Origin: the human T2T-CHM13v2.0 reference genome, Homo sapiens
Reading direction: 5' to 3' (one strand)
Length of the DNA stretch: 64,000 nucleotides
Assembly: GCF_009914755.1 (NCBI RefSeq)
Contig: NC_060933.1
The notes under the pieces were generated by a model. It saw only the letters and a program-made list of their open reading frames with translations, ran no database searches and was not told the origin of the DNA. Every line of letters starts with the position of its first letter. Within the stretch, counting starts at the first letter, position 1. The translations under genes were made by a program, and so were the position numbers. Of this stretch, positions 1 through 64,000 are shown piece after piece.

Positions 1-278
1 CTATCCTCACAGCTGAACTGGGCCCGTTTGCAGTGGCAATCAGCTCTGTCTCTCTCCAACTACTGATTTTTTGGTTGGGAATGATTTACTAAAAGGAGAA
101 AAACTGTTGTGTGACACGTTTGGGGACCTTGTGTGAAAGCAGCCATAGGCTGTTTGTTCATCTGAAGGGGTTGGCAGCTAGAGGGTGAAGGTTTGTTTGG
201 GCTCTGTACCTGGTACCCAGGCAGGCAGAACGCACCACCCGGCCTCTTCTCCAAGAGTTAACTGCAGGGAGGGAGCGG

Positions 279-462
279 TGACGTCAGCCCTGATCTTTGT
301 GCCTCTCACTTGAGCAACCTGATGCCACCTTCTCCCCCGGGCTCTGTGTTCATTGGCTGTTGGCAGGACTTGCCGTGGGAGGGCTTTTTTCTTTTTTCAA
401 TTAAGTAAAAGGGCAGGGCTTAAGCAGCCAATGACAGCTGAGGCCAGGCTTGTCTTATGCAA
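279..462 (+). promoter_or_regulatory. Internal promoter of the SLC25A25 MLCLCL first exon: palindromic CRE, two CCAAT boxes, C/EBP-PAR-like site
   Basis: TGACGTCA 279-286, ATTGG 352-356, CCAAT 428-432, TTATGCAA 455-462, all upstream of ATG 539. Confidence 0.6.
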
Positions 463-538
463 GTTTCCCGGGACCGGCAGCATTTAGGGAACTTGCTCCC
501 GGTGGTGAGGGCAGTGGAGCACCCAGCAGGCCGCCAAC

Positions 539-9409
<8,871 letters not shown>

Positions 9410-11210
9410 CGGGGGGAGGGCCGCCCGGCAGTGGACTCGCTGATCCTGGGCCGCAGCCTGGGGTGTGCAGCCATCTCATTCTGTGAATGTGCCAACACTA
9501 AGCTGTCTCGAGCCAAGCTGTGAAAACCCTAGACGCACCCGCAGGGAGGGTGGGGAGAGCTGGCAGGCCCAGGGCTTGTCCTGCTGACCCCAGCAGACCC
9601 TCCTGTTGGTTCCAGCGAAGACCACAGGCATTCCTTAGGGTCCAGGGTCAGCAGGCTCCGGGCTCACATGTGTAAGGACAGGACATTTTCTGCAGTGCCT
9701 GCCAATAGTGAGCTTGGAGCCTGGAGGCCGGCTTAGTTCTTCCATTTCACCCTTGCAGCCAGCTGTTGGCCACGGCCCCTGCCCTCTGGTCTGCCGTGCA
9801 TCTCCCTGTGCCCTCTTGCTGCCTGCCTGTCTGCTGAGGTAAGGTGGGAGGAGGGCTACAGCCCACATCCCACCCCCTCGTCCAATCCCATAATCCATGA
9901 TGAAAGGTGAGGTCACGTGGCCTCCCAGGCCTGACTTCCCAACCTACAGCATTGACGCCAACTTGGCTGTGAAGGAAGAGGAAAGGATCTGGCCTTGTGG
10001 TCACTGGCATCTGAGCCCTGCTGATGGCTGGGGCTCTCGGGCATGCTTGGGAGTGCAGGGGGCTCGGGCTGCCTGGCCTGGCTGCACAGAAGGCAAGTGC
10101 TGGGGCTCATGGTGCTCTGAGCTGGCCTGGACCCTGTCAGGATGGGCCCCACCTCAGAACCAAACTCACTGTCCCCACTGTGGCATGAGGGCAGTGGAGC
10201 ACCATGTTTGAGGGCGAAGGGCAGAGCGTTTGTGTGTTCTGGGGAGGGAAGGAAAAGGTGTTGGAGGCCTTAATTATGGACTGTTGGGAAAAGGGTTTTG
10301 TCCAGAAGGACAAGCCGGACAAATGAGCGACTTCTGTGCTTCCAGAGGAAGACGAGGGAGCAGGAGCTTGGCTGACTGCTCAGAGTCTGTTCTGACGCCC
10401 TGGGGGTTCCTGTCCAACCCCAGCAGGGGCGCAGCGGGACCAGCCCCACATTCCACTTGTGTCACTGCTTGGAACCTATTTATTTTGTATTTATTTGAAC
10501 AGAGTTATGTCCTAACTATTTTTATAGATTTGTTTAATTAATAGCTTGTCATTTTCAAGTTCATTTTTTATTCATATTTATGTTCATGGTTGATTGTACC
10601 TTCCCAAGCCCGCCCAGTGGGATGGGAGGAGGAGGAGAAGGGGGGCCTTGGGCCGCTGCAGTCACATCTGTCCAGAGAAATTCCTTTTGGGACTGGAGGC
10701 AGAAAAGCGGCCAGAAGGCAGCAGCCCTGGCTCCTTTCCTTTGGCAGGTTGGGGAAGGGCTTGCCCCCAGCCTTAGGATTTCAGGGTTTGACTGGGGGCG
10801 TGGAGAGAGAGGGAGGAACCTCAATAACCTTGAAGGTGGAATCCAGTTATTTCCTGCGCTGCGAGGGTTTCTTTATTTCACTCTTTTCTGAATGTCAAGG
10901 CAGTGAGGTGCCTCTCACTGTGAATTTGTGGTGGGCGGGGGCTGGAGGAGAGGGTGGGGGGCTGGCTCCGTCCCTCCCAGCCTTCTGCTGCCCTTGCTTA
11001 ACAATGCCGGCCAACTGGCGACCTCACGGTTGCACTTCCATTCCACCAGAATGACCTGATGAGGAAATCTTCAATAGGATGCAAAGATCAATGCAAAAAT
11101 TGTTATATATGAACATATAACTGGAGTCGTCAAAAAGCAAATTAAGAAAGAATTGGACGTTAGAAGTTGTCATTTAAAGCAGCCTTCTAATAAAGTTGTT
11201 TCAAAGCTGA
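9410..11210 (+). other. SLC25A25: SLC25A25 3' UTR with AU-rich tract (~10476-10585)
   Basis: Runs from the stop codon to the AATAAA signal; ATTTA pentamers at 10478 and 10489 in U-rich context. Confidence 0.8.
11189..11194 (+). terminator. SLC25A25 polyadenylation signal
   Basis: AATAAA at the end of the 3' UTR. Confidence 0.85.
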
Positions 11211-11559
11211 TCATGGAGCCAGTATTTTTCTGACGGGGGCCTGGGTGGTCTGGGGGTGCTGACATGTTAGAAAATGCGCCCTGTTTTCCCCTCTGGAGCC
11301 TGGTGGTGCCCCCTTTCGGCTTCTTAGAGGCGCTCCCTCTTTAATGGTTGCGTGTTCGATTTGGGGTGCCCTGAGTTGCTGTGTAGGGTCGTTCCTCAGC
11401 CTGTCTCAGGCAGGGTGGGGGGGATCTCTCCCTCCGCCGGAAGTGCCATCTTCACAGACACCGAGGACGTCGCTGGGCTTCTCTCCCCTCCCCCCAGCTG
11501 CCCCTCCCAGCCTCACCCCGCTCCTGCCTCCTCACACCCTCTCAGTAACCTCATCTGAC

Positions 11560-15314
<3,755 letters not shown>

Positions 15315-15480
15315 TCAATTATGCTACTTACTTTCATTGCCGGGTTTCTCATCTGTTCCCTCGCCCATGAACGTGAACTCCTTGAGGGTGGCAGTGTCTG
15401 TTGGCTTTGTTCACTGCTGCTCCCAGCACCTGGAGCCTGAACAGTGTTCGGTGAATCCTTAACATCCAAGTGTTTCTTGG

Positions 15481-15955
15481 TGTCGTCGACAGAATTATGC
15501 CCCCGCCACAAGATGTCCATGTCCTAATCCCCAGAAGCTGTGAATCCCATTACATGGCCAGGGGGAATGAAGGAGGCAGATGGAATGAAGGTTGCTAATC
15601 AGCCGACCTTCAAACAGGGAGATGGATTATCCTGGGTCATCCGGTGGGGGGGCCAGTGTGATCACAGGGGTCCTTCAGTGTGGAGGAGGAGGCAGGAGAG
15701 AGAACAGAGAGATGGCATGAGAAGGACTCAGGCCTCCGCTGCTGGCTTGAAGGTGGAGGAAGGGGCCACGAGCCAAGGAACGCAGGCAGCCTCTAGAAGC
15801 TGGAAAGGCACAGAAGTGGATCCTCCCCTTCCTGCCCTGGAGCCTCCAGAAGGAACACAGCCCTGCAGACACCTTGGTTTTAGCCCCATGAGGCCCATTT
15901 CAGACTCTTGACCTCCAGAACTGTGAGATTATAAACCTGCATTGTTTAAGCTACT
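15481..15955 (+). mobile_element. MaLR solo LTR (MLT1D-like)
   Basis: Typical MLT1 motifs aagatgtccatgtcctaatcccc...gacctccagaactgtgagattataaacctgcattgtttaagc. Confidence 0.8.
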
Positions 15956-17990
15956 TCCCACCTACTGGCCCTCTGGTGGAGATAAAATCCCCTTAATCAG
16001 GGTTTGCAACCAGACTCCTGGGCAGGGGAGGGCACAGTGGGGGCAGGGGGCACATCTCAAGGTCTGATTGGAGGCACGGTGCTCCTCCAGACCCACCTGA
16101 GTCCGGCTGGCATGGAAGCTCCAGGGGAGCCCTGGGGCGGGCGTGGTGGGGGTGGCTGGCAGACCCCTCCTTGTCCTCCAGGAAGTCCAAGCTCTGTGGG
16201 GCCCCCTCAGCCACTCAGGTCTTTGGGGACACAGTCACAGGTGCCTGCCCTCGGGAAGGGCCCAAGAGCCTGGAGCTGTGCCACCCTGGTCCAGGGAACA
16301 AGGGGTCAGGGCAAGAGAAACAGCGGTGGGGCATGTGGTGGGTCAGGACAGTTGCAGAGCGGCTTCCCATAAACAGACTGGGACAGTGGACGTCCCTGTT
16401 CCATAGCATCCAAGCTGAGTGACCTTGGGCAAGTCACACCACCTCTCTGAGCCTGTTTGTTTGTCCATTAGAGAAGAGCAAGACGAGCCAGGGAGGTCTG
16501 TTGGAAAGTTGAACTGAAACGAGGCAGGAAATGGGATGCGGCCCATCCTGACAGCTTCATCTCCCAGCTGCCCTTCTTCCTCCAGCATTCAGACACGCTC
16601 CAGGTAATCCCGCCTTCATCCTCTCGGGCCTGGGATCTCAGGTGTCTGCGAGGAAATCCAGAGCCACTTGAGCCGTGTGGTCCGGTGGGCCCCCTCGCAG
16701 GGGCACTGCTCACGCACGACTTCACTTAGCTCTCAGCAGGTGTAGGAGGTGCCACCACCGCCACGTCCCCATTTCACAGGGGAGGAAACTAAAGTTTCAG
16801 GAGGGGAGGGGACTTGCCCAGGACCTAGGATGCAGTGGACCCCCGACTGGCAGGTGGCACGCAGGGGAGTGAAGCTGCGGCGGGCTCTGCTGGGGCCGCC
16901 CACCAGGAACTTGGGGCAAGGCGGAGAGCTGCTGCCCACATCGGACCCGGCAAGCTGGAACCATGCCACAACCCACCCGTGGGACCTTCACCAAGTTAGA
17001 CGTGCCCAAGGGACAGGCATTCCTTGCCTCACCTCAGAAGGGTGGCACCTGGTCCCTGGCTGCCTCCTCGCAGCCAGGAGGCCACAGAGAGCCTGGGCAG
17101 GCCTGCGCTTGAATCCTGGGTCCCGGTGGTGTGATCTTGGGCAAGTCTTCTGCCTCTCTGAGCCTCAGTTTCCCCACTAGCAAGACAGGCACGACGCCTT
17201 CTGACAGCTCACTGCGGAAGCGGCTGTTCTGCTTCACATAAAGGGTCACTGTGAAACAGATTCAAAGCAGCTCTGTTGACACGGAAGCCCTGTTCTCACC
17301 TGGGCCTCACCCTGTGCCGCCCTAGTCCAGATTTCACCGGTCTGAGTGCGTTGGAAAGTAGGGGAAGGGTGGAAACAGGTGGGGCGGGTGTGCTGGGCCC
17401 GGCCGCCCAGGTGTGGACCTTGCTCTCTGCAGCAGCAGCAGCAGCAGGCCACGTGACCTGGGCTGGCCAGGAGCGGGCAGCAGGAAGGGCATGGTATGAT
17501 AGCACCTCCATCCTGCAGATGGGTAAACTGAGGCCAGGGAGGGCCCCAGGCCTGCCCCAGTTCCCCGAGGGGCAAGATAAACCTAGGCCTCCTGCTCTCA
17601 GCTCCTCTGAACGCAGGGGCAGGCCAGGGAACAGCCGCAGGACATGGTTCTCTTGGTCATTTGCTATCACCCACCAGCACAGCCCCGTGGCCCAGGAGGA
17701 GCCGTTATCTCCCATGGCAGTTGTTGAGGCCGATGAGAGACGGAGCTGGCCCCACCCATGCTAGTCAGTACGGGGCACCCCTGGCTGAACTGAAGAGCCC
17801 AGCCTCCCACCCCCTCATCTTACAGATGAGGAACCTGGCACAGGCTGGAAACCCTGGGACTTCCCCAGGTCACCACATGCCCCATCGCTGTTTCTCTTCC
17901 CTGACTACACCGGGCTTAAATCTGTGTATGAGTGTCCTGGGGCAGCTGCAACCAATAACCACACACTTGGTGACTTCCAACACCACAAAT

Positions 17991-19600
<1,610 letters not shown>

Positions 19601-19715
19601 AAGAGACATGTTTTTTCCTAGCCACTCATCTTTGGACCCTTACAGCTAAGCCCATTTTACTTACAGATGGGCAGAGTCGCTGGGTAATGAGCGTGCCGAG
19701 ATTCATTCCCGGAAT

Positions 19716-19793
19716 TGGCCGCTAGGTGGCAGCAGCAGGCCCTGTTGCCATCTCCTACGAGGCTTGGCGGGCTCTGGCGCCCTCTGGTGGCTG
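19716..19793. promoter_or_regulatory. Two CTCF consensus motifs in convergent orientation
   Basis: TGGCCGCTAGGTGGCAGCA (+, 19716-19734) and CAGCCACCAGAGGGCGCCA (-, 19775-19793). Confidence 0.75.
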
Positions 19794-20499
19794 CGGGAAA
19801 ACACGCCAAGAAGTCTGACGGAGAAACATTGGGGAAACTGAAGTGGAGTTGTTACCTCTTGGGAGAGAGATACTCACGGGGAGAAGCTGGGCCTAGGTGG
19901 TGTCCCGCGGTGGCCTCAGGCTGACTGGCCATTCTCCAGCCTGTCAGGTCTGATTAGCACTCGGGAGGCGGGTGTAGGCTCCTCCCCATCTGCAGCAGCC
20001 CCGGGGAAAGAGCCCTAGTCCAGGACTCAGGCCCCTGTTCCCAGCGCGGTTTAGCTGCCAACCGGATCTCCTTCTGCAAGAGGGGAAACAGAAGGAAACT
20101 TTATTCCCGAGTCTGTGAAGCCAGGAAAAGGGGCAATGCCTGGTGGGTGGGAAGGCATCTACACCCGGGGCCTCCTAAGTAAGACCAGGACCTCGAGGGG
20201 AGGCTGGAGGAGGAGCCACAGCCCGCAGTCACTGGGCTGAGCAGGAGGAACATTCAAAAGGCCTGGGAGCACAGGGTGGGGTGCTGGGCAGTGAGACCTT
20301 CCCCTGGCCTCCGTGTCATGGACAGAAGGTGGACGCCTTGTCACAAGCTGACCACATCAGATGCTCTCTTTCGGGACTTTGGGACTGAGAAAGAGAGAGG
20401 TGAGTCAGTCCCCGTGTGCAGCTGGAAAGGCATCAGGTAACCCTGGGTGGGGTCTGAGGATGGCAGGAAAAGCCTGTCTGTGAAGGGAAGGGAAGTGAG

Positions 20500-21170
20500 A
20501 GTGGAGAGCAGGGATGGAGGGATGCTGGGATGGAGGATGGAGGGCACAGGGATACAGGAATGGAGGGATGGAAAAATAGAGGGATGCAGGAATGGAGGGA
20601 TGAAGAGGTGCAGGGATACTGGGGTGGAGGGATGCAGAGAACGGAGGCATGCAGGGATGCTGCGATGGAGAAATGCAGGGATGGAGAATGTAAGGGTACA
20701 GGGATGGAGGATGGAGGGGTGCAGGGATGCAGAGATGGAGGATGGAGGGGTACAACGAAGGAGGGGTGCAGGGATGGAGGGATGGAGGGGTGCAGGGATG
20801 GAGGGATGGAGGGGTGCAGGGATGGAGGGATGGAGGGATGCAGGGACAGAGGGATGCAGGGATGGAGTGATGGAAGGGTACAGGGATGGAGGGGTGCATG
20901 GATAGAGGGATGGAGGGTGCAGGGATGGAAGGATGGAGGGGTACAGGGATGGAGGGGTGCAGGGATGGAGGGATGGAGGGGTACAGGGATGGAGGGTGCA
21001 GGGATGGAAGGATGGAGGGGTACAGGGATGGAGGGGTGCAGGGATGGGGGACGGAGGGGTACAGGGATGGAGGGGTGCAGGGATGGAGAGATAGAGGGGC
21101 ACAGGGACGGAGGGGTGCAGGGATGGAGGGATGGAGAGGTACAGGGATGGAGGGTTACAGGGATAGAGGG
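20500..21170. repeat. Purine-rich minisatellite built from GGATGGAG and GGGTGCAG/GGGTACAG 8-mers
   Basis: About 670 bp of degenerate tandem units; produces low-complexity ORFs on both strands. Confidence 0.92.
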
Positions 21171-21760
21171 AGGCTCCTCCTTCAGTGCCCCATGGTATTC
21201 CTGGCCTAGTTCCTGCCCTGCTGAGGGAGGTACCCTGGGTCCCTGGAGCAAAGGCCCCTCAGGACTTTAGACCTGGCCAGTGAAGTGGAAATGCCGTTCT
21301 GGACACAGTGGTGGCTCTGGGTGCCCTGATACCTGTTGGCCTCTCAGAAGCGGCTGCTGTGACTCCTAAGGCCACAGATGGGCACAGCCTCAGGCCTGGC
21401 TGCCTCCTCTACCCTGCAGCCCAAGTACCTGGAGTTAACACCCACAGAGGGCACACAGTGGGGGCTGGCTGAAGGACTGTGGTGCATCCAGGCGGCAGGG
21501 CACTATGCGCCATGAGAACAAGCCAATGTGACATACGCCGACAGGCAGACGCCCAGGATGGGGATGAGAACACAGCCGGTGGCAGACCAACCCCGTGGGA
21601 AAAACGGAGGTCACCAACTGCACAGCCACCTGCTTCCAAACGTCACACTCCCTGCCTCGAGCGCTCACTTCTACCTTACTCAAATGGTAGCTATTACAGG
21701 AACATGAGTTATTTTGTTTTAAAAATACTAATAAAGAAAATAAAACTTTAAAAGTTTCCT

Positions 21761-22070
21761 GGCTGGGCGTCGGGGCTCACTCCTGTAATCCCAGCACTTC
21801 GGGAGGCTGAGGCGGGCAGTTCCCTTGAGCCCTAGAGTGCGAGACCAGCCTGGGTAACACAGCAAAACCCAGGATCTACAAAATATAAAAAACAAAAAAT
21901 TAGCTGGGCATGTTGGTGTGCACCTGTAGTTCCAGCTACTTGGAGGCTGAGGTGGGAGGATCACTTGAACCTGGGAGGTCGAGGTTGCAGTGAGCTATGA
22001 TTGCACCACTGCATCCCAGCCTGGGTGACAGAGCGAGACCCTGTCTCAAAAAATAAAAAAAAAACAACAA
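21761..22070 (+). mobile_element. Alu (AluJ-like)
   Basis: Alu consensus with TSD aaaagtttc. Confidence 0.9.
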
Positions 22071-22767
22071 AAAAGTTTCTCAAGAGGGTATGGGGACGTT
22101 GCCCAGTCCCCCCAGTCGGAAGGGCCAGTGGGTGGAGTTGGGCTCACTGGCCTCTGGAGGGTCCCTAGCAGGCCACCCCACCTCAGTTAAGTCGGGACTG
22201 GGGAGCCCCATCCTGGGTACTCTGTGCAGGAAAGGGGGTCCCACCCACAACCCACACTCACCCTGGAAGGCAGAGCCTCTTCTCCCATAAAGCCTGGCCC
22301 AGCCTGGAGCTGAAGCCCGGGGCCGCCACCTGAGAGGGCTTGGTTCTGTCTGTAGAGCAGGGGTCTGAATAGCCTGGTGCCCTGGACCAGGTGACCCGGC
22401 TCTGTGCACTGCACCTGCTCCTATCACTGAACTCTCCCACAAGGCGGGGACAGACGAAGAAACTGAGGCTTGATGAGTGACCCCACTGCAGAGCCCCACC
22501 GTGGGTAGGGTGCCCCGACCTGCACTCTGGCTGCTGGGCTCCACGGCCCAGCTGTGTGCCCTGAGTGGTATCCTGGGGACGATGCCACACAAAGCCTGCG
22601 GAGCCGTACCGTGCCTGACACCTGGGAAGCCCCAGGCCAGCGGTTAGTTACCACAAGGGCTGGCACAGCCCAAGCCTGATGCCTCCCTTGACCGCCAGCC
22701 CCACGCAGCACTCAGCCACACGGAGCTCCATGAGATGCCTGCCATGACAGGCGCCACAAACCTTTCC

Positions 22768-22773
22768 TTTATT
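22768..22773 (-). terminator. PTGES2 polyadenylation signal
   Basis: TTTATT on + (AATAAA on -), about 400 nt after the stop codon. Confidence 0.85.
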
Positions 22774-23178
22774 GCAAACATGTCCCAGTCCCGGGAGGCT
22801 TGGGAAGAGTGGGAACCAGGGGAACCCAGGGATGGGATTCCACTGAAAACAAACCGTCCTGCTGTCCTGTCGAGGGCCCCCACCCACAGGATGTAGCCAT
22901 GGGACAGCCACTGAGGGTCCAGGAAGAGGGGCGGCAGAGCAGGGAGGCAGGGACAGGGAGGGGTCGCCCCAGGGCAGTGGCAGGGCTGGAACTCGTCCCT
23001 AACATCCCTGAGCCCCAGCAGGTGCCCTGTGTTAGAAGCGAGAGGGCTGGTGGGGGTGCGTGGACAAGGGGCAGAATGATCCTGCCCCCAACCAGTATCG
23101 CCAGGCGCTGGCCCAGTGGCCCCAGGCCCTGGCAGCTGGCGTCTTCCGCTGCCTTCCCTCTGCTCTGCGCGGGGACAT

Positions 23179-29755
<6,577 letters not shown>

Positions 29756-30308
29756 GTTCGCTCCGCCGGCGCCGCGGGCGGGCGCGCGAAACGAAGACGC
29801 CGAGGCACGCGCGGCGTTTAAAGGGCCAGGACTCTGGCGCCCCGCGGGTTGGCCGGGGTGAGGGCGACGCTAAGGGAACCCTCAGCGCTCTCGGGACTGG
29901 GCGTGTGCCCGGCGCCCAAGTTCGAAACGCCCGCCAGAGCCGCAGAGGCCCGCTCGGGAACGTTTGCAGACCGTTCCATGCTTCCGCCTCCAAAGGCTCT
30001 TGGGTAGTGACCCGGCCGACTGCAGGGGGGCGAACGTCTGCTCGCCCCACCTTGACCGCCTAAAGGGCGGCGTGGCCGTCTGTAACACGTACTTGCCCAC
30101 CTCTCTTACGGGCGCCCATTCAAAACAACTCCAGCCCTTCCTAGAGTCAGTACAGGCGCCGCGACTTCCGGCCACTGAAAGCCCCGGAAACGACCCGACC
30201 CGGCACCAGGTGCGCGGCGGTGTTGCGGTTCTCTCTGCCCTCCCGCCTCATTGTCCGCTTCCTACTGTGACCCGAACCATAAAATTTTCCCGAACCCGAA
30301 GGGGCCTT

Positions 30309-31490
30309 GGAAACCACGTGTCTCTGATTTCGCCCACGCGAAGCGGCCGGCCCGCCGACCCCGAGATTTCCAGGGAGAGGATGGCAAAGTGGGGTGCCAG
30401 GCTGCTCGGTCCTTCTGCTGGGCTCCCCCGCCCTAGCTGAAGCCCGGAGCCTCCACCGCATAGGCGTCTCCGCGGACAGCCCCGGGATGGCCCCGCCCGG
30501 CGCCCGAGAGGGGGCGGGACTCGCAGAGTGGGCGGGGAGAGGGGCGGGGCGAGGGGGGAGCTCTGAGTCCCGGCTCTGCTGCTCCGCCGCGTCCCACTCT
30601 TCTCGCTCCGCTTTCGCCCCGCATCTTCCACCTTCCTTCCAGTCCTTGCGGCGACCGAGCCCGCAGTGTCAGTCCCCAGCGGGGACCTGAGTATGCCGGT
30701 GAAGACGAGAGCGGAAGGCGAGGACGACGGCTTCGGGGAAGCGGGTGACCCGAGGAGACTGCTGGAGCGACCTTGGCGTTTCCGGGGGTGCCTTCCCGGG
30801 AAGGGGAATCGGGATGTTGGCTTCGAAGGGACCGAAGGGCCCACCTCGACCCGCCCCGAGTGGGTTTGGAGTTGTAGGTGCTGTCTCGGATGCAGGGCGA
30901 GCACCCGCGAGCGGGTAACCAGTCCCGTGAGAGCTGCAGGTCCCCAGCCCCGTTTTACAGATAGGGAAACTGAGGCAGCTGCTGGGACACTCGCCCATAT
31001 GGGTTTTGCTCCACCCACTTCCTTCAGCCACTTTACAGACCAGGAGTTGAGGGACTGCTCGAGCTTAGAGTGTTTAGGGGTGGTTGAGGGTGACCCCCAT
31101 GTTCTGTGCTCTACTCTATCCCTATCCAGGCCTTCTCCCAGCGCCACTCTCACGCTCCTGCTTGCTAGCTCCTGCTTGCTAGCTCCTGCTCCTCCCAGCT
31201 TCATCCTCCTCCTGTTTACATTAATTGCTCCTGATCTTCCACACTCTTGATTTTCCGGATTCTAACTCCATCAAAATGTAACTTGATGTGTTCAGGCCCC
31301 GGGGACACCTAGGCACTTGAGGGGGGCGGGTCCGTGTTTGGCCTGCTGGGCTTAGCAGGAGGGTCTGGCCCGGGGCGGGGAGCGCGATGCTCTGCTGGGT
31401 CAGCATCTCCAGCCACCTGGCTTTGCTGGTGTGGCCTCGCAGCCTTGCCAAATGTGAGCAGCTTACAGAGCAACCAGTTGCACGTGCTTA
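30309..31490 (+). pseudogene. PTGES2-AS1: Diverged partial duplicate of BBLN/C9orf16 promoter + exon 1 + start of intron 1 (region annotated, from memory, as lncRNA PTGES2-AS1)
   Basis: Colinear with 61002-62028. The exon-1 equivalent 30666-30744 matches 61479-61557 at 67/79 nt, with ATG changed to GTG. The lncRNA name is recalled, not derived from the sequence. Confidence 0.8.
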
Positions 31491-31514
31491 AGCTGCCGAG
31501 GTGACACAGGGCGC

Positions 31515-32523
31515 TGTAGGGTCCAGCCCCACAGGGTCGGTAGGTCTCTCCCTGTGTGCGGCGACGAGAGAGTGTAGAAATAAAGACACAAGACAAAGAG
31601 ACGAGAAAAGGCAGCTGGGCCCGGGGGACCACTACCACCAATGCGCGGAGACCGGTAGTGGCCCCGAATGTCTGGCTGCACTGTTATTTATTGGATACAA
31701 GGCAGAAGGGGCAGGGTAAAGAATGTCAGTCACCTCCAATGATAGGTAAGGTCACGTGGGTCACGTGTCCACTGGACAGGGGGCCCTTCCCTGCCTGGCA
31801 GCGGAGGCAGAGAGGGAGAGGAGACAAAGAGAAAGACAGCTTACGCCATTATTTCTGCATATCAGGGACTATTAGTATTTTCACTAATTGACTACTGCTA
31901 TCTGGAAGGCAGAGCCAGGTGTACAGGATGGAACATGAAGGCGGACTAGGAGCGTGACCACTGAAGCACAGCATCACAGGGAGACAGGCCTCCAGATAAC
32001 TGCGGGCGAGCCTGACTGATGTCAGGCCCTCCACAAGAGGTGGAGGAGCAGAGCCTTCTCTAAACTCCCCCGGGGAAAGAGAGACCCCCACCCTCCCTTT
32101 CCCGGTCTGCTAAGTAGCAGGTGTTGTTCCTTGACACCTTTTGCTACCGCTGGACCATGATCCGCCTGGTAACGGGCGTCTTCCCAGATGCTGGCGTCAC
32201 CGCTAGACCAAGGAGCCCTCTGGTGGCCCTGTGTGGGCATAACAGAAGGCTCGCACTCTTGTCTTCTGGTCACACCTCACTATGTCCCCTCAGCTCCTAT
32301 CTCTGTATGGCCTGGTTTTTCCTAGGCTATGATTATAGAGCAAGGATTATCATAATATTGGAATAAAAAGTAATTGCTACAAACTAATGATTAATGATAG
32401 TCATATATAATCATATCTAAGATCTATATCTGGTATAACTATTCTTGTTTTATATTTTATTATACTGGAAGAGCTCGTGTCCTCTGTCTCTTGCCTCGGT
32501 GCCTGGGTGGCTTGCCGCCCACA
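31515..32523 (-). mobile_element. Solo LTR13 (ERVK class)
   Basis: Reverse complement begins TGTGGGCGGCAAGCCACCCAGG and ends ...GGACCCTACA; about 1.0 kb with TG...CA termini. Confidence 0.85.
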
Positions 32524-32676
32524 CACAAAAAAGATAAATGTTTGAGGTGATGAAGATCTTAATTTCCTTGATTTGATCATTACATGTTTCATACAGGTAT
32601 CAAAGTATCACATGTACCCCCAAAGTATGTACAACTATGATATATCATAAATAAATGAATAAATAAATAATAAAAG
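32524..32676 (+). mobile_element. L1MA-type 3' end with A-rich tail
   Basis: gataaatgtttgaggtgatg...cacatgtacccc...aataaataaat. Confidence 0.75.
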
Positions 32677-34844
32677 ACAGAAGCCTGACCATGCTATGTT
32701 CAATCCACAGCTATGCCCCTCACTGTGCACCTGATCTCCCCATCTCACGCCAGTTCCTGAGAGACAGGACAGAGAACAGGGGCAGGGCTGCCCTGCCCTA
32801 ACCACTGGTCTTCAGTTAGTTATCCTGGCAATACTTCCAAGGTGCCCTTCCCTGGTGCCCCCCACACTTGAGATAGCCCCGTCCTATCCCCCCACCCTGC
32901 AGGTGGGTCTGTGCAGAGGTGAGGTCACTGCTCCAAACCTCAATGGAGGGCACTGGGGCAGGTGTGCGCCATCCGTCACTGCACCCAAGGCCGTACACCA
33001 TGCAAGCAGTCCTTCTCCCTTTTCCACGTGGAGGCTTGTGCATCTGGGGACAGATTTCAGAATTTAGGATACCCTAGTCCCCTCTTCAGGGCTTTGTCAC
33101 CCACCTTTCATGTCCATAAAGCAGCAGAGCTTCTGTGGCCATGTCTCAGTACGTTTGATCCAGCATCAGCAAAGAAAGCCCAGTCTTTTGAAAGCCAGTG
33201 GTTGCAGTAGGCACATCCTCTCCAAGCCTATGCTCCCCAAGGTAGAGGTTAGCTATTTCTTGCCAAGTATGAATGCTGATTTCCAATGGCCATTAGGGAA
33301 TAGAACCCCCCACCCCAGGGAAGCAAAGCCACCCTCTTCCTCCTCCCCCTCACTCAGCTCCCATTATTGGCCTGCCTAAGGAGCACCTCTGGGCTCTCCT
33401 AAAAGAAGAAAAGCCACTGTGTCCTTGCAAGTCGCACCTTTGTCCCTTAGTTCCACGAAAAGCTGCTACATGCCTACAGTGTGCCAAGCACTGGGGCTCT
33501 CCCTGTGGCACCTCGTTACACGCTAGAAGGCAGGTGCTGTTCAGAAATTTCTGATGCTGTTGGTGTCCTGCACTCAAGATGCTTCCCAAAGCCAGATTCC
33601 ACTCACCGGCAGCCTCGCTGGGAGCACAGAGGGTTTCCTGATGCTCACACTCCACAGAGAAACAGGTGGAGACGTGTCCATCAGGGCGAGAAGGTGGCCA
33701 TTGGGAATAGGAAGGACATTCCCCCTGAGCCATGGCACAAGGGGAGGCAGCCATGGGGAGAGGACAGAGCAGGGAGAGCAAGAAGGAACCTGGGAAGGAA
33801 GGTCTCTTGGGTCCCTGGAAGCTCCAGGCTGGGCCACAGGGATCAAGGGGCACTCACTGGCCAGAGCTGAGAAACATCTGCTCCAGTCTCTGGATGCCTG
33901 CCTGTCCACCGCCAGCTGCTGGTGAGATGTTCTTGTTTGAGGGTAGATTTTATCTGCATAAGCTCCCCAGTGGTGAGGGTCCCAGGAAATGAGTGCTACA
34001 CAGACATTCATAAGGCAAAAAGCCTATCCCCACCCCCACCCCACGTTATAGATGCTCAGAGGAGACTGGTGTGACCAAGTTACCAGGTCCCAGGTGGGGC
34101 GGGACTGGCCCTAACAACCCCGGCATTCCAATATCCTGTCCAGTGTGTGCTCTGAGGTTGGAAGACCCCAGAGCACGGTCTGCTATCTTCTCAGCAGCTG
34201 CAGAGGTTATTGGAATCGTAACATGTCTCCAGGATGGGAAAGGAGGAAGCAGCAGTCGCCTACATCTCCCGGAAACCCTGCCAGGGACCAGATGTCGCAC
34301 AGGCTTCCCGGCACGCTTTGTGGAATCATCCAATCTGAAGTCAGGCCTCCCCAGGGTGCAAATCCTGGCTTCTGCCTTGGAGAATTATTAACTCTGGGTT
34401 TTTAAAGGCAGCCGCTTACATTCAGCTCTCAAAAGCATCAAAGGCATGAAGCACATAGGGTGCAGACTGCTATCATGCCAGGTCACATGATAGACGAGAA
34501 AGCAATCCCTGAGGTCAGAGTTGCTCCCACCAGGCCCACAAAAGAGGTTAATAAAGCATAAGGAAGCCTCTCAGAGAGGCCAGGTGGTGGAAGTTTTGCT
34601 GAACCTAGGGTGTCCAGGAAATGGATCATTTGGGGTTGTTTATGGATTGATGTCGCTCTGGTGAGTGGGTAGTAAGTAAATCCACCTCATATGGCTTTTT
34701 GTCAACCTTGAAGCTCACTAGTATAAACAGACCAGGCCAGATGTCCAGGTCCCCGGGAATAGTCAGGGGCATGACCCTTCTGCCCCTGGGCTGGCTGCCC
34801 TATTCGCTTCCAGCACCTCTTGATAACCCCCTTCCTTTCCCTTG

Positions 34845-35026
34845 ACCAATAGTTCCCAAACTGGGGTGCCTAGACCAGCAGCATCAGCATCGCCTGGGAG
34901 CTTGTCAGAATCGTGCATTCCCAGGTCCTCCCTACAACCACTGAATGCAAGTCCCTGGGGCACCTATACCTGCGTCTAACAAGCTCCCCAGCCATCCTGG
35001 TGCATCTGAATGTTTGAGAACCACTG
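34845..35026. mobile_element. MER5A-like hAT DNA transposon
   Basis: ccagcagcatcagcatcgcctgggagcttgtcagaat...tttgagaaccactg. Confidence 0.75.
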
Positions 35027-35207
35027 ACCTCTAGGCTAACTCCTGACTGGGCTCCCTGCTCCCACGGGTTTCTCCCTCCAAGTCATGTTTTCTACACACG
35101 CAGAATTGCCATTTCAAATCCCCTACTGCCATGTCACACTCTCCCTTATGTCTGGAGACCCCTCCATTGCCTTTTGAATAAATTCTCACCATTTTCAAGG
35201 CTCTTCA

Positions 35208-37985
35208 CTTTTTAAAAATTGTGGTAAAATACACATAACATGAAATTTACCATTTCATTTATTCTCAATATAGAGGTCAGTGGCATAAGCACACTCACAT
35301 TGTGGTACAACCATAACTCCTTTCCATCTCCAGAACTCTTTTTATCTTGTAAAACTGAAACTCTGTCCCCTTTACACACTAACTCCCCATTTCCCTTTTC
35401 CCCAGCCCCTAGCAACCACCATCCTGAGCTCTGTTTCTGTGAATTTGACTACTGAAGAGATCTTATGTAAGTGGAATCACAAAAAGCTATTCGTCCTTTT
35501 GTGACTGGCGTATTTCACTTAACAGAATACCTTTAAGGTTCACCTACGTTGTAGCATGTCAGAATTTCCTTCCTTTCTAAACCTGAATAATATTTCGTAA
35601 AATGTATATGCCACCTTCTGTTCATTCATTTATCAGTGGGCACTTGGGTAACTTTTTAAAATTGTGGTAAAATATACATAACACTAAATTCATCATCTTA
35701 CCCATTCTCAATATAGAGTTCATTGGCCTCAGTACATTCACATTGTTGTGCAACCATAACTACCTTCCATCTCCAGAATTCTTTTTATGTTGTAAAACTG
35801 AAACTCTGTCCCCATTACACACTAACTCCCCATTTCCACCACCTAACTGGTGGAAATAGCCTTTTGGCTATTTATTGTAAAAAAAAAAAATGCTGCTGTG
35901 AACTTAGGTGTACAAATATCTCTTCTCAACGCCCTGCTTTCAATTCTCTCATGGAATTCTCATCCAGGAGTGAAACTGCTGGATCACATGCTAATTTTAT
36001 TTTTAATTGTTGAGGAACTACCATACCGTTTTCCAAAAGGAGTGCCATAGAAACTATCCTTGCATTCCGGGAACAAATCCTACCTGGTCATGGTCTATGA
36101 TCATTTTAATGTGCTGTTGAATTGTTTGCTAGTATTTTGTTGAGGATTTTCGCAACAATATTCATTAGGGACATCGGTCTGCAGTTTTCTTTTGTTGTAG
36201 TGTCTTTGTCTGGCATGGGTATCAGGGTAATTCTGGCCTCATAGAATGAGTTTTAAAGTGGTCCTTCCTCTTCAGTGTCTTGGAAAAGTTTGAGAAGGAT
36301 TAGTATTATATTTTCTTTAAATATTTGGTAGAATTCACCAGTAAAACCATTAGGTCCTAGGCTTTTCTTTCTTGGGAGATTTTTGATTGCTACTCCAATC
36401 TCCTTTTGATTACTGATTTAATCTTCTTATTGGTCTGTTCAAATTTTGTATTTCTTCATAATTCAGTCTTGGTAGGTTGTATGTTTCTAGAAATTTATCC
36501 ATTTCTTCTATGTTATTCAATTCATTGGCATGTCATTGTTTATAATGTTCACTTATCATACTTTGCATTTATGTGGTATCAGTTGTAATGTCCCCTCTTT
36601 CATTTCTGATTTTATTTGAGACTTCTATCATAGTTAGTCTAGCTAAAGGTGTTTCAATTTTGTTTATCTTTTCAAAAACCCAACTCTCAGTTTCTTTAAT
36701 CTTTTGTATTATTTTCTAGTCTTTATTCCATTTATTTCTGCTCTGATCTTTGTTTTTGTCTTTCTTCCGCTAACCTTGGACCTAGTTTGTTCTTTTTCTA
36801 GTTCCTTCGGAGGTAAAGTCAAGTTGTTTATTTCTGACCTTTCTTTATTCTTAATGTAGACATTTATCAATATAAACTTTCCTCTTAGAAATGGTTTCAC
36901 TGCATCCCATAAACTTTGATGTGTGATATTTCCATTTTTATTTGTTTCCAGATATTTTTTGAATTCCCTTTTGATTTCTTCTTTGACCCACTGATTATTC
37001 AGGAGCTTCTTGCTTCATTTCCACTTTTGTGAATTTTTCAGTTTCCTCCTTTGATTGATTTCTAGTTTCATAACATTGTGGCTGGAAAAGATCCTTGATG
37101 TGATATCAATCTTCTTGAATTTGTTAAGACTAGTTTTATGGCCTAACATATGATATGTCCTGGAAAACATTCCCTGTGAGCCCTTGAGAAGAATGCCCCA
37201 TCTGCTGCTGTTGGATGCTATGTTCTGTATATGACTGTTAGGTCCATTTAGTGGAAAGTATAGTTCAAGCCCAGTGTTTCCTCTTGATTTTCTGTCTGGA
37301 CGGTCAGTCCATTATTGAGAGTGGGGTACTGAAGTTCCCTACTGCTGTTGTACTCCTGTCAATTTTTCCCTTCAGGGTTGCTAACATTCACTTTATATAT
37401 TTAGGTGCTCAATGGTGGGCATACATTTTTATATGCTGTATATCTGGGAATGTTTGAATTTCTCCCTCATTTTTGCATCTGTTGAAAGCCTTCGACTTTC
37501 TGCTTTATTTCTTCCCCTGATCCTTGTCCTGGTACCCCCTGCAGCTCTGACATATGGCAGCAGTCAGTACTGCCCCCAGGGTCTCCATCCTGATATCCCA
37601 AGCAGGCTGCCCTTCGCATCAACACTCCAAGATGCGTGGGACAGAAACCAGTTCCACAGGCAGCCCGCAGACAAGCCAGAACCCTGTAAACATGTTGCGG
37701 TCTTTCCCTTGTGTCCCCAGGGAGGTACCAGGAGTAGGGTGGCCTCCTCCTGACCGTGCTGGGAAGGAGGTGGGGCAGAGGTGAGCCAAATGCCACAACA
37801 TTTCCTGCTGCTTTGAGTGTGGTTTTGTCCTCATTGGGAGTTGGCGTGATTGCTGCAGATCCTTAACCAGTTCCTGGAGTTCCCACTAGGCGACCTGGAG
37901 CCATGCATTGCCCCTCGCCTGGTGCTTCCACAGAGGAGCAAGGGTCTACAGCACCCTAGGCCACTGTCCTGCTGACATCACTCCT
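35208..37985 (-). mobile_element. Old L1M (L1MB-like), internally deleted: 3' end, ORF2 remnant and probable 5' end
   Basis: L1MB 3' UTR motifs at 35210-36050; ORF2-like translation on the minus strand (LRGKFILINVYIKNKERSEINNL...KIRAEINGIK); 5'-end-like segment at 37500-37985. Confidence 0.8.
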
Positions 37986-38339
37986 GCACAGCCTTTCCCT
38001 TTCACTAAATCACATCAATACTGCCTTTCCTCTGATGAGGCCTCCCAACCTCCATCTGGCCTCTAGGGCCCTTGTGCACAGGTCTTTTTTATAACATGTG
38101 CCCCATTCTGTTCCAGCAGAATTGCTCTCCTTCTCCAAGCATGAGAACCCCTGGGGACTTGCTGGAGCCAGAGTCCCAGGATCATCTCCCTGTGAATCCA
38201 GGCAGAACATCTGGGCTAGAACCCAGAAATCCACGTCTCTAGCAAGTGCCGCTGGTGATTCTTAACAAGGAGCCTGTGGAACAATAGAGTCTTACTGAGA
38301 AATGTCATCTCCCAAACTCAGCGAAATTCTACGAGATAA

Positions 38340-38590
38340 AAGGGTGATTGCCAACATCTTTGCCCACTTACTGCATGCAGACACTGCTCTGCACACTAGA
38401 TGCATATTAGCTCAGTTAATCTTTCAGTAACCTGTGCAATCAGTCCTACTATCATCCCATTTTACAGATGAGAAAGCTGAGGCATAAAATGCTTAAGCAA
38501 TTTCCCCAGGTGACCTAGCTGGTAAGTAGAGGATTTCAGCTTGAGCCCAGGCCTTTATCTCCTTGCTCATAGTCTTCATAGCTCTGCTAT
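38340..38590. mobile_element. MIR SINE
   Basis: atcccattttacagatgagaaagctgaggc core. Confidence 0.7.
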
Positions 38591-40439
38591 ACGTGTTTAA
38601 TTATTCAAGGCTGTCCCCTCACAGATGTCATGATATTGTAGCATGCCAACAGGCCGCAGCCACTTGCACACCATAAAGGCCTCATCTCTGGCTATGCCCA
38701 CAGCAAAAAAAAAAAAAAAAAAAGTAAAAATTAAATAATGACTACTCCCACTAGGATATCCCTTCATGTAGACCAAGGGCCCTTTTTAAGCTCCTCACTC
38801 ATCCTGCCCAGGCAGCATTTGGTACTGTTGACTACAGGCTTCTGGAAGAGCTCTTTTGCCTGTGTTCTGATGAGGTATTCTCCAGCTCCTCTCACTGAGC
38901 TGTTTTTGTGGGTGCTCTCCTCTGCCCTTCCATGAAGTGCTGGTGTGCATGGGGGCTTGTATCTAAACCCTCTTCTCCTGGACAACCTCACCATCCACAT
39001 ACCAGCAACTCCCACCCCTGGGTGTTCTTCCCAGACCTGTCTTCTGCATCCCAGACGCAGACCACTGCTCGCTGCTTCTCTGTGGACAGGACTTTAACCT
39101 AACCAGCTCAGCATGTACGACGCTAAGCCGAGGGCCCACCTCCCAGGTATGCCTTCTTTCCAGCTCCCTGCCCATTACCCAGGCAGCTGTCCAACCAGAC
39201 ATGTTTGGGTTCTTACGGCTCTGAGGTGTGGTCTTGGACACATCGATCCTCATAAATGTTCCGTATGTATTGTAATCCACCAGGCTGAGCTCACTTTTCC
39301 ACTAAATCATGCCTAACTGACAGTGGCTGACCACAATCAGAGTTCATTTCGTCTTCACACAACATGACGAGGTGGCTGCTTCTCGTGACTGGGCAGTGAC
39401 TCAACAAAGCACCAGTGGTCCCAGCCCTACCTCTTACAGCCCTTCCCTCTACCGTGCCCTGGATCTTCTGGGTCACTTCTCATCACGCTCCAAAGCTCTG
39501 CTCAGACCTTCCCTCATCCAGAGACTGCTGCATGGTCCCTGCATCAAAATGGTGAGCTGTGGGACGGGACCACAGGGCCCCTTATGCAGAGCTGGTAGGA
39601 AGTTGAAGGAGCGCCTGGCTACACACCCCTCTCAGGATGCTGGTGTGTGGTAGAGGCTCAGAAATGGGCCTCTCCTGTTTCTCTGCACCACCGGTACCAC
39701 TGCTCCCCATTCACAGCCCTTTCCACACAGGGACAGCCCATGTGTTCCCTGCTCTCCCAAACACTGTGGGGCTGTGAGGACAGGGACTTTGTCTCCTGCC
39801 TCTGTCTCCCTGCGGCCCAGCACAGAGCCGCTCTCATGGTGGACATCAATAAATATGCACCCAAGGATTAACTGTAGAGAAAGGGATGACAATAAGAGAA
39901 GCAGTTCTAGGTAAGTGGTTCCCGAGCTTTAGTGTGCATCACAATGCCCTGGGCTGTTGGCTTCAATGCAGATTTCTGACTCTGTAGGTCCAGGTGGGGC
40001 CAGAGGCTACCACTGCTGGCCCTGCCACCCTTCCCTGGGAGCCCCTGTGTGATAGATGCTGAAATGGAGAGTATAAGATGTTGAGAAACCTTCCCCAAAC
40101 CGCTGAGGCTGACCCTTCAGGTGCCAAAAGTCACTTTCTGCCAGTCCACCTCCAACTTCAGCCACAGCTGCTGTGGACACTCTGGACAGCTCAGAGCCTC
40201 CTGGTGCAACATGGCCCCGCCCAAGGTCAGTGCACCTGTCAGCATCCTGTCCCTAGGGAACTCTGATGCCAGGGAAGCCTTCCAGATCTTACAAGCACAG
40301 CCCAGAGGGCAGAGGGATAACAGCCAGTGGAGCAGCAGAAAAACCTCCATTCCCACCCCTCAGGAGAGCGAGACCACCAGGCATGGGGCATTGGAAAGAA
40401 TCTTCCAGGGGCTGCCATGGTCCCTCCTTGATAATATGC

Positions 40440-41630
40440 CTCCCCCCACTGCGATGGGGGTCCCAAGAGACAGCGGGGGAAGAGGGGCTTGCTCTCAGTC
40501 CCCGCCTCTCGGGGGGTGACTCCCCCGCCTGTGATGGGGGTCCCAAGAGCCAGGGGGAGAAGAGGGGCTGGCTCTCAGTCCCCGCCTAGCAGGAGGTGAC
40601 TGCCCCCCCTGCGATGGGGGTCTTAAGAGCCAGTGGGGGAAGAGGGGCTGGCTCTCAGGCACCGCCTCGCGGGGGTGCCTCCCCCCCTGCGACCGGGGTC
40701 CCAAGTGCCAGGGGGGGAAGAGGGGCTGGCTGTCAGTCCCCGCCTCGCGGGGGGTGCATCACCCCCTTCGATGGGGGTCTTAAGAGCCAGGAGGGTAAGA
40801 GGAGCTGGCTCTCAGTCCCTGCGTCGCGGTGGGTGCCTCCCCCCCCTGCGATGGGAGTCCTAAGAGCCAGGCGGGTAAGAGGGGCTGGCTCTCAGTCCCT
40901 GCGTCGCGGTGGGTGCCTCCCCACCCTGCGATGGGGGTCCTAAGGGCCAGGGGGGGAAGAGGCGGAGAGGGTGATAATAATTCCAGCATCGCAGGCTGTT
41001 CACCCAGCATGGGAAATTGTCCTTGATATCCTGAAAGGGAGAGGATGCTCTTATTCCCCATAATAGACAGATATGACTCCCCATAATAGAGCACGATGTG
41101 TACACCCACCCTGTGATATTCTTCCTAATATTCAGAGGCCGAGAGGTTGGTATTACTCCCAATATCGCAGGAAGTATACACCCCCGTGTGAGATGGTCCT
41201 TAATAATATTCCAAGGCGGAGGGGGTGATATGACTACACAGATGGCAGAAAGTGGACACCCCCCAGGGATATTGTTCCCACGATGCTGGAGGGAAGAAGA
41301 TGATATGACTGTCAATATGACAGAAGGTGGACACGCCCCCACTCATATTGTTTCTAATTGCAACGTGGGAGAGGAGGATATGACACGCGATATCGCAGGG
41401 AGTAGAAACACCCCTGTGATACTGTTCTTAATATTCAGGGAGGAAGAGGATGATATTACTCCCAATACAGACGGGTGTACACCCTCTGTACACCGAGGGT
41501 GTACACCCGTCTGTGAAACAGTTCATAATCTCCAGAGGGAGAGATTATCTTACTCACAATATGGTAAACAGGCTGTGAGTCCACCGCGGATCCTAAGAGC
41601 CAGCGGGGGAAGAGGGGCTGGCTCTCAGTC
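40440..41630. repeat. SATR1/SATR2-like satellite: about 7 tandem ~79-bp GC-rich units (40440-40960), AT-mixed units (40960-41575) and one more GC unit
   Basis: Unit starts at ~40442, 40522, 40603, 40681, 40762, 40839 and 40919; motif gatattactcccaatatcgcagga...gtacaccc. Confidence 0.8.
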
Positions 41631-41901
41631 ACCACAGCATGGGGGGCCTTTATGTTCAGGTTTTGCCCAAGAGTCAGCTTATTTACTTCTTGTACTAGCA
41701 GGGCAGTTCTGCCAAGGCCCTCAAACAGGGGGGCCATCCTTTAGAAACCCTGTCTAGTTGTTTAGAGACTTAGGCCACCGGCCTCAGCCAGGGCCCCACA
41801 GTTTGGGTTAAAAGTCCAGCTGCCATCTTTTCTCTCTCTGACGCATACAATGGAAAAGGCTTTGTCAGATCGGGTAGCCCCAGGGCTGGGGCTGCCAGAA
41901 G
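41628..41901 (-). mobile_element. Gammaretrovirus-like ERV1 (HERV-E-like) pol fragment, RT-RNaseH connection region
   Basis: Minus strand translates to [81 protein letters not shown], with a stop and a frameshift. Confidence 0.85.
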
Positions 41902-42019
41902 TCAGATGTTTTTTTTCTTCTTGAATCTCTTTTGTAAGTTATAGTTTTCTGGGAAATTTCCCATTTCCTTATTTATTGCATTCTTTCGTTATCTTTTTAA
42001 TAGCTCTAGAACTCTATAG

Positions 42020-44725
<2,706 letters not shown>

Positions 44726-47700
44726 CTTTGTGGTAATTTGCTGTAGTAATTTGATGATTTGGGAAATTCTCAGCTTCTCTAGATTGCAGAAGATGCTAAC
44801 AATAGGAAATTCACTGTTAAGAAAGTGAACTCTTGAGAGAAAGCCAAGGGTGTGGCCTGCGGATGTGGGGAAGAGGTGGCCAAGCCAGGGGCCCCGGAGG
44901 TATGGGAAGGAAGGGACCTGAATCAAGGGAACCCAGCAGTGTGGGAGGAGGTAGTTCAGGACAGGGGACCCAAGAGTGTCAGGAAGAGGTGGGACCCAGT
45001 GGTGTGGGGAGGTGGCCCAGGACAGGGGGACCTCGGATTGTAGGCAGAACCTGGAGAACCACGAGACGCTTCAGTTGGGGCAGATCCAGGCTGAGCTCCC
45101 AGGGAGGGGCGCTTGGGACTGCAGTGACCTGGGAGAGGCCAGTGCCCACCCAAGGCCTGAGGGAGTCTGGGCCCAGGGAGAGGCACCCAGACCTGTGCCC
45201 TGCAGCCTTGGGCCTGCCCATCATGGCAATGCAGAGGGCTCCCCCTCCTGACAGGTGATTCTGAGAGTCACAGGACAGGGCAGGGAGTGGTCCTCCCTCC
45301 GGCCCAAGGTCTGGGCCACCAAACTTTGTACCCAGAAACTCACACTTCCCCCTCAGACCTCTGACCTGGGCCCTCTGAGAATCGGGCTGAGAAGGACAGT
45401 GGCCAGGTGAAGGCCAAGGTCTCTGGGTGTTCTCGGCATCTCCTGCTGCTCTGCCGCTGGCACTGCCCTCCCTTCCCCTCACCCAACTCTGCACTGGTCC
45501 AAGTTGTCCCCTCCTTTTGAAGGTGGACACGCTTTCCCTTTGGAGCGAGATCTGGTCCTCGCTGCCTGTCACAGCCTTGTTCATGTCCCCCTCCCCCAAA
45601 GAGGGAGGCTCAGCCATGGAACCCACCCCCTCAGCTGAAATAAACACGTGCTGCCAAGAAGGAGTGGGGGCTGGGTCTGCGATGTCCATCCACCACTGGG
45701 ATGAAGTGGAGGGCATAGAGGCTGCAGCCTGTTCCATCCTCAGCCCCCGCAGGGCACCAGAGGGGCTCCAGGCAGGAGGCTGTGTGTTGTGGTTCTGAAG
45801 CCAGGGATGTCTTCAGGGACATTTGGTCTCATTTGACCCTTCCGGAACCTATTACCCTGCCCCCTGGGCTGGGCACGCTCCTGGACTGTCCTGGGCTCTC
45901 GGGAGAACCAGCTTTCAGGAGAGCCAGACCGGTCCTCTCACCCAGCCACCTCTGATGGTGCCAGCGGAGGCCCAGCCAAGGACCTGGAGAGCAGGGAGCA
46001 CGGGAGCATGTGGGGTAACGCAGGGGTGGCCGCAGTGGAGATGCCCCTTTCCTGGGGTGCTGGGGGCTGCAGTCCGGGCAGGAGGGGTGCAGAGCTGGGA
46101 GGAGCATTGGTTTTGAGCAGCACCAGGACCATGTGGGACAGAGGCCTATGACAGAGGGACTGCGGCCCAGCTCCATGGGAGCCTGGCATCCACCACTGCC
46201 TGCCGCTGCCTGTGTCCACCCTAGACCCTGCTCAGAGCCTTGACGTCCACTCCGCTGCCACCTATGATCATTGTGGGCCCTCTTGCCCGCATAGGAGTCC
46301 AGGCTCTGGAGTAAAAGGCAGAGCACCCATCTAAGCAGCATGCCTGGGCCAGGCACCAAGGGATGGAACCAGCAAGGGCCCTGGGCCTAGACCTCAAGCA
46401 GCAGGGCCCGCTTCCCCCTGTCTGGTGGACCCCAGGGGTTCACCAGAGGGAGGAATCCAGTGGGTGTACTTGGGGGAGGGTTGGGAGGGGATTTTCACAG
46501 GCGGGCAGGGTCCCTGTCAGGTAGAAGGGGCAGGAGGACCTCAAGGCCCCTTGGCGAGCCTTGGCATGAGAGAGGATGGGGGTTGGAAAACTGTTTCTGG
46601 AAACAGGAGACTCAGCCCAAGACCCTGGCAGGGCAAGCTCCTCACACTAAACAGCCCCTCCCGTTCCTGGGTGTTTGAGAGTCGGGTGCCCAGCCCGGAC
46701 CTGCCGTGACCAAGGAGAGCTGATCTGCAGACACCAAGACTTCCTGCATCTGTGACTGGGCCTCCTGGGGGCATCTTGACTGTAGACTCCTTCCAGGTGT
46801 GGTACCTGGCTCCTAGAAGCCTAGCCAGTCACCTCCTGCCCAGCCTTCAAACACGTCAGAGGGTTAACCATTCATGGCCACGCTGAACACTACTCACAAG
46901 ATCCGGAAACCAGAATGGGGAGTCAGACTGGATTCCTGAGATGTAAGGACCGCCAGGAAGCATCTTGCTGCCTTCATGCATGGATGAGACCTGGGCCTCT
47001 CCATGGGAGGACAGGCTGCTGCAGTCTCCAGGGAGCACCCACTCTTGGGCGTGGAGAGTGGGGACAGCTGCCTGCCAGAGACTGCGAGGGGAGGTCGGGA
47101 GCAGCCGGAGTACTTCTGGTCTCTGGCCACGGAAAACCCAGGCAGGGACCTGTCTTTAAGCTCCTGCTGTTGCTAAGCCGACCTGCACAGCAGGACTTGG
47201 GAGCCCAGCCCAGCTCCTCTCAGGAGGGGCTTGGCCCCATTGCTTCTGTGTGGCTCGTTGAGGGCTCACTAGAGGCACCTGCAGCTCCTTGAGAGAAAGC
47301 AGGCCCAGTCCAGGGGCCACGGTGGAAACCATAGGAGGGGCCGAGGGGAGGCAGGTGGGTGCCTGTCATGCCATGCACAGTGCCACACGTGTCGTGGAGA
47401 TTGTCCCAAGAGCCCCGGGGTCCAGGGACTCCCCCAAGCGCTGAGCAGTGTGAACACTTGTGTACCCTCATTGGCTAGGGCCCAATGAATGGGGCCCAGT
47501 GGAAAGGGGGTGGGTGAGGAATGGGGCCCCAGTGTCCTGTTGACCCTGGAGCCCTTGGAGTCGGTCAAGTCTGAATGGGAGGTCTACACCACAGTCCTTA
47601 CCCAACCTTCCTAGTGCTGAGTCCTGAAGCTTGTGTGGTGGGACTATGTAGAGCTGACCCCCTCCCTGCAGCCCTGCTAGACTCTGAAGAGAGCCAAGGC

Positions 47701-48139
47701 CAGTGGGTAGGAGACAGGTCTGGAGCTGGTGCAGAGAGAGGAATGAGCCCTGCATGGGTTTGATCAGAAACTCAGCCTTGTGTAGGGACACCCTGGGGCC
47801 CGGTGCTGTCCATGCATGACCTCACAGAAGCGCAGAGCTGCCCTCTCTACAGAGGAGCGCCTGATTTGTGTGGGAGCTAGGCAGAGATCTGCATGCATGC
47901 GGAGGAGCCAGGCTTCAAGCCAGCCTGGGGGACCCCCAAGCGGGACTATCTCCCCTTCTGCACCTGGCTCTGGTGTCTTCCCACTGTGGACCCAGTGCCC
48001 TGCTCACCCACCACATTCATACCCTGGAGTCCTGGGTCCTCAGAGATCCATGACACTGCCTCACCCCCAACTTCAAATTCTCTGGGGCTCCACCCGCTGG
48101 TCTCAGCTACGTGAAGCAGTCACCGTAGACTAGAGGGTA

Positions 48140-49432
<1,293 letters not shown>

Positions 49433-50365
49433 TGAGGTCCCCGTTAGTCCCATTGAAAGCTCTAAAACCAGCGAACCCTCAGTCCAGCCTCAGGTCAGGC
49501 ATCCAGGACGGCCTCAGCCCTCATGGGTGAGCCATCTCTGCGGACACTGCACAGGGCCTACGATCCATCGCTGCCTCCCGAGGATGCCAGCCAGGCCCCC
49601 GTTGAGATAACTGCTTCCCTGCTGGACAAGGCTGGGACCAGCCATCTCGGTGACAGTTCCAGAACCCCTGGCCTGGGCTGCTGGGTTCAATGGAAAAAGG
49701 CTGTGACTAGAGTCAGGGGGATGGTCTCAGTGACCTCAAGGATAAGGCCAGATCCTTGCACTGTCAGTGACCCAAAGCAACAGGTGTCCAGAGCAGCAGT
49801 GTGGCGCCTTCACGCCCCCACACATCAGCCCAACTCACCCAGGACAGGGACTGTAGCCTCAGCACTCAACCCATGTGCCCTGTGTGGGGTCTCTTCCCAC
49901 TGCACTCACAGGAGAGGAAGGGTCCCTCAGGGGTCCACTGGGGTCCCCTCCTGCAAATGGGGCAAGGAGAGGGGCAAGGGGCTGTCTCAAGGCCCCTGGA
50001 GCACATGCAGGTCCTGGACTGGGGCTCCTGGGAGGGCCATGATTCTGGGCTCCATGAGTTCAGAGCAGACGCCTTGTTTTTCCTTGTCCACTGTCAGCCA
50101 CCCCACCCTTCCCTGACCCTTAAAAGAACCAGGAAACAGCACATGATCTGTTGGAAGGAGGCATTCATTCTTTCCTTTCTGTGGGTGTGGGGAGGGGACC
50201 ACAGGGCACATACCCCACCCTGGGATCCAGCTGAGCAGGGGGGTCAGAGATGACAGCTCTTCCGGCTCACAGGCCACCGGCCCACATACAGGGCAATCAG
50301 AAGAAAGAAACAGCACAAGGAAGGCACAGAGGGAGTCGTTGTCCCTGCCAGAGGTGCAGCACTCC

Positions 50366-50519
50366 GGGAATGTCCCTCACTCTCCCCGTCCCTCTGTCTT
50401 GCCCAATCCTGACCAGGTGCAGAAATCTTGCCAAGTGTTTCCGCAGGAGTTGCTGGCAATTGCCTCACATTCCTGGCCTTGGCAAAGAATGAATCAACCC
50501 ACCCTAGATCCCATAAATA
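50366..50519 (+). promoter_or_regulatory. LCN2 proximal promoter: NF-kB site, C/EBP sites, TATA-like box
   Basis: GGGAATGTCC 50366-50375, TTGCCCAA 50399-50406, ATAAATA 50513-50519; fits the known NF-kB/IkB-zeta and C/EBP induction of LCN2. Confidence 0.85.
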
Positions 50520-50614
50520 GGGCCACCCAGGTGAGCCTCTCACTCGCCACCTCCTCTTCCACCCCTGCCAGGCCCAGCAGCCACCACAGCGCCTGCTTCC
50601 TCGGCCCTGAAATC

Positions 50615-53600
50615 ATGCCCCTAGGTCTCCTGTGGCTGGGCCTAGCCCTGTTGGGGGCTCTGCATGCCCAGGCCCAGGACTCCACCTCAGACCTGATCCC
50701 AGCCCCACCTCTGAGCAAGGTCCCTCTGCAGCAGAACTTCCAGGACAACCAAGTAAGGGGCCAAGAGGGGCACCTGCAGGCAGGGCCTGGGGAAGAGTGG
50801 GAGCAGAGGGGAGGAGAGGTGAAGAGACTCAGGAAGAGCGTTGGGCAGGACTCTAGGAGTCCAGGGTCCAGGTTTCAGCTCACTCTGTGCCACCAGGGTC
50901 CCCTGGTGGAAACCATGCCCCTTCCCCCCATCCCCACCCCCTCTCAGCCTGAACAGACTCCCCCAGGTCCACATCCCCTCTCCCATAACCCCCATTGTCC
51001 AAAGAAGGTGGGAGCACTTTTAGTCCCCCTGCACAGATGAGGAAACTGAGGCTCAGGAAGGCCCACCAGCCACATGCCTCCTCCAGTGAGGAGGTCACCC
51101 TCCTCCCTGCCAGACTCAGAACCGCCTCTTCCCCCAGGACTCCCTTCTGGACTGATGGCCTCCTGCTCCTGCCCCTTCACCAGTGCAGGCCCAGCCTGGG
51201 CCCTGCTGCCCAGCTAGAGGGGCTCATGGTTCCAAGCTGGGCGGCCCAGAGGTGCCACAGGGACAGAGCTGGAGGGGTGGCTCCTAGGGCCATTCCTGGG
51301 TTGTGCCTCTTATCAGTCCCTTGCAGTTCCAGGGGAAGTGGTATGTGGTAGGCCTGGCAGGGAATGCAATTCTCAGAGAAGACAAAGACCCGCAAAAGAT
51401 GTATGCCACCATCTATGAGCTGAAAGAAGACAAGAGCTACAATGTCACCTCCGTCCTGTTTAGGTGAGGGCCGACATCTCCTGGGGGTGTGAGAGTCAGA
51501 CTGACGTCACAGGCAAGGGATGGCCAAAGCTGAGGGATCCTGTCGTTCACCTCGCTGTTCTGCCCGGAATTCATCTGTGTTCATCCTTCCTCTGTTCCTT
51601 AGAGCAACGTTTATAGCACATTTCCATGCAGACACACAGACAGTGGTGGGGATGGACATGCACAGTCGTTAGAAAACAAGACGGAGAGAGGAGGGGTGCC
51701 TGGGAGCGGGAGGAGGGGACACTGGATCCAGCCTGGAACCCCACCCAGTGCCTTCATGGAAGGCTTCCAGGGAGGTGGCCTTAAAAGAGCCAACCTGCTT
51801 CAAAAGGAAATGTGGGGTGTTCCCGGCAGGGGCTGGAGTCAGAGAGAGCCCCCCCTTCAGGAAGGAGCAAGCCATCGCAGGGTCACCCTGAGCAGAGCTG
51901 CTGAGCAGCCTGGAGGGGCAGGTGGCCACGCTAGCACCTAGCACGGTCCTCAGGCCCCGCCCCAGCGGATCTGCTGCGGAGTGGCTTAGAGCAGGGCTCT
52001 TGGGCCGCAGGGTGGGGAGACTTGGTGGGGTGCAGCCTAGGGGGTCGGGAGACCAGCGAAAGTGAAGCGGGGCCGTCACAGGTGTGAGAGAACAGGCGCA
52101 GGGTGAAGAGGCAGGGAGCCAGGGATCAGCCGCCCCCAGTGGGTTTCTGACTCTGGCAGCTGAGTGGATTGGGATTGGGGCATTTGTGGAGCAAGGAGCA
52201 GAATACAGACAGGTTGGGGAGCTCAGCCCTGGGGTGCCAGGGGATGGGAAGTGGGAGGACTCAAGGATGGGGTCAGGTTTGACCCGAGAGCTAGGGGAAC
52301 GGCTGGCATGGAGCAGACTGGAAGTACCGAGGTGGATCCCCGGGAGAGGGTATAGGAAGGGAAGCAGCAAGCTGAGTGCAGGGGAGAAATGCAGGGTTTC
52401 TGTGTGTTGGGTGGCGGCGGGGGTGAAAGCCACCCAGGGAGGCAGCCAAAGGAAAGAAGGACATCGGGTGCTGGAGGGTCTGAGTGGGGTCCAGGGGCCC
52501 CAGGCAGGCCAGGAGGGACAGCCTGGTGTCAGCTCAGGGAGAAGGCCCAGGCCCATCTCGGCTGGGTGGGGTAGGGCCCCTCCAGGTAGTGGGGGATGAG
52601 CTGTCACGGGTTGGGCCGGACTGAGAGCAACAGAACCCTGCTGCTGCCCTGGCCCCACCTTGTCCAGCACAGGAGGCCCAAGCCTGGGTTGTCTCCCCTC
52701 TCACCCACCCATCTCTCCCTCCCAAGGAAAAAGAAGTGTGACTACTGGATCAGGACTTTTGTTCCAGGTTGCCAGCCCGGCGAGTTCACGCTGGGCAACA
52801 TTAAGAGTGAGTCTTGAGTGAGGTGGGGCACTGAGTTGGGGCTCCGGGGAGCTGGGTAGGGGCACAGACCTTCCTGCCCCTCCACACAGATGTGTTGTAT
52901 GGGGAGAAGCCCACGTTGATGGGCTGGGGAGGGAGGGGACAGCTCCCTCCTCCCATCCAGGGCAGGGCTGACCCCTCACCGTCCACGCCTGCAGGTTACC
53001 CTGGATTAACGAGTTACCTCGTCCGAGTGGTGAGCACCAACTACAACCAGCATGCTATGGTGTTCTTCAAGAAAGTTTCTCAAAACAGGGAGTACTTCAA
53101 GATCACCCTCTACGGTGGGTCCTCTCCCATCCCCTCGGGGACTGGCTCCTGATCACACTTAGTGGGAGGGGAGGCCGGTCCCCCATGAGGAAGGGATCTG
53201 AGGCCTCATCTACTCATTCAACGATATTTATGTGGTGTCTGCCGGCCACTCACTGGCCATCTTGGTCACAGGGAGAACCAAGGAGCTGACTTCGGAACTA
53301 AAGGAGAACTTCATCCGCTTCTCCAAATCTCTGGGCCTCCCTGAAAACCACATCGTCTTCCCTGTCCCAATCGGTAATGGCCAGTCTGGATGAGGGGACG
53401 GGGACATGGGGACTGTTCAGGCAGGATGCTTCCCTACCAGGGATCAGGGAGAGGAGGGACTCCGTCCTCAGCTTCAGTCACTGGAGCAGTGGATGGTCCA
53501 GGAGCTCCTTGGAAGCCACTCTGGGCCCAGGAAGACTGTGCCCCACCCCAGGGTCTATGGGACTCCCAGGGACCCAGGCCGCAAGTGCTCTTTCCTGGCA

Positions 53601-54208
53601 GTTTAGCCCGGGTCTGCCCAGACAAGGATTTCAGGCCCAGGCCTGAGTATCCATTTCTCAGTCTCACTGGCCTGACACCTCTGGCCACCCTCCCAGGCCC
53701 CCTTGTTCTGGGCCATCTCCCCCGACCCTCCCAGGCCTCGTCACCCTGGGTTTTGCTGTCCTGGCTGTCCTCTCTCCCCTGGGGACTTGCTCACCACTGA
53801 CTTGGGAGCTGTCCTTGACTCCAGGGAGCCTGGCTTGGGCAGGAGGCTCCAGCCAGGCCATTCAGAGAGCCACTGGCCTCCCCCAGGCTGAGAGACTGCC
53901 TGGACTGGTAAACAGGCAGGAGACCTGGGTGCCCGAGGAGCCTGGGAGCTGGGCCTCACTCAGGGCAGCCCCTCCCCAGGCCTTTCTCCCACATCCCCTG
54001 CCCTGCCATCCACCCCTCTGTTGCCCCATCTCTGAAAGGAACCCCCATATCTTCTGCAGCTGGGCCAGGTGGGGCAGGGGCTGCCCAGGGGCAGTGCAGA
54101 GGACCTGGCAGTCAGGGATCACACACACACACTCATACACGCACACACACACACAGCTGCCTGTTCTGACGGACTTTCTCCCTAACAGACCAGTGTATCG
54201 ACGGCTGA
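50615..54208 (+). CDS. LCN2: Lipocalin-2 / NGAL / siderocalin, 198 aa; coding exons 50615-50752, 51327-51463, 52727-52806, 52995-53114, 53272-53373, 54189-54208; non-coding last exon from 54400
   Basis: Exons sum to 597 nt. Signal peptide MPLGLLWLGLALLGALHAQA and lipocalin motifs FQGKWY, STNYNQ, LYGR; all introns GT-AG. Confidence 0.99.
54120..54154. repeat. Imperfect (CA)n microsatellite in LCN2 intron 5
   Basis: cacacacacacactcatacacgcacacacacaca. Confidence 0.8.
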
Positions 54209-54522
54209 GTGCACAGTGAGTGTGGCTGGGCGGCTGCGAGGGGGCTTGTGGGAGGCCAGGGTGCAGTGGGCTGGGGGTCTTGGGCCTGCCTTTGCTCATC
54301 CCCCTGCCCCCCAGCACTGCTGCTGTCTTTATTCTGCTGTCCCCATCTCGGGTGCCTCCCATTTCCCCACCCATCACCCTCATATCCACCTCTGTCCAGG
54401 GTGCCGCCAGCTGCCGCACCAGCCCGAACACCATTGAGGGAGCTGGGAGACCCTCCCCACAGTGCCACCCATGCAGCTGCTCCCCAGGCCACCCCGCTGA
54501 TGGAGCCCCACCTTGTCTGCTA

Positions 54523-54528
54523 AATAAA
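54523..54528 (+). terminator. LCN2 polyadenylation signal
   Basis: AATAAA in the terminal exon. Confidence 0.9.
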
Positions 54529-55345
54529 CATGTGCCCTCAGGCCTCTGAGTCTACACTGTTTGACCCCTGGGCCTTCGAGGAAGGGGAGGGGCGGGAGGC
54601 TCCCACTGGCATCACTCTCAGGGTCTGCACCCCCAGGATGGAGCCTAGCGAACCCAGCCTGGGTGTTAGGGCTGCAGAGTGAAGACACAAGCCCCTGGTC
54701 ATCACCAGCAGCTTTGTGGCTGACCACCCTGAGTCCTTCCCACGTGGTGTAACACCGTCCTCCCTCCTGCTGTGACATGGCGCCCAGCCCCAGAGCAGCG
54801 GCAGTTCTCACATTCCCCTGCCTAGGAGGGTGCCCAGTCCATCGCAGACACGGTGGGCCACACCCCATCAGAGTGCGACAGGGGCATGCACAGCTGGAGG
54901 CTGTTCCAGGCAGAGGGTCGGCTCGGCGGGGATGGTCCCCTGCCCCTCTGCCAGCCCACTGTGGGCCCCGTGGGTGAGGGGCCATGTCCATGCTAACCCC
55001 GTTTCAGAGCGTGCTGCCCCTTACCCCACACCTCCCCGCCTGATGACATCCAGGCCACCTTGGGGGTGCATTCTGAAGCCAGGGGCAGGGCCAGGGGGAA
55101 GTGAGGAGGGGCTGTGCCGCCAAGAATCCAATTCCCCAGGACTCAGAGGGCTCCAGGCCTGCACTTATCACTTGGCTGCCTGTGTCAGGCCTGACAAGCC
55201 CCTGGTCCCCCACTGGCCGCAGAGGCAACCTCTCCAGGTCCGCATCATGCACAGGCACTCCCTCCCCAGCCCCTTCTCCCCGTGCAAGTTCAGAGGCCAG
55301 AGTGGGTGGGGTTCTGAGGAAACCCCATGGACAGACACACCACCC

Positions 55346-55423
55346 CGTTCACCCTCGGCTAGGGTTAGGGTTAGGGTTAGGGTTAGGGTTAACCCTAACC
55401 CTAACCCTCGTTCACCCTCGGCT
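55346..55423. repeat. Head-to-head interstitial telomeric sequence with a 15-bp flanking direct repeat
   Basis: CGTTCACCCTCGGCT-(AGGGTT)5-(AACCCT)3-CGTTCACCCTCGGCT. Confidence 0.95.
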
Positions 55424-55858
55424 GGGCTAAGGAGAGATGCTGGCACTGTGAACCAGCCCCAGCCTCGGACCCCAAGGAGCAGGACAGGCCTGAGACCCAG
55501 GCCCACCAAATGCTGCCAAAGCCTCGGAAGTCTGGTCCAGACTCCCGGAAGAGGCCAGCTTGGTGCAGCCCCGGCTTTGAGAGAGGGATGGGACTGTTCC
55601 CAAGCCCAGAGAGGCTCAGGCTGAGAAAGTCACCCAGGGACTGCTAGCTGGCCAAGGGGGTGGAAAGTGCACCCAGCACGCCTGGCCCTTGGGCTCCAAG
55701 TGGGGCAGCAGATCTAGTTTCCTAGCTTGGCCCAAGCAAGGCAGCTTCCTGTCACCCCCTGGGCCTGCTGAGCCTTTGAGGATCAAACCCTTAGGGCCTA
55801 GAAGGGCTTTGTGTTTCCTTCCAGGTCGCCATAGGTTTGAGTTTCCTATTGCCACTAT

Positions 55859-57131
<1,273 letters not shown>

Positions 57132-57400
57132 CTATCATAAATCACCACAAACTGTGGGTTTAAAACAACACCTATATATTCTGGAGGTCAGAAGTTTGAA
57201 ATCAGTTTGACTGGGCAGAAATGAGGGTCCACAGAGCTGTGCTTCCTCCAGAGGCTTTCAGGGAAGCTGCTCCCTGCCCTTCCCAGCTTCTCATGCTATC
57301 TTCCTTGCACCCCTTAGCCTGTGGCTCCTTCCTCCTTCAAAGGCAGTGGAGCATCAGCAAATCTCTTTCTCTGCTGAGGGCCTCACTCTCAGCCAAGGAG
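57132..57400 (-). mobile_element. MLT1 MaLR fragment; its first part lies at ~55836-55858
   Basis: cataaatcaccacaaact...ttctggaggtcagaagtttgaaatc motifs. Confidence 0.65.
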
Positions 57401-57409
57401 GGCAGGCTA

Positions 57410-60989
<3,580 letters not shown>

Positions 60990-61000
<11 letters not shown>

Positions 61001-61950
61001 AGGAAACCCCGTTTTCGATTTCGCCAACGCGGAGGGGCCGAAGCAGCAGATGGGCTTGGACGGTCTCCCGCCGTTCCTCCCGGACCTCCCTACTCCTGGG
61101 CTTTTCCAGGGGCAGCCCCGTGGTGGCCCCGCCCAGCGCCCGGGAGAGGGGCGAGGCCGGGGGCGGAATGGGCGGAGTTCGACTGTGAGGGAGGTGGAGG
61201 CGGGAGTCCGGTGGTGGGGGTGGAGTCTGGAGGTAGGGCGGGGCCAGAACAGCGGCGGGGGCGGAGTTCCGGCTGGGGGCGGGGCGGGGCGGAGCGGGAG
61301 CTGCGGGATTCCGGCTTCAGGGGCGGGGCACCGGCCTCTGGGCGGAGATCTGCTGCCGCGTTCTACCCTTCCGGCCCGTGTTCTATCCGCCGCCTCCACC
61401 TTCCATCCGGCGCCGGCTTTCGGCGCGACGGTCGCCGCGTTCCATCGTCGCGCGGCCCTTCGGGCGCCCGAGCCCGCAATGTCGGGCCCCAACGGAGACC
61501 TGGGGATGCCGGTGGAGGCGGGAGCGGAAGGCGAGGAGGACGGCTTCGGGGAAGCAGGTGACCCGAGGGGGCTGCTGGAGCAACCTTGCATTTTCAGGGC
61601 TGCCCTCCCGGGAAGGGGAATCGAGATGGGGTCTCGGAAGGGAACAAAGAGCCCACCCATTCCGCCCCGAGCGGGTCCGGAGTTGTAGGTGCTGTCTCGG
61701 ATGCAGGGCGAGCACCCGCGAGCCGGTTCCCAGCCCCGTGAGACCTGCAGGTCACCAGTCCCGTTTTACAGATGGGGAAACTAAGGCAGCTTCGGGGACA
61801 CTCGCCCTTGTGGGCCTTGCTCCACCACTTCCTTCAGTCCTGGGGGAGACCGAGGCACCTGAGGGAGGCAGGGTTGAGCTTAGCGGAGGGGCCGGGCCGG
61901 GACGTGGAGTTGGGGACGCGGGGGCGTCGCTCTGCCGATTCAGCATCCCC
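60990..61950 (+). promoter_or_regulatory. CpG island promoter of BBLN
   Basis: CpG-rich, with multiple GC boxes and ETS (TTCCGG) motifs. Confidence 0.85.
61479..61557 (+). CDS. BBLN: Bublin coiled-coil protein (C9orf16), coding exon 1 (MSGPNGDLGMPVEAGAEGEEDGFGEA); exon 2 lies beyond the window
   Basis: GCAATGT start context, recognised N-terminus, CAG/GTGACC donor at 61558. Confidence 0.9.
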
Positions 61951-62721
61951 AGCCACCCGGCTTTGCTGGTGTAGCCTCACAGCCTTGCCAAATGTCAGCA
62001 GCTTACAGAGCAGCCTTTTGCGTGCTTACGAGTGCAGGGGTGGGGTGTGAAGAGAACCATCGGCTCCCTTCTCACCTTCTTCAGCCTCAGTTTCCCCCTC
62101 TATAAAATAGGAATAACGATTAGTGTCTGCTGCACTGGGATGTGTCAGAATTAAATGCAAAAAAAAAAAAAGGAAAATCCTTAGCAGGTTCTAGCATGCA
62201 AGAGTTCAGTAAATGGTTATCGTCATTATTATCTTTGGTATAGTAAAGATTGGCATGTTAACATACACTGAGGATTTAGTAAATGTGGTGTAAGTATGGT
62301 GCATGCTCTTTGTTTTGTTTGGCGTAACAGCTTTATTGAGCTATACAACTTACCCATTTAAACTGTACAGTTCAGTAGGCTTTTGTGTATTCCCAGGGTT
62401 GTACATCCATCACAATAGTTTCAGGTAGCTCTGCATTGGGCAATGCTGTTGGGAGCATCAGGAAGAGCTTCCCAGGAGGTCACATTAAGTGGATGTTGGC
62501 AGACAGGACTTAGAACAGTGGGGAGGAGGGTGGTGTCCCAGGCAGAAGCAAAGGCTTGGAACTGGGAAGTACCCTTGACACAGATAAAGCCTGGCCTGGA
62601 GGGGTGTGGGGCACCTGCCTCCCCAATTCCTCCTCCTAGCCTGTATCCCAGGACACAGAGTTCGAAATATTGATAATAATGACCATCCACTAAGTACTTG
62701 CTGTGGCCAGATCCTGTCTGA

Positions 62722-63021
<300 letters not shown>

Positions 63022-64000
63022 ACTGTCTGAACTCTTGATATGTTTGAATCCTCACAACCTTTTTTATTTTCCCTTTTTTCCAGAAAGGTACAACTTGCTG
63101 GGGTAAAGCAGAGCTGAAATTCAAACCCAAGTGACCCTGACCCCCAAGTCCAATCCTGAGTTTCGGCTGTTACCAACCTGGAGGACCCTGGGCAGGTTCC
63201 TTCCTTCTGAGGCCTCGGTTTCCCTAGCTATATACCATGAGGGGGTTGGACTTTAAGATGCAGCCGATTTCCCAGGACGCTGTCGTCTGTGAGGGTGGCT
63301 GGCTCTAGGCAACGGGTGCCCTTTCCCAGAACACAGGCACATATGCACCCATAACCCAGATACGCTCCTCCAGCTCCTCCACCGGCTGCTTCCCCCTTGG
63401 TCTCAAGCTGGCAGCTGAGTGTATGTGAGTCATGGGCTGGCTCAGAACTGGGTCCCGCAGTGGGCACAGGCCCAGACCTTGAGTCCTCAGGGACACTGTG
63501 TTGCTGAGCAGGGCAGCTCTGGAGTGGCCGTGGAGGGGAGGGAGTGATGGTTTCTAGTGGAGACCAGGGAAGGCTTCTTGGAGGAGGCATTTTGAGCTGG
63601 TCCTTGAAGGGCTGTTGTGGTTGAGGCATTCTAGGTTGCAGGGATAGTTGAGCAATGGCGGAGAGGCTGGAAAGTCAGAGGCTTCATTCATTCACTCACT
63701 CAGTCATTCAACAAATGCTTATCGCAAAACTGTGAGGGCACCAGGGAGCCAGCAGCGAACACAGGACCGTTCATCTTTCATGGGGAAACATAACAGCACT
63801 CAGATAAGCACAGCAGTCAATCCTGGAGAGAAGGTCGTGGAGGGCTGAGGAGGGCTAGGGGCTCAGCATAGAGGCCTGATCCAGTCTGGGGCATTGGGTG
63901 GGCTCCCGGTGGTGACATCCATACTGAGACTTGAAGGATGAGTGGGACTCATCCAGGAGGAGAGAAGGGAAGGAAGATGGGAGGACCCAGCACCTTCCAG

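What the first reader, a model, noticed from the sequence alone, without database searches (positions are those of the whole stretch)
30309..31490. The far half of the PTGES2 CpG island is a duplicated BBLN promoter, exon 1 and intron start from 31 kb away
Seen: 30309-31490 aligns in the same orientation with 61002-62028, from ggaaacc..gatttcgcc through the GC boxes, exon 1 (12 differences in 79 nt, about 85% identity) and intronic blocks such as ttgtaggtgctgtctcggatgcagggcgagcacccgcgagc and agccttgccaaatgt.agcagcttacagagca. The copy has GTG for ATG and a weakened donor (CGG/GT vs CAG/GT). It retains intron sequence, so this is a DNA-level duplication rather than a retrocopy. CpGs are retained, suggesting it stayed unmethylated. 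Inference: a borrowed housekeeping promoter now sits head-to-head with PTGES2, drives the antisense RNA and possibly upstream PTGES2 starts (candidate minus-strand donor AG/GTGGGC at 30100). The two copies flank LCN2 as direct repeats.
Basis: partly seen in the sequence, partly recalled or inferred. Interest (0 to 1): 0.8.

Follow-up and report, generated by a model that had tools for sequence, protein, structure and literature searches.

The report
BBLN promoter copy beside PTGES2
A 1.2-kb copy of the start of the BBLN gene (promoter, first exon, start of the intron) sits head-to-head with PTGES2 and is where the non-coding RNA PTGES2-DT and an alternative PTGES2 first exon begin; it is a tidy but ordinary case of a gene fragment turned into a non-coding RNA gene.

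Summary
Window 30309-31514 is colinear, on the same strand, with BBLN 61002-62052. The core is 85.4% identical (E 6e-123). In the whole T2T genome the core has only these two copies.

Homology also covers about 265 bp upstream of the start site (0 of 300 shuffles reach the observed score). The copy lies 30.7 kb from its parent. BBLN's two true retrocopies are spliced and on other chromosomes. A local DNA-level partial duplication is therefore the best reading.

The annotated PTGES2-DT start (30577) falls within about 3-12 nt of the position homologous to the BBLN start. A PTGES2 alternative first exon starts 89 bp away on the other strand, inside the copy.

New here:
- The copy carries a 263-bp insert with relatives on chr10.
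- It is cut off at 31514 by an LTR-like repeat that has no target-site duplication.
- A 7.9-kb, 96.4%-identical duplication from chr9:102.02 Mb follows and supplies the RNA's poly(A) site.

Rough age is 30-65 Myr, untested across species. I found no paper describing this origin. This is a new member of a known kind, of moderate interest.

The parts
30309..30573 (+). Copy A: duplicated BBLN promoter upstream of the start site. TATA-less, with 5 GGGCGG boxes against 9 in BBLN.
   Evidence: Anchor blocks. Chained local score 48.5, reached by 0 of 300 shuffles; natural GC-rich controls reach at most 18.6. Box counts. Between the anchors the alignment is poor (46-66%, many gaps).
30574..30665 (+). 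Copy A: homologue of the BBLN 5'UTR. It lacks about 45 nt that BBLN has (61412-61456) and that both retrocopies also have. The PTGES2-DT RefSeq 5' end is at 30577.
   Evidence: Score 25.2 against a shuffle mean of 10.2; 0 of 300 shuffles reach it. Alignments. The shared 7-mer GCCGCGT lies 9 nt from the PTGES2-DT start and 19 nt from the BBLN start (read).
30666..30744 (+). Copy A: dead homologue of the BBLN coding exon 1. GTG replaces ATG; 12 of 79 positions differ; 8 codons carry replacement changes and 3 carry silent changes.
30745..31027 (+). Copy A: homologue of the first 280 nt of BBLN intron 1. The donor reads CGG|GT. Contains the 45-nt identical block 30868-30912 and a MIR-like core at about 30944-31027.
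   Evidence: Intron identity 242 of 280 (86.4%). Longest-run permutation test: 563 of 20000. The MIR name is recalled; support is only the 33-nt chr16 match.
31028..31290 (+). Segment present only in copy A (includes a 14-nt x 2.6 tandem repeat). Homologous to two inverted stretches on chr10. The shared motif TTCAG lies at both junctions.
   Evidence: Gap in the BBLN row. chr10 matches of 81% over 267 nt and 78% over 189 nt. Junction view. Tandem repeat.
31291..31514 (+). Copy A: second stretch of BBLN-intron homology. About 71% identical overall, with a well-kept sub-block 31391-31472.
31515..32523 (.). LTR-like interspersed repeat (1009 bp, TG...CA) that ends the BBLN homology. It has no target-site duplication here.
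   Evidence: At least 39 near-full-length copies elsewhere at 89-95% identity. 3 of 3 reference copies examined have flanking duplications of 6, 6 and 4 bp; the window copy has none (GGGCGC against CACAAA). Family name not determined.
32520..40440 (+). 7.9-kb duplicated segment, 96.4% identical to chr9:102019050-102026953 (minus strand). Its first ~160 nt are the tail of an L1-like repeat whose AATAAA signals (32650-32674) precede the PTGES2-DT 3' end at 32682.
   Evidence: Edges and CACA microhomology. The window copy is the derived one: 38 of 38 other genomic copies of the repeat run on across the point where the window copy is cut off. The L1 name is recalled.
30577..32682 (+). PTGES2-DT (NR_024425.1), unspliced. 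A mosaic of BBLN 5'UTR/exon 1/intron homologue, the chr10-like insert, the LTR-like repeat and the L1-like tail.
   Evidence: Coordinates from the hub's RefSeq table; composition from the parts above.
30296..30488 (-). Alternative PTGES2 first exon. It starts inside copy A, 89 bp from the PTGES2-DT start on the other strand. The donor GT is at 30295-30294.
   Evidence: Hub's RefSeq table; donor read.
61002..62052 (+). Parent segment B: BBLN promoter, exon 1 (61336-61557) and the first ~495 nt of intron 1.
   Evidence: Exon 2 (window 64523-65004) matches Pfam UPF0184 at E 4.8e-30.
60724..61002 (+). Old Alu-like insertion in B, with a 15-nt target-site duplication (60706-60720 and 61003-61017). 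It sits exactly at the 5' limit of the A/B homology.
   Evidence: flanks printed. 70% match to other ~290-bp repeats of the window. No homology to the left of it: z = 0.3, 105 of 300 shuffles reach the observed score.

Best explanation
Copy A (30309-31514) is an unprocessed, partial duplicate of the 5' end of BBLN. It holds about 265 bp of promoter, the 5'UTR, coding exon 1 and the first ~0.5 kb of intron 1. A local DNA-level event placed it 30.7 kb upstream of its parent, in the same orientation and about 540 bp from the PTGES2 start site.

The coding capacity is dead: the start codon is lost, exon 2 is absent and exon 1 has drifted like the intron. The CpG-island core promoter survived. It fires at the position homologous to the BBLN start. 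With a weakened donor and no exon 2 to splice to, the transcript runs on unspliced through the intron homologue, a later 263-bp insert and an LTR-like repeat. It ends at the poly(A) signal of an L1-like tail that arrived with a much younger 7.9-kb duplication. That transcript is PTGES2-DT.

Like most CpG-island promoters, the copy also fires upstream-antisense. In its new setting that transcript runs towards PTGES2 and is spliced from the donor at 30296, giving an alternative PTGES2 first exon.

Shown: the homology, its limits, the disabling changes, CpG retention, the two-copy status and the later rearrangements. Taken from the annotation: the start sites and exons. Inferred: promoter activity as the cause, the local DNA mechanism, and an age of roughly 30-65 Myr.
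For: - Colinear homology: E 6e-123 in the core, 85.4% identity, K2P 0.155.
- Significant homology upstream of the start site: 0 of 300 shuffles reach the observed score, and 52 natural GC-rich controls reach at most 18.6 against 48.5.
- Only two copies of the core and of exon 1 in the genome.
- No exon 2 homologue in 31400-50500.
- BBLN's true retrocopies are spliced at the exon 1/2 junction and lie on chr22 and chr20.
- Exon identity (84.8%) is about the same as intron identity (86.4%); 8 replacement against 3 silent codon changes; ATG to GTG.
- 22 of 29 CpGs kept; CpG o/e 0.72-0.98 across 30200-30999.
- 5 GC boxes and no TATA.
- The PTGES2-DT 5' end is 9 nt, and the BBLN 5' end 19 nt, upstream of the same conserved 7-mer.
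- The alternative PTGES2 exon 30296-30488 starts inside the copy (hub table; donor checked).
- AATAAA signals at 32650-32674 precede the RNA end at 32682.
Against: - I examined no cross-species, CAGE, chromatin or expression data. Promoter activity rests on the RefSeq models alone.
- Between its anchors the promoter alignment is patchy (46-66%).
- The 5' limit in BBLN coincides to the base with an Alu-like insertion site. The model does not explain this.
- The 3' limit is destroyed by the LTR-like repeat and the 7.9-kb duplication. The original extent is therefore unknown, and a poly(A) tail or target-site duplication, if there ever was one, could not be seen.
- Gene conversion between the copies could distort the age estimate.
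- Polarising the 12 exon differences with the retrocopies is indecisive: 6 derived in the copy, 3 in BBLN, 2 conflicting, 1 uninformative.
Confidence: 0.85

Rival explanations
1. RNA-mediated copy: a retrocopy of an unspliced BBLN transcript that started about 330 nt upstream of the RefSeq start and ended within intron 1, or an L1-type 3' transduction of flanking DNA.
For: The 5' limit of homology in BBLN (61003) is exactly the nick site of an Alu-like retrotransposition. BBLN intron 1 has an ATTAAA followed by an A-run at about 62147-62172, roughly 100 nt beyond the last detectable homology. The 3' end of the copy, where a poly(A) tail would be, is lost.
Against: The copy includes at least 265 bp upstream of the annotated start site. 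It lies 30.7 kb from its parent in the same orientation, which is very unlikely for a random retro-insertion in a 3.1-Gb genome. The two real BBLN retrocopies are spliced and on other chromosomes. No A-tail or flanking duplication is visible at 30309. A TTTT run directly after the Alu-like element (61013-61016) would stop a polymerase III read-through; that rule is recalled.
Confidence: 0.07
2. Remnant of a larger duplication: the event originally copied much more of BBLN, perhaps the whole gene, and the rest was later deleted in the rearrangements at the LTR-like repeat.
For: The repeat that ends the homology has no target-site duplication, whereas 3 of 3 reference copies do. Its right flank is a foreign 7.9-kb duplication joined through CACA microhomology. 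The present 3' limit is therefore secondary.
Against: No BBLN intron or exon 2 homology is found anywhere in 31400-50500 or to the right of the repeat (z = 1.0). In the genome, exon 2 has no further copy on chr9. This is a sub-case of the best explanation, not an alternative to it.
Confidence: 0.25
3. The copy is a passive passenger. PTGES2-DT and the upstream PTGES2 exons are ordinary divergent transcription of the PTGES2 CpG island and would exist without the BBLN-derived sequence.
For: PTGES2's own island (29400-30300) is CpG-rich. One alternative first exon (30101-30247) starts outside the copy (hub table).
Against: The PTGES2-DT start is 810 bp from the main PTGES2 start, yet it lies within about 3-12 nt of the position homologous to the BBLN start, behind the duplicated GC boxes. 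A second minus-strand start lies 89 bp from it, the usual spacing of one divergent core promoter (hub table).
Confidence: 0.1
4. Chance GC-rich similarity, or two members of an interspersed repeat family.
For: Both segments are GC-rich, carry GC boxes and contain a MIR-like motif.
Against: E 6e-123; shuffles and natural GC-rich controls fall far below the observed score. Only two copies in 3.1 Gb.
Confidence: 0.01

Closest known systems
Unprocessed (duplicated) partial pseudogenes that are transcribed as lncRNAs
   Same: A DNA-level copy keeps the promoter, first exon and intron of a coding gene, loses its reading frame, and is annotated as a non-coding RNA. Hezroni et al. [quoted passage not shown]
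   Different: Only the first ~1.2 kb of the gene is present. The RNA body is mostly later insertions: the chr10-like segment, the LTR-like repeat and the L1-like tail.
Promoter-carrying partial gene duplications that create new non-coding RNAs or alternative promoters (preprint 10.64898/2025.12.03.692127)
   Same: The passages read describe partial duplications inserted away from their source whose promoters stay active and give non-coding RNAs or alternative promoters.
   Different: That work concerns young, high-identity segmental duplications. This copy is old (85% identity) and short, below the usual thresholds for segmental duplication (at least 1 kb at 90% or more; recalled). PTGES2, BBLN, C9orf16 and LCN2 have 0 occurrences in that text.
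Bidirectional CpG-island promoters / head-to-head gene pairs
   Same: TATA-less, GC-box-rich island with divergent start sites 89 bp apart inside the copy and 810 bp from the main PTGES2 start.
   Different: Here half of the island is imported from another gene. The arrangement was made by duplication rather than being ancestral.
Processed pseudogenes of BBLN on chr22 and chr20
   Same: They derive from the same parent gene and are also decayed: 81% and 77.6% identity to the mRNA.
   Different: They join exon 1 directly to exon 2, lack promoter and intron, and lie on other chromosomes. Copy A is the opposite in each respect.

Membership tests
Unprocessed partial duplicate (pseudogene fragment) of BBLN | Colinear homology that includes non-transcribed upstream DNA and intron | tested here: met
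   The upstream part is reached by 0 of 300 shuffles; intron identity is 86.4%.
Unprocessed partial duplicate (pseudogene fragment) of BBLN | Disabled coding capacity | tested here: met
   ATG to GTG; 8 replacement changes in 26 codons. No exon 2 nearby. The 185-aa read-through ORF has 0 Pfam families.
Unprocessed partial duplicate (pseudogene fragment) of BBLN | Parent is a real, complete gene of a known family | tested here: met
   Exon 2 peptide matches Pfam PF03670 UPF0184 at E 4.8e-30, profile positions 28-83 of 83. The spliced frame gives 83 aa without a stop.
Processed pseudogene / retrocopy | Introns removed | tested here: not met
   About 0.5 kb of intron 1 is retained.
Processed pseudogene / retrocopy | Starts at or after the transcription start site | tested here: not met
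   Homology reaches about 265 bp (in A) and 334 bp (in B) upstream of the start site.
Processed pseudogene / retrocopy | Poly(A) tail and target-site duplication | not testable with these tools
   The 3' end of the copy is replaced by the LTR-like repeat and the 7.9-kb duplication.
Interspersed repeat | Many dispersed copies | tested here: not met
   Two copies of the core and of exon 1 in 3.1 Gb. The upstream part matches only itself at the sensitivity of that search.
Bidirectional CpG-island promoter | CpG-island composition, GC boxes, no TATA | tested here: met
   GC 0.63-0.77 and CpG o/e 0.72-0.98 over 30200-30999. 5 GGGCGG and 0 TATAAA.
Bidirectional CpG-island promoter | Divergent start sites less than 1 kb apart | tested here: met
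   30577(+) and 30488(-) in the hub's RefSeq table. This is annotation, not data that I examined.
Bidirectional CpG-island promoter | Measured promoter activity and open chromatin | not testable with these tools
   No CAGE, ATAC or ChIP data are on hand.
Segmental duplication in the usual catalogue sense (at least 1 kb at 90% identity or more; recalled definition) | At least 90% identity | tested here: not met
   85.4% in the best block and less elsewhere. The neighbouring 7.9-kb segment at 96.4% does meet it.

The most novel reading that the evidence does not exclude
The imported BBLN promoter has been taken into use as a primate-lineage regulatory module. It couples an upstream PTGES2 isoform and PTGES2-DT to BBLN-type housekeeping control. 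The 45-nt block kept identical in both copies (30868-30912 / 61680-61724; 4 CpGs; 563 of 20000 permutations give a run this long) would then be a downstream promoter element held by selection in both places, not a chance run or a conversion tract. The copy itself may have arisen in one multi-template replication error that also stitched in the chr10-like 263 bp through TTCAG microhomology.
Probability: 0.15. Interest if true: 0.55.

Novelty: new member of a known kind. Interest (0 to 1): 0.35.

Why it matters
It gives PTGES2-DT (formerly PTGES2-AS1) an origin. In the papers I found, this RNA appears only in gene lists, including cancer expression signatures. It is a dead 5' fragment of BBLN whose promoter still works, extended by later insertions.

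Three practical points follow:
- Sequence-based probes, guides or reads for BBLN exon 1 and its promoter can cross-match the PTGES2 island at about 85% identity.
- Co-expression of PTGES2-DT, upstream PTGES2 isoforms and BBLN may reflect shared promoter ancestry rather than function of the RNA.
- The locus is a compact natural case of promoter duplication creating a bidirectional pair. It can be dated and tested across primates.

It does not open a long-standing question.

Tried and rejected
- A single global MAFFT alignment misplaced the upstream part. The first block collapsed because end gaps were free. Both were replaced by block-wise alignments and a chained local score with controls.
- Search for more of BBLN near the copy. 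No hit to intron remainder or exon 2 in 31400-50500: of 43 hits, 24 fell in the Alu at 62713-63025, 17 of the other 19 lay at 65737-65999 on repeat-like stretches, one (E 0.071) is at chance level, and one weak hit, 62346-62413 / 35694-35760 at 70%, looks like a shared old repeat.
- 5' extension to the left of the Alu: z = 0.3. 3' extension to the right of the LTR: z = 1.0.
- Rfam scan of 30000-32800: 4 matches, all far below the gathering scores; best E 0.028.
- Pfam on the 185-aa ORF: 0 families.
- Polarising the 12 exon-1 differences with the two retrocopies: 6 derived in A, 3 in B, 2 conflicting, 1 uninformative. This is too few to order the events.
- The LTR's missing target-site duplication was not found at 32524 or at the far edge of the 7.9-kb segment at 40441.
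- Literature. 'PTGES2-AS1' with 'C9orf16': 1 paper, a gene list. 'PTGES2-DT' / 'PTGES2-AS1' / 'LOC389791': 12 papers by listing; in PMC6859451, whose passages I read, the term occurs only in lists. 'C9orf16' with 'PTGES2': 2 papers, one occurrence of each term. None concerns the origin. Supplements were not opened.
- No other mammalian genome is held, so presence or absence across species could not be tested.

Full report
**1. The observation**

The two stretches were read and compared with blastn. Four colinear plus-strand blocks link 30309-31490 to 61002-62028:

| Copy A | BBLN (B) | Identity | E-value |
|---|---|---|---|
| 30309-30349 | 61002-61040 | 83% of 41 | 0.004 |
| 30463-30516 | 61099-61153 | 82% of 55 | 5e-8 |
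| 30644-31027 | 61457-61837 | 85.4% of 384 | 5e-122 |
| 31291-31490 | 61833-62028 | 72% of 213 | 8e-31 |

When 29800-33000 was searched against the whole window, these were its only non-self hits. Block-wise alignment gives 328 of 381 identical in the core (K2P 0.155). It also shows weak homology running on to about 31514 / 62052.

Exon 1 coding sequence differs at 12 of 79 positions. ATG is GTG, and the exon ends CGG|GT instead of CAG|GT.

**2. More than chance, and not a repeat**

The core E-value settles the exon and intron part. The promoter part is GC-box-rich, so it was tested separately.

- A chained local alignment of 30250-30573 against 60995-61335 scores 48.5. Dinucleotide shuffles give a mean of 16.0 (sd 2.4, maximum 23.2), and 0 of 300 reach the observed score.
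- The best of 52 natural GC-rich tiles of the window (both strands) scores 18.6.
- The 5'UTR part scores 25.2 against a shuffle mean of 10.2; 0 of 300 reach it.

In the whole T2T genome the core finds only itself and BBLN, plus a 33-nt match on chr16 over a MIR-like motif. BBLN exon 1 finds only itself and copy A. The upstream part finds only itself at that search's sensitivity.

**3. What was copied and what was not**

The rest of BBLN was fetched. Exon 2 lies at window 64523-65004. The spliced frame gives 83 aa, and the exon 2 peptide matches Pfam UPF0184 at E 4.8e-30.

Nothing between 31400 and 50500 resembles the rest of intron 1 or exon 2.

Exon 2 does have two relatives elsewhere, on chr22 (81% identity to the mRNA) and chr20 (77.6%). 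Both run straight from exon 1 into exon 2, so they are processed pseudogenes. They show what an RNA-mediated copy of BBLN looks like. Copy A is the opposite in every respect: it has promoter and intron, it lacks exon 2, and it lies 30.7 kb from its parent on the same strand.

**4. State of the copy**

- Exon identity (84.8%) is no higher than intron identity (86.4%). 8 of the 11 changed codons are replacements. The exon has therefore drifted.
- The 5'UTR of the copy lacks about 45 nt that BBLN and both retrocopies have. This is probably a deletion in the copy.
- CpGs are largely kept: 22 of 29 BBLN CpGs are CpG in the copy, and 22 of 32 the other way round. CpG sites are 78.7% identical against 87.9% for the rest. 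Methylated CpGs would have decayed far more at this divergence (established knowledge), so both copies have probably stayed unmethylated in the germline.
- GC is at least 0.63 and CpG o/e at least 0.70 from 29400 to 30999. The copy forms the outer ~40% of the island.
- The copy has 5 GC boxes against 9 in BBLN, and neither has a TATA box.

**5. Limits and later history**

*5' side.* Homology stops at 30309 / 61003. In BBLN that point is the insertion site of an old Alu-like element (60724-61002) with a 15-nt target-site duplication. Nothing to the left of the element is homologous (z = 0.3). This coincidence is unexplained.

*Inside the copy.* 263 bp (31028-31290) have no counterpart in BBLN. 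They match two inverted stretches on chr10 at 81% and 78%. The motif TTCAG is shared at both junctions. This points to an insertion into the copy, not a deletion in BBLN.

*3' side.* Homology ends at an LTR-like repeat:
- It spans 31515-32523, has TG...CA ends, and has at least 39 other near-full-length copies at 89-95% identity.
- Three of three reference copies carry flanking duplications of 6, 6 and 4 bp. This copy has none.
- Its right flank is the start of a 7.9-kb segment (32520-40440) that is 96.4% identical to chr9:102019050-102026953. The two are joined through CACA microhomology.
- The window copy is the derived one. 38 of 38 other genomic copies of the L1-like repeat at that edge continue across the point where the window copy is cut off.

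The region has therefore been rearranged at least three times since the duplication. The original 3' extent of the copy is unknown.

**6. How it most likely works**

The RefSeq table supplied with the finding puts the PTGES2-DT 5' end at 30577 and the BBLN 5' end at 61336. Both lie just upstream of the same conserved 7-mer, by 9 and 19 nt. Depending on where a 10-nt indel is placed, the two starts are 3-12 nt apart in homologous coordinates. The lncRNA therefore starts at the paralogous BBLN start site.

The donor has lost its -2 A and there is no exon 2. The RNA is unspliced, and it ends 8-32 nt after AATAAA signals at 32650-32674 in the L1-like tail.

On the other strand, a PTGES2 alternative first exon (30296-30488) starts 89 bp from the PTGES2-DT start, inside the copy, and has a GT donor.

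This is the usual two-way firing of a CpG-island promoter, with the upstream-antisense arm now captured by PTGES2 splice sites. Promoter activity itself is inferred from the annotation. I examined no expression or chromatin data.

**7. Mechanism and age**

Proximity, same orientation, upstream DNA and intron together favour a local DNA-level event, such as template switching or ectopic repair (inference). The chr10-like insert with junction microhomology would fit a multi-template event but could equally be later.

K2P of 0.155 (0.13 at non-CpG sites), with recalled primate-lineage rates of about 1.2-2.2e-9 per site per year, gives roughly 30-65 Myr. The 7.9-kb segment (3.6% divergence) would be about 8-15 Myr old, so the present 3' end of PTGES2-DT would be much younger than its promoter. 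Gene conversion could bias these figures. The 45-nt identical run (563 of 20000 permutations) may be a conversion tract, a constrained element or chance.

**8. Comparison with what is known, and novelty**

The kind is known. Duplicated pseudogene fragments are transcribed as lncRNAs (PMC5577775, passages). Promoter-bearing partial duplications can give non-coding RNAs or alternative promoters (preprint 10.64898/2025.12.03.692127, passages; it does not mention these genes).

The searches found PTGES2-AS1/DT only in what appear to be gene lists or expression signatures. For most papers this is judged from the search listing; passages of one, PMC6859451, were read. Nothing concerned its origin.

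At 85% identity over 1.2 kb the pair falls below the usual thresholds for segmental duplication (recalled), which may be why it is not catalogued. The direct repeats around LCN2 share at most 45 identical bases, so they are poor substrates for recombination.

**Verdict:** a real feature, correctly read by the first stage. It is a new member of a known kind, of moderate interest.

Noticed in passing
window 32520-40440: A 7.9-kb segment is 96.4% identical to chr9:102019050-102026953 on the opposite strand. Its left edge abuts the LTR-like repeat through CACA microhomology. Its right edge abuts a ~60-bp-unit tandem array (about 40441-40960). The window copy is the derived one.
   Followed up: partly
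window 31515-32523: The LTR-like repeat (1009 bp) has no target-site duplication, although 3 of 3 other copies examined have one. This is a sign of a rearrangement at its edge. The family name was not determined.
   Followed up: partly
window 31028-31290; L015 3089-3339 and 2033-2204: The 263-bp segment found only in the copy has two relatives on chr10, arranged as an inverted pair about 950 bp apart (89% identical to each other over 169 nt). What this element is remains unknown.
   Followed up: partly
window 30693-31250 (+): A 185-aa ORF starts at the equivalent of BBLN Met10 and reads through the dead donor into the intron homologue and the chr10-like insert. It has no Pfam match. In BBLN the same read-through stops after about 50 codons because two 1-nt indels shift the frame. 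It is probably fortuitous in GC-rich DNA.
   Followed up: partly
L006 (chr22) and L007 (chr20); L008 (chrX): Two processed pseudogenes of BBLN (81% and 77.6% identity to the mRNA), plus a 54-nt fragment of its 3'UTR on chrX.
   Followed up: partly
window 60653-60703: A 22-nt unit containing CCGGAAGC is repeated 2.3 times just upstream of the Alu-like element at the BBLN promoter edge. It lies outside the duplicated part.
   Followed up: no
window 30868-30912 and 61680-61724: A 45-nt stretch of BBLN intron 1 with 4 CpGs is identical in both copies (563 of 20000 permutations give a run this long). It could be a constrained element, a conversion tract or chance.
   Followed up: partly
window 40441-41200: About nine tandem copies of a ~60-bp GC-rich unit, followed by a second repetitive stretch. 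Not examined.
   Followed up: no

What the first reader, a model, noticed from the sequence alone, without database searches (positions are those of the whole stretch)
55346..55423. Miniature head-to-head telomere fusion with a 15-bp target-site duplication, about 0.8 kb downstream of LCN2
Seen: CGTTCACCCTCGGCT (55346-55360), five perfect AGGGTT (55361-55390), three perfect AACCCT (55391-55408), then the identical 15-mer (55409-55423). Positions 55373-55408 form a perfect 36-bp spacerless palindrome, and the plus strand has five GGG tracts (telomeric G4). Known: short interstitial telomeres are attributed to telomerase acting at double-strand breaks and are usually single-orientation; head-to-head arrays mark end fusions such as 2q13. 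Inference: a staggered break with 15-nt 3' overhangs was extended on both ends in the same AGGGTT register and then ligated, which explains both the inversion and the duplication. It could be a cruciform/fragile site and a TRF1/TRF2/ZBTB48 docking site beside an inflammation gene.
Basis: partly seen in the sequence, partly recalled or inferred. Interest (0 to 1): 0.85.

Follow-up and report, generated by a model that had tools for sequence, protein, structure and literature searches.

The report
Known chromosome 9 inverted telomere-repeat insert
A 48-base insert of telomere repeats pointing at each other, framed by a duplicated 15-base stretch, lies just past the LCN2 gene; it is real and unique in the genome, but it is a catalogued scar of an old repaired DNA break and not a joining of chromosome ends.

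Summary
CGTTCACCCTCGGCT lies at 55346-55360 and again at 55409-55423. Between the copies are (AGGGTT)5 and (AACCCT)3, which form a perfect 36-bp palindrome centred on TTAA.

Whole-genome pattern scans find this arrangement only here and at the chromosome 2 fusion relic. That matches the scan of Muyas et al. 2024 (Nat Commun 15:82). They already named a "chromosome 9 endogenous fusion" with breakpoint TTAA, called it fixed in the population, and use it as an internal control. The object is therefore already known.

It is not a fusion. The insert is 48 bp, every base is a perfect hexamer, and the two flanks share a 15-bp duplication, so they were contiguous before the event.

- **Best reading (0.5):** telomerase extended both 3' ends of an offset break, and the products were joined at the self-complementary TA.
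- **Main rival (0.3):** extension of one end, followed by fold-back copying.

Both mechanisms are in print for other loci. The duplication at this locus was not found in any text I could search. The empty-site test in other primates could not be run here. I found no evidence for the proposed regulatory or fragile-site roles. Interest is modest.

The parts
55346..55360 (.). Left copy of the 15-bp flank duplication (CGTTCACCCTCGGCT)
   Evidence: exact, one of only 2 copies in the window at up to 2 mismatches (chance 0.12).
55361..55390 (+). (AGGGTT)5: telomeric G-rich strand on the + strand, running 5'->3' towards the centre
   Evidence: (100% matches, 5.3 copies).
55391..55408 (-). (AACCCT)3 on the + strand, which is (AGGGTT)3 on the - strand, also running 5'->3' towards the centre
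   Evidence: (100% matches, 3.2 copies).
55409..55423 (.). Right copy of the 15-bp flank duplication
55373..55408 (.). Perfect 36-bp spacerless palindrome. Its centre, TTAA at 55389-55392, is the 'breakpoint sequence' of the published chromosome 9 endogenous fusion.
   Evidence: I3, 18-nt arms, 100%, 0 nt apart. (DNA hairpin -17.3 kcal/mol, z -5.2; 0 of 200 shuffles fold as well). (TTAA breakpoint).
55362..55388 (+). G-quadruplex motif (five GGG tracts, TTA loops)
   Evidence: regex. 59 such motifs occur in the 64-kb window, so the motif is not special here.
55393..55417 (-). G-quadruplex motif on the minus strand, built from three telomeric GGG tracts plus a GGG inside the right 15-mer
   Evidence: regex.

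Best explanation
This is the already named 'chromosome 9 endogenous fusion'. It is a short interstitial telomeric sequence left by the repair of one germline DNA break, not by a fusion of chromosome ends.

Inferred steps:
1. The two strands were cut 15 nt apart, simultaneously or one after the other, so that each side kept a 3' end covering the 15-mer.
2. Telomerase extended both 3' ends with G-rich repeats: five units on the left top strand and three on the right bottom strand. This is the telomerase counterpart of L1 'twin priming'.
3. The two G-rich tails cannot pair along their length. They were joined through the self-complementary TA, which gave the TTAA centre.
4. Fill-in synthesis made the C-rich strands and turned the 15-nt overlap into a direct duplication.

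The product is fixed in humans and is most likely a neutral scar.

Shown here: the anatomy, its uniqueness in the genome, the orientation, and its identity with the published locus. Inferred: every enzymatic step, the order of events, and neutrality.
For: **Anatomy.**. Every one of the 48 inserted bases belongs to a perfect hexamer, and the flanks repeat 15 bp exactly.

**Not chance.**

**Uniqueness.**
- The junction 25-mer occurs once in the 3.1-Gb assembly.
- Perfect dimers in inward orientation within 30 bp occur only here.
- The outward orientation gives 0 matches at both stringencies tested.
- A looser inward pattern finds exactly 2 loci: the chromosome 2 relic, which serves as a positive control, and this one.
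- Muyas et al. also report only chromosome 2 and chromosome 9, with breakpoint TTAA on chromosome 9, present in hg19, GRCh38 and T2T-CHM13 and 'fixed in the population' (passages read).

**Flanks.** They are unique in the genome.

**Contrast with a real fusion.** The chromosome 2 relic carries hundreds of bp of degenerate repeats on each side.

**Mechanisms in print for other loci.**
- Repeat insertion at staggered breaks with flank duplication: 3 of 66 horse loci and 4 of 25 primate loci.
- End-joining is expected to trap telomerase products made at breaks as interstitial insertions.
- TA microhomology makes TTAA one of the two most abundant junctions, 14% each, among somatic inward fusions.

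**Register.** The left flank ends in T, in register with the repeats, and 3 of its last 4 bases match the hexamer.
Against: - The right flank's 3' end (bottom strand) has 0 bases in register with the repeats. In the study read, 75-80% of mouse, rat and human telomerase-type insertions, and 2 of 3 chimpanzee ones, had at least 1.
- Cohesive 15-nt overhangs with 10 of 15 G/C should stay annealed. A simple simultaneous staggered break is therefore awkward, and a sequential, nick-primed route has to be assumed.
- Both arms begin in the same hexamer register at the flanks. The model does not predict this (about 1 in 6 by chance).
- No ancestral empty site was seen, because no primate sequence is available in these tools. 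The duplication is therefore inferred to be insertion-linked and has not been shown to be.
- Nothing in the human sequence separates this model from one-ended extension plus fold-back.
Confidence: 0.5

Rival explanations
1. One-ended telomerase extension followed by fold-back (snap-back) copying. Telomerase adds (AGGGTT)5 to the left 3' end only. The G-rich tail folds back on itself through TA with a 4-nt loop and is extended along its own repeats, which makes the C-rich arm. That arm is then ligated to the right side. The 15-bp duplication comes from the offset break or from templated synthesis during polymerase-theta-type end joining.
For: - The lowest-energy fold of the 78-mer is exactly such a slipped hairpin, with a 19-bp stem and a 4-nt loop inside the repeats. 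In a tandem repeat this leaves an apparently spacerless palindrome.
- The C-rich arm (3 units) is shorter than the G-rich arm (5 units), as self-copying requires.
- The right junction, with 0 bases in register, is natural for a ligation.
- Muyas et al. propose fold-back of a G-rich 3' end as one route to inward fusions.
Against: - It needs more steps: the copy must stop after three units, exactly at a hexamer boundary, and the duplication needs a separate cause.
- There is no inverted copy of flank sequence, which fold-back copying often leaves.
Confidence: 0.3
2. Capture of a ready-made double-stranded telomeric fragment by end joining at a filled-in staggered break. The fragment would be an extrachromosomal inward fusion fragment, or two fragments in opposite orientation.
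For: - Capture of telomeric fragments was the original alternative offered for interstitial telomeric sequences.
- Short DNA fragments that carry inward fusions with a TTAA junction exist in cells.
- The right junction shows no priming homology.
Against: - Such fragments are described in ALT-positive tumour cells, not in the germline.
- Fold-back-derived fragments should have equal arms, whereas here the arms are 5 and 3 units.
- The genome-wide excess of in-register break ends at such insertions favours telomerase.
Confidence: 0.08
3. Replicative template switching (of the microhomology-mediated break-induced replication type). A nascent strand leaves the locus, copies telomeric DNA on one strand and then on the other, and returns 15 nt behind its point of departure, which creates the duplication without any staggered break.
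For: - It explains the duplication and the inversion in one process.
- It avoids the problem of cohesive 15-nt ends.
- Complex insertions with inversions and duplications accompany repeat insertion in 3 of 66 horse loci.
Against: - It needs a telomeric template close to an internal locus.
- The return junction shows no clean microhomology: the insert ends in CCCT where the native upstream flank reads CCCC.
- The perfect repeats in both arms fit fresh synthesis from the telomerase template at least as well.
Confidence: 0.07
4. A true relic of an ancient telomere-to-telomere fusion of two chromosomes, like 2q13, later eroded to 48 bp.
For: Inward head-to-head orientation, and the published name 'endogenous fusion'.
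Against: - The two flanks share an exact 15-bp direct repeat.
- All 8 units are perfect.
- No degenerate repeats lie within 400 bp on either side, whereas the chromosome 2 relic has them throughout hundreds of bp on each side.
- The locus sits in a gene-dense internal region between LCN2 and BBLN (hub annotation).
Confidence: 0.01
5. An assembly or sequencing artefact of the T2T-CHM13 assembly.
For: Palindromes and simple repeats can be mis-assembled.
Against: Muyas et al. report the locus in hg19, GRCh38 and T2T-CHM13. They use short reads across it as an internal control in PCAWG, GTEx and TOPMed data. After error correction TTAA was the only breakpoint in 93.3% of cases.
Confidence: 0.01

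Closest known systems
'Chromosome 9 endogenous fusion' of Muyas et al. 2024 (Nat Commun 15:82; TelFusDetector)
   Same: [quoted passage not shown] My own genome scan gives the same two loci as theirs, chromosomes 2 and 9. It is the same object.
   Different: The passages of their main text that I searched do not mention the 15-bp duplication, the origin or the age. Their coordinates are in Supplementary Table 1, a PDF that could not be read here. Identity therefore rests on uniqueness and the TTAA junction, not on matching coordinates.
Short interstitial telomeric sequences inserted at double-strand breaks (Nergadze, Giulotto and colleagues, 2004-2021)
   Same: A few exact hexamers at an internal site, insertion into otherwise contiguous unique DNA, and flank duplication as one of the listed break-site modifications. 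Head-to-head stretches at a few loci are ascribed to a second telomerase.
   Different: Nearly all described loci have a single orientation. The printed head-to-head cases are TERC-ITS loci of mouse lemur and Xenopus, or a complex horse rearrangement. None is a clean insert with only repeats and a duplication. Whether their human lists include this locus is unknown, because their supplementary tables could not be read.
2q13 ancestral telomere-telomere fusion (fusion ITS)
   Same: Inward head-to-head orientation of TTAGGG and CCCTAA arrays. It is the only other locus found by the scan.
   Different: The chromosome 2 relic has hundreds of bp of degenerate repeats on each side: 37 and 59 hexamers of the degenerate kind within 800 bp. 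Its junction is a different one. The chromosome 9 locus has 5 and 3 perfect units and a 15-bp duplication.
Somatic inward telomere fusions in ALT tumours
   Same: The same TTAA junction, which is one of the two most abundant (14% each) among pure inward events and arises from the self-complementary TA.
   Different: Those are somatic, lie on short fragments or chromosome ends, and are not framed by duplicated unique sequence. This one is germline and fixed.
L1 target-primed reverse transcription with twin priming (Ostertag and Kazazian model, as summarised)
   Same: Two 3' ends of an offset break each prime reverse transcription towards the centre. The result is an inverted structure framed by a target-site duplication of L1-like length (the 7-20 bp range is recalled).
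   Different: There is no L1 sequence and no poly(A). Neither inferred nick site resembles the T-rich/A L1 endonuclease site (recalled consensus; contexts printed). The template would be the telomerase RNA.

Membership tests
Short interstitial telomeric sequence (short ITS) | [quoted passage not shown] | tested here: met
   8 perfect units, at position 140.36 Mb of contig C9, between LCN2 and BBLN (hub annotation).
Short interstitial telomeric sequence (short ITS) | Inserted into sequence that is contiguous at an ancestral empty orthologous locus | not testable with these tools
   No primate genome is held. [quoted passage not shown] A scan of prokaryote genome contigs for the right-flank 24-mer found nothing. 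The exact 15-bp duplication is indirect support.
Short interstitial telomeric sequence (short ITS) | Break-site modification of the end-joining type (none, deletion, addition or duplication) | tested here: met
   An exact 15-bp direct duplication frames the insert. The duplication class is listed.
Fusion ITS (2q13 type) | Head-to-head arrays | tested here: met
Fusion ITS (2q13 type) | The two flanks derive from two different chromosome ends, with long degenerate telomeric or subtelomeric arrays | tested here: not met
   The flanks share a 15-bp duplication. There are no further repeats within 400 bp, whereas the chromosome 2 relic has them throughout.
TERC-ITS | A fragment retrotranscribed from the telomerase RNA outside the template lies next to the repeats | tested here: not met
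   All 48 bases between the two 15-mers are perfect hexamers, so there is no room for any other inserted sequence. The flanks were not compared with the telomerase RNA.
L1-mediated insertion (target-primed reverse transcription, twin priming) | L1-derived or poly(A)-tailed insert and an endonuclease-type target site | tested here: not met
   There is no poly(A) and no non-telomeric insert. The nick contexts CACCC|CGTTC and CGGCT|GGGCT are G/C-rich (the consensus is recalled).
Palindrome-mediated fragile site (PATRR type) | A long, AT-rich palindrome of some hundreds of bp with documented rearrangements (recalled definition) | tested here: not met
   The palindrome is 36 bp. Reads across it give one breakpoint sequence in 93.3% of cases after error correction. 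Rearrangement data were not examined.
Shelterin / ZBTB48-bound interstitial site | ChIP occupancy by TRF1, TRF2 or ZBTB48 | not testable with these tools
   No ChIP data are held. No paper joins 'interstitial telomeric' with LCN2, or with ChIP-seq, TRF2 and 9q34. None of the 10 papers listed of the 28 found appeared from its title or abstract to deal with this locus; they were not opened.

The most novel reading that the evidence does not exclude
The insert is more than a scar. Its eight repeats may dock TRF1/TRF2 or ZBTB48. Its G-quadruplex motifs on both strands and its hairpin lie 0.8 kb past the LCN2 poly(A) site, where they could slow RNA polymerase or yield a TERRA-like hairpin RNA in read-through transcripts. 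Either could influence termination or looping between LCN2 and BBLN. On the origin side, it would also be the cleanest vertebrate footprint of two telomerase molecules acting on both ends of one break.
Probability: 0.07. Interest if true: 0.6.

Novelty: already known. Interest (0 to 1): 0.28.

Why it matters
**Practical.** This is the one place in the human genome, apart from the chromosome 2 relic, that imitates a telomere fusion in sequencing reads. It must be masked, or used as an internal control, in fusion callers, and it already is.

**Conceptual.** The name 'endogenous fusion' misleads. The 15-bp duplication shows that telomeric repeats were trapped inside a repaired break. That makes it a natural record of telomerase, perhaps at both ends at once, acting at a non-telomeric break in the germline. 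Cells normally suppress this reaction. If primate comparison shows a clean empty site, the locus would be a textbook example of the rare head-to-head class of interstitial telomeric sequences. It opens no long-standing question.

Tried and rejected
- **Paralogous empty site.** An 801-bp query around the element matched only itself.
- **Stray primate or human copies in prokaryote genome contigs.** The right-flank 24-mer gave 0 matches.
- **Sister loci in the genome.**
  - The loose pattern gave 6 places, against 3 for the reversed control.
  - One search showed that the 5 others (C3, C5, C7, C11, C23) are single 9-nt inverted repeats without arrays on both sides. C7 has 14 nt of telomeric sequence on one side.
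  - None has a flanking direct repeat longer than 8 bp, so they are not the same kind of locus.
- **Coordinates of the published locus.** Supplementary Table 1 of Muyas et al. is in a PDF that cannot be read. A word search of the 3 readable files found only sample tables.
- **Supplements of Nergadze 2007.** Closed.
- **Nergadze 2004.** Not held.
- **Earlier findings of this scan.** Closed.
- **Meiotic hotspot as the source of the break.** No match to the recalled degenerate 13-mer PRDM9 motif in 55046-55723, against 20 matches in the whole window.
- **Age from sequence perfection.** No change in 78 bp gives only a loose upper bound of about 40-77 million years under recalled mutation rates.
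- **G-quadruplex as a special feature.** Rejected, because 59 such motifs occur in the 64-kb window.
- **Papers linking the locus to LCN2, TRF2 ChIP-seq or 9q34.** None found. The 10 papers listed were judged from their titles and abstracts only.

Full report
**1. The observation**

One search shows, on the plus strand, four parts:
- the 15-mer CGTTCACCCTCGGCT at 55346-55360;
- five perfect AGGGTT at 55361-55390;
- three perfect AACCCT at 55391-55408;
- the same 15-mer at 55409-55423.

Tandem Repeats Finder reports two period-6 arrays with 100% matches. The repeat finder reports 18-nt arms at 55373-55390 and 55391-55408 that are 100% complementary with nothing between them. This is a 36-bp spacerless palindrome centred on TTAA at 55389-55392.

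Neither component is expected by chance.
- The telomeric 12-mer at up to 1 mismatch matches 5 times in the window, all inside the element. The expectation is 0.45, and 0 of 100 shuffles reached 5.
- The 15-mer at up to 2 mismatches has only these 2 copies. The expectation is 0.12, and 0 of 100 shuffles reached 2.

The duplication cannot be extended. The bases just outside the copies differ on both sides: C versus T on the left and A versus G on the right. It is therefore exactly 15 bp. The element starts 804 bp after the annotated end of LCN2 (hub annotation).

**2. Uniqueness in the genome, and identity with a published locus**

The window's own assembly can be searched; the window is C9:140306001-140370000.

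| Pattern | Result |
|---|---|
| 25-mer across the junction | occurs once |
| Two perfect TTAGGG, up to 30 nt, two perfect CCCTAA (inward) | only this locus |
| Same, outward arrangement | 0 matches |
| Looser inward pattern with 9-nt arms | 6 places (reversed control 3) |
| Looser outward pattern with 9-nt arms | 0 |
| Inward pattern of different register | 2 loci: C2:114027649 (chromosome 2 relic) and this one |

The 5 extra places are single short inverted repeats without arrays on both sides and without flanking repeats longer than 8 bp. The chromosome 2 hit serves as a positive control.

This is the result that Muyas et al. (Nat Commun 2024;15:82, and its 2022 preprint) report from their scan of hg19, GRCh38 and T2T-CHM13.
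- They name it the 'chromosome 9 endogenous fusion'.
- Its expected breakpoint sequence is TTAA, and they call it 'fixed in the population'.
- They use it as an internal control and for estimating error rates. After correction TTAA was the only breakpoint in 93.3% of cases (passages read).
- A 2026 preprint excludes the same locus when calling fusions (one passage).

Their coordinates are in a PDF supplement that could not be read. Identity therefore rests on chromosome, structure, junction and genome-wide uniqueness. I put it at about 0.97. These independent read data also exclude an assembly artefact and make common presence/absence polymorphism unlikely.

**3. What it is not**

It is not a relic of a chromosome fusion.
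- The chromosome 2 relic carries degenerate repeats over hundreds of bp. Within 800 bp of its junction it has 13 exact and 37 degenerate G-type hexamers on one side, and 43 exact and 59 degenerate C-type hexamers on the other.
- The chromosome 9 element has its 5 and 3 perfect units and no further exact repeat units out to 400 bp on either side.
- The exact 15-bp direct repeat on both sides means that the flanks were one continuous sequence before the event.
- The flanks are unique in the genome.
- It is not a TERC-ITS. All 48 inserted bases are perfect hexamers, which leaves no room for telomerase-RNA-derived sequence (definition).
- It is not an L1-type insertion. There is no poly(A) and no L1 sequence, and the two inferred nick contexts are G/C-rich (the endonuclease consensus is recalled).

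**4. How it most likely arose**

On both strands the G-rich strand runs 5'->3' from the flank towards the centre. This is the orientation expected if the 3' ends on both sides of a break were extended on a C-rich template, that is, by telomerase.

Each side's 3' end must have covered the 15-mer for the duplication to arise. This is the geometry of an offset break with 3' overhangs, the same as in L1 target-primed reverse transcription. Two G-rich tails cannot pair along their length, but each hexamer contains the self-complementary TA. Pairing of two ...GGGTTA-3' ends through TA gives GGGTTAACCC, which is the observed centre.

Muyas et al. find TTAA and TAA to be the most abundant junctions (14% each) among somatic inward fusions. 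They are also the only inward junctions with microhomology. Fill-in then completes both strands.

All the elements of this model are in print for other loci.
- Flank duplication at staggered breaks: 3 of 66 horse loci and 4 of 25 primate loci.
- The expectation that telomerase products at breaks which do not load shelterin end as interstitial insertions.

**5. Weak points and the main rival**

Points against the two-ended model:
- Only the left flank ends in register with the repeats. Its last base is T, and GGCT resembles GGTT. The right flank's 3' end on the bottom strand has none. In the study read, 75-80% of mouse, rat and human telomerase-type insertions, and 2 of 3 chimpanzee ones, had at least one in-register base. 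Germline telomere additions without microhomology are nonetheless recorded.
- The 15-mer has 10 of 15 G/C. Cohesive ends of that kind should stay annealed, so a simultaneous staggered break is awkward. A sequential, nick-primed course has to be assumed (inference).
- Both arms start in the same hexamer register at the flanks, which no model predicts.

The main rival is one-ended extension followed by fold-back.
- The lowest-energy fold of the 78-mer is a slipped hairpin with a 19-bp stem and a 4-nt loop inside the repeats, at -24.9 kcal/mol with z -6.5.
- Extension of such a folded 3' end along its own repeats would leave what looks like a spacerless palindrome.
- Fold-back also explains why the C-rich arm is the shorter one and why the right junction shows no priming homology.
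- Muyas et al. propose G-strand fold-back for inward fusions.
- It needs additional steps, and it still needs a cause for the duplication.

I give the models these weights:

| Model | Weight |
|---|---|
| Two-ended telomerase extension | 0.5 |
| One-ended extension plus fold-back | 0.3 |
| Capture of a ready-made fragment | 0.08 |
| Replicative template switching | 0.07 |
| True chromosome fusion | 0.01 |
| Assembly artefact | 0.01 |

**6. Age**

No primate sequence is available in these tools, so the empty-site prediction stays untested. The absence of any change in 78 bp, which include 8 CpG positions, gives only a loose bound. Under recalled germline rates, the time at which half of such elements would still be unchanged is about 9-18 million years, and the 95% upper limit is about 40-77 million years. 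Fixation in humans argues against a very recent origin.

**7. Function**

Nothing found here supports a function.
- The element could bind TRF1/TRF2-type proteins, but this is an inference from its 5 and 3 repeats.
- It has G-quadruplex motifs on both strands (55362-55388 on plus, 55393-55417 on minus), but the 64-kb window holds 59 such motifs.
- The 36-bp palindrome is far shorter than the palindromes known to break chromosomes (recalled). Reads across it are uniform.
- No paper joins 'interstitial telomeric' with LCN2 or with ChIP-seq, TRF2 and 9q34. Of the 28 papers found, the 10 listed did not appear from their titles and abstracts to deal with this locus; I did not open them.
- No match to the recalled PRDM9 hotspot motif lies within about 300 bp.

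I take it to be a neutral repair scar. A regulatory or structural role remains possible at about 0.07.

**8. Novelty and verdict**

The object is already known and named. The mechanism class is known.

One detail may be unreported: the exact 15-bp duplication, which shows that the published 'fusion' is an insertion.
- The main text of Muyas et al. uses 'duplicat' only for duplicate reads.
- The phrase 'chromosome 9 endogenous fusion' or 'chr9 endogenous fusion' occurs in 2 of the 7 listed works, of 8 that hold any of the three search terms.
- The junction motif occurs in 30 papers. Of the 15 listed, only the Muyas preprint concerns telomeres.
- The supplements of Muyas et al. and of Nergadze et al. 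2007 could not be read and may bear on this.

The finding is real, tidy and unique in the genome, but it is of modest interest.

Noticed in passing
L015 (G000:C2:114026149-114029174), junction at C2:114027649-114027674: This is the chromosome 2 ancestral fusion relic in this assembly. G-type repeats, many of them TTGGGG-like variants, meet C-type repeats at a TTAGCTAA-type junction. Degenerate arrays extend for hundreds of bp and are longer on the C-type side (43 exact CCCTAA against 13 exact TTAGGG within 800 bp).
   Followed up: partly
L008 (C3:74239768), L009 (C5:175828007), L010 (C7:1850916), L013 (C11:84087681), L014 (C23:114591595): Five short telomere-like inverted repeats (GGGTTAGGG, 4-8 nt, CCCTAACCC) with no arrays on both sides and no flank duplication. 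The reversed control pattern gave 3 places, so they are near chance level. L008 and L009 share the bases next to the arms (ACT before, AA after), so they may be copies of one repeat family.
   Followed up: partly
window 1-64000: 59 non-overlapping G-quadruplex motifs (G3+N1-7, four tracts) on the two strands together, in a window of 55% G+C. The 500 bp on either side of the insert have 65% and 60% G+C, with low CpG observed/expected ratios (0.24 and 0.18).
   Followed up: no
window 56160-56181 and 55078-55096: A 22-base A run at the end of a stretch masked as repeat (55879-56190), probably the tail of a retroposed element. Also a short GCCAGG array of 3.2 copies about 250 bp upstream of the insert.
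   Followed up: no
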